A stretch of 64,000 nucleotides of DNA from Candidatus Bathyarchaeota archaeon (GTDB lineage: Archaea > Thermoproteota > Bathyarchaeia > Bathyarchaeales > Bathycorpusculaceae). Position 1 is the first letter of the stretch. Each line of letters opens with the position of its first letter. The position numbers and the translations under genes were made by a program. The stretch is taken from the NCBI GenBank assembly GCA_963768425.1, contig CAVYHV010000013.1:1-64000 (forward strand), in the 5' to 3' direction. Below the pieces are notes generated by a model that did not search any database, had not been told where the DNA came from, and saw only the letters and a program-made list of their open reading frames with translations. Below, in pieces: positions 1 through 64,000 of this stretch.

Positions 1-122
1 GCGATACTTAGCTAAACCGCTTGTAAAGCTCAGGTCCGTTCGTGAAACAACAGTGTCCGTTTTTGGAAACATTTGACTAGGCAAAAGTCATAGAAATCTC
101 TATTTCATTATCTATTATTGCT

Positions 123-1685
123 TCAGTTTCCGAAATCAATAGGTTGCACTTGCATTGTCTGCAGATTTACGACAAGAACAATATTTGATATAGGTACTAT
201 TCCGCTTTTTTCCTGATATTCAGTTTGTGCTTGCCAGCATCCAGAGTTTATCATGAGGACTCCACGATACATTTCACTTTTTAGCAGGTGAAGGTGACCT
301 GTGTGAAGAATGTCAGGCACCTTGTCTATGACCAGGCAGTCGCGTGGCATTGGGACAATCAGCGTTCGCTGCCCATAAGTTGGAGCTAAATGTCTACTCT
401 GCATAAGAACCCTCATCGCTTTGTACGCTTCATTCAATCCTATTCCTGGAACGCATGACGCTATATCAATTAAACTTCTCCCATGATACATCAACACCTC
501 AACACCGTGAATGCTGACAGTACACGGATTAGGCAGTAAATGAACCCTCTTCGACTCAAACAATTTACCCGCATACTCCCTCGAGATAGCTGGTTGCGGT
601 AACGCTTTCGGCGCAGCATCATGATCTCCGGGAATAATCAGGACTTCGATGTATTCTGGGATTCTTCTAATGTAACTTGCCAAGGCTTTATACTGCGTGA
701 ATATGTCTCGTATGGATAGTTCTTTTGCTTGGTTGGGGTAAACTCCAACACCGTCAACAATGTCGCCTGCGATTAATACATATTTTACTCTGACTTGCGA
801 TTTCCTTCATTTGTTCATTTCCATATTTCCCTTAAGCCAAAGAATGAATCGTTTGAATGCTTCTTTTTGGAATTTCGTGCTGCCAATATGAAGGTCTGAT
901 GTTAAGACAGCGTAAACTGGTTCTTGGGCTCTTTGTTGGGTTTTTCTGCCTATTTCTGGGAAAATTATATCTTCAGCTATGAAAAGGTTACTTCTTGTTT
1001 TTATCACTGCCAAGCATACTACTTGGTCCTGCAAAAGAAGGAGCGCTTTTTTGCGGACTTCTTCTGGTGCTTTTTGAGGCACTAAGACAGTTGTGCTTCC
1101 CTGCAAGTCTTCAACTGATAGTATCATTTGGTTTTTTGATTCTCTTTTTTCTGTTATCATGCAGATTATTTTGAGTTTTGTTTTTGCTGGTGATTTGAGT
1201 GCTTCTAGTATTGGTGTTGCAGCTTTAACGTCGATTCTTTGTCTTAGCAAGCGTTCAATTCGTTTAAACCTGTCCTGGAAATATTCTAGATATTCTTCAA
1301 GGGTGCCGTTGGAGCTAAGCTTGCCTGTTGAATCTTCCAGAATGTTAATGTTTGCTTTTATGTCCTTGGCGTAGGGATAAAAAGTGCTTTCAACTGTACT
1401 TATTTGCTGTGGTGCTGGTGGCTCTACGGCGTTTTGCTGTTGCTGAGGCTGTGTTTCTATGGCGGGTGCTGTTAGCTGTTGCACTAAGGTTTCTAAGAAT
1501 ACTTTGTCTATGAAGAATGGTTTTTCTTGCAAGTCTGCTATCCTTTGAAGTGCTAAGTTTATAATGCCAACTGGATCGGTTGTGTCTGAGTTTTGGCTTA
1601 AGAATTCAAAGGCTTCGCTGTTTAGTTGGTATCCTGCTGCGATTGTTGCTTCGATTGCTTTTTGTAGTTTTTCTTTTTCGCTCAT
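123..1685 (-). CDS. polB: DNA polymerase D small subunit (DP1), split by a frameshift near 800
   Basis: ORFs 807-1685 and 123-683; OB-fold region followed by phosphoesterase motifs SDLHIGS, GDIVDG (read in the gap), PGDHD, YHGRS, HTGHLH, NSGCWQ. Confidence 0.93.
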
Positions 1686-1914
1686 TTTGATCGTGTTCTT
1701 GTTAGCAAGTGGGGTGAGTGCAAGCTTATATGTTTAGGCTCTTATGCTTTTGCGTTATTTACTGTTTTTTGTTTGCAGAATAAATTTTTGATGTTTAAGG
1801 GTTCTGTTAATTTAATTGGTGAAGTATACTGGTGTTTACTGGAGCGTTGATTACGTATTAATCGTTAATTATTCAAAATCAACTTAGTTTATATAAACGA
1901 TCTATAGTTTAGAT

Positions 1915-2913
1915 ATGTTATATCTCGCTTGGGGTACCGTTATGGGTGAATTACGGAAAGTTCAACAAACACCAACCGGCACTTTTTTTGTTTGTGTGCC
2001 TAGAGCTTGGGCTCAACAGAATGGTTTAAAAAAGGGCGCTTTAGTGAGTGTGGATGTAACTAGTGATGGCAAGCTTATTGTTGATTCTGAATACAATGTT
2101 GAGCAGCAGCCGAGGATTGCTTCTTTAAATGTTGGTCCTTTCTTGGGTCGGGAGATTATTGGTCGTTATCTGCTTGGTTATGACGTGATTCGTATTGAGG
2201 CAAAGGACCGAATAGCTTATGACGTTAGAAACACGGTTAAGTCAACGGTTACTTCACTGATTGGATTAGAAATTGTTGAAGAAACGTCTTCAGCGATAGT
2301 TTTACAGTGCTTACTGGAACCATCTGGATTTTTGCCTGAAAAAATTTTGCAACGCAACTATGCTATTGTCGCTGGGATGATTCGTGACGTTGCTAACTCT
2401 TTTGTTAGTGGTGATCTGCAGTTAGCTAAAAGTGTTATAGCCAGAGATGACGAAAGTAACAGGTTATATTTTTTATTAGTTAGAATCTTGCGAACAATAA
2501 TTCAAAATCCACGCTTAAGTGAGAAGCTAAGGATCACTCCGATAGACTGTTTGGATTATCGTTTGGCTGCAAGTTTAATTGAAGGCATAGGTGACGCATG
2601 TGTTCAGGTGGCTACAAAAACCATAGCACTCGATGGAGTGAAGCTTTCTGGGGAAATGCAGAAATTACTTGTTGATTTGCAAGCTGTCTGTTTTGAAGCT
2701 CATGAGCAAGCGTTGAAATCGTTTGTAACTAAAGACATCTCTTTAGCTGAGAATGTACGCAACCTCCGAGGAAAAATGGATGCAACTTATTCAAACATTG
2801 AACGCGTCGCAAAAGATTCTTCTGTAGATTTGATGCCTCAAGTTCTGGCAGCTGTATCTTTCCTTAGGCAGATTTATGAACGCAGTGTAGACATGGCAGA
2901 CTTAGTCGTTTAA
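1915..2913 (+). CDS. AbrB-PhoU phosphate uptake regulator (start probably 1942)
   Basis: N-terminal RKVQQTPTGTFFVCVPRAW AbrB-like domain and two PhoU repeats (RDDESNRLYFL, ERSVDMAD). Confidence 0.88.
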   Translation: MLYLAWGTVMGELRKVQQTPTGTFFVCVPRAWAQQNGLKKGALVSVDVTSDGKLIVDSEYNVEQQPRIASLNVGPFLGREIIGRYLLGYDVIRIEAKDRIAYDVRNTVKSTVTSLIGLEIVEETSSAIVLQCLLEPSGFLPEKILQRNYAIVAGMIRDVANSFVSGDLQLAKSVIARDDESNRLYFLLVRILRTIIQNPRLSEKLRITPIDCLDYRLAASLIEGIGDACVQVATKTIALDGVKLSGEMQKLLVDLQAVCFEAHEQALKSFVTKDISLAENVRNLRGKMDATYSNIERVAKDSSVDLMPQVLAAVSFLRQIYERSVDMADLVV

Positions 2914-2967
2914 CTTACTTTTACTTGATCCTTCTTCGTGGTAAAGGGTTAAATTTGCTGGTTTGTA

Positions 2968-3627
2968 TTGAATTCATCAGGGATGACTGATATGTCAAGT
3001 ATTACCGATAAAGTGGCTAACGCTCTCTACTCTTCTGGATGCTTAAAGTTTGGAAGCTTTAAAATTAAGTCTGGAGCAATCAGCCCATACTATATTGACC
3101 TTGCACGTTTGCTTTCTTCACCAAAACAGATATGCTTTATAGCCGATTTGGCTGCTGAACAGGTTAGGCAGATAATGGTTTCTGACAGAATAGACAAATT
3201 GGCCTCTATTGAACTTAAAGGCGCGCTAATAGTGCCAAGTATCGCCTGCAAAGTAAACCTGCCCTGTATTGTGGTTAGGAAAGAGGAAAAAGCCTACGGT
3301 GTTACAGGCAGAATCGCAGGCGCAGATGTAGCCAAAGGCGATAACATCCTCTTCTTCGATGACGTCATAAGCGAAGGTTTATCCAAAGTTGAAGGAATCA
3401 AGCCTCTGCAAGCGCTAGGCGGTAATGTTAAGCACTTGCTGGTTGTTGTTAACCGGGAGCAAGGCGGCAAAGAAAACTTGGAAAAGCTAGGTTTTAGAGT
3501 TCATGCTTTAGCTAAAATCTCTGAGATCGCTGATTCACTGTATCTGAATAAGCATATTTCGAAAGAGCAGGCTGATGACGTATTAGATTTTGTAAAACAA
3601 TTTCAAGAAGTTAAGAATACCACCTAA
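2968..3627 (+). CDS. pyrE: Orotate phosphoribosyltransferase
   Basis: FGSFKIKSGAISPYYIDL, RKEEKAYG, PRPP-binding FFDDVISEG. Confidence 0.9.
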   Translation: MNSSGMTDMSSITDKVANALYSSGCLKFGSFKIKSGAISPYYIDLARLLSSPKQICFIADLAAEQVRQIMVSDRIDKLASIELKGALIVPSIACKVNLPCIVVRKEEKAYGVTGRIAGADVAKGDNILFFDDVISEGLSKVEGIKPLQALGGNVKHLLVVVNREQGGKENLEKLGFRVHALAKISEIADSLYLNKHISKEQADDVLDFVKQFQEVKNTT

Positions 3628-3817
3628 CTATTTCCTCTACCGTGTCACTAGAATAACCGCTTTTTATGAGTGCCTTCTTAAGGTCCTTTAGCTTGTCGCT
3701 CTCCACTCTCTATCCCCTCGTTATATCTCAATCAAGTAACCGCTTAAAATAGATATACCCTATATTTATTGGATGGCTTTCACAAGAGTATACACTTCAA
3801 GGGAAGAAACATAACAG

Positions 3818-4826
3818 ATGCAAGCCCAAAAACCAGTGGTAGAAGCTCTTCTTAGTCCGGAAGCTTACCCGGAAGACCCAGGCAAAATCGAATTAATCCA
3901 AACACACATATCATTTGTCTTCTTAACCAAAAATTTTGTTTACAAAGTCAAAAAACCCGTAAACTTTGGTTTTCTAGACTTTTCTACACTTGAAAAACGG
4001 CGGTTCTTCTGCGAAAAAGAGTTAGAGCTCAACAGCCGACTTTGCCCAGACATCTATCTTGAAGTCGTGCCCATCAACAAATCAAATATTATCAAGATAA
4101 ACGGTATCGGCGAAACAGTTGAATATGCCTTAAAGATGAAGCGCTTGCCCCAAGAAAAAATAATGACAGTGCTCCTCAAAGAGAACAAAGTGGACAATAA
4201 AACAATTGACGAGATAGCAAAAAAAATCGCGCAATTTCATTCCAAAGCACAAACAAGCACCGAAATAAAAGAGTACGGTTCCCTTAAAATCATAAAGACT
4301 AACTGGGACGAAAATTTCTCGCAAACCCAAAAATACGTCAACCAAACAATCCCGGTCGCTGAGTACCAATTTATTCAAAACAGAGTCAACAACTTCATGG
4401 AGAAGAATAGGTCGCTTTTTGAAAACAGAATAAAAAACGGCAAAATTAGAGACTGCCATGGCGATTTGCATTCAGGAAACATCTTTATTACAGACAAAAT
4501 CTGCATTTTTGATGCCATAGAATTCAACGATCGCTTCAGATACTCTGACGTAGCCTCAGATGTGGCCTTTTTAGCGATGGATCTAGATTTTCAACAGCGG
4601 CCTGATCTGTCAGCTTATTTCATAGAAAGATACATAGCTGTACTCTAAAGACCAACAATTAACAAAGCTGCTTCCATTTTACAAGTGCTATAGAGCGTAT
4701 GTACGTGGTAAAGTAATCAGCTTCAAACTTGACGACCCCAACGTTAGCAGCGAGGAAAAGATAGCCGCAACAAAAGAAGCACAAGCCTACTTCAAACTTG
4801 CCGCCGACTACGCGAAAAACCTGTAA
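3818..4826 (+). CDS. Aminoglycoside-phosphotransferase-like kinase (COG2187), frameshift near 4640
   Basis: IQTHISFVFL, YKVKKPVNFGFLDFSTLEKR, CHGDLH, FDAIEFN; continues in another frame (FYKCYRAYVRGKV) to TAA at 4826. Confidence 0.85.
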
Positions 4827-4838
4827 ACAATCATTCAA

Positions 4839-5705
4839 TTATGCGAATTGGTTAGCTACCCAATCGGGAATTTGAACTGTACCCATAATGATTGGTTTTT
4901 GGTGGCAATCGCTTCCGCCAGTCATGATTAACCCGTGTTCCTTTGCGAATGCTACATAGTGGTTTGTTGTTTCAGCCGTGTTTCTCGAGTGCCAGCATTC
5001 AACGCCGTCAATGTACGGTAACATTTTTTCTCGGATAATTTCCGTTTGCTCAACTAACGATTTAGTTAATGCAACTAGCGAGGTTCCATGCGGATCGTTA
5101 GGATGAGCCAAAACCAATTTTCCGCCCGCGCCTCTGACAAGTTTTGATGCTTCTTCCAAGTAAAGCGGGTACTTGGGGACATCACATTTTACAAGGTATT
5201 TATCGAAGGCTTCTTGTCGTGTTTTAACGATGTTCTTTTTCACTAAATAATCTGCAATGTGGGGTCTGCCAAGCACTCCGTCAACTGACTCTTCAATCTG
5301 CCTTAAATCATCCTTAGTTAATGCTGGAATGTGTTCTTTTTTAAATTCCGCATTTAGGTTGTCGAGGATTTTTGCCGCTCTTTCTTCTCGATATTTTGCC
5401 ATTGTTTCAAGCTTGCTTTCAAACGCTTTATTGTTGGCATCAAATTGGTAGCCCAAGAAATCCAGAGAAACAGCTTTGCCTTCATGGTACTTTGGGTGCA
5501 CAAAGGTTACGTTTAACTCTACTCCAGTGACATATCGAATGCCTTCTTTTTTTGCTATTGCGATGGCTTGGGTTTGGCAGCCGATAGAATCGTGATCCGT
5601 AATCGACATGAAACCAATGTTTCGGTTTTTTGCTTCCTTAAAAATTTCTTGAACAGTTAACTTTCCGTCTGAAGCGTTGGAGTGAATATGCAAGTCGATT
5701 ATCAT
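4839..5705 (-). CDS. PHP-domain phosphoesterase (TrpH/YciV-like)
   Basis: DLHIHSNASDG, ITDHD, GRPHIA, LAHP, GGSDCH. Confidence 0.9.
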   Translation of the reverse strand: MIIDLHIHSNASDGKLTVQEIFKEAKNRNIGFMSITDHDSIGCQTQAIAIAKKEGIRYVTGVELNVTFVHPKYHEGKAVSLDFLGYQFDANNKAFESKLETMAKYREERAAKILDNLNAEFKKEHIPALTKDDLRQIEESVDGVLGRPHIADYLVKKNIVKTRQEAFDKYLVKCDVPKYPLYLEEASKLVRGAGGKLVLAHPNDPHGTSLVALTKSLVEQTEIIREKMLPYIDGVECWHSRNTAETTNHYVAFAKEHGLIMTGGSDCHQKPIIMGTVQIPDWVANQFA

Positions 5706-5722
5706 TATCGAACTGTGTCCCG

Positions 5723-6328
5723 TTACCTTTTTTCCATCCCTATAACGTACCAGTCCTCAGAGTTATCATGGCAAGTGTCAACTGTTAAATGCATTATCTT
5801 AAGTGTCGGATACCTTTTCTTTAGGTCATCAATGTCAACTGGTTCAAACTTGCTCTTATTAGCAAGGTAAGCATCTACTGTTAAAGCGTTTGACTCATAC
5901 TTCTCTTTTGTACGTCTCTCAATCCTAGCAATCGACACTTCTTCAGGACAGCTTGTTTGCAGAATAACAAACGTCATGTTATGTTTCGCTGCAATTTCAG
6001 CCGCTCGCCGCCTTAAATCTTGAGTAACAAAGGTTGCATCCAAAATAATGCCGGGAACAGTTTTCTTAGCAAGATCGTCTGCTCTTCGAAAGACTTCATC
6101 ATAGACAGACAGGCGTTTATTCATGTTTCCTGCGACTTTTGCGTCAAAAACATCCTCATTCTTTAAAACTTCTAAGCGGATTAAATCGCTTCGGAGAATG
6201 GGGTACCCTTTGATTTTTGAGACTTCCTCTGAGGTTTCTGTTTTCCAAGTTCCAGGCAATCCGCATGTGATTAGTAACGTTTTGGGTCCCAAATTGGCTT
6301 TAATAAATTTGGCAAAAGGTTCCTTCAA
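5723..6328 (-). CDS. P-loop kinase (AAA_33/COG0645)
   Basis: CGLPGTWKT Walker-A variant, RSDLIR, ILDATF. Confidence 0.8.
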   Translation of the reverse strand: MKEPFAKFIKANLGPKTLLITCGLPGTWKTETSEEVSKIKGYPILRSDLIRLEVLKNEDVFDAKVAGNMNKRLSVYDEVFRRADDLAKKTVPGIILDATFVTQDLRRRAAEIAAKHNMTFVILQTSCPEEVSIARIERRTKEKYESNALTVDAYLANKSKFEPVDIDDLKKRYPTLKIMHLTVDTCHDNSEDWYVIGMEKR

Positions 6329-6485
6329 TCATACAGCCTTCTTACTGTTAGCTTTTGACGAGTTGTAATTAAACTTTTTCCAGTCCATAAACCGGTTATG
6401 TGCATTCCCTGATTTTAATGCTCTTAACTTAAAGTAAATTCTAAATAGGTAGAAGACACACTCTTCCTAAAAAGAAGGAATATTT

Positions 6486-7743
6486 ATGGAAGAATTCCAA
6501 GTTAAAGATAAAAGTTTAGCACCGCAAGGTCATTTACAGATTGAATGGGCATCACGCCATATGCCCGTACTAAACCTGATTAAAAGCAGGTTTGAAAAAG
6601 AAAAACCATTAAAAGGCTTAACTTTGGGCGCATGCCTCCACGTAACTAAAGAAACAGCCGTCCTAGTGCAAGCATTAACTGCTGGAGGCGCCAAAATCGC
6701 GTTATGCGGTTCCAACCCGCTCTCAACCCAAGATGACGTCGCCGCAGCTTTGGCAGATAAGGGTCTTCATGTTTTTGCTTGGAGAGGACAAAACACCGAA
6801 GAATACTACAAGTGCATAGACAAAGTGTTAGATTACAAGCCATCCATAACTCTAGACGACGGAGCAGACTTGGTCGGTACGCTACATAGCAAACGTCAAG
6901 CACAACTGAAAGATGTTAAAGGTGGAACAGAAGAAACCACGACAGGCGTAATCCGCCTAAGAGCAATGGAAAGAGACGGCAGCCTCAAATACCCAATCGT
7001 AGCGGTAAACGATGCGTACACAAAATACCTCTTCGATAACCGATATGGAACAGGGCAAAGCACCATGGACGGCATCCTAAGAGCCACAAACACATTGATA
7101 GCAGGCAAAAACTTTGTAGTCTTGCGGTTACGGTTGGTGCTCAAGAGGCATAGCCATGCGAGCTCAAGGCTTAGGCGCCAACGTTATAGTAACAGAAGTC
7201 CAACCTACTCGCGCGTTGGAAGCAGTAATGAACGGTTTGCGTGTTATGCCAATAGCTGAAGCAGCGGCTATAGGTGACATATTTGTAACTGCCACAGGAG
7301 ACATCAGTGTAATACGAAAAGAGCATATGCAAAAAATGAAGGACGGCGCCATAATGGCTAACAGTGGGCACTTCAACGTGGAAGTAAACATAAAAGATTT
7401 AGAATCGCTGTCAACCGCTAAAAGAACCATGCGCCCCAACCTAGAAGAGTACACACTAAAAGACGGCAGAAAACTCTACCTCTTAGCCGAAGGCAGACTA
7501 GTAAACTTGGCCGCGGCAGAAGGGCACCCATCCGAAGTCATGGACATGTCATTCGCTAACCAAGCGTTATGCTCAGAATACATAGCTAAAACAGCGAAGT
7601 TAACGCCTAAAGTCTTCACTGTTCCAAAAGAAATTGATGAAAAAGTTGCTGAGCTAAAACTGAAAACGATGGGAGTAAATATCGACGAGCTTACTGCTGA
7701 ACAGAAAAAGTACCTTTCAACCTGGGAAATGGGAACAACATAA
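6486..7743 (+). CDS. ahcY: Adenosylhomocysteinase, frameshift near 7125
   Basis: [56 protein letters not shown]. Confidence 0.96.
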
Positions 7744-7817
7744 ACGAGGGCACGCTTAAAACCATGACAAACTTTAAATTGCTTGACATAATACATGGCT
7801 ATAAAGTGGTGACTTAA

Positions 7818-8129
7818 ATGGTTAGCAAAGATCAAGGAATAGGTGGAGCAATACTTGCTGTATGCGTTATAGTCGCTATAGGCTATCGTCATTCTAGTAA
7901 GTGTTCCTCAACAATTGTTCGGATCTTAATGGGACCGACTGTCAGGCTAGATGCAGTACTGGTTCTTGTTTCCATAGCATTTATCGCTATTCTGGCGATT
8001 GGTGCATGGATAGGCTGGACAATGGCAACAACACCGCCTCCAAAACCAATTGAAGAAATAACAACCGAAATTGAAGAGAAAAAAGAAGAACCAAAAGTAG
8101 AAGAGCCAGCGCCAGTCAAAACAGGCTGA
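7818..8129 (+). CDS. Conserved small archaeal membrane protein
   Basis: Two hydrophobic segments, WIGWTMATTPPPKP motif, acidic tail. Confidence 0.65.
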   Translation: MVSKDQGIGGAILAVCVIVAIGYRHSSKCSSTIVRILMGPTVRLDAVLVLVSIAFIAILAIGAWIGWTMATTPPPKPIEEITTEIEEKKEEPKVEEPAPVKTG

Positions 8130-8256
8130 AGCACCTGCCACCGACGAAAAAACAACCAAGAAAAAGAAATAAATTAAATAATTTTTTCTATCTTCATTCT
8201 TTAATTTTTTTAATTCTAAACATCTTTCTCTCGAAAAAATGTAATGTTATTTTCAA

Positions 8257-8637
8257 TTAAGTTCTCATTTTTCTAAGCATGCATTCAACAATATCTTTGC
8301 AAATGATGCATTCATCAGGGATTTGCTGATTTTTTTCTCGTTCACTTAAGTAGCCCAGGTGATATTGGCAGGCAGATGGTTTTTCTTTGCTTCTATTTTG
8401 CTTTTCTTTAGGGAGAATTGTTTCAACTTGTGTTTTTTCTGGTTTATTACTGGCTTCTATTTGTGCTTCAGTTATTTTTGTTAAACAGAATGGGCAGGCG
8501 GCATATGTCTGTGCTGAATCCTGCTGTAAATTTAAGGTTTTAAGTGGTGTAGTGAAAGTTTTCCTACATGCAGGATTCGGGCAGGTAAACGTTCTTTTCC
8601 CTCGCTTCTCTTTAACCAACGATAAACTGATCTTCAT
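8257..8637 (-). CDS. Cys-rich zinc-binding hypothetical protein
   Basis: CPNPAC, CPFC, CQYH, CIICKDIVEC. Confidence 0.65.
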   Translation of the reverse strand: MKISLSLVKEKRGKRTFTCPNPACRKTFTTPLKTLNLQQDSAQTYAACPFCLTKITEAQIEASNKPEKTQVETILPKEKQNRSKEKPSACQYHLGYLSEREKNQQIPDECIICKDIVECMLRKMRT

Positions 8638-8692
8638 TATGAATGGTGCTTACTGGCTTATAGTGTTAATGAATCTGAAATAAAGATGCTAA

Positions 8693-9910
8693 CTATTCGA
8701 CATTGCACGTTTGGGCTGGGGAAGCAAGCTTCTTTAAGTCATCAGCGCCTTCAGCGTATCCTGAAGCAACTAATACGTCGCCAACTTCGATTTTTGAGTC
8801 TGCTCTAGGACGCAAACATTTCTCTCCTCTTTTAATCACTAAAACCCACATGCCTGTTTCCTCATGAACACGTGCTTCTTTTAGTGTCTTGTTTACAAGC
8901 GGAGAATCCGCAGTAACACAAGCTTGAGCAACTGTTTCCTCAGCTTCTTTAATTGTCAGCTTCAAAATTGGGTGCGGTTCAATACCTCTTAGAACAACCT
9001 CAGCCATATCTGCAGCGGCATCAGCGATTTTTTCTGTTGCTACACCTAACCGAATTAAACCTAGAAAACCTGATGCTTCTTCTTTTTTGAAGTCGCTGGT
9101 TAAAGCAAGCAATTCAAAATCAGTGTGCAATTGGTCCATGCGTTCTTCAAGGCGCTCGACTTCTTCAGCTAGTTCCTTACTGTTTAGCAAAAGGGAAGAA
9201 TAAGCTAAATCCAACATTAATTCAGAAGTGTCTTTGAGTTCCACGAATCTTGAAACGATTTCCTCGAATTTAGCGCGTTCTTCAACGTTTAATTTTGCAA
9301 GTTCGCCCTCGGCTAAATCTTTAAACTCTTCAATGCCTGAGTGCGCTCCACGAGTAATTAGAATGTCCCCTTGGAATACTCTCTCTGTCTTCTTGGGGTT
9401 GAGTATCCAGTCATTATTTCGGCGGATGGCAATAATATCAACGCCCATTCTTGCAGCCAAATCAAGTTCATCTATCCTTTTCTTAACAATCGCTGAATTA
9501 GCTTTAACAGTAACTTTCATTAAGCGTTCTTCTACTTTTTCAAAGATTTCACCAACTATGGGGTGAATGCCAATATTGCGGGTTACTATGGCTGCTATGT
9601 CGGCGGCAGCATCTGAAATTTTATCTGTGGAAGAAGCAACTCTGGAAATACCAACCATTGCTTCTGCGTCTTTTGGGTCTCTTGAAGCAACCATTATTTC
9701 CATTTCTAAAAGGTACGCCAACGTATCTACTCGGCTTTCAAGCGCAAGAACGTCTTCAGCAAGGTCTTTATCATTATATAAAGCCGCGGAATAGGCTAAA
9801 TCAATCATTAGTTCAGATAGATTTTTCATTTCGAGCAAAAGTTCTCTAACTGGGATAGGTTTGTATTCTATTTTTTCAAATTTAGGCATATCCTTGAGGT
9901 CGCTTCCCAC
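8693..9910 (-). CDS. Duplicated PhoU + TrkA-C (RCK_C) regulatory protein
   Basis: Two repeats of MKxxSELMxDLAYSxxL plus IIAIRR...GDILI RCK_C domain. Confidence 0.85.
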   Translation of the reverse strand: MGSDLKDMPKFEKIEYKPIPVRELLLEMKNLSELMIDLAYSAALYNDKDLAEDVLALESRVDTLAYLLEMEIMVASRDPKDAEAMVGISRVASSTDKISDAAADIAAIVTRNIGIHPIVGEIFEKVEERLMKVTVKANSAIVKKRIDELDLAARMGVDIIAIRRNNDWILNPKKTERVFQGDILITRGAHSGIEEFKDLAEGELAKLNVEERAKFEEIVSRFVELKDTSELMLDLAYSSLLLNSKELAEEVERLEERMDQLHTDFELLALTSDFKKEEASGFLGLIRLGVATEKIADAAADMAEVVLRGIEPHPILKLTIKEAEETVAQACVTADSPLVNKTLKEARVHEETGMWVLVIKRGEKCLRPRADSKIEVGDVLVASGYAEGADDLKKLASPAQTCNVE

Positions 9911-9949
9911 AATAAAATGTGCTCTGAATTATTTTAATCATGCTCCTAG

Positions 9950-11114
9950 CTACACGATTAGAAATAAAGCTACCAGCAAAGCTGTTGAGGTTATTATGGT
10001 TGCAAATGAGGTTTCAATTGGGATAACAAAATTTTCAGGGTTTAAGCCTCTTCTGAATGTTACTATTGAGATCCCGTAAGATAAAATCACTATGCCGATG
10101 ACAGCTATTATATTAGATAACCAAATTATGACCATAAAATTAAGTACGCTTGAAAGTAGAAACACACGGTTAATTGCTAAAGATATGAGCGCTAAAACGG
10201 TGAAAATTAAAAGTGAGGCTGCCCAAGCACTACTAATATTTTTAGCATGATTTTTTATTGAGGAGAAAGAGGGCTTAAGTAAACCTAAAGCAAGTTTAGT
10301 GTTAGCGGTGGAGCCTACAACTGAGCCTACATTACTTACCATATTAATTAAGGCTGGATAAATCGTGTAAATTTCTTTTCGGTTTTCTGCAAAGCTACTT
10401 ATTCCTTTGAAAATGGTTCCAGTTAGGGTTACCATTAAGGCTACAAACATCAGCATAATCAGTGATTCCCTTATGGTTTTTAGAAATTCAGGTTCTTGCT
10501 TGTCCTTTGCTATCAAATATAGAACGAGAAATACATGTGTAAAGCCGATTGCAAGAATTGCTAATCTGCCAAGATAGGGTAAAAAGAAAAATAAGTTTAA
10601 CACTCCAACGTAACAGAGCGTTATGAAAATGCTGGCTGCCGTGGATATTATTGGATAAACTACGATGTCTGGGTCTAATCCTCGTTTGAAACGAGATAAA
10701 GGCAAGTTTAATGGTTACTAAGGAAAAAATCAGACCTATTGCTAATGTTGAAACCATTACTGATACTATGGCTGAGAAATCAGCTAAAGTTATGCCCCAA
10801 AGCAAGTAACCGAAAAAAAGAGAAATTACGCTAACCGTTAAGCTTGTTACTAAAGTTAATACGATTATGGCATGCATTAATTTATGGAAGCTTTTTGTGT
10901 TTCCAGAAAATTGCGGATGAATCGTGCCAAGATGCAAAGCAGTGCTTAAACGGCCGCTAAGTAAACCGTTAATCACTCTTGTACTTATGAGTGTTGGATA
11001 AAGAGCCAAAGCCCAAGGTGAGAGCCTGAAAACATTAAGCTGGTAAGCAATCAGAAAACCAGCAAGCAATCCAGCTATGTCAAACAAGTAAGCTAATGTG
11101 GTTTCCTTGAACAT
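9950..11114 (-). CDS. MgtE-family divalent cation transporter, frameshift near 10695
   Basis: Two MgtE repeats: GRLSTALHLG ... RGLDPD; STANTKLALG ... RGLNPEN. Confidence 0.82.
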
Positions 11115-11482
11115 TCCCCAGAAACTTTTTGAAAGGCTACCATTTGAAATTCAAATTGCCCCCTTAACTTTCAGAAAAGGGGAAATTGTATTTTCTAATA
11201 AATCTCGGAAAATTATTGGTTATGGTTTGATTGGAATTAAAATGCCTTTTTGCTATATTTATCGAAGCTGTTGCAATAAGGGCACTATTTCGTATTTGTT
11301 AATTTGTGGACTCTTTTCATATTTCTGTCGCCATCACGATTTTTTGGTTGGCGGTCCACAGTTTACCCATTCCTGTGTTTGCGGGCTGCCAAAGCCATTT
11401 TAACTGCCGATTAAAGTTTTTGAAAGACGATCATGTCTTAAATAGTTTCTGTCGCAACAATTTTTAGCTAAGCGGTTTTCTG

Positions 11483-13617
11483 CTACTGACTTTGATTATT
11501 TGCGGCTTTGCGAGTTGTTTTTGGCTGGTAGACACACCATGGATCTTCAGTTAGATAATCGCTTTTTAACTCTGTAGGTTCATGGAGGTCTCCGCAGTAA
11601 TCTATAAAGTCGTTTGAGAGACCATAGGCGCGGGCTCGGCAGCCACCACATAAGGAGCGGTATTCACAGACCCCGCATTTGCCCTTCAAGCGAATTAGGG
11701 TCTCTTAGAGCTTTGAAGATTTTTGAGTTGAACCATATTTCTTTAAAGCTTTTTTCCCGTATATTTCCCAGCTTAATTGGTAGGTAGGGGCAGGGTGTTA
11801 CGTCTCCGTTGGGGTAAATGCGGCAATAGTATAATCCAGCGATGCAACCGCGAATCCACTGTCGCATATCTAAGCCCATGTCTTTGGCGATTCGCATAAA
11901 CTGCGGTGCACAGGAAGGTCTCACGTTTAATTTGTGATTGGCGGTTTTTGCGAAGGTTTTTGTAATCATTTCCTCATATTTTTCTGGGGAAATATCGGTT
12001 AATTTTGTTCCTCGCCCAGTTGGAACAAGGAAAAACAAGTGGAAGTTTTCAACGCCTATGTTTTCAGCCAATGACATTATGTCGTCTATTTGATTGTAGT
12101 TCTGCTGGGTTAAGGTTGTGTTGACTTGAACAAGCACATTGTTTTTTCTCAAAGCCTTGCAGGCTTCAACCGCTTTCTCCCATGCGCCAGCCACTCCTCT
12201 AAACTCGTCATGCTGCGCTGGAATATTGGAATCCAAGCTGATGGAAACAGTGGCTATGCCCGCTTCCTTTAGTTTTCTTGCCACTGTCTCATCAATGAGG
12301 CTTCCGTTGCTTCCCAGCCCCATCTTCAAACCTTTCTTTGAGCCGTAGCTGATTAGTTCAAAAATGTCTTGGCGCAAAAGAGGTTCACCGCCACTTAGTA
12401 TTAACAGTGGCGCGCTAACTTGGTAGATTTGATCCATGAGATTTTTGGCTTCTTGAGTGGTTAATTCATTGTCAAGTTTTTTCTCTGTAGCGTTGATGTA
12501 GCAATGGGAGCATTTCATGTTGCATTCGCGCGTGACGTTCCAGGACATAACAAGGGGAACAAACCGTTCAGACGTCTTTGCCACAGGTGAGTATGCAAGT
12601 TTTAGGTAAAACTCGCAGTTGCCATGTGTCGCTATTCGTTTAGGCTGCCAAAGCGTAAATGGGAAAGGAAGAACCGTGTCCAGCATTGCTTTGGCATGAG
12701 CAAAACAGAAATGGGTGCAAAACAGCGAAGACACTTGAGGGTTTACACCGTATTTTTCCTGGGCATATGTGTGGCTTCCAAAAATTGGGCAATTCAAAAA
12801 CTCCATGTGCCCATCCAAAGTGTCTGTGGACATGGTGTAATTGATGAAGTGGTCGCTTAACATGATTGATTGCAGTTTTTCTCTTCGCATGCCAACTTTA
12901 AGCGTTACGTCAAGAGCTATGTTAACTGTTTCTTGACCGAACTTGTCCTGCACCCTCTGCATTGCATTCTCAAGCGTTGGCAAGTCGATGTTTTTTGCCA
13001 GTTCAGCCGTGACTAGTAAACCCTTGATTGTTTCGTACTCTTGAATTAAGCGCATCCGTACAATCTGCTCTGTCCAGTCACGAAACAATTTTTTTAATGC
13101 TGCAGACGCCTCGGGGTTTTTGTTGTTTAAGCAGGCTTTCGACTGTTTTGTTTTCTTTCTTTAAGTTTGTGAAAAGATTGATTTTTTCAGCTGTTCCAAG
13201 ATGTGGAGTTGAGGCTATTTGCTGAAAATTTAAGCTAAAAGGGGTGATTTCCTTGGTTAGTTCTTTCGCGTCAGATTCAAAGTCGCTGTAAATCTTGCTA
13301 AGCTTTAGGGATATGTCAGGTAAGTCTACATGCAACTCATCAATAAGCATGCGTGTTTCTGATTCCATTTTTGTAACCATAGCCATGTGGTACAAGAGTG
13401 AACCAGCCATGCCTGGGTCAGCTTGTTTGCCGCCGTTTACTCCGGTAAAAATTTGAGAAAACAACCGCTTTGCTAAATCAAAGTCTTCTTCTGTTATGGC
13501 AGTTAAGGCTTGATTGAGTTTTTGTTGCCTTGCAAGCAAAAGTTGCGCCCATTTATGGCATTGTCTCGCGTCGAATTTTGTTAACCCATCCACATCCTTA
13601 AGGTAGTTAAGATTCAC
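11483..13617 (-). CDS. Radical SAM/SPASM protein (AhbC/AhbD/NirJ-like) with a long N-terminal extension; three ORF pieces
   Basis: [59 protein letters not shown]; 13078-13617 overlaps the next ORF by 11 bp and is probably joined to it. Confidence 0.8.
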
Positions 13618-13733
13618 AGTTGAAGGTAAAAAAGGTTAACGGTATGTACTTTGTTTTAATGATAATGCATCTTTAATGAAGCTTGTATTCGATAAGCTAA
13701 TTAAGCTCTAAATGAACATAGCCAGACTAACAG

Positions 13734-14033
13734 GTGAAAAGTTTGAGTTTCGATTGGATTTACGCTTTAATTGGCTTCCTAATAATGTTTGGCTTGTTAG
13801 GCGGCATTGGCATAAACAAGCCTAGAGGAATGAGCGTTAAAATGTGGTGCGTTGGCTACTTAGTGGTTGCAGTTGGTTTTCGATGTGCTTGTAGTTTTAG
13901 GGTTGGTTGGGCAACTATGCGCCTCTTAACAATTTGCTTATTGGGGCTTTCTGCAGGCGCAGCCACAGGGTTAGCCATCCATGTGATGCATCACATCAAT
14001 GAAGAAGATGCACACCCAACAATCATGGGTTAA
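13734..14033 (+). CDS. Small membrane protein
   Basis: Three hydrophobic segments. Confidence 0.5.
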   Translation: MKSLSFDWIYALIGFLIMFGLLGGIGINKPRGMSVKMWCVGYLVVAVGFRCACSFRVGWATMRLLTICLLGLSAGAATGLAIHVMHHINEEDAHPTIMG

Positions 14034-14073
14034 ACTGCCAGAATTTTTTGGAAATTTCCTATGTTTTGGAGAT

Positions 14074-15945
14074 TCAGCTTCTTAATTTGCTCAAGCTTTT
14101 ATCAACATATTCTAATTTCAGCTTAGTTAAGTGTTTCTGAGGTAGGTATGCCGTTTTGGTCCCAGCCTGCTTGATCGTAATATTGCTTTACTTTGTTTTT
14201 TACGCTTGCCTTGTCAGCGGCTTGTCCCTTGCATGGTCCAGTTGGCAGCGGCTCATAGAACCTTTCTGGGTTATCATCGTCAACTGTTGGGTTCCATTTT
14301 AAATCTGGTCCACCTAAAAGCAGAAGAGCCCGTTGTATCTGCAATGTTTTCATTCCGCCGCCGTTTAGCCATCCCTTGCGGCTTAAGTTTTGGCCTGTGA
14401 CTGCATTGTAGAATTCGTATCTGAAGCTTGGACGAAATGCTGAACGAAGTGAAAATGCACATTACTGCTGAATCGTTGAATATTGTCCAAATCTCGCTGC
14501 CCCACCCGTCAATGGGCAAGTCAGTCATAGATGAGTGGTCGCCGCCCTGTACACTGCAAGCGTAGCCAATTTCCCGCGAGAAGTCTCTGCCGCTTCGGAT
14601 GCCGTGCGCGCCGATACTGATGCCTTTGCTAGTTACAGTGTAAGGCAGAAGGTTTTTGCCTTTCATTTTTCCAAGCTTAAGTGCTGCTCGGTAAGTGCCT
14701 TCAGCCAACAAGTCGCCTATGCCTTCTCGTCTGGCAATTTTCTTTGCCAAAGCAGCAAAAGCGTCAGCGTCGCCCCATTTCAGCTCTAAACCATCCAAGT
14801 CAGCCTTGGTTAGGATGCCTCGTTGAAAAAGTTCCGCTGCAAAACCCAAGACGCTGCCCGCCTTGGATGCCGCACATCCCTAAATCTTCAATAAGCGAAG
14901 ATAGGTACACGTTTTCTTCAGGCGTAAACAAGCCCAAATTTGGACCCAGAAAAGCCTGAAGCTCATAGTCAGGGTTATCGGTTATGGCGCCTTTGTATTT
15001 GCCTGAGCGGATGCAGCTGATTTTAAAGCAGTTTGTGGGGCAGCCGAAATCGCTCCATGCAGGTTTTACCCAAACTTTGTTCTCAAACTGGTCCACGCCG
15101 TAGCTTCTTTGGTCATGCCACTCTTCCTGCCAATTGCGAATAGGCTCAGAACTGGTTTCTGCGCCGAAACTGTAGCCTCCTCCGCCAGTTCCCCACCTCC
15201 GCCACAACACGTTACCATAAGAGCCCTTGCAGACTTCATCAATCATCTGCTTGATTTTCTCTAAATCTGCGACTTCAGGCAGCGGACCTGTGCCTTTAAC
15301 CGCCACTGCTTTGAGGTTTTTTGACCCCATGACGGCGCCGTAGCCGCCATATCCAGCCGCATGAGTCCACTTAGCCATAACTACTGAGGTCCGAACTTTC
15401 CGTTCACCAGCAGGTCCAATATAGAGTTTAGCTGGCTCTTTCCAAACACCCACACGTGGATAACGCTCAGCCAACAGCTGCCGGCATTCACGGTTCAACA
15501 AAGTTTCAGTTTGTTTGCCATCTTTACCCCAGATGCAGCTGGCATCCCTGAGCTCCACATCAGAATCTTTAATGAACAGGTAAACTGGTTTCTCAGCTTT
15601 CCCAGACACGATTATGCCGTCGTAACCTGCGCATCGAAGTTCCACCCCGAATTCGCCGCCAACCGTGGAGCCTACCATGCCGTTGCTTTGGGGCGATTTG
15701 CCTGTTACACAAGTTCTGCCGCCTGGGAAATACCCCGTGAAAGGTCCAGGCATAAAAAACAGGATATTTTCAGGTCCAAGCGGGTCAACGTTCTCCCATT
15801 TGCTGATGAGCCTTTCGCTCAGGATTTTTGCGGCTAGCGCTCTGCCTCCAATATAATCTTTAAGCCACTCGTCGGGAAGCGTAATGTCTTTGAAGCTTGA
15901 TTTTGAAAGGTCAACTTCTAAGAATTTTCCAGCGTAACCTAGCAT
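14074..15945 (-). CDS. Tungsten aldehyde:ferredoxin oxidoreductase family protein, multiple frameshifts
   Basis: GYAGKFLEVDLS, YIGGRAL, KSPQS, IGPAGE, GAVMGSKNLKAV, CPTNC, REGIGDLLAEG, YYxxxGWDxNGIP. Confidence 0.9.
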
Positions 15946-16483
15946 TAGAGCAATTCCTCCGCTTTCTCGCCATACAATTTAGTCGCAAGGTTTCTAGTAG
16001 TCTCCTCAGGAGTACGCGCATAAAGCTTAAACTCGTGATCTTCACGGTCGACCACTTTTAAGCAGTTCCAGCCGCCTTCCTGGCAAACTTTGGCGCATTG
16101 GGGGTCGCCGCTGCATAGGTCACAGATCAAAATTTTCTTAGTTTGTGGGTGAACATGCGGAACTTTTCCTGGGCAGGCATCGATGCATTTGCCGCAGCCC
16201 GTGCATTTCTTCACGTTAACGGTGACGGCGCTTGTTTCCTTGTTTACGGCAAGAGCTTTGAACGGGCAAGCCTCAACGCATGGATAGTCCTCGCACTGAG
16301 TGCATAAATGGGGAAATTCTGCGCCTGGCACAAGCATAAACACTCGAACTCTGGATGCTTCAGGCCAAATTTTATTTTCATGATTTAGGAGCAAGCGATT
16401 TCGCATTTGCGGCAGCCACTGCATCTTGAGAATTCTCGGCTAATCCAGATCGGATTGGAGTTCTTTACTGTATTTTCTACCAT
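15945..16483 (-). CDS. 4Fe-4S dicluster subunit partnering the AOR (frameshift near 16390)
   Basis: CSGCRKCEIAC read from ATG 16483, then CTQCEDYPC..CP, CTGCGKCIDACP, CDLC..PQCAKVC. Confidence 0.88.
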
Positions 16484-16736
16484 TCAATATCACTTTATAA
16501 TGGGATTACGCGTCAACAAATCAACCTATAAGAAGAAAAACGTTTTGGAAATATGTGCTTCTAATCGGGCATGATCTTCTGAGCAACTGACGTTCATATA
16601 CTATTACATTTGCCTACACTGCTCTGAAGATACGATGTTACCTCAGGGTGAGAGCCTGAACAATGCGTAGATGCAATTCAGAGGAAAACGCTAAATACCT
16701 ATTCAGCGCTAACTGTGAAAGTACCTGTGAAAAAAC

Positions 16737-17180
16737 TTGGTGCGAAAATCAGTAATTATAGGCTTAGCCGTCGTGCTTATCATCGTAATTGCGGGCGGAT
16801 ACTTTGGCTGGACCTATTATGCGAGCCTAAACCATAATAAATCAACGTCCAACCCCTCAGTGGAGCAAGTGCGAGACATGACAATGACATACATCAAAGC
16901 ACACCATAACGAAACGGCACAGTACATGCAAAGTTTCTCATGGACTGGCGGAGACATAACGCCTGAGGGCCTTGTAGGCGGACAGTGGTATTCTTATCAG
17001 AGTGCAGGCTGGAACGTAACAATCCAGTATCCAGTCGCGTTACCTCCAGGCTCCATCACAATCTACAGTGTGACAGCAAACTATACATCTCAAGTTACAC
17101 ACGGAGCAGTCATCGTTTCTTGGCAGGGCACCCTGCAAAGCGGCATCATCACCGAGACGGCTTACACCTTCAACCCATAA
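16737..17180 (+). CDS. Membrane-anchored secreted hypothetical protein
   Basis: N-terminal TM anchor and a Ser/Thr/aromatic-rich domain. Confidence 0.65.
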   Translation: MVRKSVIIGLAVVLIIVIAGGYFGWTYYASLNHNKSTSNPSVEQVRDMTMTYIKAHHNETAQYMQSFSWTGGDITPEGLVGGQWYSYQSAGWNVTIQYPVALPPGSITIYSVTANYTSQVTHGAVIVSWQGTLQSGIITETAYTFNP

Positions 17181-17481
17181 AAAACAAATCCCAGTTCATA
17201 ATTCTTTCCAACTCTTCAGCCAAAGCTTTGCAAAAAACAATGAGCTTGCAGCTGCTTGATCTGACAGAATAAGATAAAATAGCAGTTAGTTTAATTATCG
17301 TTTCCCATAAAGCGTGATACTATCTGTCTTTTTTCTCATTTTTTTAACGTTATATTTTGCATTAAGATTGGAAAATTAACTAATTTTATTTTAAGTAAAT
17401 ACTTGAATCTATTCGTCATATAAATTGACAACCTTTATATGTAGATAAGAAACACAAATCTTTCCAAAGGATGAGTCATTT

Positions 17482-19419
17482 ATGGGAAAGTCCCTTACAC
17501 GAAAAATAATAGAAAAACATTTACTAGTGGGCGAATACGTACCTGGCAACGAAATAGGCATAAAGATCGATCAAACCCTGACTCAGGACGCCACAGGAAC
17601 GATGGCATACCTGCAGTTCGAGGCAATGGGCCTGAAACAGGTAAAGACCGAGCTTTCCGTCAGCTACGTAGACCACAACACCATCCAAGTGGGTTTTGAG
17701 AACGCCGACGACCACAAGTACCTTCAGACAGTAGCCGCCAAGTACGGCATCATTTACTCAAAGGCTGGAAACGGAATATGCCATCAAGTCCATTTGGAAA
17801 GGTTCGGCAAGCCCGGAAAGACCCTTCTCGGTTCAGACAGCCACACCACCACCGGAGGCGGCATCGGCATGATAGCCATTGGAGCCGGCGGACTAGACGT
17901 CGCTGTAGCCATGGGCGGAGGCGAGTTCTACTTAACATGCCCAAAAGTTTACAAGATAAACCTCACGGGCAGTCTCCAGCCTTGGGTCACCGCCAAAGAC
18001 GTGGTTCTGAAAATGCTCGAGATATTCACAGTGAAGGGCAACGTCGGCGTCATAATGGAATATGCTGGGCCAGGGGTAAAGAACCTCACTGTTCCAGAGA
18101 GAGCCACAATCACTAACATGGGCGCGGAGATGGGTGTCACAACCTCAATATTTCCCTCAGACGAGGAGACAAGGAAGTTCCTCAAGGCACAGGGCAGAGA
18201 AGCCGATTGGGTCGAGCTAAAAGCTGACGACGATGCGGAGTACGACAAGGTCGTAGACCTTGACCTCAGCAAGTTGGAGCCTCTTGCGGCGGCGCCTCAC
18301 AGCCCAGGCAACATAGTCCGAGTAAGCGACATGAAGGATATGAAAGTTGACCAAGTGATGCTTGGCTCCTGCACCAATTCTTCCTACAAAGAAATAGCCA
18401 CCGTAGCCAAAATTATGAAGGGCAAAAAAGTTCATCCAGACGTATCATTCGGAGTTGCTCCAGGCTCAAGACAGGTTCTGCAGATGGCGGCAAGAGACGG
18501 TTACATCGGTGACCTGCTAGATTCTGGCGCTAGACTGCTGGAGGCAACATGTGGATTCTGCATCGGCAACAGCCAGAGTCCCAAGATCCACCGGCGTATC
18601 CCTTAGGACAAGCAACCGAAACTTCGAGGGAAGAAGCGGCACGGCGGATGCACAAGTTTACCTTGTAAGCCCAGAAGTTGCGGCTGTGGCAGCAATCACA
18701 GGCAAAATTGACTGACCCACAGAAAAGCAGGCATCGAGTACCCCAAAGTCAGCATGCCAACCAAATTTCTCATAGACGACTCCATGTTTATTTTCCCCAA
18801 AGACGCTGACAAAAACGTTGAGATAGTCAGAGGACCAAACATCGGCGCGCCACCAACCAACGACACAATGCCTGAGCAAATAAAAGGGGTTATCGGCATA
18901 AAAGTCGGCGACAAAATCACAACGGACCACATAATGCCCGCTGGAGCCAGACTCAAATACCGCTCCAACGTGCCCAGAATACTCAAAATATGTTTTCGAA
19001 CCGATAGACAAAGCATTCCCAACCAGAGCAATGGAAGCCAAAAAGAAAGGGTTAGCCACACAGTCATAGTCGCAGGCGAATCATATGGTCAAGGAAGTTC
19101 CAGAGAGCACGCTGCACTATGCCCCATGTACCTCGGCGTCAAGGCAATCATAGCCAAGTCGGTGGAGCGAATCCACGCGGCCAACCTTGTAAACTTCGGC
19201 ATAATCTCACTGTCTTTCAAAAACATGGCTGACTATGACAAGATAGAGCAGGGCGACGAGATTGAAATACCAGACATCAAGAAGAAACTGCAGAACAACG
19301 AGCCAGTCATCTTAGTGAACAAGACCAAGAACCTGCAAATCGAGCTTGGATACAACCTTTCCCAGAGACAGAAAGACATTCTTTACGCGGGCGGCCTGCT
19401 CCCATACACCGTTAAGTAA
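17482..19419 (+). CDS. acn: Aconitate hydratase (frameshifted)
   Basis: [63 protein letters not shown]. Confidence 0.93.
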
Positions 19420-19437
19420 GAAAAAAGAGGAATCTCA

Positions 19438-20655
19438 ATGAGCAAAATAAAGGTAAAGACACCAATCGTCGAGATAGACGGAGACGAAATGACCAGAGTA
19501 ATGTGGCACATGGTCAAAGACCAGCTCCTTTTGCCCTACTTGGATATGAACCTTGCATACTACGACCTCCAGCTAAAGAAGAGGGACGAGACTGACGACA
19601 AAATAACCCTTGAAGCAGCGGAGGCAATAAAAAAATACGGTGTCGCCGTGAAATGCGCCACCATCACGCCGAACAAGGACCGGGTTAAGGAATACAACCT
19701 GAAGCAGGAGTGGAGTAGCCCCAACGGAACAATCAGAGCCGCGCTTGATGGCACGGTCTTCAGGGCGCCCATCATGGTGAAGAATATATTACCAGCCGTC
19801 AGGTCCTGGAAGAAACCAATCCACATCGGAAGGCACGCCTACGGTGATGTGTATAAAAATTGCGAGTATAGAGTCCCAGAGCCTGGAAAAGCCGAGATGG
19901 TGTTCACGAACGCCGCTGGCAAGGAACTTTGGCGCGGAACCATTCAGGACTTTAAAGGTCCGGGCATAATTCAAGGCATTCATAACACCGATAAATCCAT
20001 ATCCAGCTTCGCTAAAGCCTGCTTCACTTACGCTTATGACCAGAAACTTCACGTGTGGTTTGGTGCTAAAGACACTATTTCCAAGACCTATGACGCGCAA
20101 TTTCGTAAGATCTTCGAAGAGGAATACAAGAATAATTGGAAAGCGAAATACGAGGAAGCGGGGCTTGAATATTTCTTTACCCTAATCGATGATGCTGTTG
20201 CTAGGATAATGAAGACCGAGGGAGGTATGCTCTGGGCATGCAAGAACTACGATGGCGACGTTATGAGCGACATGCTGGGCTCAGCTTATGGCAGCCTAGC
20301 GATGATGACCTCCGTTCTTGTTAGCCCTCAGGGATATTACGAGTTTGAAGCTTCTCATGGTACAGTCCAGAAGCACTACTACAAATACCTGAAAGGTGAA
20401 AAGACCTCAAGCAACTCCATGGCCCTAATATTTGCTTGGACCGGTTGCCTCAGAAAGAGGGGCGAACTGGATAAGACACCAGACGTTGTGGAATTCGCGA
20501 AAAAGCTGGAAGAGGCAGCTATCGAGACTGTTGAAAGCGGCATCATGACTGGCGATTTGATGCTTGTTGCCACACCTGACCCAAAGAACAGGAAGGTTTA
20601 TACCGAAGAGTTTATTGCCGAGGTGGCAAAAAGGCTCAAAAAGAAACTTAAGTAG
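19438..20655 (+). CDS. icd: NADP-dependent isocitrate dehydrogenase (type II)
   Basis: [45 protein letters not shown]. Confidence 0.95.
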
Positions 20656-20667
20656 AGAGAGATATGA

Positions 20668-21981
20668 ATGGCGCACAAAGCAATCAGAGAAGCCGACGGC
20701 AAGCGCATGCTCGCCCGTCTGTTTAAGGACTACTCTGAAGGAAAATACGAATTCCAAGATAAAATTGTCACAGTCGGACCAGATACCGACATGACGAAGC
20801 TGCCGAATCAGTACAAGTGGCTAACGACTGAGAAGTTGGTCGTCAAACCCGACCAGCTGATAAAGCGCAGGGGAAAGAACAACCTCATCCTTGTCGGCGC
20901 GAACTACGACCAAGCCAGGGCGTGGATAGCAGAGAAGTCTAAGGGACCGATAACAATCTACGGCAAGTTTGATGCCAACGGAAAACCTGTAGACAAAGGA
21001 ACAGTTGGACAACTTACGCACTTTATCATCGAGCCAATGATACCGCACAAGGATTCGGACGAATGCTACCTCGCCATAATGTCAACTAAGATCGGCGACA
21101 CCATCATGTTCTACCATCAAGGCGGGGTAAACGTCGGGGATGTCGACACCAAAGCAGCACGCTTGGAAGTACCCATCGGTACATTTCCAACATCAGCAGA
21201 AATCGAGAAAAAACTTCTGCAAAAAGTTCCTGTTGACCGCAAGAAGCAACTTTCTGGCTTCATAGAGGCGCTGTTCAAATTCTATGCCGACCTGAACTTC
21301 ACCTATTTGGAAATGAACCCGATTGTTGTGACGAAGGATAAGATTATTCCACTGGACCTCGCAGCTAAACTGGATAGCACTGCCGAGTTCGAGAGTGGCG
21401 AGAAGTGGGGCAACATAGAGTTTCCCGCACCCTTCGGCAGGACCCCCACAAAAGAAGAAGCTTTCATTGAAGATTTAGACTCCAAGACTGGGGCTTCTCT
21501 CAAGCTAACTGTTCTCAATCCTGACGGAAGGGTCTGGACAATGGTAGCAGGCGGAGGTGCATCAGTCATATACGCGGACACTATCACCGATCTTGGCTAT
21601 ATGAACGAATTAGCCAATTACGGCGAATATTCCGGGGATCCGAGCGAAGAGTTCACCTATCTCTACGCCAAAACAATACTCGACCTCATGACCAGGAAGA
21701 TAAATCCAAAGGGCAAGTTCCTGCTTATAGGCGGCGGAATAGCGAATTTCACTGACGTCGCCAATACCTTCAAAGGCATAATCAAAGCCCTTAAGGAGTA
21801 CCAGAAGAATCTTCAGGAGAACAAGGTTAAAATCTACGTCCGCAGAGGAGGGCCAAACTATCAGGAAGGTCTCTGTCAAATGAGGGCGCTCGGTGAGAAG
21901 CTAGGCGTGCCGATTGAAGTGTATGGACCAGAAACCCATATGACCAAGATTGTTTCCATGGCTTTGAAAGGAGCAAAGTAA
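20668..21981 (+). CDS. aclB: ATP-citrate lyase, ATP-grasp/citrate-binding subunit
   Basis: MAHKAIREADGK, VVKPDQLIKRRGK, WTMVAGGGASVIYAD, ANYGEYSG, GGGIANFT, VRRGGPNYQEGL. Confidence 0.95.
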   Translation: MAHKAIREADGKRMLARLFKDYSEGKYEFQDKIVTVGPDTDMTKLPNQYKWLTTEKLVVKPDQLIKRRGKNNLILVGANYDQARAWIAEKSKGPITIYGKFDANGKPVDKGTVGQLTHFIIEPMIPHKDSDECYLAIMSTKIGDTIMFYHQGGVNVGDVDTKAARLEVPIGTFPTSAEIEKKLLQKVPVDRKKQLSGFIEALFKFYADLNFTYLEMNPIVVTKDKIIPLDLAAKLDSTAEFESGEKWGNIEFPAPFGRTPTKEEAFIEDLDSKTGASLKLTVLNPDGRVWTMVAGGGASVIYADTITDLGYMNELANYGEYSGDPSEEFTYLYAKTILDLMTRKINPKGKFLLIGGGIANFTDVANTFKGIIKALKEYQKNLQENKVKIYVRRGGPNYQEGLCQMRALGEKLGVPIEVYGPETHMTKIVSMALKGAK

Positions 21982-21982
21982 C

Positions 21983-23834
21983 ATGGCAAAGACAGAATCA
22001 GCAAAGAAAAAAAACCATGAACTTTTCAACAAGAACACCCAATCATTCATTTACAACAATCAGGTTGCCGCAACACAGCGGATGCTGGACTTCGACTATG
22101 CGTCAGGCCGCGATACGCCATCAGTCGCAGCAATAATTAACCCCACTGGCACTGACAGCTTTGCAAAGTTCTTCTTCGGCAAGCGCGAAATTCTAATACC
22201 TATATACAAGACCATCGAAAAGGCAGCAAAGATGCATCCTAACGTTGACGTTATGATAAACTTCGCCTCCTTCAGGTCGGCCGCACCCTCAACTGAGGAA
22301 GCGCTGTCCATACCGCAGATACGGACCATTGTGATAATTGCGGAAGGAGTGCCTGAGAGGCGAATGAAACTGCTCACAGCCAAGGCCAAAGCTCTTGGAA
22401 AAGTCATCATCGGCCCCGCGACTGTCGGAGGAATAAAAGCCGGCTGCTTCAAAATTGGCAACGCTGGCGGCACAATCGAAAACATCATCGACTCCAAGCT
22501 TCACAGACCCGGTTCCGTGGGATTCGTATCTAAATCGGGCGGTCTAAGCAACGAGGCATATAACATCATCGCAAGGAACACGGATGGGCTGTACGAGGGC
22601 ATAGCTATCGGCGGAGACACGTATCCTGGCTCCACACTTCTCGATCATCTTCTTAGATTTGAGAATATTCCCGAAATCAAAATGCTGGTGTGCTTGGGCG
22701 AAGTAGGCGGCAGCCGCTGAATACGAGATCGCCGAGGCACTTAAAAACAAGAAGATAACAAAGCCACTGGTGATTTGGGTTACAGGAACATGCTCCAAGG
22801 CATTCAAAACGGAAGTTCAGTTTGGCCATGCAGGCGCAAAAGCAGGCTGTGAAGTGGAAACTGCTGACGCAAAGAACGCGGCGTCTAAGAAACGCTGGAG
22901 CCATAGTTCCCAACTCATATGACGATTACGACCAGAAAATAAAGGAAACATACGAGAGCCTGGTCAGCAAGGGCGTAATCAAGCCAAAGCCAGAACCGCC
23001 AGTGCCGAAGGTCCCAATGGACTACGCTAAGGCGCTAAAAGAAGGGCTAATCAGGAAGCCTTCAAATTTTATCTGCACGATTTCAGACGACCGAGGTGAA
23101 GAACTGCTTTACGGCAAAATGCCGATTTCCGAGGTCTTCAAAAAGGACATAGGAATCGGCGGGGTACTCAGCATCCTGTGGTTCAAGCGCCAGTTTCCAG
23201 CGTACGCAACCAAATTCATAGAGATGGCTATTATGGTTACAGCTGACCATGGACCTGCAGTGTCAGGTGCTCATAACGCCATAGTCGCGGCTAGGGCAGG
23301 CAAGGACCTGATTTCCTCAGTCGCAAGCGGTATGCTTACAATCGGACCAAGGTTCGGAGGCGCAATCGACGGTGCAGCCCAAATGTTCTCTGACGCATAT
23401 GACAGAGGATTAACTCCTGCTCAGTTCGTTGAGGAAATGAAGGAGAAGGGTGAGAACATCCAAGGCATCGGGCACTTGATGAAGAGCATAAACAACCCTG
23501 ACAAGCGAGTGACCATCATGAAGGAATACGCTAAGAAACACTTCAAAGCACCCCGCTTCTGGACTACGCCCTTGAAGTGGAGAAGGTCACGACAGCCAAA
23601 AAAGACAACCTTATCCTGAACGTGGACGGCTGCATCGGAGTTTGCTTTGTCGACATGTTAAGAAACGAGATGCCAAAGAATGAAGCCGATGAATACATTC
23701 AGATAGGCGCCCTAAACGGCTTGTTCGTGGTTGGCAGAACCATCGGCATGACGGCGCATGTCCTGGACCAGAAGCGGCTCAAGCAAGGACTCTACAGACA
23801 CCCATGGGACGACATCACATACATGACAGAATAG
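21983..23834 (+). CDS. aclA: ATP-citrate lyase, CoA-binding/CoA-ligase/citryl-CoA lyase subunit (several frameshifts)
   Basis: [23 protein letters not shown], catalytic QFGHAGA read at about 22818-22838, [34 protein letters not shown]. Confidence 0.95.
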
Positions 23835-23893
23835 GCACATCTTGAACCCAGCGTTCGACAGTGTTCAGCCGTTTTTCATTGCACGCTGAGCAT

Positions 23894-24160
23894 TCAGCCT
23901 GTTAGCTCAGTATCAAACAATTTACACTTTTTAATAAAAGGCCTTTTATTATTCAACGTTGACTCATGATCCCAACATCTGAGCCACTCTAAATGGTCAT
24001 CGCCGTCAAGCCACTCAATATGAGGTTTTTCGGCACTGTTCAAAGGCTCAAACCGAACAAAATGACGACCATCAGATGTCCTAAACAAAACAGCTTTAAA
24101 ATCACCAAAGTCACTGATGCCTTCAGCAATCTTTTCCATTTTGCTAAATCCGCTCATCAA
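23894..24160 (-). CDS. Hypothetical protein
   Basis: 88-aa ORF convergent on aclA. Confidence 0.45.
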   Translation of the reverse strand: MMSGFSKMEKIAEGISDFGDFKAVLFRTSDGRHFVRFEPLNSAEKPHIEWLDGDDHLEWLRCWDHESTLNNKRPFIKKCKLFDTELTG

Positions 24161-24264
24161 GAAAATATTCTTTAAATTTACATATAAAATTAACCCAAAT
24201 TAGGGTTCCAAGGGTTGAAACCTGAAAAATAGCTCCGAGGAAGGAATTCAAAACCATATGAAAA

Positions 24265-24853
24265 TTAATGGTCAATATGGCTCGGCATGGTCTCCCTAGC
24301 CAACCGCAAACACTTTTCAAAACCCCCAAGGTACGTAAATTGTTCATTCGCAGGTGCATTCTCAATCACCAGTTTGTTGAAACTACCATTAACACAGCCT
24401 TCTATCATTAGGTTGTCTATAAGGCCAAATTCTTCGATAGACATTCCATTGATATCCCTTAATTTTCCGTCAGTGCTGCGGCTAACCTGAGAGTCAAGCG
24501 ATTTCACTGTCCGCTCAGTAAAGGGCATGGCAATATTGCTGTAGGCAAAGATTATTTTGCCGAGTGCACGTGCGAATCCCATCTCATATGCGGTTCCAAC
24601 ATCGGCGCTTGGGCCACAAAACGGAGTAATGTTTGCAATTACCATTTCGCAACTTTTAATCAAGTTCTCGTTTATGCCACTGATGCACAAGCCTACTTCT
24701 CTTGGGTCTTTATCTTTGACATCTACCTCAATGTCTATAGGAAAAACACCCTCAAAACCGTATTTTTTGCATAGCGCTTTTTTGCGCTCTCCAATTCCTT
24801 TGGCATTAGCAAGAAAGACTTCTGGACCAGCAAGGTAAACACGTACGGGTGCC
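24265..24853 (-). CDS. Nucleoside 2-deoxyribosyltransferase family protein
   Basis: VYLAGPEVF, IANITPF..SADVGTAYEMGFARALGK, NLMI; true start probably near 24853, since the longer ORF runs into a tRNA fragment. Confidence 0.88.
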
Positions 24854-24917
24854 ACAGATATCTCCTCGGAATAGTAGGCACCTATAGCGCTTATAAACAA
24901 AGCATTTTTGTTTGTGT

Positions 24918-24943
24918 TGGCGCCGGGAAGGGATTCGAACCCC
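24918..24943 (-). other. Isolated tRNA 3' fragment (T-arm, acceptor strand, CCA); att-like
   Basis: Minus strand GGGGTTCGAATCCCTTCCCGGCGCCA; no 5' tRNA half upstream. Confidence 0.7.
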
Positions 24944-25292
24944 AATTTATAGTAACCGCTAAATCTTGCGTTGCTTTATTTTTGATAATGGCATGGAACG
25001 TAGGAATCTAGCAATCATGAAGGAAAACCAGAGTATTGAACTCTTATCGGTCTGAGACAATAGAGGCCCTGACTTAACAGGGTTCAGGTCCTGCGGGAGT
25101 CGCCCATGCACGCAGGTAACCTCACAATTCGCGCTACTGTAAGAAAAATGGGAAAATGCAAGGGACAGTTAGATCCGTTTGCCCTTTTGCCCTGTACTTT
25201 TAGGATATGGAATTTCTTCGTTGCAAACAAATATGGAAATGTACCAAAAACTAATGAATATGGACTAAAAGCCATTTTTTAACATTCCATTT

Positions 25293-25634
25293 CTATACAT
25301 TCAAGCTGTGAATTTTTTTAAGTAGCGACCTGCAATCTTCCAGCCCCTTCTCAGTTATCTCCACAACCTGATGTACGCCGCCCCAAGACCTAACAGAGCG
25401 GACTCTGATCAGACCAGAAGCCTCCATCTTTGCCAAGTGATTCTCCAAACTGCCCTTTCCCAACCCCACGAAAGAACGCAACTCCACAGAAGTCAACTTC
25501 TTGTTCATGGCAAGCAGAATCAAAATCAGTATTCTGGTTGATGATTTGAAGGTAGGGTCGTTTAGCTGCTCGTTTAATGATTTAATTGTGTCTGTGCTGG
25601 GGATTTTGAAGTTGGGTTGTTCGTCAGTTACCAA
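25293..25634 (-). CDS. Winged-helix (ArsR/MarR-like) transcriptional regulator
   Basis: TRILILILL..GLGKGSLENHLAKMEASGLI..ITEKG; start estimated. Confidence 0.8.
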   Translation of the reverse strand: MVTDEQPNFKIPSTDTIKSLNEQLNDPTFKSSTRILILILLAMNKKLTSVELRSFVGLGKGSLENHLAKMEASGLIRVRSVRSWGGVHQVVEITEKGLEDCRSLLKKIHSLNV

Positions 25635-26299
25635 TTTGGGGGATCCTCCAGAGAGTTGGGAGGTTTCCGTCTGCGTGCATGTGCAGAAGCTAAGATAAGA
25701 ACGACAAGAAAGATTACCCAAAGAATCAGGTAAAAGCCCGCATTGGCTTTTAGGAGAGAAACAACAAAACCCCCTAACGTGTAAATAGTTAATGCCGACA
25801 CAACGGCTATACTTTCTCGTGGTAGCCGCTCAGGGAACGAACCTTTAAGCGCAAAGAATAAAGGAAACACTGTTGTGGCCAAAAGTCCGAATCTAAAAAC
25901 CAAAAAGTCGTGGCGCAGCAAGAAAATTGCGGCAAGAATCGGCAAATAGTAGGCCGTCCAAACTAATGCTATCCACGAAGGCCTCAGCAATTTTGTCCAT
26001 ATTGAATCCACAATTTCTCTGCGTACAAGCATGGAGTTATAAGCCTTCTTGAAAATCCAAGCAATCATGGCAGCGCCCACAATGCTCACCGCTGTGTTAA
26101 CCACGATCGCAACAACAAGAAAATAGCCAGCTGAAAGCCCAAGGAATAGGATAATCAAGGGCAGAAAAGGTATGAGGACAATTTCAGCGGCGACTGCAGC
26201 ATAACAGAGTCCCCAAGCTCTCTCTAGTATGTACCGTTCTATAACTAGGGCTTTTTCTGCGACCCGCTTAATTTGCTCTGGTGAAACGTCCTCGACCAT
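25628..26299 (-). CDS. Multi-pass membrane protein
   Basis: About six TM segments; overlaps the wHTH gene. Confidence 0.7.
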   Translation of the reverse strand: MVEDVSPEQIKRVAEKALVIERYILERAWGLCYAAVAAEIVLIPFLPLIILFLGLSAGYFLVVAIVVNTAVSIVGAAMIAWIFKKAYNSMLVRREIVDSIWTKLLRPSWIALVWTAYYLPILAAIFLLRHDFLVFRFGLLATTVFPLFFALKGSFPERLPRESIAVVSALTIYTLGGFVVSLLKANAGFYLILWVIFLVVLILASAHARRRKPPNSLEDPPNW

Positions 26300-26408
26300 A
26301 CTTTAGCTCCTTAATTTCTATATCTGAGTGCTACGGCTCTTTTGACTTTTATCTTGCTGGTACAAATTTTGTACCTGTGAAACATTATTTATGAAACATT
26401 GACATATA

Positions 26409-27365
26409 ATGGCAACAATCGGCAGTTTAATCCAAAGGGTAATCGCATTGATAGATACTGAGAGCCTTACAAAAAAGTTTGGGGATCTAACAGCCGTAGA
26501 CAACCTCACCCTTCATGTTAACGACGGCGAAGTTTTCGGTTTCCTCGGACCCAACGGCGCAGGAAAAACCACAACCGTCAGAATGCTTTGCTGCCTAATA
26601 TCAAAGACCAGCGGAAGCGCCAAAATAGGCGGGTATGAAATAGGCAACAAGGAAGACTCACTGAAAATCCGCAAAATCATCGGGTTAGTTCCTGATAACG
26701 TTGGGTTATCTGAAAATCTGACCGCCTACGACAACATAGACTTTTACGGAAAAATATACGACTGCTCGGATGCTCAAAGGAAAGAGAACAATAAGCGTTT
26801 TCTTGAGATGTTAGGGCTTTGGGATAAGAGAAACGTTTTAGCAGGGACCTTTTCCAAGGGCATGAAACAAAAACTCGCCATAGCCCGCGCCCTAATTCAT
26901 GACCCACAAGTCCTTTTCATGGACGAGCCTACTGCAAATTTAGATCCTGAGGCTGCGAAAACAGTCCGAGATTTCATTCTTCAACTAAAAAAAGAGAAGA
27001 AGACAATCTTCCTGAACACTCACAACCTCGACGAGGCGCAGAGAATCTGCGACAGGGTAGCAATAATGAATACGAGTCTTAGGGCAATCGGTACTCCGCA
27101 GGAACTTGAAAGGTCCGTTAGCGGTAAGAAGACAGTTATCGGATTGGAACAGCAAGTGAACGATGCGGTTTTGGGGGCACTGAAAAAACTGGCGCTCAAA
27201 AACCTGTCCACCGGCGGCGACACGATAACATTTGACGTGGAAGACCCAGACAAGGAAAATTCGCCTGTTGTAGAGGCTATAGTGCTGGCGGGCGGTCATG
27301 TCCGATCAATCAATGTGGTGGGCTCAACTTTGGAAGATACCTATCTAAAACTTGTGAGGAAATAA
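26409..27365 (+). CDS. ABC-2 exporter ATP-binding protein
   Basis: [26 protein letters not shown]. Confidence 0.93.
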   Translation: MATIGSLIQRVIALIDTESLTKKFGDLTAVDNLTLHVNDGEVFGFLGPNGAGKTTTVRMLCCLISKTSGSAKIGGYEIGNKEDSLKIRKIIGLVPDNVGLSENLTAYDNIDFYGKIYDCSDAQRKENNKRFLEMLGLWDKRNVLAGTFSKGMKQKLAIARALIHDPQVLFMDEPTANLDPEAAKTVRDFILQLKKEKKTIFLNTHNLDEAQRICDRVAIMNTSLRAIGTPQELERSVSGKKTVIGLEQQVNDAVLGALKKLALKNLSTGGDTITFDVEDPDKENSPVVEAIVLAGGHVRSINVVGSTLEDTYLKLVRK

Positions 27366-27367
27366 AT

Positions 27368-28111
27368 ATGAGACTCTCAAAGGCGTGGATTGTAGCAGCT
27401 AGGGACTTCAAAATATTTAGGCGAGTAAAAAACGTCTGGTCCTCAATTATTATTTTCCCAGTTGTTATCTCGGTCCTGTTTCCGGTGATACTGGAGTATT
27501 TAAAAATAAGGGGGAGCCACGGACTCGCAGCGCCGGGTGTGCTTCCAAATTTGCTTAACTCCTTTTCTTTCTTTTTAGTTATAGGAGCAGCGTACGTTCC
27601 CTTAGGGATTGCCTCCTACAGTATAGTGGGGGAGAAAGTGGAGAAGAGTCTGGAACCGCTTCTAGCCACGCCCCTTACTGATGGAGAAATATTGCTTGGA
27701 AAAGCCATTTCCGCAGTTATTCCAACTTTAGTAGCAATGTATGCGGCTGCAGCAGTCTTCATGGTGGGCATTGATGAGGTTACTTTCAATACGCTTGGCT
27801 ACTATTATTTTCCAAACTGGAACATCGCCACTTTGCTCTTGGTTCTGATGCCGGTCGCCATTGTTATGAGTGTTTTGTTCAGCGTCATTGTTTCATCGAG
27901 AGTTAATGATGTGCGCAGCGCTAACAGTTTTGGAGTTTTTATTCTCTTTCCCCTCCTGGGCATATACCTTCTCAGCGAGACAAGCATAATAACCCTTGAC
28001 GTAAACAGCCTGCTCATAATCTCAGGGGTTCTCTTAGCGGTTGATGTGGCGCTTTTCTTTGTTAGCACAAAGACTTTTCGAAGGGAGGAAATACTAACAA
28101 AGTGGAAGTAG
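27368..28111 (+). CDS. ABC-2 exporter permease
   Basis: SIVGEKVEKSLEPLLATP, ILLGK, six TM segments. Confidence 0.9.
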   Translation: MRLSKAWIVAARDFKIFRRVKNVWSSIIIFPVVISVLFPVILEYLKIRGSHGLAAPGVLPNLLNSFSFFLVIGAAYVPLGIASYSIVGEKVEKSLEPLLATPLTDGEILLGKAISAVIPTLVAMYAAAAVFMVGIDEVTFNTLGYYYFPNWNIATLLLVLMPVAIVMSVLFSVIVSSRVNDVRSANSFGVFILFPLLGIYLLSETSIITLDVNSLLIISGVLLAVDVALFFVSTKTFRREEILTKWK

Positions 28112-28141
28112 CAAAGTTAGAGGAGAGGGAGGTTTAAAAAA

Positions 28142-28393
28142 ATGACAAAAGCCAAGTTTGAAATAGGAGAGACTGAAAAACACACCATTATTGTTAATGC
28201 GAGCGCGCTTCTAAAATACATCAAGATAGAAGTGGATGGCGAAAAAGTCGTTAATGAAGCAAACTTTCAGCCATTGCCAAAGAAGTTCCAGTTGGACGTG
28301 GGAAATTCCGAAAAGCATCATTTGGAAATCAGCGCTGGACCGTTCTCGCCTATCACACTATTCGTGGACGGAAAAGAAGCTCAAAAAACCTGA
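28142..28393 (+). CDS. Hypothetical small beta protein
   Basis: GGAGG RBS; internal repeat (FEIGETEKH/LDVGNSEKH; IEVDGE/LFVDGK). Confidence 0.7.
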   Translation: MTKAKFEIGETEKHTIIVNASALLKYIKIEVDGEKVVNEANFQPLPKKFQLDVGNSEKHHLEISAGPFSPITLFVDGKEAQKT

Positions 28394-28501
28394 AACTGCG
28401 TCGCTAGCGCGAAAAGTTAGTGAACTAAACCGCTTCTCCTCCGCACAATACCGGGACAGGGCAGCACGCTAAGTGGAAATATCTAAACTCAGATACTAAA
28501 A

Positions 28502-28630
28502 ATGGAGGTGAGAGTAACGACTGAAGTAACAGCTGTGATAATTATCGTTGTAACCATTGCTCTTATGTTAATACTTTATTTTCTCATAGGACCACCTGGT
28601 AACCGCAGATGGAATAAGAGAAAAAATTAA
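28502..28630 (+). CDS. Small single-TM peptide (not in ORF track)
   Basis: MEVRVTTEVTAVIIIVVTIALMLILYFLIGPPGNRRWNKRKN. Confidence 0.5.
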   Translation: MEVRVTTEVTAVIIIVVTIALMLILYFLIGPPGNRRWNKRKN

Positions 28631-28905
28631 TAATATCTCAATAGCACCTATTATTCTTGAATAACTCTCATTGAAGATCACCATAGAAAGCTAATTTCAC
28701 TGAACATACCGTCTTCATAATATGTCTTTTTTCTGATTGCTGTATGTTTCCTAAAATCCTATTTCAGGAAAGAACAGTGACATTTTAGAAACCAGAAGCC
28801 GCGAGTATTAGTTAGGATTGTGGATTCTTAAAGGTTAAATGAATATTCGTTCGATACGTAAGAAAAAGCAAGTTAAATTTAATCGCCAATGGTGAGCAAG
28901 TACAC

Positions 28906-30689
28906 ATGCAAAAAAGAAAAAATATAAGTTTATTATTTAAGTTCCTGAGTAAAGCCGTTACTCCGCTAAAGATTATCACTTCACTTTTATTGTTTCTATT
29001 GCTTTTTGCGGCACTATTAACGCCGCTAAATGCTGCGCTTAGTCCTGCTAGGGATTTGACTGGAACATGGCAAAGCGCTTTATCTGAAAAGTACTATGAA
29101 ATGGATCCTTCTGACCCAAGCACGCGGATGAATGATGTAACCGTAACATATACTATGATTATAACTCAAAGCGGTAACTCGATAAATATTGTATTGAATG
29201 TTGACGAATCAAGTTGGGTTACTGATAGCGCGTACTGGAATGAGTACGGGATGTCTGGTGTTCCTCCAGTTGGATTTAATCAAATTGTGCTTTCTGGAAC
29301 GGTTTCAAGCGCAAGTTTTACCGCTGACGAGCTAGGCGCAAGCACAGGAAACGCTGAACATTTAGCTGGAACATTTACCACGGACATTATAACCGCAACG
29401 CTTACAGGTCCATACGAAACAACCGATACCAACGGCTTAATCGTGTTGCGGTCAGGCTCATCAGCCACTATGCCGCCCATCACAACTCCATCCCCAACTC
29501 CCACACCCACACCTGCGCCTGCACTGCCAACATCAGACAATTTAGGCAGTGTTTCACTGGTTCAAGGTTCAGCATGGTTTGCAGAGACTGGCGCAGCGCT
29601 TACCACTCAAAGTCAAATTGGCACAGGTGCAGAAATTCAAACAGGCAGCGACAGCAATACAGTCGTAGGTTTCAATTATCCCGATCAAGGAGGAACAGTA
29701 TACTTGGGCGCAAACTCCGACGCGGGATGGGTGTATCTTGAGCCGCAAACTGATCCAATAACTGGAAACATAACGTTACACTGTAGTGCCACCACCAACA
29801 GGTTCTTTTCAGTATAGCGAGGGCATAGAACCTTGATGAGGTTGGTCAAGCCGGAGCTTCACTTGCAGCAGAAGTAGGCTTGGGCCTAATCTATATGTTA
29901 GCGACTGGGGCGCCAATAACTTTAACAGGCGCATTAGTCGTCGAGGGAACAATATTGTTGGGAACAGGCATCGCATATGTCATTGAGCAGTTGTCTCCGC
30001 AAGAAGGAACCTATGACGTGAGACCTGTAGCAGTGCCGCAAGGACTAGTTATGGGTGATGGAACCGATTATGTCGTGACTGTTTCCAATGAATCGACAAC
30101 AATCCAAGTCATGGACGGCTCAGTTATATTCGTCGATCAATACACTAACAATACGATAACCGTGCAAGCGAATCAGATGCTGACGCTTCCCTCTGGAGTA
30201 CCAACAGGATTCAGCAACTTAGACTTGCAATCGCACATATCCGCCTACGATTCATCTTCAATAAACCAATGGTGGATACCAGCCGCTACAGCTACACCGA
30301 TGATTGCTACTGCGACACCGACAAATCCGGCAACGAGCAACAACTCGAATCTTCTGTCTCAACCTAAGTTTTTGGCGCCTCTTATAATGGTAATAGCCTT
30401 TGTGTTAGCCGCGATACTCCTTACTGTACGAAGAAAACAAACCCGAAAGCCTCACATATCAAGCAAAAAGACAGCTGATCAAAGCGGCCCGCAACAAATC
30501 ACGAATGAACCCCAGAAACCAACAGTGCAAACCACAGAAACTGTACCTCCGCCCCCTCAAGAACCAATTTCCACGCAGACAAAGGCTGTCTTCTGTCCCA
30601 ATTGCGGCAACCAACTTCGCAATCCCGCAAAGTTCTGCCCGTCTTGCGGCTCGGACTTAAGCCAGTGGTTGACAAACGCCAAAAAATAG
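28906..30689 (+). CDS. Surface protein: signal peptide, PT linker, FecR-like region, TM, C-terminal zinc ribbon (frameshifted near 29780-29880)
   Basis: ORFs 28906-29817 and 29880-30689; GTDYVV..TTIQVMDGSV; CPNCG..FCPSCG. Confidence 0.7.
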
Positions 30690-30976
30690 CCATTAAAGTC
30701 ACTGGCTTGCCCTTTCTCTTTATTATGTGTTGAAGTAGGTAGGTAACACTGTTTTGTTGGGCCTTACAAGGTGTTCTGCTGCTTCCCCGTTTAGAAATTT
30801 ATAGACCCTGAATGCCTAAACCGTAGCCCCTATTTCCTATAATGTAATTTCAGGAAAACAGTAAGTACAAAAAACGCTCACAACAAGTTATATTTTTAAA
30901 ACCTCAATTATCTTTGTCAAAACCAGTTTCATCGAAAAAAAATTACGTTCTACTCGAACAAAGCTCTTTCGTTTGT

Positions 30977-31257
30977 CTAATCTTCTTCAGCTTCTTTCCC
31001 CTTCGCTTCTTCTTTTGCTCTATTTATAAATTTAATCCACTGCAATGGTTTCCGATAGGTTTTGAATAACCGCTCCAAAGCGATGCATTTGATTTCCAAG
31101 TTGCTCGTCGCTGGCGTCAACAGGTTTTGTGTTCTTTCCACCAATCGCCCTGACAATTTCTTCGAATTCGGTTTTTTATGTCTTCAATTGAAACATCAGT
31201 AGTAGCAGCTAATACATCAAGACCCACTAGGATTTGTTTTTCGCATAGAAATTTCAT
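30977..31257 (-). CDS. Small acidic-tailed protein, paralog 1 (frameshifted, not in ORF track)
   Basis: MKFLCEKQILVGL...IALERLFKTYRK...EED*; GGAGGTG RBS. Confidence 0.65.
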
Positions 31258-31338
31258 TCTGTATTTCCACCTCCATTATTTTTGGCTAGGAACATTCAAA
31301 AAAAAATTGCGTTTCACTAGAACATTTTTTTGGTTTCG

Positions 31339-31685
31339 CTAATCTTCTTCATCGTCTACTTCCTCGACCTCTTCCGCTTCTTCGGCTTCCGCAACCTCTT
31401 CTGCGCGGTTCGTTTCCTTTGGTTAAGTTGTCTCTTTTTTGCTTACAAACATGGTATGGTCCATTGTCTAATTTTTCTGTATTCCTTGAACAATCTTTCT
31501 AATGCCAATGTTTGCAATTGCATATTTTCTTGCTTATCGTCGCCCAAAAAAATCGCGCTGTTCTTGCCCAATAGAGTTTCCACAGCCTTTTCATATTCGT
31601 CTTTTAGGTCAGCAATTGGCACTTCGGTTAGACTGGACAACTCGTACAATCCAGTTCTGATTTGTCCTTCGTTTAGAATTTTCAT
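31339..31685 (-). CDS. Small acidic-tailed protein, paralog 2
   Basis: MKILNEGQIRTGL...LALERLFKEYRK...; frameshifted tail EEVDDEED*; GGAGGTG RBS. Confidence 0.65.
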
Positions 31686-31952
31686 ATTATTTGTCACCTC
31701 CGGTACAGTGAAATTGTGTAACAATTGTGTTATCTTTTAGGCACCTTACCTTTTCAAAAATTTAGTAGAAAAAAGCTTGAACTTTATACATATAGTAAAT
31801 CTCTACACGTGATGAGACAGTTAGAGATTAAAACATGCGTTGGGTGACGGACATTGAAAATGATGAGTTACGATCATTAATGGCGATTCATAAAAGATTA
31901 CTATTTCAAATAACATTTGTTTGGATTAACAGTTTGTAGGGAAGCGTGAAAG

Positions 31953-33151
31953 ATGTCTAAGTTGAGAAAAATAGGTCTTATCTTAAGTTTATGCCTTTTG
32001 TTAACAGTTTCTTTAACGTTGCCCAGTTTTGCCTCGGCTCAGACGGAGACCGGAGGCAACCAGTCGCCTTCCCCATTGATCCCAAGCGGCCAAGTGCCTG
32101 CACCGACATTATCATTCAGCAATAGCCCAAGGCCGAGACCGGTGACGTGATTAACCTTGCCGTATCGGTTATGCAGGGAGATGTTTGCAGCACTACATGG
32201 AGCGCACACAAGACAAATTTGCCTATTATGGGTCCGAACGGGCCAACAGGTAGCACAGTGCCAAGCGAAGGCTTTCAAGGCGAAATATCAACGAGGGTCG
32301 CAAACGTCTCAAGTGACTTAGAGATTAATCTCGGATCCACTGACGCTCCAGCAGGGACTCCAACTCCGTCTCCAGCGATGTTCATAGATACGCCGTACGG
32401 CACTATTCCGATAAGTTTCTGCGATGCCAGTTCCTTTAACGTGCAGGTCGGCAACGTATCCTATGTCAATGGTTTACCTACCGTGATAAATACTATCACT
32501 TTCAACAATATTGCTGTTCCAACTTATGGTGGTCAAGGTCCATCCTCAATCAATTTTGTGATATCCCAAACCTTCATAGCAAACTGGACTAACATGATAG
32601 TTAGTATCGGCGTTTACGCCGACTTTTCAAACATGAAACTCTATCAATCCGATGGCACACCGATTCCTTCAAACACCGATTTCTCCTTTAACCTGATGTA
32701 TCAGATTGACATGAATAATGGCGTCCCACTAACTGATTCAACACAACCATATGATTATCCGCCATCAGACGTAACCCCGACAAGCGTATTCTTCGCAGTC
32801 AACAGCACATCGGGAACGCAGTTATCAATCGCAGATATGAATTTTGGAGGCGCATACACTGACATTCAAGGCTCAAACCGACTGTCAAGCGAACCACAAA
32901 CACCATATTTCCAATACTCAGATAATCCGCCTGGCAATTGGGAAGTCAACTGCTTCCAAAGCTTCCCAAACTTGACTTACGGAGTAACGACGGCTGTCCA
33001 AAGCGACCCAACATTCACCGTTCAGCACAATCTAATTTCAGCTGGCTGGGGCCCAATTGGCAGTTTGATAATTTACGTCGCATTCATCGGAGGCATAGTT
33101 GCGGTTGCTGTGGTGGGAACTGTTATTTTTGTTAGACGAAGAAAAAAATAA
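31953..33151 (+). CDS. Secreted surface protein with C-terminal TM anchor (frameshift near 32130)
   Basis: Signal peptide ..FASAQ, many NxS/T sequons, TM followed by RRRKK. Confidence 0.72.
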
Positions 33152-33595
33152 CTGACATACTACCCCGCCTAGGCATTCCGTGTTACTCATTTTGAACAAC
33201 TCACCTTTCAGGAAAAATTTTACCACTTTGGAAAACAATAGAAAAGAAAAACATGTAAACAGCAGCAAAAAACAGAAGGCTTTTGCCTTTTTTACTGCCT
33301 GCGCAATTAGTTATTGGAAATCAACCGAGGATTTGTTAAGAAATCGTAAATTCGACCACATATTCATTCCTGGAAAGGAAGAAAATATGAGAAAAGCTCT
33401 TTGTTCTCAGTGGGTAGAGCTGTCAAAAGAACTGGTAACTGGCAACAGATCTCGCGTGGAATTTAAATGTGGGTGTAAATCTAACATCCCGCGCCATTTC
33501 TTTAATTATGGCATTCTGCCTCAATTTATGTTACATTATCTGTTGCGAAGAGAAAGAGTATTTTTGAGTTCCAAAAAAAGAAAAAATGGGGATTT

Positions 33596-34384
33596 TTAGG
33601 CTACAACGCGTATTGTCCAGAAGTCACTGGAGAGATTTTGGTCAAGCAGATATCCGAATGGAATTGTAAAGTAACCCTTCATCCCCCAGCCATCTCCCCA
33701 TGAGTTTCTAACAATAAACCTTTGAGTGGGATCGTCATACCCGACAGCCATGACTGCATGTCCTCCCATCGTTTTCTCTCCTGGCGTAGGCATTGGAACG
33801 ATGCCGCTCTGTGCGACCGTGTCACTTTCGAAGCTTGCGTAGACGGTGAATCCGAAGACGAAGGGGTAACCCGAAGCCAAACATCCCTTAAGTTGATTAG
33901 CATCTTGAAGAAGTCTCTGATAACTAAGCGCTTTGTATTTCTCTGCACTGCTGTAGCAATTTGATGGTGGCTTAACTGCGAATTTAGCGATGATGTAAGG
34001 CCAAAGGGTCTCAGGACAGTCGCCTAGTGTTGCCACACTTTTAATGCCGTCTCGAATTTGGGCACCGGAATCTGAAGCAGTTGTCCCCTCGATAACCCTC
34101 TCATTATAGTATATGAAAAGTCTCGACGGCAGAAAGATATTCTTTTGTTGCTGTTTCATTAAGTCAAACTCGACTGCAGCGGCAATAGCGTTGGCAGTAC
34201 AACTTCCCAATTGGCCTTGGTCATAAACAGGGGGGCACTGTTTTGTCAAGTCCATGCTCGTGGGGAGCGTAGCAAGAACTTTAGGGGCAGCAGCATACAA
34301 AAAGTCGCGATGATCTGGCAGATCTGGAATCCAGCCATATTTTTGAATTTTCATAGTTCTTATAGACATTTTGAATTTCTCCAA
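33596..34384 (-). CDS. Papain-family (C1A) cysteine peptidase
   Basis: YGWIPDLPD, DQGQLGSCTANA, SRLFIYYNER, GGHAV, RNSWG..WG..GYF. Confidence 0.95.
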   Translation of the reverse strand: MEKFKMSIRTMKIQKYGWIPDLPDHRDFLYAAAPKVLATLPTSMDLTKQCPPVYDQGQLGSCTANAIAAAVEFDLMKQQQKNIFLPSRLFIYYNERVIEGTTASDSGAQIRDGIKSVATLGDCPETLWPYIIAKFAVKPPSNCYSSAEKYKALSYQRLLQDANQLKGCLASGYPFVFGFTVYASFESDTVAQSGIVPMPTPGEKTMGGHAVMAVGYDDPTQRFIVRNSWGDGWGMKGYFTIPFGYLLDQNLSSDFWTIRVVA

Positions 34385-34466
34385 GAACTACAAGTAGTTA
34401 CTATGATTCCTTAAGATTTAAGGATTTTTAGAATAACTTTTCTCTGGGATTCAAATAAACCGAAAA

Positions 34467-34784
34467 CTAACTCTTGATGTTAATTTTGAAAATTAATGTT
34501 TTCGCTATTTCGGATTTCCAAGACCTGCTTTGCTTCATAGTTATGGCAGTCAAACCTGCTCTTTTAGTTTGAAACTCAAACAGTTCTTTTCCCCCTGCCC
34601 CTACTGCTTGAGAAATTGGCGTGAAACTTGATGTGGACTCACTTACAAAAGAAGAATCATAATTCGCATGCCACACATAACCTGTCGTGGGATTAGAATC
34701 TAAAGAAATTGTGAAGGATTCTCCAACCTTGACTACGATGGGTACATTAGGATTATTATAGATAGCCATTTCGAATGCCCACAA
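34467..34784 (-). CDS. Chagasin-family (I42) cysteine protease inhibitor
   Basis: SNPTTGYVW, VGAGG, RSW loop motifs. Confidence 0.9.
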   Translation of the reverse strand: MWAFEMAIYNNPNVPIVVKVGESFTISLDSNPTTGYVWHANYDSSFVSESTSSFTPISQAVGAGGKELFEFQTKRAGLTAITMKQSRSWKSEIAKTLIFKINIKS

Positions 34785-35373
34785 CCCTTGGTTGTCTACT
34801 ACGCTCTTAAACTATCTTCAAGAGGATCCCGGGAAAGGCGCACAATTAAAGACATAATCTTGCTCCAATTCAATCAGAATTTAAGTCTTTAGAAAACGCA
34901 CATGTTTTCCATAGCTAATCTCTCACTTGCGTGAAATTTAAATATGGATGAAACCTAACTCCCGCGCCAATTCCATTTTCGGATTATTTCTACAGCTATT
35001 TTTGGTAACTATGCTCAGATTATAGTCAAAATAATGCTTTATCCCAAATAGTTTAGTGTTTAAATTGCACGCGAATTATTTGAGCAATAATAATTAGACT
35101 GTACTTGGTACTTAGGGTTCTAACGAAATGAACTAAGGGCTCAATTGCCTATTTCGGGCTGATTCCGGCACACTCAAGTAATTAGTAAAATGAGGTGCAG
35201 AACTGAAATTTGAAGTTGACCACTCCGCATCTTAAATTTTTTAGTTTAGAGCCTAACTCGCAAGGAGCTTAAAAAATTTGTTGGTTTCGCCGATGAAGTT
35301 GGTTTATAAAAAAATAAAAAAGAGGAAATTTTGCGGATTTGTCTTTCCTTTTTTTGTGAAATTCCTTCAATAT

Positions 35374-36171
35374 TCATCGGTTTTTTTCACTTCGCACGAA
35401 GAGATATGTTCCGATCACAAAGGACGCTATCGAAATTGCAGCGACTAACGTTAAATCGAGCAGTGGGTTGTATAGGGCTATTTGGCTGTAGAATGGTGTG
35501 CCTTGGTAGACTAGTCCTCTGAGCAAATCAACTATGTAAGTCATGGGCATGGCATGTGATAGGGCGCTTAAGATGCCGCTGGATTTGTTTATCGGTATGA
35601 ATGCGCCTGAGAGGAACATCTGGGCAAATGCGAACAGGATTACGCCTCTATCCGCATTTTTTGGGCTACTACTAAATATGCTGGCAACTAAAACGCCGAG
35701 AGTTCCGCCTGATATGCAGATAAGTGGCGCCAACACGAGGATCCAGCCGATTGCCGACAGCCCGATGGATATGCCCATAATTGGGGCGATGATGACGAAT
35801 GCGAAAAGCTGTAGTATGCTTGTGATGCTGCCTCCTACGATTTTACCGAGTATGATTGAATAACGCGATATTGGAGCTACGAAGATTTCCTGTGTGAAAT
35901 CGTTTTCTCGGTCTTCGACAAGTGATGTGACGCTCATCATAGTGTTCATGGATATTGTTGCTGCGACCATTCCTAAAAGCGCAAACTGAAGGTAGTTGTA
36001 CCCTAGACCGCCACCTAAGTTTTGCGCAATAACGCCACCCAGAATTCCCAGAAACAGAACCGGAAAGAGTAAGCTAAAAGCAAGCGAATTCTTCCAATCC
36101 TTAAAGAACCGCAATACCTCTCGGGCGGCAATAACTACAATTGCGTTTAGGTCTTTTTGAAGTGGCTTCAT
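35374..36171 (-). CDS. ABC-2 permease (DrrB-like)
   Basis: REVLRF, DRENDFTQEIFVAPISR, FLSGAFIP, PMTY. Confidence 0.9.
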   Translation of the reverse strand: MKPLQKDLNAIVVIAAREVLRFFKDWKNSLAFSLLFPVLFLGILGGVIAQNLGGGLGYNYLQFALLGMVAATISMNTMMSVTSLVEDRENDFTQEIFVAPISRYSIILGKIVGGSITSILQLFAFVIIAPIMGISIGLSAIGWILVLAPLICISGGTLGVLVASIFSSSPKNADRGVILFAFAQMFLSGAFIPINKSSGILSALSHAMPMTYIVDLLRGLVYQGTPFYSQIALYNPLLDLTLVAAISIASFVIGTYLFVRSEKNR

Positions 36172-37123
36172 CAGAACACGACCTCCTTGGTTTTATTTTC
36201 GATTAAATCCATGTAAGCTTCTTCGAGGGTCGGTGTATGGAGCTCCATGTAAGTTAGTGGCATCTTGATTTGTGCTAGAATTTGCTGTGGCGTTTGCTCT
36301 TCAAAATAGATTTTGACCTTACCGTCCACCGTAGTCTCTGACTTAAAGTTCTCAATCTGGGCATGCAGCATGCTTCGGTTTTCAGCATCTAAAACAAGGT
36401 ACTTGCCAAGTAACCGGTTTTTCATCTCGTTTGGTGTTCCCAGAAAAATAATTTGCCCATGATTAACGATGCATACTCTGTCAGCGTTTTCGGCTTCTTC
36501 GATGTAGTGAGTAGTGAGGAATATTGTGGTGTTTTGGTTTTTGGCTACTTTTCGTAAATAGATCCATAGATCTCTGCGGGAAACGGCATCTAAGCCTTGA
36601 CTTGGTTCATCTAAGAACAGCACTTTGGGCTTATTCATTAACCCGCGAATGATTTCTAGCTTACGCTTCATCCCGCCTGAGAAGGTTTTAAGGGGTTTGA
36701 ACAAGTCCTCGCGTATGCCCATAAACCCGGCCATCTCTAAAACCTGATTTTGATATTCCTTGGGCATAAGTCGAAAGAATGGCTTATAAGAATAGACGCC
36801 GTAGAGGTTTACGTGTAAACGGATATTTTCTTCAGCCGATAGGTTGAGGTCTAAGCTTGGGTTCTGGAAAATAATGCCTATGTTTTCGGCGGACGTTTTT
36901 TGCTTTAGTGTTTATGTCATAGCCTTCGATTGTTACGTTTCCGCTTGTTTTCGCCAAGGTTGTGGTCAAGATTGATATTGTCGTTGTTTTTCCTGCTCCG
37001 TTCGGTCCGAGAAATGCGAAGAATTCGCCGGGTTGCACATCGAAAGCTGATGTTGTCTACGGCTGGTTTCTCGGTTTTGCGGTAGCGTTTGGTTAGTTTT
37101 TCTACGTGTATGATTGACTGCAT
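36171..37123 (-). CDS. ABC-2 ATP-binding protein (DrrA-like), frameshifted
   Basis: [26 protein letters not shown] across three ORF pieces. Confidence 0.9.
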
Positions 37124-37142
37124 ATTTTCAGCCCTACTTTAT

Positions 37143-37216
37143 TTAACATTGTTAATGTAACTTAACGTAGTTAAATAAATACTTAACTGCGTTAAATAAT
37201 CAATTAACGTGGTTAA
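37143..37216. promoter_or_regulatory. Four tandem palindromic operators TTAAC-N3-GTTAA (putative TetR sites)
   Basis: Copies at 37143, 37162, 37183 and 37204 in the divergent ABC/TetR intergenic region. Confidence 0.82.
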
Positions 37217-37248
37217 ACATATAAACTGCCAACACCCAATCAACAGTA

Positions 37249-37923
37249 ATGAAAACAAGAAAAACCAAGACGCCACACATACAACCTGAAGCCGTCATAA
37301 AAGCCGCATTAGAAATATTAGACGCTGAAGGCCTAGAAAACGTAACCCTACGACGTATATCAGCAAAACTCAACGTGCAAGCACCAGCCCTATATTGGCA
37401 CTTCAAAGACAAATCAGACATCACCGACGACATGGCACAAGCCATACTCAAAAACTCAGGCTTAGACAGCATCACCCCGCCAGAGGACATAAAAAACTGG
37501 GACACATGGTTAGCTGAGCTAATGCATCGACTTAGAAACGCATTAATGGCTCACAAAGACGGCGGACGCGTAGTAGCAGGAGCAACATTCGGAAGAGCAT
37601 ACACACTTGAAAAAATCGTGGTTTCGACCACGAAAGTTCTCGAAAAAGCCGGATTTGATAGGCTCCACGCGAGCATAGCCACAGGTACAGCAATCGATTA
37701 CGTTTGGGGCTTTGTAATTGAAGAGCAAGCAGGAATGGCACCTCAAGCTTTCCTATCAGCCGTCGCTCAGCCTGGCGAAAATCCAGCAATCCGAAATACG
37801 TCTGAAGACGACGTGTATTTATGTTTAATAATGGAGGAATACCGCAAAACCACTCCGACCCAAATATTTGACTGGGGTTTGCAGGCAATAATGACTGGCT
37901 TGAAGTCGTCCTTAAACCGATGA
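37249..37923 (+). CDS. TetR-family regulator with TetR_C domain
   Basis: AALEILDAEGLENVTLRRISAKLNVQAPALYWHFKDK; GFVIEE; FDWGL. Confidence 0.93.
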   Translation: MKTRKTKTPHIQPEAVIKAALEILDAEGLENVTLRRISAKLNVQAPALYWHFKDKSDITDDMAQAILKNSGLDSITPPEDIKNWDTWLAELMHRLRNALMAHKDGGRVVAGATFGRAYTLEKIVVSTTKVLEKAGFDRLHASIATGTAIDYVWGFVIEEQAGMAPQAFLSAVAQPGENPAIRNTSEDDVYLCLIMEEYRKTTPTQIFDWGLQAIMTGLKSSLNR

Positions 37924-38373
37924 TGTGAATTCAAGAAAGTCGATATCTACAAATCGGGACATAGGGACTCGTAATATATAGGTGGAATAAGAATGCCAAT
38001 CTTGAGCACTTAGTTTAGGTGCCACAGAAGGCTTAACGTATAGAACTAGTTGGTCGGAAGTGAAGTTGCTTACAACGATATGAAGCCCCGCAAAACTATA
38101 TTTAGCTCCTTGAATTGCTACGAAACCTTGGCTTGAATTATTAACGAGAACTTGAAAACTTATATTCTGACCGCCACTTGGAGAAGGTAATAGATTCTGG
38201 AAGGTTACCAAAGAAGAAATATTGTCAAATTTTATGGAATATGGCTGAGAAGGAGTAATAGGGACTTTGGTGTAACCTGAGAGCGAATTGGCTGCAAAGA
38301 ATTCATAGCCAAAAAGGGCAATAACAACGATTGACACAAATAAAACAACCGTTATGATTTTTTTCTTCTGCAT
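37912..38373 (-). CDS. Membrane-anchored hypothetical protein
   Basis: N-terminal TM; similar layout to 46436-46939 (QGAKY/RGATY; LVLYV/LVISI). Confidence 0.6.
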   Translation of the reverse strand: MQKKKIITVVLFVSIVVIALFGYEFFAANSLSGYTKVPITPSQPYSIKFDNISSLVTFQNLLPSPSGGQNISFQVLVNNSSQGFVAIQGAKYSFAGLHIVVSNFTSDQLVLYVKPSVAPKLSAQDWHSYSTYILRVPMSRFVDIDFLEFTSSV

Positions 38374-38450
38374 TCAATGGGTTCCTCTATTTCCTCATTT
38401 ATGCTCTTTCTATCAATGCTGATTTAGCTTTTGCTCTCTGCGCTTTTTTC

Positions 38451-38723
38451 TCATCGCTTACCTTGGGAAAAGGTCATTGCTTTAGAAGAGGTTTTTTGAT
38501 GCAAAACTACCAAAGCAATAATTACGGCTACCAAAATTACGCTTACTATGAGGGAGTTTGTCACAGATAATGAGGGACCAGTACTGGCTTGGTCTGGAAT
38601 TGCGGTAGGAGTGGGCGTGGTTGTTATTTGAGCACTTGCAGGTTTAACTACCAGTAGACCCACACTTGAGATAGCCATTAATCCAATGAGAATCAAGAAG
38701 CAATTTTTGTTAATGCTTCTCAT
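38451..38723 (-). CDS. Minimal surface protein (signal peptide, linker, TM anchor)
   Basis: ..KPASAQ signal, TPTP linker, TM, HQKT tail. Confidence 0.6.
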   Translation of the reverse strand: MRSINKNCFLILIGLMAISSVGLLVVKPASAQITTTPTPTAIPDQASTGPSLSVTNSLIVSVILVAVIIALVVLHQKTSSKAMTFSQGKR

Positions 38724-38773
38724 ACTTTTTTGTTATCCCGTAGAGGCTATAAAAGCTTTCAGGTTAAACACTC

Positions 38774-38791
38774 TTGACTAACCTTAGTCAA
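38774..38791. repeat. Palindrome TTGACT-N6-AGTCAA, copy 1
   Basis: TTGACT AACCTT AGTCAA, 18 bp from the TATA box. Confidence 0.9.
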
Positions 38792-38828
38792 GCTTTCTCG
38801 ACCTAACCTTTAGGTACTCAGGTACCTA

Positions 38829-39956
38829 TTAGGAGGTACTGCGGTACCTCAAGTTAGCGATTTTTCGATGCCTTCTAAGAAGCAATATTGCGATGGCTAT
38901 AACTGCAACCACCACTGCAATCGTAATCAAAAAAGTTGTCAATGCCGTTGAAGACATTGAATAGATACTTACTTGCTGAGTTAGTGGATTATGATCGATA
39001 TTGTTTTCGTCAATTACGTAACTGCCTTGTCCTTTATAGTCACTCCAGTAGTTGCCGTCCCATGAAATAACATCTGTTACAGTAAACGGAGTGTTAAAGT
39101 CAGATTCTGCTTCTACTTTTACTTGACTGGTATTATTTAGGAAATTGTTCTCGGTAACTTGATTGTTTTTTCCAATGATGTCATATGGAGGCGCTATGAT
39201 AAATCGCTCTAAGTAAATACCAATAAAGTTACCCTGAATAACGTTGTTTTCCACTGAGCAGTTATTGCAGTCAGACGTAAAATCAAGACCGAAGGTGTTA
39301 TGAGAAATTATATTTGAGTGAAAATCAAACGTTGACCCAAATGACGAGCCTTCAAAATTATGTGTTATTGTATTATTATACATGTCTAAATAGCCGTTCG
39401 CACCAGCAACGCCACCGTTGTTATCCATTATAATGTTACCAGAAAGTTCTACGTGATTAGGTGGTGACTCATCGTTTTGAATATCATAATAGCTGGGGTA
39501 GCCATTAATTTGAATTCCCTGACTATTGTTGAGTATATTGCAGTTCACAATCTTGCCATCAAGCCAGTTACCGAATACGTCAATCCCTCTACTGGCATTT
39601 TCAATCGTAAAATTTGAAATGAAAAAATTACCCTCATTTAAATTAACCTCAATTAGAGATAAATTGAAATATGGATAACCTAACCCGTAACCTATCAAGT
39701 AGGTGGTATCTGGATTTTCTCCAACAAGATTAAGCGCTTTACTGATATCTATTGTCTCATTATAATAAACTCCGCTCTTAACGAAGACAGTATCTCCAGC
39801 ACTTGCATTATTAATTGCGTCTTGAATGGTTAGGTACTGGTCTGGAACAACAAGGGTTCTGGTTTGTGCTCTTGCGGTTGAAGATGGTATTAAAACTAAG
39901 GACATTGTGAATAATAGAACGAGCAACAATGCGAAACTCGTGTTCATACTGCCCAT
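38829..39956 (-). CDS. NosD/CASH beta-helix surface protein
   Basis: VPDQYLTIQDAINNASAGDTVFVKSGVY, PbH1 repeats, GNYWSDY..YVID..NIDHNPL, TM followed by RRHRKIANL. Confidence 0.88.
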   Translation of the reverse strand: MGSMNTSFALLLVLLFTMSLVLIPSSTARAQTRTLVVPDQYLTIQDAINNASAGDTVFVKSGVYYNETIDISKALNLVGENPDTTYLIGYGLGYPYFNLSLIEVNLNEGNFFISNFTIENASRGIDVFGNWLDGKIVNCNILNNSQGIQINGYPSYYDIQNDESPPNHVELSGNIIMDNNGGVAGANGYLDMYNNTITHNFEGSSFGSTFDFHSNIISHNTFGLDFTSDCNNCSVENNVIQGNFIGIYLERFIIAPPYDIIGKNNQVTENNFLNNTSQVKVEAESDFNTPFTVTDVISWDGNYWSDYKGQGSYVIDENNIDHNPLTQQVSIYSMSSTALTTFLITIAVVVAVIAIAILLLRRHRKIANLRYRSTS

Positions 39957-40006
39957 GCTTCATAATAAGAAATTAAAAGCGATAAAAGGATACTCGTCAA
40001 CACTCC

Positions 40007-40024
40007 TTGACTAAGCTAAGTCAA
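40007..40024. repeat. Palindrome TTGACT-N6-AGTCAA, copy 2
   Basis: TTGACT AAGCTA AGTCAA, 18 bp from the TATA box. Confidence 0.9.
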
Positions 40025-40047
40025 AGTTTCCTTACTGACAATGCCAT

Positions 40048-40690
40048 CTACGCTAAAGGTAATTCACCAATCCATATTGCGTCAAGCTGAAAACCTGTAA
40101 TTTCCTCATGACTTGTAACAGCCAAATAAATAGAAATGGTACCTTCATCTCCACCATTCATCCATGTTTCAGACCAAGCATCAGGTGGCAGGTCAAGATG
40201 CACCAAATCAGTTGAGTTAATTTCTTTAGTTCCGCTGAATATCTCCGCTGTCATGAAAGCATAGACTTGCGCCGATTTCGGGGCAACAGTTCCATTTGAG
40301 TAGTACAAAGTTATCTGGTTTGGCGGCAGGTTCTGTACTGAATAATCGTTTCGAAGCGTAACATTGATGACAATACAAGGCTCCCCCTTAATGACAGCTA
40401 TTTTCCCCGCTGGTTTTCCGTTTATTATTCCCATGCTAGTTCTAGTATCAAATGGGTAAGAACCAGAGCTGACGTTTGCGGAAACTACGAAGATTTTGCT
40501 AGTGTTTCCTCTAAAAGTAAGATAATAGCCTGTGGTTGGTTGGATTGGAGCAATAGAGGGCTTTACAACGCGTGAAGAAGCCGAAATGACAACCGCAATG
40601 TAAGAAAAAAAGAATCCACAAAAGACCATGATTACGATTAAAGCTGCAACCGCATATTTGTATTTCTGCCATTTACCAGATTCTTGCAAT
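40048..40690 (-). CDS. Membrane-anchored hypothetical protein (start uncertain)
   Basis: TM YAVAALIVIMVFCGFFF and GEPCIVINVTLRNDY domain; the ORF-track N-terminus (MTFSH) comes from the repeat motif. Confidence 0.6.
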
Positions 40691-40805
40691 TTACCATTTA
40701 CCCTGCTTAACCATTTTTCATAGTTGCTTTTTAGACTATCTTTTAGAACATCAAACGTACAAATCGTTGGGCAGGGACTATACACCCAACCGTGGGAAAA
40801 GGTCA

Positions 40806-41105
40806 TTATGTATTATTCTTTAAAGGGTTCTGTTTTGTTTCTTTGCTTATTAGCAGTTTTATTATGAAGCATACATTTACTACCAAAAAGAGAACGAAGA
40901 CATAGAATGGAAAGTTAGCCATTGATATTGCAATCGGAACAATAACTTGTCCTGTCTGTGCTGGTGCTAAGCCAATGGTGGTTAGAGTGTAGCCAGTTAC
41001 TACTGAACCGTTGATTTCTGAGAGCATTAGTTGGCTGGAAAGATAAAGAAGCAAACCTATCATAACATTGGCAGTGAGGATGACAGCTGTAAACCTTTTT
41101 GTCAT
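40806..41105 (-). CDS. Small membrane protein
   Basis: Two TM segments, basic tail. Confidence 0.6.
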   Translation of the reverse strand: MTKRFTAVILTANVMIGLLLYLSSQLMLSEINGSVVTGYTLTTIGLAPAQTGQVIVPIAISMANFPFYVFVLFLVVNVCFIIKLLISKETKQNPLKNNT

Positions 41106-41461
41106 GTTTAGCCTATCTCTACGCTATGCAGATTTAAGAGTTATCCACTCTGTAATAGCGAAGTTTCTAACCCTTGAATTACTCGTTAATAGCCCTAATC
41201 GTTTAAAGCATTCTGGAAACTTCAACCATTACGTTCCTTTTTTAGAATGTTTCTTTAGAGAAATTCTTTCCATAATTGATGCTTGACCATAACTGGTTGG
41301 TCCCCTAAATGCTGGGTTAGGTTTACCCCTCAAAGCTTTTACTTGTCTCTTAGCTGTTTTTATTTTCTTTTTTGATTTGTTTTGTCCTCTTCTTTTCCAT
41401 GTTTAATCTCTTTCTACGCTTTTCAGATTTAAAATTTATCTCCTTACAAATAGCGAAGTTT

Positions 41462-42826
41462 CTAACTCTTGAATTTGCTCGGTAATAGCCCAAAGCACTT
41501 AATGTAAACTTCTGGTATGCTGTGGGAAAGGGTCACTTGCTTCAAGTTAGCTGTTTTTTGATGCTTTTTATGATACACAGTAAGACTTACTCCGACAGCA
41601 ATTACTATTACAGTTACGAGAATCGCTATCACGAACTCAGAGGAAAAAGGTTCTGACTTGGCAACGGTAAAATCGATAGTTTTGGAAGCACCCATTATTC
41701 CAAAAGTGCTGTTAGCATAAACTGTAATGCTGTGTGAGCCATAAGCAATGTTTGGTATGGTTGTGTTGCCGTTGATTGTGACATTAATTTGTTCGTCAAG
41801 GCTATAGCCTACCCAATTAAACGGCTTATCTATAGAGAATGCCAAAGAAACGTTAGCATTGTCATACACCTTATTCAATGGCGACATAACTGAAACTTTA
41901 GGCGGAATTATTTCCTGCTCATAATTTGCAAGAAAAGACGAATTGACGGGTCGAATAAGCGGATAACGGTCTATATTCTGTGAATCTAGCACGTATGGGC
42001 TATCACTTATTCCTGTGTTGCCAATTTCTTTCCCCGTTTGTACTCCCCAATAGTTTCCACCAGCAGGAAAGCCACCATCCCAAACGTTTACGGAATTAGG
42101 AGTATAAGGAATTCCACCCAAATCGCCATTACTAGCCTGCGTTCCATACGGTATGTCCATGAGGTTATTGTGATAAATAGTGTTATTAGAAGCATGCCAA
42201 AACCAAATTCCGCAACTTGTAAGACCGTCTTGACTTGCGTTATCCACGATGTCATTATTAGTAATCAAGTTCTTTTGCGTATTATCAAAAAACATTCCAG
42301 TAGCATCATTCAAGATTAGATTTCCAGTTATGATGTTTGAATTTCCACCTTCGACATCAATACCATTGAATGCCTCACCGTTCAATTCCCAAAGGCTCCA
42401 TATACTGAAAATGGTGTTGTTTACAATCATAACATTTGAAGAATTGGATAACAAAATACCGTCCTCAGCCCCACCATCTTCAGGGTAGACAACATTGGAA
42501 CCAAACTGATTTCCTGTAATAACAAAACCATTTACTGTTATGTTTGAATCTGCATATAACAAAAGACCATTGGATAAGCTAAATCCGTTTCCATCAAGTA
42601 CAATGTTGCTTCTATTCACGGTTATGCTTCCGTCTATGTTACTCGTCAAATTATAGGTGTTTCCAGATGGAACTATTGGTGCTGATGTTGGAGTTATGCT
42701 TCCGTCAACGTTTATTGTGACATTGCCTTGATATTGAGCCTTAACTGGTTGAAGATAAACTACATTTGAAGCTATCAGGCATAGAAGGACTAAACTGAAT
42801 GCGATAATACCTCTACTTTTTGCCAT
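41462..42826 (-). CDS. NosD/CASH beta-helix surface protein with Ig-like domain and TM anchor
   Basis: INVDGSITP..YNLTSNI, IYHNN, GNYWG..IDRYPL, YSLD..TINGN..GSHSITVYA, TM followed by KKHQKTANL. Confidence 0.88.
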   Translation of the reverse strand: MAKSRGIIAFSLVLLCLIASNVVYLQPVKAQYQGNVTINVDGSITPTSAPIVPSGNTYNLTSNIDGSITVNRSNIVLDGNGFSLSNGLLLYADSNITVNGFVITGNQFGSNVVYPEDGGAEDGILLSNSSNVMIVNNTIFSIWSLWELNGEAFNGIDVEGGNSNIITGNLILNDATGMFFDNTQKNLITNNDIVDNASQDGLTSCGIWFWHASNNTIYHNNLMDIPYGTQASNGDLGGIPYTPNSVNVWDGGFPAGGNYWGVQTGKEIGNTGISDSPYVLDSQNIDRYPLIRPVNSSFLANYEQEIIPPKVSVMSPLNKVYDNANVSLAFSIDKPFNWVGYSLDEQINVTINGNTTIPNIAYGSHSITVYANSTFGIMGASKTIDFTVAKSEPFSSEFVIAILVTVIVIAVGVSLTVYHKKHQKTANLKQVTLSHSIPEVYIKCFGLLPSKFKS

Positions 42827-42875
42827 AATTCTACATTCAAGTTGTTTGCAATAAAAGCGTTCTTGTATACGTTTC

Positions 42876-42893
42876 TTGACTAAGCCAAGTCAA
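42876..42893. repeat. Palindrome TTGACT-N6-AGTCAA, copy 3
   Basis: TTGACT AAGCCA AGTCAA, 18 bp from the TATA box. Confidence 0.9.
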
Positions 42894-42944
42894 AGTTTCT
42901 GGACCAAACCTTGCGGTGGTCATTGCGCGATTACCGTACCACAG

Positions 42945-43550
42945 TCAAGCTTCTTGTTCTTTGTTGGATGAAGATAGGAAGTTTACGCCTATAGCTATCA
43001 TCCAAATAAGTTGTGGATAAATTATCATTCTTTCCATACCGCCCACGCCAATTCCCAAGTAGCTTGGACGTGCACCAAAATAAAGCACGAGAGCGACAAG
43101 CGATACAACACCCAATATTACGGAAAAATACTTGAAAGGACCCCTGATTATCTTGTACGAGGCAATTGCGGCTATGCTCCAAAAGACAAAAACCATGAAT
43201 GCGCCGATGGTGTGAATGACTGGGGTTCCATGAACAATAAATGAGTTTTCAGGAAAAATACCCGCTAAAAGATAGCCTAAACTTCCCAGAAAAATGGAAG
43301 CTGTGATTGCCCGACTCTTGAATTCACGGTGAATAAAATATACACTTATTAGAGCCAATAAGCTTAGCAAGATTGTCGATGGGTCCTCAATTATGGCAGA
43401 GGGTTTACCCCATACGCCTAGGTCGCTTATGTAGTTCAAAGACGTGCTGTAATTTGGATAAACCGCTTGTGCGAGTAAAATTGCTATGGTATGCTGTGCA
43501 GCGGCAATAAAAAGTAAGGCTCCAGCCAGTGTCTTGTTGCTATAATTCAT
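42945..43550 (-). CDS. DUF998-family membrane protein
   Basis: YPNYSTSLNYISDLG, GIFPE, H..GA, GGMERMI. Confidence 0.85.
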   Translation of the reverse strand: MNYSNKTLAGALLFIAAAQHTIAILLAQAVYPNYSTSLNYISDLGVWGKPSAIIEDPSTILLSLLALISVYFIHREFKSRAITASIFLGSLGYLLAGIFPENSFIVHGTPVIHTIGAFMVFVFWSIAAIASYKIIRGPFKYFSVILGVVSLVALVLYFGARPSYLGIGVGGMERMIIYPQLIWMIAIGVNFLSSSNKEQEA

Positions 43551-43620
43551 AACTCGAAGGTAAACTGCTTAATTATTTAAAGCTTGATACTGATTAAAAA
43601 AGCCTATTCGTAAAGGTTTC

Positions 43621-43638
43621 TTGACTGAGCTAAGTCAA
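43621..43638. repeat. Palindrome TTGACT-N6-AGTCAA, copy 4
   Basis: TTGACT GAGCTA AGTCAA, 18 bp from a TATA-like box. Confidence 0.9.
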
Positions 43639-43684
43639 TTTTTCTTGACCAAGAGATTGAGTGGGTACACCTTTGGGAAAAGGT

Positions 43685-44606
43685 CTATTGATTTAGTTTA
43701 GCGGTTTTTTGATGCCTTCTTCTATAAAAAACCAAGCTCAGAACTACTACTACTATGACGAATACTGCCGCACTCAAGGCAATAGCTATACTTAACGTTG
43801 GCTGGTTAGTCGGTGGAGGCAAAAAAGCCTCAGTCTTCACAAGATAGATATTGCCCGACATGGGAATATTAGACGCAAAATATCCGACTCCCAGTATAGC
43901 AAGTGCACCGTCAGAGGTTTCAATCACCGAACTTACCGTAAGAGAAGCAGGTAGGCTTGGAGCATATCCATAAGGAAGTGTATAGTTCAAATTTAATACC
44001 CATTGGGTGTTATTGTTGGAATCGGTCTTAATTATGAATCCACCTGTCCAAAAAACGAACCCATCATCGCTTGTTCTAATTTTTTCCGATTGATGAAGAA
44101 GTTCCACCCAAATTTGGTACGCTTGAATAGTTCTTGTTAGATTCAATGTTTCCTTCGGAATCCATTTTGATAACGGTTGGGTATGACTCATGAGGAGGAA
44201 GTTCATAATTACCCCAATTCCCTGAAACTTCAAGACCACCATCGCTTGTCTGCTTAATTGCCGTTCCAGCAAAGTTACCGATGGTTTTTGTCCAATTGAC
44301 ATTTCCTAAAGAGTTAACCTTGTAAACCGTTGCTGGTACAAAAGTATCTTGAAATCCCCAACCTTCGTCCATGAAGGCGTATCCACCATCACTTGTTTGA
44401 ATCAGATTGGATACAGCTTCAACACCTGAATTATTGAAATAATTACCTGTACTGTTAAAATAATTATCATAGTTTTGTTGCCAAGCAAGAGCTGGGGCTT
44501 GATTGTTTGACTGAGCTTTGACAATGGTTGGTTGAAGATTGAGTAAAGGTGTTAGAAGTAAAATAAGAATACCCATTAAAGCCAAACGTTTGTTCATTCT
44601 ACTCAA
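43685..44606 (-). CDS. Surface protein with QTSDGG beta-propeller repeats and TM anchor (frameshift near 44090)
   Basis: Repeats IQTSDGGY, KQTSDGG, RTSDDG, ETSDG with KxDxxGNxxW; tail RRRHQKTAKL. Confidence 0.8.
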
Positions 44607-44665
44607 TCTCTTCCTTAACCTGTCATGGGAACTATGCAGCGATAAAAGATTCCAGTAAAAGTTCC

Positions 44666-44683
44666 TTGACTTAGTTTAGTCAA
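44666..44683. repeat. Palindrome TTGACT-N6-AGTCAA, copy 5
   Basis: TTGACT TAGTTT AGTCAA, 17 bp from the TATA box and 5 bp from the IS end. Confidence 0.9.
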
Positions 44684-44688
44684 CGTTT

Positions 44689-46356
44689 GAGACCGTGTAA
44701 AAAATCGCATAACGACCGCTTGATAGCTTGAAAATTACACAGCACTATTCTCGCTTTTTCTTTTTCTTTGTTTATCTTTTAACAAGCGCACCGATTAGAG
44801 CTTCAACTCCAAGAATGTTCAAAGCTCTCCTCAAATTATAAGAAAACAAAAGCAACCCAATTTCCCCACTTACCTTCCTAAGACCTCTTAGCAACAAATA
44901 AGGAGCACCAAAAGCCCTCTTAACTGTCCCAAACGTATGCTCAACCACCTTTTTGCGCTCATCCATAACTTCTGGATGAGATCTCATTCGTTTTCTCATA
45001 TCGTCGACAACTTGCTCATGGACCCAGCGCCAAATCAACCGCCCCTTTTTGTTGCCTGTACATTTAGTCATAAAAAACTGGCAAGAAAAACAAACACCCT
45101 TCAAGCACTTGTAAATTCGCCTATCCACCCCATCCTGAACTGTACAGCAGTGAAAGAACAGGCGCTGTCCAGCCGGGCAAACATACAAATCAGCATCATT
45201 GTCATAGCGGAACTTGTCAGCGGTAAACTCTGGCGAAACTATACTTCCACCGCTTCCCGACCTCTTCACCGCAACAAATGGTGTAACTCCATTATCGACG
45301 CACTGCTTGATCTGCATAAAATCAAAATAACCCTTATCCCCAAGAGCATCAATCTGCTCAACACCCAGTGTTTCTTTAGCGCTTATAGCCACGCCGCTTA
45401 ATTGATTTAGGTCTGAGGCTTCGTTAGTCACCAAGTAGTTAACGATGAGGTGGTTTTTTGAATCTACAGCTGCCTGCATGTTATAGCAGGATTCTACTCT
45501 GCCATGACTCATCATCTGTCGACAATCCGGATCGGTCAAAGCAACCTCGTTTTGACCACTCTTTTGCATTCTGTCAAGGATTGCTTCAGATTTCTCTTTT
45601 TTCTCAAGTAAAGCTGCAAGCTTGTCTACTTCAAAAGCTTTAGCTTCTTTGCCTGCTTCGCTACTGGCTTGGTGCTCGTCAGATGCTTCCTTCTCATCTT
45701 GGGCATCCAACTCTTCAAGATAATGTTTTACTGATTTTTCCATGATCTTTATTCTTTTCGCAAGCGCTTTTTGGTTAAAGGCTTTATCGTTGGAGTTGAC
45801 GGCCTTTAGTTTGGTGCCGTCAACGGCTATTTGTTGTGCCCCATAGAGACTGAGGTCTTTTAGGAAGGCTACAAAGTCCTTGAATAGGGCACCTATTGCC
45901 TGTGGGTTGTCTTTTCTGAAATCCGCTATTGTTTTAAAGTCAGGTGTTAAGCCTTTGAGTAGCCACATTGCTTCGAGGTTTGTTTTGGATTCTCGTTCTA
46001 GCTTTCTGCTTGATCGGATGTGGTTTAAGGCCTCCGTAGAGGTAGAGTTTGCAGAGGTCTTTTGGGTTGTATGATGGTCTTCCAAGATCTTTTGGTGTTG
46101 AGTGGGTGAAGCCTAACTTTTCCATGTTAAGCGTGTTTACGTAGGCATCGATGAATCTGACCGGGTTGTCCGTTTGTACGTATTCTTCTATGGTTTTAGG
46201 CAGCAGGAACGTTTGGCTTCTGGATAAGCCTTCTACATAGCTGTTGGTTTCGTTGTCCATTTGTCTCACCTTACCCTTTGTGAGCCATTGCTATGTGTCT
46301 AGATTTAAGGTTAACGGGATTCTAAGCGATTAAGAGAAGACTTTTCACACGGTCTC
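44689..46356 (-). mobile_element. IS1182-family insertion sequence (1668 bp)
   Basis: Terminal inverted repeats GAGACCGTGTAAAAAATC / GAGACCGTGTGAAAAGTC (16/18); contains a transposase; no target duplication visible. Confidence 0.9.
44772..46269 (-). CDS. IS1182-family DDE transposase (frameshift near 46035)
   Basis: GRPSYNP..KLYLYG, IRSSRKLE..WLL..PDFKTIADFRK, VDGTK, TDPD, YNMQ, DKGY, YVCPAG, RKKVVEHTFG. Confidence 0.93.
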
Positions 46357-46361
46357 AAACT

Positions 46362-46379
46362 TTGACTTAACTTAGTCAA
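46362..46379. repeat. Palindrome TTGACT-N6-AGTCAA, copy 6 (inverted context)
   Basis: TTGACT TAACTT AGTCAA, 5 bp from the IS end and 18 bp from the TATA box CTTTTATC at 46398. Confidence 0.9.
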
Positions 46380-46435
46380 CGAAGTTTTACGAAAGGCCTT
46401 TTATCGTTTGAGAATTCGTTAATAAATTAAAGGTA

Positions 46436-46939
46436 ATGAGAGAAGAAAACAATGAAGACAATCAGTGCCATAATTGTAGCCCTTGTCATGGTTCTAATAG
46501 TTTTTGCAATAATAGGTTCAATGTCTTTGTGTATCCAATCGTAGCGGGTCAGAAACTAACTCTCCCAAATGAACAATGGGTACAATACAAACAGGGTTGG
46601 AAACTGATTTCATTTCATTATGTGCAATATGGTGCCATTTCCGCTATACTTTATGACCAGTTGTACGTGGAAGCTGATAATTACCCTTTGAATAATGGAT
46701 TTCCAGTGGGTCTCTACCCTATTACTCGAGGAGCTACCTACAATATGGATGGCACGATGAGAATAACGATATCAGAAATAAATTCGAATTATTTGGTTAT
46801 ATCTATCAGTTCTTCATTAAAAACATCCTTTTGGCAAACCACCAGCATAATATACATAATAGTAATCGAAATCTTGTTAGCCGTAATCATCGCACTACTG
46901 CTCCTGAGAAAACGAAAAACCGCTAACCTGAGTGAGTAG
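46436..46939 (+). CDS. Surface protein with TM anchor (true start probably 46452, frameshifted)
   Basis: MKTISAIIVALVMVLIV.. signal in another frame; TM followed by RKRKTANLSE. Confidence 0.65.
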   Translation: MREENNEDNQCHNCSPCHGSNSFCNNRFNVFVYPIVAGQKLTLPNEQWVQYKQGWKLISFHYVQYGAISAILYDQLYVEADNYPLNNGFPVGLYPITRGATYNMDGTMRITISEINSNYLVISISSSLKTSFWQTTSIIYIIVIEILLAVIIALLLLRKRKTANLSE

Positions 46940-47433
46940 ACCTTTTCCCACGAAAAATTGAAGAACTCACTGTTGCCATAGACTTAAACACTCTGGAAAT
47001 TCAAGAGCACGAAAGTTAAAAGTTATCTTCACCGAAAGATGAGTCAGGGAGTCAGTTTGAATCTTTTTCTGACCACGTTTTTTGTGTTTTTAACTTTTTG
47101 CCGAGAGAATAACAGTTCTACAAGGTGCTGGCTTCGGATGAAAGACCTAGGGATTTTGCTTTAGAATGGTTTCGATCATATCGCCCTGAATTCTCAGTTC
47201 CTTTGAAAGAAATCGACGAGAGGGCAAACTTCTTCAAAGATAGTCAGTTAGTTTATTAGCTGTAAACCTACAAAATATTTTTTATAAATAAAAATTAAAC
47301 ATCTTGATTCAAATTTTTCATAGTGGTAGAACCTAGAAAAAAGTACTAATAATGGTCCTTTCTTGTGCAAAACAAAAAATGGTCAGATAAGAAAGCTTAA
47401 GTGTTAAACCATCCATAAAAGTGCAGAGCGCTC

Positions 47434-48602
47434 ATGAAGTTGAAAGGTTCGCCTCTTAATCTGAACGTTTATGAAGCTTCTGAAACGCTGACAAACAAGC
47501 ATTTTCAGCAATTCAAAACGGTGGATTTTGAAAGATTCTATCTTCCTGAGAGCATGCGACCTTTCACTGACCTCATCCCTGTTGGCAAGAAAGAGTTTAT
47601 CGCGGATGACAACCGGGGAGCAGTTTCTACTTTACCCGCATTAAAATAGACGGCATGGACTTTTACCTATCAGTTAAAGGCATAGGTTCAACCACTAACC
47701 CGTTTTCAACTCAGCTCCTCGGCAAAGACGAAATATGCAGCCTGCTAAAGGATTCCATACTGAAAGACAGAATCGTGAATTCCGAGGGAATCGCTCCAAG
47801 ATACCTTACGGGGGAACTATGGTTAAGAGGCTCTCCATATGGTGGACAAGGACTTGAGCACGCGGCTACTGCGTTGAGGGTGTCAGAATTGGCTGCCCTT
47901 ACGTCTATTCACGGATTTAGAGTCGCGCCAGTTCTGAAAATCGTTTTCCTTCCCCCAGACCTTGAGAATGAAATCAAAAAAATATTTTGGTACCGCAGAT
48001 TCGCGGGCAAAATAGTTCAAGAAATACGGCTGGTTCCTTCTAACGTCCGAATTTATTTTCACGCAGGGAGCACAGTCGGAGGCAACATACACTCAATTTT
48101 TGACTTGTTTGGATTGGACAACAACGATAAAGCAGTTGATTTTCTGAAAAATTTCGTTAAAACCGGCATCGCCTACCTAACCCTGTTCCCCCGGACACTA
48201 AAGAAAAACGAAGATGGAACTTTTTCTGGCTTGGATTTCTATGATGTCTGGCTTGACAAGGACGCAGTGCTCGCTCCAGATGGCACTATTTACTTCGTTG
48301 ATCTTGAAGGGCTGGAATGGATAAATGTGGAGGAAAAGAAAATCTTGGAGAAGATTGAGGACCAGATCTACAGGTCCCTGTACGAATTCATGTATGCGTA
48401 TGAACAGATAGAACGAGAACGATTTGCAAGGTTCGGAGGTGTGGCTGACAGAAAGCTGCAGTTTGAATATCTTCTCAAGCAAACCCTCAGGGATGATGAA
48501 GTTATTGGCCTTGCAAGTGAGGGACAAAGTCTTAAGCTGGTCATCGGTAACATTCTTGGGGAACAACGTTTAACTAAAAAATTCCCAATCATGGACTGGT
48601 AA
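47434..48602 (+). CDS. Kinase-fold protein, distantly SelO/YdiU-like (frameshift near 47645)
   Basis: ADDNRG, LSVKGIGSTTNPFS, IRLVPSNVR, DKDAVL..IYFVDLE. Confidence 0.6.
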
Positions 48603-48612
48603 TTAAAATGAA

Positions 48613-50162
48613 ATGCAACGACGTAAGAATATTTTTCTCCCAGGTAGCTGGGAAATCAATTTCAATGCAGATTCCGCAAGCAGACCTGGATTTTTCTTAA
48701 GTGGCGGCTACCTTTCTGTGATGCAAAAAGAAGATTATGATCAGGCTTTAACCGAAGTTTCAAAATTGACGCAAGAGAACGTGGACTTGGCGAGTGAAGA
48801 GAACTCAGAAAGGGGCGCGAAGACCGCTCTGGACGAAGAGGAGAAGAAAACTCATTCTATAAAGTTTCTTTTTGAAGGAAAAGAGAACAAGGAAGCTGAA
48901 CGCGAGAAAGTCGATAGCGAAAAGAACGTTGTCTCAAAAATGGACGCTGACATAGCTGAACGAGACAACAAGATAAAAGAGCTAATCCAGAAGAAATCTA
49001 ATATTGACAGAATGGTGCCCTACGAGCGGAAAATATGTGTCGCTCACGGGCTTAGGCGTAATCACCTTAAACGATCTCAATGTCAGAAACTACAGGGTTT
49101 CCGCCAACGAGTTCTCAGACTTCATCGAAGAAACCACGGAAACTACCGATGAACTCAGAACCATAGCATACAAAGCCAACTTCTATGCGAACAGGTTCAA
49201 AGCTGAATTTCCAGAAGCCGACCTTTCCCAGCTTTGGAGCGTCTCAGTGGGATTGGGAAAGCTTCAGGGCGACCCCGACCAAATCAGCCAAAGATTCCTG
49301 CAAGCGACTGGCAGCCTGCAGCATTTCAAATCCACCGTCGAAAATAAGATGATGGCGGCGGAAATTATGACTGCCTTCAGGGGCAACCAATCTCAGCCGT
49401 TAATGGATTCCGACTTGCAGAACCTTTCAGCAACCTTGGGAAACCTTGACAAGGAAGTCAGACACGACAAGGTTCCAAAAGAGTTGTCGGTTGGGGTCGC
49501 ATGCCATTATTCTATTCGGAAGAAGATTTGACGGAACATTCCCTACTGACAGATTTGCGCAATTTTCCAAAATGACTTCTTCACCTGAATCAGCAGCAAT
49601 TCTAGCCGTGGTAAATGTCCCTTCAGACCAGCTGACGGCTAAATTCCAATCTTTCAGGTCAATGTTTGGATCCTGGGGGTACGAATTGTCGGAGGACACC
49701 GAACTTGCTTCTGCATATTTATCGATTTCAGATTTGGGTCCCGGCGAAGTAAACACGAAGTTGACAATAATCGTCGACGCCCTTAAGAACTACCTTGAGT
49801 ACCCCCTCGTCGCTTCCGCGATACTTGCGTCGATACCAACACTGGAAGCAAACGAGACCCTTGACTTGATGCAGAAAGCCTACTCTCTGCTTGGAACCCA
49901 AGCCACAGATCTGTTCCCCCCTGAACTACTGAGCCTTTCAGTTAGGATGATTCATGGAATCAAGAACGAGTTGGTGAAAGAACTTGATCCAACCGCGAAG
50001 CTCACCAATACCCCGATGCAGTTCACATACATCCCGTCAAACATATTCTTCTTCTATTATGGACCGCTGATTGTTGCACATTCATATTATTACTCCACTT
50101 TCAGCGGGATTGGAGGCTTCCATCCTGCACATGTGCACGGTGTAGGAGGATTCATGGGTTGA
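48613..50162 (+). CDS. Coiled-coil plus helical-repeat hypothetical protein (three frameshifted pieces)
   Basis: Overlapping ORFs 48613-49152, 49004-49531, 49446-50162; C-terminus FHPAHVHGVGGFMG. Confidence 0.6.
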
Positions 50163-51178
50163 CCTCGAAATCGCTTCTTCTAATTCTCGTACTTTCGGTG
50201 TTCTTAGCGGCTTACCCAGTCTTCGCCGCTGCAACATATGTGCCCCATCAAGGCGATTACTTCAACTATCACGAAGTGGAGAACCTTGGAAGCGGCACAG
50301 GCAGCTACGCTGGATACACTGAGCAGACAGTCGTGGATGGAAAGGAAACGATGAACACTGTCGATGCAAACGGAGTGGTGTCTGCCACATATGGCTACTC
50401 ATATACTTGGAGCAACAGCTCTGGCTCGACCGAAACTGGCAGCCAGTCGGGAACATTTACTTTCTCATCAGCCAACTTCTTTTACATCAACGGAACTGAC
50501 GATCAGACAGGGTATGTTAACCCAACGGTCTGGTTTTTGATGGATAACTCAATTTCTCAGGGGGGCACATTCACTATTCTTAGCACTGAGATGACGGTCA
50601 CATCCAGGAGTTACAATTACTACCTTTCTTCGCAGGACAAAAACGTGAACACCGTTTTTGCTCAGGGCGCCTCAAGCTATGATAGGAACGATAATTACGG
50701 ACAATTTACCGCCACCTACACATGGAAAGCCTACTTTGACCCAACCACGGGGTACATTATCGGGTACGAATACGTTGAACACGATACCAACCCTTCAGGC
50801 GACGGATTTACGTGGACCGACAACCTCTACGTGACCTCAACCAGCTACTCGCTGACTGCAGCTGTAGCAGGCAGTTCAGGCGCACCTGTTAATGTCGACC
50901 TCATAGCGGCAATAGTGCTGGTTATCGTAGTCATTGTGATCCTAATTATTGCGCTTTCGAGAAGAAGCAGAAGAAGCCTTCCGAAGCATAGTTCCCCGCA
51001 AGAATATTCCCCGCCGTCACAGCCACCACCGGCACCTCAAATTGATTTGACTCCGAAGCAACCGCCGGTACAGCAGATCGTGATTAAAGAGGTTGTGAAG
51101 GTAAAATGCCGTTACTGCGGAGCACTAATAGACTCCACAGCTCAAACTTGCCCTGTATGCGGAGCTCCCAGAACATGA
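50159..51178 (+). CDS. Secreted TM-anchored protein with cytoplasmic zinc ribbon
   Basis: Signal peptide, Y/T/S-rich domain, TM, Pro-rich linker, CRYCG..CPVCGA. Confidence 0.8.
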   Translation: MTSKSLLLILVLSVFLAAYPVFAAATYVPHQGDYFNYHEVENLGSGTGSYAGYTEQTVVDGKETMNTVDANGVVSATYGYSYTWSNSSGSTETGSQSGTFTFSSANFFYINGTDDQTGYVNPTVWFLMDNSISQGGTFTILSTEMTVTSRSYNYYLSSQDKNVNTVFAQGASSYDRNDNYGQFTATYTWKAYFDPTTGYIIGYEYVEHDTNPSGDGFTWTDNLYVTSTSYSLTAAVAGSSGAPVNVDLIAAIVLVIVVIVILIIALSRRSRRSLPKHSSPQEYSPPSQPPPAPQIDLTPKQPPVQQIVIKEVVKVKCRYCGALIDSTAQTCPVCGAPRT

Positions 51179-51291
51179 CATGGTACTAAATTTTTGTTTC
51201 CTTCTTTCTACCTAAATCCTTTCTAAAATACAGAAAAACCTCTCCATTTACGCCCATGTTCGCTTTCATGACGTTTCCTGAAGAAGCTATG

Positions 51292-51879
51292 TTATAACGG
51301 GAAATTTCGCAGAACGTTGAATGGGCACTGCTTTGACTTAAGCCAGAGAAGTCGCGCGTTCAAAATATCTTCACCCATTCCTATTCTCCTAAATTGAGGT
51401 TTCACATAAAGAGAGTGCAGTCTTCCAACACCATTCACAAGTGAAACCCAGCCTAACCCAGCAATTTCGTTCTTTAGCCTAACAAAAAAGCACATATCTC
51501 CGTTCTCAAACGCAACACTTACCCATCTTTTGTTTATCCCGGGGTGGGTCGAAGCCATAAATCGTTCTATTTCACTTACGTTTTGCTTCTCCACCGTGGA
51601 AATTTCATAGCTGAACTTGTGAGAAAGGGTAAGATTCTCTATATCTACGGCATAAATATCGTATAATTCGTGTTCATGCTCAGTTTTTAGCTCAGAAAAG
51701 ACCCAGTTGAACGGTTTTAACGCGTAAAAGTAGTCAAATACCTCTCTTGACCTAGTGTAAATTGATCCGCTTTTCTCCGAGTCGTCATACATGAATAAGC
51801 CTGAGGTAACTCCTTCGGAAGTCCTAGTTACATAAGCTTCACCGCCTATTTCCAGGATTTCTTTGGTGTGATATTCCAA
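51292..51879 (-). CDS. GNAT-family acetyltransferase (ends probably frameshifted)
   Basis: LHSLYVKPQFRRIGMG motif A. Confidence 0.75.
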   Translation of the reverse strand: MEYHTKEILEIGGEAYVTRTSEGVTSGLFMYDDSEKSGSIYTRSREVFDYFYALKPFNWVFSELKTEHEHELYDIYAVDIENLTLSHKFSYEISTVEKQNVSEIERFMASTHPGINKRWVSVAFENGDMCFFVRLKNEIAGLGWVSLVNGVGRLHSLYVKPQFRRIGMGEDILNARLLWLKSKQCPFNVLRNFPL

Positions 51880-52277
51880 GTAAGGTTCAAAAAACGAAAA
51901 GTCAGCAGGAAAGACAAAGTTAATGTCGGATGACGCTCATTAATTGGGAAACTTGCATTGCTCATATTACCCTTTTACAAATATGAATTTCAGCCTGATA
52001 AAACTTGAGTTCTCACTCAATTTAAACAGCTTAACATGCAAACGGAACCCTACAAGGTAGGATTGAGGCGTTTTTATATATAGTTTGAAAAGCCCACTTT
52101 ACTTGCGAAGTTATGCATATCTTAACACGTCGACTAACTAATTGTTCACAACATTTTTGACGTAAATAGTTCTCATTACGCGGATGTTACCTGTGATTAA
52201 CTCATTTCTTGAAGCCATTTTCTTGTTAACAAAATATGACGCAAGCGAGAGAACGAAAGCTTTAAATCTTTTTCGAT

Positions 52278-53420
52278 GTGTCCGTGTTTGGCGGGGAGAG
52301 GGGCAATTTTATGCAAGTTAAGAGTTTGAAGCTTTTAGGTTTAGTAGTCATCATGATTTTTGCTTTGTCAGCAGTCAGCATGGTTCACGCCGTTCCAAAG
52401 CTTGCAGTTTCCTCCAAGATCACAGCAGTGACAGCTGGTACCGGCATGGCCTATGATCCCACCAAAGGCGAAATATTTGTGCTAGACAAAAGTGGCACGG
52501 TTACCGCTATATCTGACAGCACAAACAAAGTGGTTGCAACGGTTAGCATACCCAATGGGTATGGTTACTATAACGGCATGGCTTACGATTCGGGGCAGGG
52601 TGAAATCTTCGTCGCCTCAGGCAATGCCATAAGTGGTGGAACCCCCATGATTACGGTTATATCAGATAGCTCCAACGGCATAGTTGCAAACATAACATCA
52701 GGTAGTTGGTGGTTCCCCTATGGTGTGGCTTATGATTCCAGCAAAGGCGAGATATTCGTAACGGATGCAGGCAACGGCCAAAATGTCTTAGGAAATGTCT
52801 ACGTTGTGTCAGATAGCACCAACACCGAAGTTCAAAGCATAGGTGTGGGATATTTCCCTGAAGCGATAGCTTATGATTCGGGGCGGGGCGAAATCTTCGT
52901 CGCTAACTCTGGCTCTAGTAGCGTCTCAGTCATATCCGACAGCTCCAACGCTGTAGTAGCAACCATTAATGGGGTTTTCGCTTCGGGCTTAGCTTATGAT
53001 TCCAGTAAAGGAGAGATATTCGCAGCAAACGGCTACAACGGCGTTTCAGTGATATCGGACAATACGAACACAGTTGTTGCAAACGTGACGGGTCCATCGG
53101 GAGTCCAGGGCATAGCGTACGATTCTGCAAAAGACGTAGTATTCGTAGGCAACTCAGTCATATCGGATAGCAACAATGCCGTAGTTGCCCAAGTTCCCAG
53201 CGCACTTGGGTTGATAGTTTATGATTCAAGCAAAGGCGAAATAATCGGAGGCACCAATACCGAAACCGATATCTTTTCAAATTCATCCTTTACAATAAAG
53301 GTGCCCGAATTCAGTAGTGCAGCACTCATTTCACTAGCCGCAGTGATGGCGGTTGTGAGCTTAGGCGCGGTTACGTTTAGCAGGAAAAAGAGTCGAAAAA
53401 TCGATTACAAATCGACTTGA
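52278..53420 (+). CDS. YncE/YVTN beta-propeller surface protein with PEF-CTERM-like sorting signal (start probably 52311)
   Basis: Seven AYDSxKGEIFV..VISDSxNxVVA repeats; VPEF, TM, RKKSRK. Confidence 0.88.
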   Translation: MSVFGGERGNFMQVKSLKLLGLVVIMIFALSAVSMVHAVPKLAVSSKITAVTAGTGMAYDPTKGEIFVLDKSGTVTAISDSTNKVVATVSIPNGYGYYNGMAYDSGQGEIFVASGNAISGGTPMITVISDSSNGIVANITSGSWWFPYGVAYDSSKGEIFVTDAGNGQNVLGNVYVVSDSTNTEVQSIGVGYFPEAIAYDSGRGEIFVANSGSSSVSVISDSSNAVVATINGVFASGLAYDSSKGEIFAANGYNGVSVISDNTNTVVANVTGPSGVQGIAYDSAKDVVFVGNSVISDSNNAVVAQVPSALGLIVYDSSKGEIIGGTNTETDIFSNSSFTIKVPEFSSAALISLAAVMAVVSLGAVTFSRKKSRKIDYKST

Positions 53421-53616
53421 TTTCAATTAGACGCACCCTGTGTGTTTCCTTTTTTTGTACTGTTTTTTAGAAATAAATGCCCTAATGAGAATTATTGGAA
53501 AAGCACGTCGATTTTAACAAAAAGCAATCGTTGCTTTATAAGCGACTTAGTTGTAGTTTACATTAGACTTGTAAGAAGCAATTCTTGCAAAGTCGATGGA
53601 GAAGGTTGAGGCTTTA

Positions 53617-53757
53617 ATGTTAGGTAATAAAGTGATTTATGGAGAGACATTTAAGTGCAGATTGTGTTCAGCGAAATTTCAAAATCCTGAAGAATTAAGA
53701 ATTCACCGAATGGTTGATCATAAAGGGCACTCGCTTACGCTTACTCTCAAACGTTAG
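53617..53757 (+). CDS. Stand-alone C2H2 zinc-finger microprotein (not in ORF track)
   Basis: FKCRLCSAKFQNPEELRIHRMVDH. Confidence 0.75.
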   Translation: MLGNKVIYGETFKCRLCSAKFQNPEELRIHRMVDHKGHSLTLTLKR

Positions 53758-53958
53758 CCACGGAATTCTTCTTGAGATTACCTCTTTAGCAAAATTTTTT
53801 GTTTTCAATAGTTTCAAAGAGTCCATGATGGTAAACATGTTATTCTGAAGCAATTACTTCTCATGGTGATTGATTAAATTTGATTTCTGAGGCGCTAATC
53901 AAGCTCAGCCATGGCAATGTTAATTAGGAGTAGCCTAACCTTATTGCCGAAGATTATC

Positions 53959-54270
53959 ATGAGCAAAAGTCTTGCTTTCTGGTTCATCCGAGACGGCGCA
54001 AAAATAATTCAATGCAGCAAAGATGACTTTGACAAAGCAATCACCGAAGGAAAAAGTGTAAAGTACCACGGCTACGCCCACAAAAAAGCAGAAAAAATAG
54101 CAGAAAAGCTGGAGGAATCTAGGATGGCGCTTCTGGCAAAACCCGACCTGCCTACTAAGTTCCGCGCTGTTTTGACGTGCCCAAAAAACGTCGTTGAAGT
54201 TCAAGTTATAAGGGTTGATGACGAACAGTTCTGGGAAAAAGAATCAAGACGCCCAAAATACCAAGTCTGA
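53959..54270 (+). CDS. Hypothetical protein
   Basis: Lys-rich ORF; start chosen at MSKS. Confidence 0.55.
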   Translation: MSKSLAFWFIRDGAKIIQCSKDDFDKAITEGKSVKYHGYAHKKAEKIAEKLEESRMALLAKPDLPTKFRAVLTCPKNVVEVQVIRVDDEQFWEKESRRPKYQV

Positions 54271-54359
54271 ACCTGTTTGAATTCTGATTAGAAACCCAAC
54301 TTCAGGATCGAGAATTTCGTTTCCCGATAAGGTTAAACGTCTAAAGTTGCAACAATGTA

Positions 54360-54776
54360 TTGAAGGTGTTTTTTGTTTTAATTGGCGCTCAACCGACGTC
54401 AGTCAAGAGAAGGATTTTAGAATTCATCTGGGACGCGAGAGCCGGGCCTGTTTTGCTGCTCACCATAGGAGAAAAGCGACTTGGCTTTGCGTTTTTCTGC
54501 CACCGAAGGCCGGAAAGAAGCTTTGTAATCCAAGGTCACACGTTTCCTCTATGTTCCCGATGTACAGGCTTGCTTCTTGGTTTTTTCGGTTTCATTTCGC
54601 TTGCACTCTTTAACCTGCAGATTCCTTTGTTTGTAGCGCTTATGATGCTGGCGCCTTTAGCTGTCGACGGGACTTCTCAACTTACAGGTCTCAGAGAAAG
54701 CAACAACTTACTTCGGTTGCTAACAGGCTTCCTATTTACGTTTGGATTTCTGTCGCTTGTGGCGGTGAAATTGTGA
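54360..54776 (+). CDS. DUF2085-family membrane protein
   Basis: CHRRPERSF..PLCSRCTG, DGTSQLTGLRESNNLLRLLTG. Confidence 0.88.
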   Translation: MKVFFVLIGAQPTSVKRRILEFIWDARAGPVLLLTIGEKRLGFAFFCHRRPERSFVIQGHTFPLCSRCTGLLLGFFGFISLALFNLQIPLFVALMMLAPLAVDGTSQLTGLRESNNLLRLLTGFLFTFGFLSLVAVKL

Positions 54777-55294
54777 GTTCAAGAGCCAGAGAAGAAATTT
54801 ACACTTGCGTTGGCATCTTGCTATTCATTTTTGCCATTGCATTATATGTGGTTTGGGTCTATTACGGATTCTTACCCTTTGCACTCGGCGCCTTCGTCAT
54901 CTTAATATTCGCAGTCTATGCAGTTTACAGCTCCCGGAAACAAAAAAAGAATAAGCCTCAAACAACAAGCCAACCGAATTTCAGCGCTATGAATAACGCC
55001 TCTCCCGAGCAACGCGAGAAAATGATGGAGCTGGCTGGCTTCACAAAATACACCGGCGAAGACGACACTACCCACTGGAACCCTCCTTCTGGAGCTATCC
55101 CAGAGTGGGCTAAAGCCGAGAAAATCGATGTTGTAATGAAAGATGGATCCTTGGAAATTGAGGTGGAAAAGCAAAGCCCTAAAATCCGGTGTTCTTACTG
55201 CGGCACAGTGTATGATGAAAAGCTGGATAGGTGCCCAAACTGTGGGGCAACACGTCAGGGTAACGAAGAGCAAGTGAAAGAATCAACGCTTTAA
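54773..55294 (+). CDS. Membrane protein with C-terminal zinc ribbon
   Basis: Two TM segments; CSYCG..CPNCGA. Confidence 0.75.
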   Translation: MSSRAREEIYTCVGILLFIFAIALYVVWVYYGFLPFALGAFVILIFAVYAVYSSRKQKKNKPQTTSQPNFSAMNNASPEQREKMMELAGFTKYTGEDDTTHWNPPSGAIPEWAKAEKIDVVMKDGSLEIEVEKQSPKIRCSYCGTVYDEKLDRCPNCGATRQGNEEQVKESTL

Positions 55295-55404
55295 ACTTGT
55301 ACTGGGCATCGGAAACAAAAGTAAACGTAGATATCTGCAAGATGGTGGAAAATCAAAGGGTTTTTCTATCTTTCCTCATTTGATATTCCCTCGAGGTAAA
55401 ACGT

Positions 55405-55761
55405 TTGAGTAAAACAAATGTTGAGAAGATTTCCACTTATCCTGACGTTATTACTAGTCTACCCGAAGCGAAGGTCGCATGTGAAGGCGGCAAAGCCTGG
55501 ATTTTGCAGGCGGAGTCAACCCAACTTGTCTTTTTCCAGTTTGAGAATGGTGCAGACATGCCCGCGCACAGCCACATCTATCCGCAGTGGGGAATGGTTA
55601 TCGACGGCGAAATGGAGTTGACCATTGACGACAAGCCGCAACGATTCAAGAAAGGCGACGAATATCTTGTTCCAGCCGGGAAGCCTCATTGTGCCAGATT
55701 CTTCAAAAACACAAGAGTGATGGATTACTTCTCTGAGAAAAACCGGTATGAACACAAATGA
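55405..55761 (+). CDS. Cupin domain protein
   Basis: PAHSH..QWG.VIDGEM..GDEY.VPAGKPH. Confidence 0.88.
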   Translation: MSKTNVEKISTYPDVITSLPEAKVACEGGKAWILQAESTQLVFFQFENGADMPAHSHIYPQWGMVIDGEMELTIDDKPQRFKKGDEYLVPAGKPHCARFFKNTRVMDYFSEKNRYEHK

Positions 55762-55937
55762 TCGTTCGAGGAAAAATCCCAAAATTCAAAGCTAACGTTT
55801 CACGCATTGTTCTGTCGCAATGTCAAAATGATGGGTTTTGCTATAATCGCAGTTTTTACAATCGTCCTTTATGTCTTGACCAAACGGACAACCTTTCAAA
55901 TCAGCCATACCTTTTCAACCTCTAAGCTTGAAACTTT

Positions 55938-56013
55938 TGGTAGCCCGGGAGAGACTCGAACTCTCGTCAAGGGCTCCAGAGGCCCCTATGCTTGACCGCT
56001 ACACCACCGGGCT
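55938..56013 (-). tRNA. tRNA-Gln(CTG)
   Basis: AGCCCGG-TGGTGTAGCGGTCAAGCA-TAGGGGC CT CTG GA GCCCT-TGAC-GAGAG TTCGAGT CTCTC-CCGGGCT-A-CCA; full cloverleaf, 76 nt. Confidence 0.96.
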
Positions 56014-56049
56014 TCGAGCAGAACACAAACAAGTTAAGAATATTTAACT

Positions 56050-56273
56050 TTAATGTTGCTTTGAATCACCGTTGTTCTTGGCCTTCGTCGCTTCCCGAAC
56101 ACAGTAGCATTCTTGGCTAACCCTATTGTAGCTTTCGCAATGCCAAAGCGTGTCAACTATTGCGCTTTTGTTTTGGGCGTAACGGGTTGAACAGAAAACT
56201 TTGGCGGGGTAATCGTAGCTGTTGTGGCTGTCGCAGTTGCCGCAGTACTTGTTTTCATCTTGGTCGTCAACCA
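56050..56273 (-). CDS. Small Cys-rich protein
   Basis: YCGNCDSH..FC..WHC..CYC, directly downstream of dhs. Confidence 0.6.
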
Positions 56274-56278
56274 TGTTT

Positions 56279-57301
56279 TTAGCTTCCTTTCTCAGATGGT
56301 TGTTCAAACTGGAATAATGGTTTGCGTTTGAAGTTTTCGCCTAAACGTTCAGTTGCTGAGGCAACGAGGAATGGAAAAATCATTAATGCTTCGCCGATGA
56401 CCATAACGTGATCTGCTTCTCCTTTCATTTTTCCCCAACTTACAGTTTCCTCCAACGTTGAACCAGACAAGCCGCCTGTTTCAGGTCTATCCAACGTGAT
56501 AACTATGCCGTAATCTAAGCCTTTTTTAGACGCAACAGCCGAAGATTGTATCGTATTGCGTGGGACTCCGCCGCCGATAACTATCATGCCGTTTTTAGGT
56601 GATTTGCTGCAGATTCCGCAGATTGTCGGCACATCCTTAAAAGCGTCTAACAGTAAAACGGGCTTGGACTTTTCCTGTGCGGCGTGGAGCCAATGAATAA
56701 ATCCAAATTCTGAGTCTCGCACTGATGGCAAGAAGATTGGTACATTTTCTTCGTATGCTGCTCGAAGGATTGAGTTTTTGTCGGTCAGACGTTTGCCTAT
56801 TTCCCAGGTGAACTCGTTTGATGCTAAGCTTTCGCCTTTGCGTTCGCGGGCGATGTCGTCGTAGATTTCGGACATTTTGACGTCTAATCGAACGTAGTCT
56901 TCTTCAGGAACAAGAATGTCGTAGATACGGAAAAGGTGATACTTGTAGAGTTCAGCGTCGTTTGCCGCCCAACTTGCCTTGTAGTGGTGCCCGCCTACGG
57001 CTTCGATGGCGTCATGAACCATGCATGCCCCTGTGCTGACAACCACGTCGACAAGCCGTTTCCTTATCAAATCCGCTACAAGCGTACGCATTCCCGCCGG
57101 AACCACTGCGCCTGAAAGAGCCAAAAAGATGGTGCAGTCTTTGTCTCTGAGCATCTTCTCATAGATGTCGCATGCCGTTGACAATCTGCCCGCGCCGAGG
57201 GAGCCTGATTTCTTGAATTGCTGCATCAACTGGTCGACGGTTAGTGCCCCGTCTACTTTGATGTGCTCGACTGGATTTTGCAAGTAATCTTTCCTTTCCA
57301 T
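56279..57301 (-). CDS. Deoxyhypusine synthase family protein
   Basis: SGAVVPAG, STGACMVHD, DSEFG, IGGGVPRN, DRPETGGLSGSTLEETVSWGK. Confidence 0.9.
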   Translation of the reverse strand: MERKDYLQNPVEHIKVDGALTVDQLMQQFKKSGSLGAGRLSTACDIYEKMLRDKDCTIFLALSGAVVPAGMRTLVADLIRKRLVDVVVSTGACMVHDAIEAVGGHHYKASWAANDAELYKYHLFRIYDILVPEEDYVRLDVKMSEIYDDIARERKGESLASNEFTWEIGKRLTDKNSILRAAYEENVPIFLPSVRDSEFGFIHWLHAAQEKSKPVLLLDAFKDVPTICGICSKSPKNGMIVIGGGVPRNTIQSSAVASKKGLDYGIVITLDRPETGGLSGSTLEETVSWGKMKGEADHVMVIGEALMIFPFLVASATERLGENFKRKPLFQFEQPSEKGS

Positions 57302-57701
57302 CCAAGTGCGCCTAGATTGTATGTTACTTATGGATATGGAAAAACCTTTTCATATTTAAAGTTGAATCAAATGGGGAATAATGAGTTGCTTGAAAGTTAG
57401 ACGTTTTATCCAACTGTATTTCTAAGGTGAGTTTTTTGGTTGGCTTTCGTTCTATTCGTTTAGGTTAGGTGGCTAGTATTCAAAACCTGTGATAGGCAAA
57501 AAAATGTACTATTCAAACAATTATAAGGCAAGTTTTACCCTAGGAAAAGATGTGAAGCTAAGGTAGTCCAAGAAAAAAACTCAAGCAAAAGAAGCTTGAA
57601 AAGGAAGCATCCGGTTGGGCGCAATATGGTCTGTGGTTTATCGCTTTATAAGGAAGGTTGCGTAGTAAAGTGCAGTTACAATGATTAAATGGTGATGGAA
57701 A

Positions 57702-57989
57702 ATGTCGGAAAAATCTAAAATTGTTTTCGTTGGAAATAAGATGCCTATGGACTATGTTCTCGCGATTATTACAGGGCTATCGGCGAGCGATGGTAAAGAG
57801 ATAACTTTGAAGGCTAGAGGACAAGCAATAACTACAGCTGTTGATGCGGCAGAAATAACGAGAAATCGATTCATAAAAGACCTGAAAGTACGCAAAATCT
57901 TGATTGGAACAGAGGAGATGCCGCCGAGAGAGGGCGAAACTCGAGCACGTATGGTTTCAACAATTGAAATAATGCTTGCAAAAGATTAA
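57702..57989 (+). CDS. albA: DNA/RNA-binding protein Alba
   Basis: VFVGNKMPMDYVLA, LKARGQAITTAVD.AE, VSTIEI. Confidence 0.93.
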   Translation: MSEKSKIVFVGNKMPMDYVLAIITGLSASDGKEITLKARGQAITTAVDAAEITRNRFIKDLKVRKILIGTEEMPPREGETRARMVSTIEIMLAKD

Positions 57990-58309
57990 GAAAAACCGTG
58001 AAACACGTGCTGTCGTGTTCCAATATTATACGTTGAGAACGTATAGCTCATAAGTGAGAGAAAGGGTATTGAAAGGTGCTAGGCAAGCATCTAAAATTTG
58101 CCGCTGCAGAGCCTTTCTTAAACTTCTTTTAGTTTATTCTCAGAAACGTAATATTTACCGTTTACTTCAACGAAGACTCCGTTTTTACAAAACAGCCTAT
58201 GCATCGCATCCTTAAACCTCGGAGGAAGACACAGAGAGTTATTTGAGCAAATTTATTTAGGGTATTCAAACAATTCAGAAACTCGCAAGAAAGGTCCGCA
58301 GGGTTCAGT

Positions 58310-60139
58310 TTGAGAATGGCTAAAATCAAGAAGGCTTCAATTTTTCTTATGATAGTTCTGCTTTGTTCACCCTTGGCCCTCAGTTTGCAGGGGCACGCGC
58401 AAACGGAGCCAACGCTTGCAGGAACAATCAACAATGTTCTAAGCAACGTTAACCTCGAAAATGTTAGTCCAGAGTGGGGTACAATTTATTCTCAAATATT
58501 CGGTCTTTCTAATCAAAGTATTTTTGATACGCTCATTCAAGAAGCAGTCAACCAAAGCGATTGGCAAGATGCAGTTTGGGTCGCAAGGCTCGCGGAGCTA
58601 AATGGTTACAATTCACAAATATTGACTAACTGCTTGATCGCTGCATTGGAAAACATGCCGATGTGCGGAAGCTTACCTGTTACATGTTACACTGCAAATC
58701 AAACCGTAACAGCTTATCCGCCGGAAGAGTTTTGCGTGTACGACAGATACATGGTCAACGCTTATCGTTATGCTCAAGAACTTGGTGTTCCAGGGTGGAA
58801 CATTACTCAGGCATTCATAGATTTTGCCAAAGCATATATGTCTGCACTAAAAGGCTCGCGCAGCCTATATGGAGAAATGCTTTGGATAAATCCCGCATTG
58901 AACTTTTCAGCTTCTTACTCAGGTCGATATTATGATGAATACGCAGAAACTTTGGACATGTTTCTAGAATTTGCCACAAATAGTGTTAGCGGCAATATTA
59001 CAGTAAACGGGTTATCGTTAAACGCGACGTCCTTTATGGACAACATGTGGATTGCCGTGCAAAATCTCTGGAACGGCGAGTTCTATGACTATAACAACGA
59101 GGGAATTGGGATATCTCCATCAAGCAACACCATTGAGTGTGAAATGGGCAATTTCGCCCAGGTAATAGAAGAGTACCAGAATTACCGTGGGCTTCTGCCT
59201 TATTTCAGCAACGTGATAAACGACTTGGAGTACACTTGTTTAGCTTCGGGCTGGAACTCACCGATCTGGGCTTCAACTGGAGCAATAAAACATTCTACGG
59301 GCAACTTACAAGTGCGTTTACCTGAAACACTTGCAGCTTTAATAGCAATTCAGATGCTTTATCCCGATTTCAACGCAACAATACAAAACAACTTTCAATC
59401 AATGCTTCAAACCGGTTGGCAAGGACTAACCAACAGCACTTTATACAGCAACAATCAATTCCAATTCGACGCAGACAGCTCTACAACAACCTCGCCAGAA
59501 GCTTACTCAGACGATGCTTCATTGCTAGGCGCCATGACTCTGTTCTTAGACGGAATCATCCCTCAAACCGGAAGCTTAGCAATGACAGCAAGCAACGAAC
59601 GATACGAAGATTACCAAACATGCTTTCCAATCAGTCAATGGCAATTTGACTATCAAAACCAATCAATACGAATACCCGTTCTGGCAGGAACTTTATCATT
59701 CACCTTCGGTTCCCAACCTATTAGCCAGCAATTCCCCACAAACGGAGTTTACGAAATACAGTTTTCACCTGACTGGAACAGCATTGCTTCAGTAACAAGA
59801 GTCGCAGACTTAACAATGCCCCAGCTAAAGCCTGCAACCTTACAAACACAAATCCTGCCAACCCCAACCCCAACATCAACTCCGACCCCAACGCCTCAGC
59901 CAACCGCAACCATCTCCACTACGCCAACCTTGACCAACCCACCAACGAAGGTTTTCTGCGTTTTCCCACAATATAATATTTTTCGCCGTCGGGCTTACCC
60001 CAACGTTACTTGTCTTCTTAGCGGTTACGTTTTACATCAAAAAGAAAAAAATAGATCGCAACACCGAGAAAGTTTAAACGTGTTTAAACAATTCATAGGA
60101 AAGTCTTATCTACAAAACCTCACCTTTGCAGAAGGATAA
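58310..60139 (+). CDS. Large secreted protein with PT linker; C-terminal anchor frameshifted
   Basis: Signal peptide, helical/aromatic domain (RYYDE, ECEMGNF), PTPTPT linker. Confidence 0.7.
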   Translation: MRMAKIKKASIFLMIVLLCSPLALSLQGHAQTEPTLAGTINNVLSNVNLENVSPEWGTIYSQIFGLSNQSIFDTLIQEAVNQSDWQDAVWVARLAELNGYNSQILTNCLIAALENMPMCGSLPVTCYTANQTVTAYPPEEFCVYDRYMVNAYRYAQELGVPGWNITQAFIDFAKAYMSALKGSRSLYGEMLWINPALNFSASYSGRYYDEYAETLDMFLEFATNSVSGNITVNGLSLNATSFMDNMWIAVQNLWNGEFYDYNNEGIGISPSSNTIECEMGNFAQVIEEYQNYRGLLPYFSNVINDLEYTCLASGWNSPIWASTGAIKHSTGNLQVRLPETLAALIAIQMLYPDFNATIQNNFQSMLQTGWQGLTNSTLYSNNQFQFDADSSTTTSPEAYSDDASLLGAMTLFLDGIIPQTGSLAMTASNERYEDYQTCFPISQWQFDYQNQSIRIPVLAGTLSFTFGSQPISQQFPTNGVYEIQFSPDWNSIASVTRVADLTMPQLKPATLQTQILPTPTPTSTPTPTPQPTATISTTPTLTNPPTKVFCVFPQYNIFRRRAYPNVTCLLSGYVLHQKEKNRSQHRESLNVFKQFIGKSYLQNLTFAEG

Positions 60140-60158
60140 ACCTGAAAAACGGAGTCCA

Positions 60159-60934
60159 TGTTGATGCCTACAGTTAAGAGCATTTGACGTTGCAATAATC
60201 GGTTTATGCGCGGCCCTATACGCCGTTGTCGGACGCTTAACGGCTGGAGTGACATTTCTCGGCGTCGGATTTTTGCCTGCGTGTTGCTATTCCAGCAATT
60301 TTTGCGGTTATTATATGGCCCATGGGTTGGCGGCATAGGCGGAGCGATCGGCATTTTCATTAGAGACATGCTGGTCCATGGGAATTCCACTTTTGAGCTT
60401 GTCAGCATGGGGTTCCACCCAACTTTATATTATTCTTCTTAATCGGCTACTTAGCGCACAGAAATTTGGACCTAAAGAAAGACTCTGATGGGCTTAATGA
60501 CGGATAGCCGCCATCGCGCTTGTTGTTCCCACAGTGATTTTTCTGCCGCAGATCGCATGATTACACCGGTTTGTCAAACCTTGAAGCTTATTCTCGTCTT
60601 TTCATTTACTTAGACTTAGTTTAGTAGCTATTGGTGTGGTTTCATTGCGATATTGGCAGGAATGGAGAAGTTTCGCCGTCGCTCTGTTGTGGCGCAAGCT
60701 GCAGGCGCTGCTTTACTTTCAGCCACGGTATGGGCGGTTAGCCCGCTTTTCCTTTCGTACTTTGGAAAACCATTCCCTATTTCTTGGGTTCTTCCATTGT
60801 TCGTTTGGACTTTCGCAACCGAAATACCGTTTATTTTGCTTGTCGGACCGCCAGTAATCAAAGCATGCTACAAGGCTTTTCCCAGCCTCGCCCAAAGACA
60901 AAGGAGTAGCCAAGAAGGGAAAAAAATCGCTTAA
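60159..60934 (+). CDS. ECF transporter S-component (possibly for pantothenate or a precursor), heavily frameshifted
   Basis: AALYAV, YGPWVGGIGGAIGIFIRD, ATEIPFILLVGPP; upstream of CoA genes. Confidence 0.65.
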
Positions 60935-61872
60935 AGGCAAAGCCAAAACTGCAAGGGCATTTCGCTCCAGCGGCGATCTCGAGCTTTTTTGAAATCCACG
61001 ACACCGAAGCCGACAAGCCTATCGTTGATTTGGAAAAAGTGGGTGCGAGAGGTGGAGGATTTGGGCTTCAGAAAGGAGTACTAACCAAAGTCACTGTCAA
61101 AGAGGCAAAGAGATCCAGAGTCAAAGTTTTCATAAATTCAAAGCCAGCTGAAGAAGCAAAAACAACGAAGAAAATGGTTGAGAAACTTCTGTGCGGGGTT
61201 AATGAAAAATACGAGGTTACTGTTGAGCATAAAATTGAGGTTCCCATCGGGTCAGGCTTCGGCACAAGCGCTGGCGGCGCATTAACTGCAGGATTAGCCC
61301 TCAAAGAAGCGTTGGATTTGCCCTTAACCTACAACCAAATCGGCAAGATGGCTCATATTGCAGAGATTGAGTGCGGAACAGGTTTGGGAACAGTTAGCTC
61401 ATTAACATTTACCGGCGGCTGCGTACTAGTCGTTGAACCTGGAGCCCCCGGCATATGCCAACTTGACCGTATCCCAATAACCCCAGACTACATGGTCGTA
61501 GCTGGCTTTTTCGAATCACATATGCCTAAATCCGTGTTAGGGAACCCCGAAAGAAAGAAAGTAATCAACCGTTTTGGCAAAGAAACCTTGGAAGCAATCC
61601 TTGGTAATCCAACTTTAACCAATTTTCTCGACAAATGCTGGGAGTTTTCCGAGAACGCGGGTTTTGCAACCCCAAATGTTCGACGACTAATCAAGATCGC
61701 CAAGAAAGCGGGTGCGGTTGGTGCGTCGCAAAACATGCTTGGCGAAGCTGTGCATGCTTTAGTGCTTGAAGAAAACGCTCAAGCGGTAGTAGAAGCTTTT
61801 AAGGAGGTTTTACCCTCTGAAAAAGTGTTATTGAGCAAAATCGATTTCCAAGGCGCTAGGCTGATAGAATGA
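60931..61872 (+). CDS. Pantoate kinase (GHMP family); N-terminus frameshifted, start approximate
   Basis: AFAPAAISSFFEI upstream, PIGSGFGTSAGG, AHIAEIECGTGLG, SQNMLGE. Confidence 0.88.
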   Translation, partial: LKAKPKLQGHFAPAAISSFFEIHDTEADKPIVDLEKVGARGGGFGLQKGVLTKVTVKEAKRSRVKVFINSKPAEEAKTTKKMVEKLLCGVNEKYEVTVEHKIEVPIGSGFGTSAGGALTAGLALKEALDLPLTYNQIGKMAHIAEIECGTGLGTVSSLTFTGGCVLVVEPGAPGICQLDRIPITPDYMVVAGFFESHMPKSVLGNPERKKVINRFGKETLEAILGNPTLTNFLDKCWEFSENAGFATPNVRRLIKIAKKAGAVGASQNMLGEAVHALVLEENAQAVVEAFKEVLPSEKVLLSKIDFQGARLIE

Positions 61873-62363
61873 GACGATTCAAAAAAGTCGCAGTTGGTGG
61901 AACATTCGACGAATTGCATATGGGTCACAAATCGTTGTTAACCCGAGCTTTTGAAATTGGAGAAAAAGTAGTGATCGGTTTGTCTTCTGACAACTTTGTA
62001 ACTAAAATGGTTAAACCCCACGTAACTGCCTCATATGCAGAAAGATATGCGGAGCTTGAAGCTTTTTTGAAGAAATCAGGCTTAGCTGCCAGAGCGGAAA
62101 TTGTCCCGTTAGATGACCCTTACGGCTTAACTATATCGGGTAAAGGTTTGGAAGCCTTAGTTGTAAGCAAAGAAACTGAGTCTGCGGCTCGCAAAATCAA
62201 CAAGATACGCGTTAAGGTACCGCTTCAACCGTTAAAAATTGTCACCGTCAGTATGGTTCCCGCAGAAAACTGCGGCTCCATTTCAACAACACGGATCAGA
62301 AGCGGAGAAATAGACCGGAACGGACGCCTACTCGAAAGAACGCAAAAGACCGCGGCAAAATAA
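61869..62363 (+). CDS. coaD: Archaeal phosphopantetheine adenylyltransferase
   Basis: VGGTFDELHMGH, LVVSKET, IN..R, ISTTRIR.GEID. Confidence 0.92.
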   Translation: MRRFKKVAVGGTFDELHMGHKSLLTRAFEIGEKVVIGLSSDNFVTKMVKPHVTASYAERYAELEAFLKKSGLAARAEIVPLDDPYGLTISGKGLEALVVSKETESAARKINKIRVKVPLQPLKIVTVSMVPAENCGSISTTRIRSGEIDRNGRLLERTQKTAAK

Positions 62364-62393
62364 ACATATTGTTCAATTAGTTTTTTGGTTTTC

Positions 62394-63329
62394 CTATAGA
62401 ATTTCTCCAATAACGTTAACGGGTTTTCTGATCAGTGATGTTAAGTCTTCCAGTCTTTCTTTTTCGATAGAGGCTAACACCACAGTTGCTGGTCCAGCTG
62501 ATTTATTCAAATCCAAGGTTTTTGCCTCCGTCAGTTTCAGTTGTCTGCCTACAGCGTAGGCGATCATTCTGGCTTGGTCAGCAATTCCGAAGGTTCCAAC
62601 TGGTGCGATATCATGGACATATTTTTTCTGTGAAAGCTGTATTATGTTTTTGAGGTCTGCAATTTCGCCTTTCGCCTCGGCTGAAATCACTTCGTCGCCG
62701 ACCTTTGGCTTACCGATTGCAACTACCAAGTCGCCGGGAACTGTTTTTCCTAACCTTAACTCTTCTTCGTTTGCGAATCCGACAACGGTTAAGCCGGCGC
62801 CAGTTTGCACCGTTTCAAAGTTATCTTCAGTGTTTTCCATAAGCACCTGGTCTGGGTCGAGGCCAAGGGTTCTTGCTTCCTTCCGAATCCCATCTAAAAT
62901 GGCGTTTCCGGTCGGTTCTTTCTCAACGCCTAAGGTGACAGATAAAAGAATGGGAAACGCGCCAGTCGCAATAACGTCCATTAAGCTGACTCTTGCGAGA
63001 AATTTCCCCAATATTTGGCCGTCAACTTTGACTTTGTCTTCTATTTTAGGTCCGACTGCACCCGACGAAGTTGAACCCGCTACAATCGCGTGTCCTGTGG
63101 GAACTTTAACGATTGAAACGTCTCCTCTTCGCGTATAATTTAGTTGGGCAGGCTTCACTTGAAAAACTATGGGACGTAGCATCGTGCCAACATTTTCTAC
63201 AAGATGTAAATAGACAGTTAACGCTTGGCGCATGACTTCGGAACGGGTCAAACCATGTTTGCTGGCTAGCCTATCGATGTCTGAAGCAACTTTTTCAGGC
63301 AAACGGACATTTATAACTTCCATCAACAA
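62394..63329 (-). CDS. Ribbon-helix-helix domain fused to an alpha-ribazole kinase (CblS)/AIR-synthase-like domain
   Basis: VINVRLP..IDRLA..TRSEVMRQAL; RGDVS..SSGAVGPK..D.V.V..ARVSL..GA.P, NTEDNF..QTG, G.PKVG.EV, KSAGPAT. Confidence 0.78.
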   Translation of the reverse strand: MLMEVINVRLPEKVASDIDRLASKHGLTRSEVMRQALTVYLHLVENVGTMLRPIVFQVKPAQLNYTRRGDVSIVKVPTGHAIVAGSTSSGAVGPKIEDKVKVDGQILGKFLARVSLMDVIATGAFPILLSVTLGVEKEPTGNAILDGIRKEARTLGLDPDQVLMENTEDNFETVQTGAGLTVVGFANEEELRLGKTVPGDLVVAIGKPKVGDEVISAEAKGEIADLKNIIQLSQKKYVHDIAPVGTFGIADQARMIAYAVGRQLKLTEAKTLDLNKSAGPATVVLASIEKERLEDLTSLIRKPVNVIGEIL

Positions 63330-63562
63330 TCAACCACTAACAGTGCTCTAATCGCCGTATCCTCTTAATCTTTGTTGTCCAATGCCGATTTTGATCCCGC
63401 CTGAGTATTGAAGCGGTTTTTTGTGTTTTGGGTGCTTAACTCTCTTAAAAAAGGCAAGGACGCCTGTTTTGTCACTTGAGAGAGCAGCAAACGAGTGACT
63501 AGCACAAGAGTTATATGCGTCATACAATAGAAAACATGGAGTAAAAAACATGGGGGATAAAT

Positions 63563-64000
63563 TTGAACAAGAAAATTCTAGCCTTAAGTCTCATTTTAGT
63601 TTTAACAGCAGTATACTTAACTTCGGTTTCAGTTTCCACAGTTAAAGCTCAAACAACCACCCAGCAAACGGGTCGGTGGATCACTGCGTACACTGTTAAG
63701 AACGCCAACAACGGAGCAACAATAATAGACACTGCCTCAAATCAAAATGGATACGTATTGGAAGGCGACGAGCTGTCTGTTACTGCAACCATCGACATCA
63801 GCCAAAGCAGTCCTTCCACCAGTCTGTCGTTGACGACAAGCCTCCAACACTCGGCGTTACAAGGTAACATGTACTGGCAGCTTGATTCAACAAACTATAA
63901 CTTAGGTAACTTTAACCCCAATTCTCGAACCATAACGTTCCCAGAGAACGAAGGCACCCTCCAGATTACCTGCTATGGATTGGTCCCAACAGGGTCAGTG
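63563..64000 (+). CDS. Secreted protein, truncated by the window end
   Basis: TTG start; signal peptide NKKILALSLILVLTAVYL..TVKAQ; open to the end. Confidence 0.65.
   Translation, partial: MNKKILALSLILVLTAVYLTSVSVSTVKAQTTTQQTGRWITAYTVKNANNGATIIDTASNQNGYVLEGDELSVTATIDISQSSPSTSLSLTTSLQHSALQGNMYWQLDSTNYNLGNFNPNSRTITFPENEGTLQITCYGLVPTGSV

Follow-up and report, generated by a model that had tools for sequence, protein, structure and literature searches.

A conserved promoter module with helically phased operator units, putatively recognised by an Lrp/Ptr2-like activator, at surface-protein genes of a Bathyarchaeota archaeon

Results

Gene content of the array

The window, a stretch of 64,000 nt from Candidatus Bathyarchaeota archaeon (GCA_963768425.1 CAVYHV010000013.1:1-64000), contains at positions 38,451-47,433 an array of mostly surface-protein genes, six promoter modules and one insertion sequence (Table 1). 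An earlier sequence-only reading had named the gene classes of the array, and a Pfam search supports its NosD/Beta_helix and DUF998 assignments while returning no family for the small signal+TM ORF or the QTSDGG-repeat ORFs. The same reading placed a single gene between neighbouring sites, but three ORFs lie between 40024 and 42876; the module of the 454-aa beta-helix gene probably also drives the two ORFs behind it (40806-41105 and 40048-40806). The gene at 46436-46939 is probably frameshifted, since its signal-like start (46452) sits in the other frame. The window had been thought to be free of recombinases, which is correct for tyrosine recombinases in the array but misses an IS1182-family element between sites 5 and 6, whose frameshifted DDE transposase scores 305.7 bits with NF033551 (cut-off 270). 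The window also holds a TetR-family regulator gene that had gone unmentioned; synteny with the three closest relatives stops at its 3' end, and we do not regard its product as the cognate factor of the modules.

Table 1. Features of the array and its flank, numbered from the first nucleotide of the window
Feature	Position	Strand	Remarks
TetR-family regulator	37249..37923	+	adjoins ABC-2 transporter
90-aa protein	38451..38723	-	signal-like N-terminus, C-terminal TM; paralogue on contig C1
Promoter module 1	38748..38803	-	distal half-site, palindrome 38774-38791, 18 bp, TATA; drives 38451-38723
NosD/beta-helix protein	38829..39956	-	signal-like N-terminus; C-terminal TM and basic ..KIANL.. tail
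Promoter module 2	39981..40036	-	palindrome 40007-40024; drives NosD-like gene 38829-39956
Two ORFs, 99 aa (membrane-like) and 252 aa	40048..41105	-	without own module; downstream of 41462-42826
Beta_helix/NosD protein, 454 aa	41462..42826	-	signal-like N-terminus; C-terminal TM and ..KTANL.. tail
Promoter module 3	42850..42905	-	palindrome 42876-42893; drives beta-helix gene 41462-42826
DUF998 multi-pass membrane protein	42945..43550	-	Pfam
Promoter module 4	43595..43650	-	palindrome 43621-43638; adjoins DUF998 gene
QTSDGG-repeat secreted protein	43685..44606	-	overlapping frames 44076-44606 and 43685-44302; tail TM and ..KTAKLNQ
Promoter module 5	44641..44688	-	palindrome 44666-44683; 17 bp to TATA; distal half-site lost to IS
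IS1182-family insertion sequence	44689..46356	-	1668 bp; terminal inverted repeats begin GAGACCGTGT
IS1182-family transposase	44772-46085 and 45940-46269	-	two overlapping frames
Promoter module 6	46357..46405	+	palindrome 46362-46379; distal half-site lost to IS
167-aa ORF	46436..46939	+	C-terminal TM and RKRKTANL tail

A palindrome at the centre of a promoter module

The palindrome TTGACT-N6-AGTCAA matches exactly six times in the window, at the positions first described, and in none of 100 dinucleotide-preserving shuffles. A pattern scan returned the same six spacers, all different (AACCTT, AAGCTA, AAGCCA, GAGCTA, TAGTTT, TAACTT), and the proposed fixed distance to the TATA box holds, being 17 bp at 44666 and 18 bp at each of the other five sites; the T/A-rich box reads CTTTTAT at five sites and CTTTTTTAAT at 43621. 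The distal flank AGTTTC..GACC (plus strand), which had been called usual, was found at four of the six sites and is gone at 44666 and 46362 because an insertion sequence cut it off.

The genome contains 20 exact palindromes where 0.26 are expected, and 12 with one mismatch where 9 are expected. This excess of exact copies, with one-mismatch copies near expectation, indicates that the arms are kept nearly invariant. About 26 modules share a ~60-bp layout of invariant arms and a free linker and are not confined to the array. The TATA distance proposed for the window carries over to the genome: 25 of 26 modules have the box at +18 or +17, and the sole exception has been interrupted by an IS110-type element. 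Half of the modules are followed by an ATG 48-51 nt downstream of the palindrome (a start codon at 49-51 nt in 13/26), where a leaderless start would be expected. Judged by eye, the products downstream mostly have signal-like N-termini, with NosD/beta-helix proteins recurring. The module occurs in front of unrelated genes (NosD, DUF998, a GH32/43-like protein, a wHTH protein), and homology among paralogous junctions is limited to about 75 nt. Tails of the types ..PEF..TM..basic and TM-basic-KTANL were likewise recognised by eye on proteins of the set; the former we take to resemble the PEF-CTERM motif, and no NCBIfam match to a PEF-CTERM-like archaeosortase sorting model was obtained in 27 regulon proteins (30 scanned) at E up to 0.01.

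The basic unit and its helical phasing

The basic cis-element is not the palindrome but a 16-bp unit, GTCAA-GAAAC-N-TT(G/T)AC, in which two 5-bp inverted arms flank an A-rich centre and which is always oriented toward the gene. Two, sometimes three, units occur per promoter in direct orientation. If followed by a TATA-like box, the proximal unit stops 7-10 bp short of it, in most cases 8 bp (27/45 pairs), just upstream of the expected BRE position. In the genus of the window unit starts lie 24 bp apart, and at this spacing the palindrome arises from the 3' arm of the distal and the 5' arm of the proximal unit; N6 would then be a mere linker between two putative protein-binding sites. Another family of the same order has unit starts 33-35 or 43-45 bp apart. 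Over 45 distinct pairs the start-to-start distances were 24-25 bp (19 pairs), 33-35 bp (10) and 43-45 bp (16), with no intermediate spacings among them; the 24 pairs from the other family were retrieved by one unit only, so that their distances are unbiased. Three discrete classes without intermediates point to helical phasing, the spacing being quantised by about 10 bp across two families.

Conservation in other genomes

Among 24 other genomes of the genus 19 have the exact palindrome, as does one of 16 genomes of other genera, and 21 modules of other species yield the same consensus. Of 121 genomes from the order, 26 contain the unit pattern, against a single match overall for the reversed control; among these 26 are 15 of the 16 genomes of a palindrome-free genus of another family. 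Counts drawn from related genomes are, however, not independent. Behind the units of the other family, too, lie genes for signal-peptide proteins, some of them ETSDGG-repeat or NosD-like. In a close relative the distal arm has disappeared from one orthologous promoter, whose gene is apparently intact. RAM-domain (PF01037) matches number 37 in the present genome, 9-29 in other unit-bearing genomes and mostly 3-15, at most 19, in unit-free genomes of the order sample; genome size and kinship confound this comparison, and we treat the counts as a lead toward a possible Lrp-family factor.

Insertion sequences, integrases and gene turnover

The IS1182 element of the window sits in the GAAAC spacer of an operator unit and has palindrome-type flanks on both sides, as expected of IS-mediated inversion. 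Inverted repeats were found in all four IS1182 copies examined (three in this genome and one in the relative G045), each of which is inserted at GTCAA-(G/A)AAAC; the 4-bp target duplication AAAC accompanies three of them and is missing from the window copy. All three left ends of the IS110-type element, whose ORF matches Pfam DEDD_Tnp_IS110 and Transposase_20, abut GTCAA, one of them inside a module. As to integrases, in the C30 cluster two Xer-like genes are separated from modules by 200-650 bp, and three of the five integrase matches above the Pfam cut-off in the genome are <4 kb from a module. The family of these Xer-like integrases, however, occurs in 11 of 16 genera, mostly motif-free, and the palindrome is present at none of 29 loci of that family in relatives.

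Gene content around the modules differs between species. The array is non-syntenic with the three closest relatives past 37900, and a five-module array in G056 has one gene in common with it. The DUF998 region (42910-43600) is 96% identical over 691 bases to a module-free copy in the relative G053, where both flanks differ, so that this locus is not a simple empty site; the module is found at none of five DUF998 orthologues elsewhere. The DUF998 gene of the window retains its own TATA (TTTAAATA) ~26 nt 5' of the ATG. The sequence-only reading had proposed a test for breakpoints inside N6; the three homology breaks that we examined fall at module edges, 16 bp before or 18 bp after the palindrome, only short low-depth contigs being available for the stretch. 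Its term cassette-like therefore survives in so far as gene content varies between arrays and two IS families target the module, but hardly as crossover by a tyrosine recombinase.

Discussion

The six palindromes form the centre of a conserved ~60-bp archaeal promoter module, and we consider it likely that they are sites of an Lrp/Ptr2-like activator of surface genes. The alternative of an activator regulon, already raised by the sequence-only reading, agrees with the constant site-to-TATA spacing throughout the genome, the layout kept in other species and the helically phased units. A dimeric DNA-binding protein would occupy each unit, and neighbouring dimers would be in contact along one helical face. 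By aiding recruitment of TBP/TFB the proximal dimer would activate transcription, as in Lrp/Ptr2-type activators, and the genes so regulated would be mostly those for secreted or membrane-anchored surface proteins. Motif, geometry, conservation, phasing and gene class are seen in the sequences themselves; binding, activation as the direction of control and the kind of factor we infer from them. Against this reading stand the module at 43621, which precedes a gene with its own TATA and a non-secreted product, and the orthologous promoter that lacks its distal arm ahead of an apparently intact gene.

A repressor or dual regulator, whose dimers occlude or lock BRE/TATA and keep the genes silent until a signal arrives, would leave an identical sequence picture. 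Such a regulator would fit a proximal unit that abuts the BRE/TATA region and a core promoter (TATA and the preceding purine-rich stretch) that appears strong, which an activator-dependent promoter need not be. One module precedes a gene for a DNA-binding protein, and the paralogues of this gene have palindromes downstream of their own TATA, the usual spot for archaeal autorepression. Lrp-like regulators, moreover, can work either way depending on site position, as stated in part of PMC2995911. However, every unit lies upstream of TATA and none overlaps TATA or the start site, and the same part of that source (PMC2995911) gives a constrained site immediately 5' of BRE as the arrangement of activators. 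We regard a repressor or dual regulator as unlikely.

Somewhat less probable still is that the operator module doubles as a genomic address to which IS1182- and IS110-type elements home via GTCAA-GAAAC, with exchange at its borders diversifying the surface repertoire between species and perhaps also within populations. In a stronger form, which we find quite improbable, the module would chiefly be a landing pad and exchange point at which homing insertion sequences, along with recombination between the module copies, shuffle promoter-gene units, regulation being only half its role. The insertion sites of both element families, the flanks of the window copy, the loss of synteny, the breaks at module edges, the module-free DUF998 orthologues and the arrays with a single common gene all speak for it. 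But short intergenic spacers force gene-sparing breaks to lie near module edges, and the breaks examined number only three. The short low-depth contigs that cover the stretch showed no circles, alternative junctions or inversions, no terminal repeats or target duplications surround the module, and strict arm conservation together with phasing needs a binding protein in any case.

That the promoter was merely copied along with duplicated genes and has no dedicated factor would suit the many downstream genes with paralogous 5' ends (MG..KSFAL signal peptides), some of which also have common 3' tails; it is very improbable in view of invariant arms beside a free linker, unrelated genes behind one module and a unit kept in a second family at another, ~10-bp quantised spacing. 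Tyrosine recombinases bind arms of about 9-13 bp, and Cre, Flp, Xer and lambda Int require matching overlap regions in partner sites. Despite 6-bp inverted arms about a 6-bp spacer and the nearby Xer-like integrases, the claim that the sites are Xer/dif- or pdif-like cores exchanging single-gene cassettes by crossover in N6 is hardly credible, as the symmetry ends after 6 bp (the next 5-6 bases, GAAAC, run in the same direction on both sides), the six spacers all differ and the 20 exact genomic sites carry many, the supposed core takes 5-, 7-, 17-19- and 27-29-nt forms in other promoters or lineages, no tyrosine recombinase lies in the array and none of the three breaks examined falls inside the palindrome.

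Bathyarchaeia are abundant in soils and sediments and are uncultured or barely cultured, and our literature searches found no published work on their transcription regulation. The unit is a sharply delimited cis-element that obeys simple rules of arm sequence, orientation, distance to TATA (8 bp) and spacing (24, 34 or 44 bp), and a regulon of secreted and anchored proteins would permit a computational listing of the surface proteome. The module could serve as bait for pull-down of the regulator and is a candidate strong promoter for genetic tools. Quantised spacing in two families would offer a naturally occurring test of how helical phasing matters to archaeal activation, and the homing of two IS families to a host operator, if general, would connect regulation with genome plasticity in an unusual way.

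Comparison with known systems

Like Xer/dif and pdif modules, the array has inverted arms around a 6-bp centre with single genes between sites. An Xer/dif-, pdif- or attC-like core is nevertheless rejected on arm length, overlap match and linkage to a recombinase: the arms fall well short of those of such sites, the centres differ from each other and vary in length, and none of the three breaks examined lies in a centre. Target-specific insertion sequences (IS110 into repeated palindromes; IS1182) resemble the elements found here, both of which sit at one defined sequence; the target in our case is, however, the operator unit of a host promoter, and we know of no description of one target common to two unrelated IS families. 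Putative mobile promoters place one promoter sequence ahead of unrelated genes, much as the ~60-bp promoter is repeated before non-homologous genes here. They differ from the module in its free linker and fixed arms, a unit older than the genus, and module borders at which neither the terminal inverted repeats nor the target duplication of a mobile promoter or miniature element were found. The Thermococcales glycolytic motif (TGM), bound by TrmBL1/Tgr, is a short fixed-spacer palindrome common to numerous promoters of one functional class, and its effect depends on where it lies relative to BRE/TATA. In contrast to phased tandem units at surface-protein genes, TGM consists of one palindrome, has another sequence and controls sugar metabolism.

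The closest likeness is to Lrp-type activators, for which part of PMC2995911 puts a dimer site a few bp 5' of BRE in a highly constrained position and more upstream sites whole helical turns apart on the same face, with cooperative binding in the Ptr2, LysM and Ss-LrpB systems. Ptr2 (Methanocaldococcus jannaschii, fdxA/rb2), LysM and Ss-LrpB (Sulfolobus) are alike to the module in the constrained palindromic dimer site just upstream of BRE and in the further upstream site or sites in helical register on the same DNA face. The module, too, has a constrained site upstream of BRE, and extra sites in helical register were found in 45 of 45 pairs. The Lrp sites cited in the abstract of PMC2715240 follow a 5/6-3-5/6 pattern, whereas the present unit has a GTCAA half-site and the pattern 5-6-5, or 6-4-6 if N = C. 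Those Lrp systems also control a few metabolic genes as opposed to about 26 surface-protein promoters, and unlike in those systems the distance between sites takes three quantised values across lineages.

Palindromes and modules in the genome

All six copies of TTGACT-N6-AGTCAA that the sequence-only reading had placed in the window's gene array (38451..46950) are exact matches at the positions in the table, with the spacers it had listed, and the palindrome was absent from 100 dinucleotide-preserving shuffles. The T/A-rich box follows each of them on the strand of the adjacent gene at the short distance described, and the flank before each palindrome has the form (G/A)GTC.AGAAAC. Pfam agrees on two NosD/beta-helix proteins and one DUF998 protein. 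Single genes between the sites had been described as well, which holds except for 40024-42876, where three ORFs are present, and for the interval between sites 5 and 6, which contains an insertion sequence. We also amend the earlier account by a TetR gene at the array's left border. A search of 36000-49000 against Rfam gave no match at E up to 0.1, and scans for sigma-70 promoters and terminators yielded nothing informative, the organism being an archaeon.

The assembly containing the window (2.96 Mb, 33 contigs) has 20 exact palindromes compared with 0.26 expected. Since one-mismatch versions are hardly enriched (12 versus 9 expected), the arms are kept almost invariant. A weight matrix derived from the oriented sites and applied to the assembly revealed 26 promoter modules with one layout of ~60 bp, namely a distal half-site, an A-rich spacer, the palindrome, 18 bp and the TATA box; a further copy is truncated by another mobile element. 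Similarity common to all 27 junctions is limited to ~75 nt, and wider flanks are shared only by subsets of paralogues. The purine-rich stretch with its CTTTTAT core is found 21 times in the genome, 18 times within modules, and a rough genome-wide search for a common TATA/BRE consensus yielded weak peaks only. The start codon lies 49-51 nt past the palindrome, ~23-25 nt past the TATA box, in 13 of the 26 modules, and at the same 49-51 nt in 11 of 21 modules from other species. As this is the expected start of an archaeal transcript, these genes would be leaderless.

Coordinates of the features discussed (C, contigs of the window's genome G000; other G, related genomes; L, fetched loci)
Feature	Location	Remarks
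Palindrome, site 1	window 38774	CTTTTAT 18 bp after palindrome
Palindrome, site 2	window 40007	CTTTTAT 18 bp after palindrome
Palindrome, site 3	window 42876	CTTTTAT 18 bp after palindrome
Palindrome, site 4	window 43621	CTTTTTTAAT 18 bp after palindrome
Palindrome, site 5	window 44666	CTTTTAT 17 bp after palindrome
Palindrome, site 6	window 46362	CTTTTAT 18 bp after palindrome
TetR gene	window 37249-37923	
DUF998 gene with own promoter	window 42910-43600	
GTACC-rich element	window 38803-38850	four GTACC/GGTACC words
Xer-like integrase gene	C30 105944-106840 (L013)	~300 aa
Xer-like integrase gene	C30 110302-111201 (L013)	~300 aa, paralogue 68% identical to the preceding
IS1182-family copy	window 44689-46356	NF033551, 305.7 bits (cut-off 270)
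IS1182-family copy	C6 125432-127111	
IS1182-family copy	C10 172631-174309	
IS1182-family copy	L058 (G045)	
IS110-type (DEDD) element	C30 117045-118330 (L013)	
IS110-type (DEDD) element	C6 from 173380	
IS110-type (DEDD) element	C28 from 19281	
318-aa multi-wHTH gene	C9 261756-262709	

Distribution and spacing of the unit

Of 24 other genomes of the genus, 19 have the exact palindrome in 1-10 copies each; of 16 genomes from other genera of the order, one has a single copy without the promoter layout. Eight of 11 loci fetched from the genus scored above the matrix threshold and, together with further loci, provided 21 modules with the same consensus. The module consists of two tandem copies of a 24-bp stretch comprising GTCAA, then an A-rich centre (GAAAC-N), then TTGAC, which reads TTTAC in the proximal copy. 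Judged from these sequences, the basic element is not the palindrome; it is the 16-bp unit GTCAA-GAAAC-N-TT(G/T)AC. N6 is the linker between two putative binding sites and therefore free to vary. The unit pattern GTCAAGAAASNTTGACT had matches in 26 of the 121 genomes searched across the order, and the reversed pattern matched once in all 121. The unit was found in 6/10 genomes of the window's genus, 3/3 of two sister genera, 15/16 of one genus of a different family and 1/25 of a third family, and nowhere else among the 121. One member of the different-family genus had no exact palindrome. In that family the units stand in direct orientation, at a longer distance from one another, and the proximal one ends ~8 bp before a TTTTAT box.

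Start-to-start distances in 45 distinct pairs of units were 24-25 bp (19 pairs), 33-35 bp (10) and 43-45 bp (16) with no other values. Many of the 24-bp pairs had been retrieved by way of the palindrome. For the 24 pairs of the other family, retrieval relied on a single unit, which leaves their spacing unbiased by the search, and a whole-genome scan of the assembly free of palindrome ascertainment returned spacings of 24 (4 pairs), 25 (1) and 35 (2). Steps of ~10 bp imply that both sites must keep to one face of the helix, and such phasing is the signature of proteins that would touch each other. According to the mechanism we propose, a dimeric factor would bind cooperatively to two or three phased units. 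The activator regulon suggested by the sequence-only reading thus stands as far as layout and phasing match an upstream activating site; the binding of a protein and the sign of regulation we infer, and the main alternative is that a repressor or a dual regulator acts on the module instead.

Some unit pairs of the other family (L154, L157, L158 and L159) have no obvious TATA box or ORF after them. They instead precede a conserved GC-rich stretch (..ggctcgctgctg..cggtt..), possibly a non-coding RNA gene.

Products of module-driven genes

By eye, nearly all products encoded downstream of modules have a signal-like hydrophobic N-terminus, and many close with a TM helix at the C-terminus and, behind it, a basic ..KTANL-like tail. 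The genes served in the other family again encode signal-peptide proteins, including a NosD-like protein and an ETSDGG-repeat protein resembling the product of the window's QTSDGG gene, plus a radical-SAM enzyme. Curated models for C-terminal sorting tails did not match the regulon proteins.

KTANL-like tails are encoded in the window by 38829-39956, 41462-42826, 43685-44302 and 46436-46939 and by genes on other contigs; other regulon proteins have a terminal ..PEF..-TM-basic sequence resembling archaeosortase signals. Several genes driven by modules, and the transposase, are split over two frames (window 43685-44606, 46436-46939 with 46452, and 44772-46269; C1 2573, C9 276604 and C10 172613) and are either pseudogenes or assembly errors in this metagenome-assembled genome. 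The partly palindromic GTACC-rich element occurs in 3-4 places of the genome only, also near C17 231386, C19 31083 and C1 1110. Its position is after the ..KTANL tail or the stop codon of one gene and ahead of the next module, and it may serve as a terminator or as an additional binding site. The assembly further encodes RadA and an RPB9-like zinc ribbon, as fits an archaeon.

Insertion sequences and turnover at the modules

The element between sites 5 and 6 belongs to the IS1182 family. All four copies of this family (three from the window's genome, one from G045) are inserted after GTCAA-(G/A)AAAC of the unit, and AAAC is duplicated at three of them. In the window, the palindrome-side flank stands at either end of the copy, a pattern that points to an IS-mediated inversion; the orthologous promoter in the related genome G056 retains the distal half-site removed by the IS in the window. 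Elements of the IS110 type adjoin GTCAA with their left ends in 3/3 cases. Both ends are defined only for the copy on C30, which separates GGTCAA from GAAACT within a module and has GA at each joint; the copies on C6 and C28 have only their first 250-460 bases in common.

Matches of 84-89% identity link the window to its three closest relatives as far as ~37900, where the TetR gene ends. The array is not syntenic with them, and pieces of it are located elsewhere in their genomes. The DUF998 gene with its promoter is 96% identical to a copy in G053 (L060) that has no module. The homology ends at the 5' edge of the TATA-like box and, on the other side, at the first base of the next module. Flanking genes of this pair are 86-89% identical, a difference that points to a recent transfer or conversion. 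The module is missing from five of five DUF998 orthologues, all of which keep their own TATA box ~26 nt before the ATG, so the juxtaposition with the module is derived. In G016, the orthologue of a beta-helix gene of the array adjoins another gene upstream, the difference starting at the module edge, and its distal arm has decayed.

Under the recombination proposal breakpoints would lie within the N6 core; the three homology breaks examined fall at module edges. Because the intergenic spacers are so short, any break leaving the genes intact has to lie close to a module edge, and from these three a dedicated shuffling role of the modules is possible but unproven. Four DNA runs over the stretch gave low-depth contigs of 100-400 bp only. 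In one of them (92% like the window, short side 36 letters), 46368 and 42880 are joined on opposite strands; its probable source is a relative in which the IS adjoins another module, and it is not counted as evidence. A second joint, 38690/43598, has a side of 22 and is too weak to use.

Cassette shuffling by a tyrosine recombinase, the other earlier proposal, is not supported by the sites themselves, as their symmetry stops after 6 bp, the window spacers are unlike one another and the supposed fixed 6-bp core measures 5, 7, 17-19 or 27-29 nt elsewhere. A five-module cluster on C30 does contain two Xer-like integrase genes at 200-650 bp from modules, and of the five Pfam integrase matches above the curated cut-off, three have a module within 4 kb. 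Their family is multi-copy, often fragmentary and present in 11 of 16 genera of the order; the palindrome occurred at none of 29 such integrase loci of relatives, and no tyrosine recombinase was found within the array.

Candidate binding factors

Four of the six best paralogues of a small HTH_45 protein in this genome are encoded 1.7-3.4 kb from modules; we rejected them as the factor since among 80 loci (880 kb) with close homologues only two had a module. Also rejected were membrane-tethered wHTH proteins (DUF7347) encoded near two module clusters, which are present in 11 of 24 genomes of the genus and were not found in G013 (100% complete, 8 sites). So was the TetR protein, which pairs with an ABC-2 transporter and is syntenic in relatives without the array. 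No recurrent regulator adjoining the arrays was found in relatives.

A scan of all unit-like sites identified a 318-aa multi-wHTH protein as the only module-driven gene product that is not secreted. The protein combines a Cys-rich N-terminus with three winged-helix regions (HTH_45 36.6 bits, HTH_5 23.5 bits) and has no near relative among solved structures. The variant module ahead of its gene is kept by orthologues in two other species, and in four genomes without an exact pattern match its sister group still has a module-like sequence upstream. A widespread paralogue has two ATGACG-NN-TGTCAT palindromes right after its own TATA box, sharing the TGAC core. In the other unit-rich genus the family was found in only 2/16 genomes with 36-37% identity, and a search of three genomes carrying 8, 3 and 11 units did not find the module-linked type either. 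We keep this protein as a candidate only and consider it rather unlikely that it is the factor and not a mere member of the regulon.

The arrangement of the paralogue's TATA box and two palindromes (L163-L175, L178, L179, L181 and L182) is shared by several genera and resembles autorepression. The promoter of this paralogue in two species (L163, L166) and IS110-type left ends (C6 173375, C30 118336) have the 11-mer GTCAAGACGGG in common, which may be chance.

Matches to the RAM domain (PF01037, Lrp/AsnC) number 37 in this genome and 9-29 in other genomes with the unit, compared with mostly 3-15 and at most 19 in genomes of the order sample without it. This excess is a lead only, as genome size and kinship confound the comparison. 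RAM-domain matches are about twice as frequent in unit-bearing lineages.

Discussion

The modules are best read as a helically phased operator or upstream activating site. It would mark out, in two families of Bathyarchaeia, a regulon of surface-protein genes and be served by a putative factor. Motif, geometry, phasing, conservation and gene class are direct observations at these loci. The observation is more general than first reported, and in this reading the operator or upstream activating site is new and sharply defined. The apparent homing of insertion sequences and the turnover at modules are the more unusual side of the finding. A literature search, judged from titles and the openings of abstracts, gave nothing on the motif; matches looked like primers or unrelated work.

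The closest comparison is with the Lrp-type activators Ptr2, LysM and Ss-LrpB. According to PMC2995911, their dimers bind immediately upstream of the promoter, at a distance of a few bp from the BRE and in a highly constrained position, further upstream sites follow at whole helical turns so that the dimers lie on the same face, and activation goes through TBP. The module has all sequence-level features of these activator sites as set out there and is for this reason read as an upstream activating site.

Follow-up and report, generated by a model that had tools for sequence, protein, structure and literature searches.

A site-specific IS1182-family insertion sequence at dyads of predicted promoters in a Bathyarchaeota genome, with one copy whose flanks point to rearrangement

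The window considered here is a stretch of 64,000 nucleotides from a Candidatus Bathyarchaeota archaeon (assembly GCA_963768425.1, contig CAVYHV010000013.1, positions 1 to 64,000). It contains a copy of an IS1182-family insertion sequence (IS), which lies on the minus strand at 44689-46356, is 1668 bp long and is bordered on each side by a host palindrome and a predicted promoter module. The range first noted, 44666-46379, comprises the IS plus both palindromes. The features of the locus are listed below with the basis for each.

43685..44606, minus strand: left gene, in frames 44076-44606 and 43685-44302, with an N-terminal signal peptide and a C-terminal membrane helix plus RRRHQKTAKLNQ (translation)
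44642..44665, minus strand: remainder of the leftward module, GGAACT-TTTACT (rest of dyad 2), GGAATC and TATA-like TTTTAT at 44642-44647 (sequence)
44666..44683, minus strand: palindrome TTGACTTAGTTTAGTCAA of the leftward promoter, made of the right half-site of dyad 1 and the left half-site of dyad 2 (palindrome search, module structure)
44684..44688, no strand: left 5-bp spacer, CGTTT, in which a variable base precedes GTTT (in register with the 4-mer duplicated in other copies)
44689..46356, minus strand: IS1182-family insertion sequence, 1668 bp (ends from alignment with two other copies in the genome, 91% and 87% identical)
44689..44706, plus strand: terminal inverted repeat on the side away from the transposase start, GAGACCGTGTAAAAAATC (sequence)
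44772..46269, minus strand: transposase gene, split into overlapping ORFs 45940-46269 and 44772-46085 (Pfam DUF772, DDE_Tnp_1_6)
46339..46356, minus strand: terminal inverted repeat on the side nearer the transposase start, GAGACCGTGTGAAAAGTC as read on the minus strand (sequence)
46357..46361, no strand: right 5-bp spacer, AAACT, in which AAAC precedes a variable base (in register with the 4-mer duplicated in other copies)
46362..46379, plus strand: palindrome TTGACTTAACTTAGTCAA of the rightward promoter (palindrome search)
46380..46404, plus strand: remainder of the rightward module, CGAAGT-TTTACG, AAAGGCC and TTTTAT at 46399-46404 (sequence)
46436..46939, plus strand: right gene, whose product has a C-terminal membrane helix and RKRKTANLSE (translation)

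In a second copy in the genome, at the locus called C6, the transposase frame is intact with 505 codons; one extra base relative to it splits the gene here. Contigs from two public runs have one base fewer at 46027, such that either an assembly error or strain variation may account for the frameshift. An N-terminal DUF772 and a C-terminal DDE_Tnp_1_6 domain (Pfam) were matched both in the window ORFs and in the C6 protein. The intact C6 paralogue scores 358 bits against the NCBIfam model for IS1182 transposases, NF033551, which has a cut-off of 270, and falls under the cut-offs of the IS5 and IS4 models. Elements of the IS1182 family are about 1.3-1.95 kb in length with terminal inverted repeats (the ISfinder range); the window element is 1668 bp long, within that range, and its terminal repeats agree at 16 of 18 positions. 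The element belongs to the IS1182 family.

The left junction reads TTGACTTAGTTTAGTCAA (44666-44683), CGTTT (44684-44688), then the IS end GAGACCGTGTAAAAAATC (from 44689), and the right junction reads GACTTTTCACACGGTCTC (to 46356), AAACT (46357-46361), then TTGACTTAACTTAGTCAA (46362-46379). Each IS end lies 5 bp from a perfect TTGACT-N6-AGTCAA palindrome, as the first-pass annotation of this DNA had it, and the uninterrupted copies at 40007 and 42876 do read AGTCAA-AGTTT-C. Unoccupied dyads run through without a break as GTCAA-G-AAAC-T-TTGAC, which supports the placement of the IS ends. The reported lack of a target-site duplication was also confirmed, as the flanking 4-mers, GTTT (left) and AAAC (right), are reverse complements rather than a direct repeat. 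A 1714-bp element that includes the palindromes was considered and rejected, given that palindromes stand on both sides in only one of 29 two-ended copies and that 18 other perfect palindromes in the genome carry no IS.

The genes on the left of the IS are on the minus strand, and the right gene was correctly described as a plus-strand gene with a KTANL-type tail; the product of 46436-46939 ends LLLRKRKTANLSE. A signal-peptide-like start at 46453 is in another frame, such that the right gene appears to be frameshifted. The left gene has an intact counterpart of 312 codons in one relative, which it matches in two frames.

Six perfect palindromes are present in the window, at 38774, 40007, 42876, 43621, 44666 and 46362. 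When up to two mismatches are allowed there are 12 matches, compared to a shuffle mean of 3.99, and 12 was reached in none of 100 shuffles. The five palindromes to the left of the IS are upstream of minus-strand genes, and the sixth is upstream of the plus-strand gene at 46436-46939. The TTGACT-N6-AGTCAA palindrome is the junction of two adjacent GTCAA-N6-TTGAC dyads. Dyad pairs are found just upstream of a TATA-like box, before genes whose secreted, C-terminally anchored products form a family. The TATA-like motif of the leftward module is 17 nt past the palindrome; across the genome, which has 20 perfect palindromes, 16 are followed by such a motif 17-21 nt downstream and nine by an ATG at +49 or +50 as the start of a signal-peptide-like ORF. 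Of 120 genomes of the genus, 72 carry the dyad-pair pattern, whereas a control pattern gives no hits, and some of the genomes with the module have no match to the window IS. The dyad is a host element, independent of the IS. Based on position and conservation, the dyads are predicted to act as promoter or operator elements.

Copies of the IS were gathered by similarity to the element or its transposase, not by their flanks, which gave 69 distinct 20-nt flanks. GTCAA is found exactly at -10 to -6 in 54 of these, where about 0.1 would be expected (background frequency 0.0015 per position), and with at most one mismatch in 63; with the copies from this genome omitted, the exact count is 48 of 63. 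Since GTCAA is found on both sides in most of the two-ended copies, the target is the dyad. A perfect 4-bp duplication flanks 21 of the 29 distinct two-ended copies. Of the remainder, three match at three of four positions, two have inverted 4-mers and three have none. The duplicated 4-mers are mostly AAAC (AAAC/GTTT), with AAAT, AAAG, GATT and, at two loci, ATTC also found; the unusual ATTC, GATT and AAAT cannot be repeats that pre-existed in the module. Insertions occur in both orientations relative to the promoter, and some copies occupy dyads with no adjoining full palindrome.

Site-specific insertion at the centre of the 16-bp dyad (A/G)GTCAA-N6-TTGAC(T) is therefore strongly supported. 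The junction with either end of the IS falls 5 nt 3' of a GTCAA half-site, and the central 4 bp, most often AAAC, are normally duplicated. The earlier proposal that the IS targets the repeat holds for its specificity, and enrichment at 5 bp, which it proposed as a check, is seen among the collected copies, but for the GTCAA half-site (54 of 69 flanks) rather than for the full palindrome. The true target is the neighbouring GTCAA-N6-TTGAC dyad, which has one half-site in common with the palindrome. It was also suggested that ordinary duplications at unrelated sites would speak against specific targeting; the duplications are there, in 21 of 29 copies, but most flanks share GTCAA in register.

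The assembled genome has only three copies of this IS clade, and the two outside the window have ordinary AAAC duplications. The C6 copy reads TTAGTCAAG-AAAC, IS, AAAC-GTTGACA. The empty C6 site in five relatives, with flanks 71-97% identical, reads TTAGTCAAG-AAAC-(CTTGACT...TTAGTCAAG)-AAAC-GTTGACA, and a sixth relative, judged by coordinates, has a matching 29-nt spacing. Compared to the empty sites, the C6 IS allele is without the 29-nt inverted repeat between the two dyads, plus one AAAC. This loss indicates that two-site junctions with loss of DNA do occur, although ordinary insertion followed by slippage between two 13-bp direct repeats (TTAGTCAAGAAAC) can also explain the C6 locus. The empty site of the C10 copy was not found, as no relative has both of its flanks adjacent. 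In a sister subfamily of the IS, no tRNA genes were found at the element ends with ARAGORN.

The window copy reads AGTCAA-C-GTTT, IS, AAAC-T-TTGACT, with a complete palindrome, a second dyad and a TATA-like motif on both sides. This architecture is unique among the 29 two-ended copies, and both of the distal halves, GTCAAG-AAAC, are absent. A simple insertion does not explain the window copy, because each of its ends meets the promoter-proximal half of a different dyad, and these anomalous flanks point to rearrangement. The alternative put forward at first, a single duplication-free insertion at the centre of GTTT^AAAC, supposes a pre-existing head-to-head site with its palindromes spaced by the 10-bp CGTTT-AAACT, such that the empty site would be the uninterrupted AGTCAACGTTTAAACTTTGACT. 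The flanks do give a near-perfect palindrome when joined, IS ends placed 5 nt from each half-site would make a blunt insertion into a 10-bp spacer, and the related IS1272 inserts with no duplication (PMC5678879, PMC4923244). However, a perfect 4-bp duplication is usual in this clade (21 of 29 copies), and all seven natural double palindromes in the 120 genomes have 6-bp rather than 10-bp spacers, in a search that covered 2-20 bp. An ORF follows on only one side in six of these seven, such that shared divergent promoter pairs are not seen. Single insertion is disfavoured as originally written and is very unlikely.

The history that we infer as probable is that a site-specific IS1182 element came to its present flanks by a deletion-type two-site event or by recombination between IS copies. 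Each IS end stands in the usual register beside the promoter-proximal half of a different dyad, and the two dyads belong to two divergent promoters; the DNA that once lay between the two sites would have been lost. This could occur in one step, if two sites captured the two IS ends, a route with parallels at the C6 locus and in IS1272, or by homologous recombination between two directly repeated insertions. A single event may likewise have replaced the DNA that separated two divergent sites.

Inversion, by way of two inverted copies, is less probable than the deletion-type routes. It supposes that two IS in opposite orientation, within promoter repeats of a tandem array, recombined, or that intramolecular replicative transposition took place, to invert the segment with the right gene and leave the window copy as one of two hybrids. 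The GTTT-IS-AAAC flanks are the product expected from inversion between two AAAC-type insertions, and the clade does include both of the insertion orientations that inversion needs. In addition, a copy of the reciprocal type with two distal halves, AGTCAAG-AAAC, IS, GTTT-CTTGAC, is found in another genome of the genus, although that genome has no window-type partner among its matches. The assembly, with 33 contigs and 91% completeness, offers no such partner either, given that its other two clade copies have ordinary AAAC duplications and that a BLAST search of all 33 contigs, with the three copies as queries, detected neither another copy nor a partial IS at any contig end. A deletion-type junction would yield the same flanks as inversion, such that a reciprocal copy is unnecessary.

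Inversion of the right gene alone also predicts a second copy just past 46950, where there is no IS-end remnant: local alignment of 46940-47120 with eight IS ends found none at a terminus. The same search gave one internal match, with a score of 23 compared to a shuffle maximum of 21. Homology to the post-stop module of the array stops at 46950, short of the expected dyad position. The part of the array that was initially suggested to be inverted amounts to one gene, and inversion is a possible but rather unlikely history for the locus.

Recombination among the IS copies of this genome does happen, as these copies are mosaics. The segment 45313-46356 of the window IS is 94-100% identical to C6, including one fully identical segment of 208 nt, and the segment 44689-45312 is 75-85% identical to every other copy. 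On the simplest reading, C6 would be the recombinant and the window copy would not. Mosaicism was considered as proof that the window copy is a hybrid and was rejected as ambiguous, because the pattern does not single this copy out.

The stretch of about 1 kb shared with C6 at 94-100% identity, with its identical 208-nt segment, is also what might allow an assembly chimera, in which two real copies, opposite in orientation with respect to their promoters, were joined through shared IS sequence into an arrangement present on no one molecule. The genome is a metagenome-assembled draft with 4.75% contamination, and public contigs include a further copy that shares the distal end but has a different flank. 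On the other side, the three copies are each inside long contigs with unique flanks, and leftover flanks or IS ends are found at no contig end. Well-matched public short-read contigs differ from the assembly by single-base indels only (44643, 46027), which suggests a long-read assembly that would span 1.7 kb. One 151-nt public contig crosses the left junction, reaching 132 nt into host DNA and just 18 nt into the IS. The public contigs, from four runs, cover the stretch in pieces of only 117-433 nt, with the right junction outside them and no joint reported, and two loose-end flanks from these contigs are absent from the genome and from every locus. A chimera is considered quite improbable.

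The search of related genomes for the allele without the IS, which succeeded for the C6 copy, found none for the window locus, including in the five relatives with the empty C6 site. The closest relative is 95-97% identical in shared blocks, but is fragmented and is without both flanking genes at the corresponding places. Comparison of 20-kb regions from eight relatives did not give an ancestral gene order by synteny, as only the block at 47615-51936 is common to them and its neighbours differ in each genome.

A further reading is that the transposase is recruited by, or mimics the specificity of, a host regulator of the paired GTCAA-N6-TTGAC operators, rather than reading naked DNA. The regulator would hold two operators together, such that the IS ends may enter different operators, and the element would be an engine for operator-to-operator deletion and inversion. 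This reading is speculative and distinctly unlikely.

Target choice by DDE transposases is well understood for few elements only, and to our knowledge IS1272 is the sole case that has been studied in the IS1182 family. IS1272, or TnSha1, of Staphylococcus inserts into inverted repeats or hairpins, which are deleted or replaced in the process, and is reported to recognise structure with no primary-sequence consensus and never to give a duplication (PMC4923244; PMC5678879). The window clade shares the transposase family and the inverted-repeat target, and target loss may have a parallel in the missing 29-nt inverted repeat at C6 and possibly in the window copy too. It differs in its strong consensus, TTAGTCAA-N-NNNN directly before the IS end, in its 4-bp duplication in 21 of 29 copies, in its archaeal host, and in its target, which is a promoter-upstream dyad here rather than a terminator.

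Elements of the IS1202 family can also keep a fixed distance from a host site, as ISAjo2 and its relatives lie 5 bp from a protein-binding site, the XerC half of pdif (PMC10132070). The window clade keeps the same 5-bp distance, from the GTCAA half-site. However, it passes the IS1182 model, inserts both ways where ISAjo2-type elements have one orientation, and has a symmetric target flanked by half-sites. IS that target REP palindromes likewise home to a short, dispersed, palindromic host repeat in intergenic DNA, which spares genes (PMC1525189). Those IS, IS1397 among them, are of other IS families and bacterial hosts. REPs lie downstream of genes, as structural or regulatory repeats, whereas the target of the window clade is a promoter-upstream operator-like dyad. 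In "IS-Del" events, the two end-points of a deletion flank a new IS copy, with no duplication (bioRxiv 10.1101/2024.06.02.596822). The end-points there lack sequence specificity, whereas both ends here are in the exact target register of separate dyads. A literature search on Bathyarchaeia insertion sequences and transposases found nothing on this element in titles and abstract openings.

Three differences from IS1272, namely a sharp sequence consensus, a regular 4-bp duplication rule and two-site junctions, make the window clade a tractable contrast inside one family, with many natural insertion sites and at least one matched filled and empty pair available for study. The clade also flags a conserved operator-like dyad and the promoter module of a secreted-protein family in uncultured archaea. 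In short, a homing IS can occupy regulatory DNA and leave genes unbroken, yet drive local rearrangements. If the transposase were indeed recruited by a host regulator, the element would reshuffle the promoters and genes of a Bathyarchaeia surface-protein family.

The element examined here clearly belongs to the IS1182 family, and its intact paralogue, found on contig C6 of this genome, reaches 358 bits with the NCBIfam model for that family (NF033551; cut-off, 270 bits). The genome holds three IS copies of this clade, in the window and on contigs C6 and C10. The main features are as follows, where IS stands for the element.

44689-46356: insertion sequence of 1668 bp, with ends GAGACCGTGTAAAAAATC and, on the other strand, GAGACCGTGTGAAAAGTC
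45940-46269 and 44772-46085, minus strand: transposase in two overlapping frames, with the Pfam domains DUF772 and DDE_Tnp_1_6
44666-44683 and 46362-46379: perfect TTGACT-N6-AGTCAA palindromes, 5 bp off each end of the IS
C6 copy: TTAGTCAAG-AAAC, IS, AAAC-GTTGACA
C10 copy: GGTCAAG-AAAC, IS, AAAC-CTTGACTAAAGTCAGTCAA
L005 (this genome, contig C19:3212-6643): sister IS subfamily, with IS ends at locus positions 410 and 2042

One extra base relative to the C6 copy splits the transposase frame of the window copy. As one base is missing at 46027 in contigs of two public runs, this frameshift may reflect either strain variation or a mistake in the assembly. The genes adjoining the IS (43685-44606, minus strand, and 46436-46939, plus strand) and the transposase (45940-46085) look frameshifted, and single-base indels at 44643 and 46027 are all that separates the window from public short-read contigs with an otherwise perfect match, suggesting leftover homopolymer assembly errors rather than real pseudogenes. 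The window copy is a mosaic, in that 45313-46356 is 94-100% identical to the C6 copy and 44689-45312 is just 75-85% identical to any other copy. The mosaicism shows that copies recombine. We rejected it as a sign that the window copy is the hybrid: the C6 and C10 copies have the remaining segment in common, so that on the simplest reading the C6 copy is the recombinant.

Copies from relatives and metagenome contigs were gathered by IS or transposase similarity, never by their flanks; up to three mismatches to the terminal motif were allowed, and at two-ended loci any ends outside the pair were removed before counting. Among the 69 distinct 20-nt flanks left after duplicate removal, 54 have GTCAA exactly at -10 to -6, against a background of 0.0015 per position, and 48 of 63 do so when this genome's own copies are set aside. 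With at most one mismatch allowed, the count rises to 63 of 69. A perfect 4-bp duplication flanks 21 of 29 distinct two-ended copies; three others agree at three of four positions, two have inverted 4-mers, and three have no duplication. Since 4-mers other than AAAC are also duplicated, among them ATTC (two loci), GATT, AAAT and AAAG, the duplication is real rather than a pre-existing repeat of the target module. Insertions occur in both orientations, and some lie in dyads without an adjoining full palindrome. The joining rule places each IS end in the centre of a GTCAA-N6-TTGAC dyad, 5 nt 3' of a GTCAA half-site. Thus, the earlier idea that the IS targets the repeat holds, with the correction that the target is this operator-like dyad and not the palindrome.

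The palindrome is the junction of two neighbouring dyads and is not itself the conserved unit. A pattern search identified that unit as a dyad pair, AGTCAA-GAAACT-TTGACT and then AGTCAA-GAAACC-TT(G/T)AC(G/A), set 6 to about 27 bp apart and followed by a TATA-like box. Of 120 genomes from the genus, 72 contain it; a control pattern gave no matches in any of the 120. The window has six perfect palindromes, confined to 38.7-46.4 kb, and 12 matches with up to two mismatches (3.99 expected; 12 reached in none of 100 shuffles). The genome has 20 perfect palindromes. Read in the direction of the gene that follows, 16 of them have a TATA-like motif 17-21 nt further on, 16 have a downstream ORF of at least 60 codons, and nine have an ATG at +49 or +50 that opens a signal-peptide-like sequence. 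Judged from positions, this geometry fits promoters of the archaeal type that would give leaderless messages. Unoccupied dyads number 22 in this genome, against about six expected. The same IS ends occur beside such motifs in genome-contig records of Candidatus Bathyarchaeia / Bathyarchaeota archaeon.

The promoter module, both in the window (38774-46379) and genus-wide, has the order two dyads, TATA-like box, and ATG at about +49 or +50, and precedes genes for signal-peptide proteins with a C-terminal helix and an R/K-rich, KTANL-like tail. In locus L042 of a relative (positions 2472-2500), the frame of the upstream family gene continues through the distal half-site into the palindrome of the next gene, where AGTCAAGAAACTTTGACT translates as SQETLT, so that the target dyad overlaps a coding tail.

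In an ordinary insertion, the distal half of the target, GTCAA-G-AAAC, precedes the IS, and AAAC-N-TTGACT, the promoter-proximal half, follows it. The window copy is flanked at either end by a promoter-proximal half and lacks both distal halves; beyond each half lie its own second dyad, TATA-like motif and gene. This structure is found only here among the 29 two-ended copies. The adjoining 4-mers, GTTT on the left and AAAC on the right, are reverse complements rather than direct repeats, and one insertion with a 4-bp duplication cannot produce them. The first-pass annotation had correctly placed the ends 5 bp from a palindrome without direct duplication, and the orientations and basic C-terminal tails of the neighbouring genes are as it described. 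The junction observation is real and far beyond chance.

A deletion-type origin could account for this structure, in which two divergent promoters would each contribute a promoter-proximal half and the intervening DNA would be lost; no reciprocal copy would be required. The C6 locus offers a parallel. True empty sites in five relatives, with flanks 71-97% identical, read TTAGTCAAG-AAAC-(CTTGACT...TTAGTCAAG)-AAAC-GTTGACA, and a sixth relative has matching 29-nt spacing by coordinates. The C6 IS allele lacks the 29-nt inverted repeat in parentheses and one AAAC, so its ends sit in the centres of two adjacent dyads. As read from these alleles, C6 would be direct evidence that two-site junctions with loss of DNA happen, although the process could also be two-step: an ordinary insertion and slippage between two 13-bp direct repeats could give the same allele.

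The proposal that part of the array was inverted, by recombination between two inverted IS copies, is unproven and not the most economical. It requires a reciprocal copy with a distal half at either end, but the assembly has none: the other two copies are ordinary, and no IS fragments lie at contig ends. Just past the right gene, an IS-end remnant was not found, and similarity to the array's post-stop module ends at 46950. Products of this reciprocal type do arise in the genus, given that locus L279 of another genome reads AGTCAAG-AAAC, IS, GTTT-CTTGAC, but that genome shows just one copy. In one relative's contig, the IS copies L275 and L276, about 11 kb apart, have a common flank at the transposase-proximal end (two mismatches in 40 nt), inverted relative to each other; a normal GTTT duplication is present at one of them and absent at the other, which looks like an IS-associated inverted duplication. 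Blunt insertion of a single copy into a head-to-head GTTT^AAAC site, the other option raised earlier, requires a 10-bp spacer. Seven double palindromes were found in 120 genomes when any spacer from 2 to 20 bp was accepted, but every one has a 6-bp spacer and six have an ORF on one side only; an IS-free model of the 10-bp site was not seen among those genomes.

Comparison with relatives did not recover the ancestral window locus; synteny is scrambled, and in the closest relative neither flanking gene is present at the corresponding places. Synteny breaks at 47373/47374, where a block conserved in the closest relative starts. In the relative, this block is joined directly to sequence that shares 87% identity with the terminal part of this genome's contig C9 (as far as about C9:278286); in the window, the block comes after the right gene and some 430 nt of unique sequence. 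An assembly chimera is improbable, given that each of the three copies lies within a long contig between unique flanks, with no leftover flanks visible. The chimera still keeps some small probability, since the public runs yield short contigs only, one of which spans the left junction (132 nt of host sequence and 18 nt of IS) and none of which covers the right.

At least 122 stretches of genome-contig records (loci L065-L186), from many bacterial phyla and from archaea, contain the 17-nt end motif AGACYGTGTRAAAARTC, which appears to be a subterminal box conserved very widely in this transposon family. In a Myxococcota record (L122), the motif is present three times head-to-tail with a 29-nt period (GAGACCGTGTAAAAAGTCAATTGGCTGAA). 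A sister subfamily with CAGACTGTGTGAAAAGTCTCTT ends is about 67-70% identical (L005, L036, L020, L037, L143 and L165). At both of its ends, 4 nt outside the conserved box, the sequence resembles the reverse complement of a tRNA 3' half, which in L036 includes T-arm, acceptor strand and CCA; ARAGORN found no tRNA genes at these ends. In a third subfamily, from relatives and contig C9 of this genome (L019, L030, L031, L004 and L140), (T)TAGCGCGC(A/T)NGNNTGT(T/C) lies immediately beyond GAGACCGTGTGAAAA at both ends, and represents either an extension of the inverted repeat or a further palindromic target.

Judged by titles and abstract openings, a literature search on insertion sequences and transposases of Bathyarchaeia found nothing on this element, and the IS1182 target-site literature found concerns Staphylococcus and E. 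coli. IS1272, of the same family, is described as replacing or partly deleting its inverted-repeat target without duplication (PMC5678879; PMC4923244), and a preprint describes insertions of other elements coupled to deletions without duplication (bioRxiv 10.1101/2024.06.02.596822). Our element partly resembles IS1272, in its inverted-repeat targets and perhaps in occasional target loss, as may have happened to the 29-nt inverted repeat at C6, but differs in its strong sequence consensus and regular 4-bp duplication. Some genomes rich in dyad-pair modules, such as G046 with 11 pattern matches, lack any match to this IS; therefore, the IS homes to a host element.
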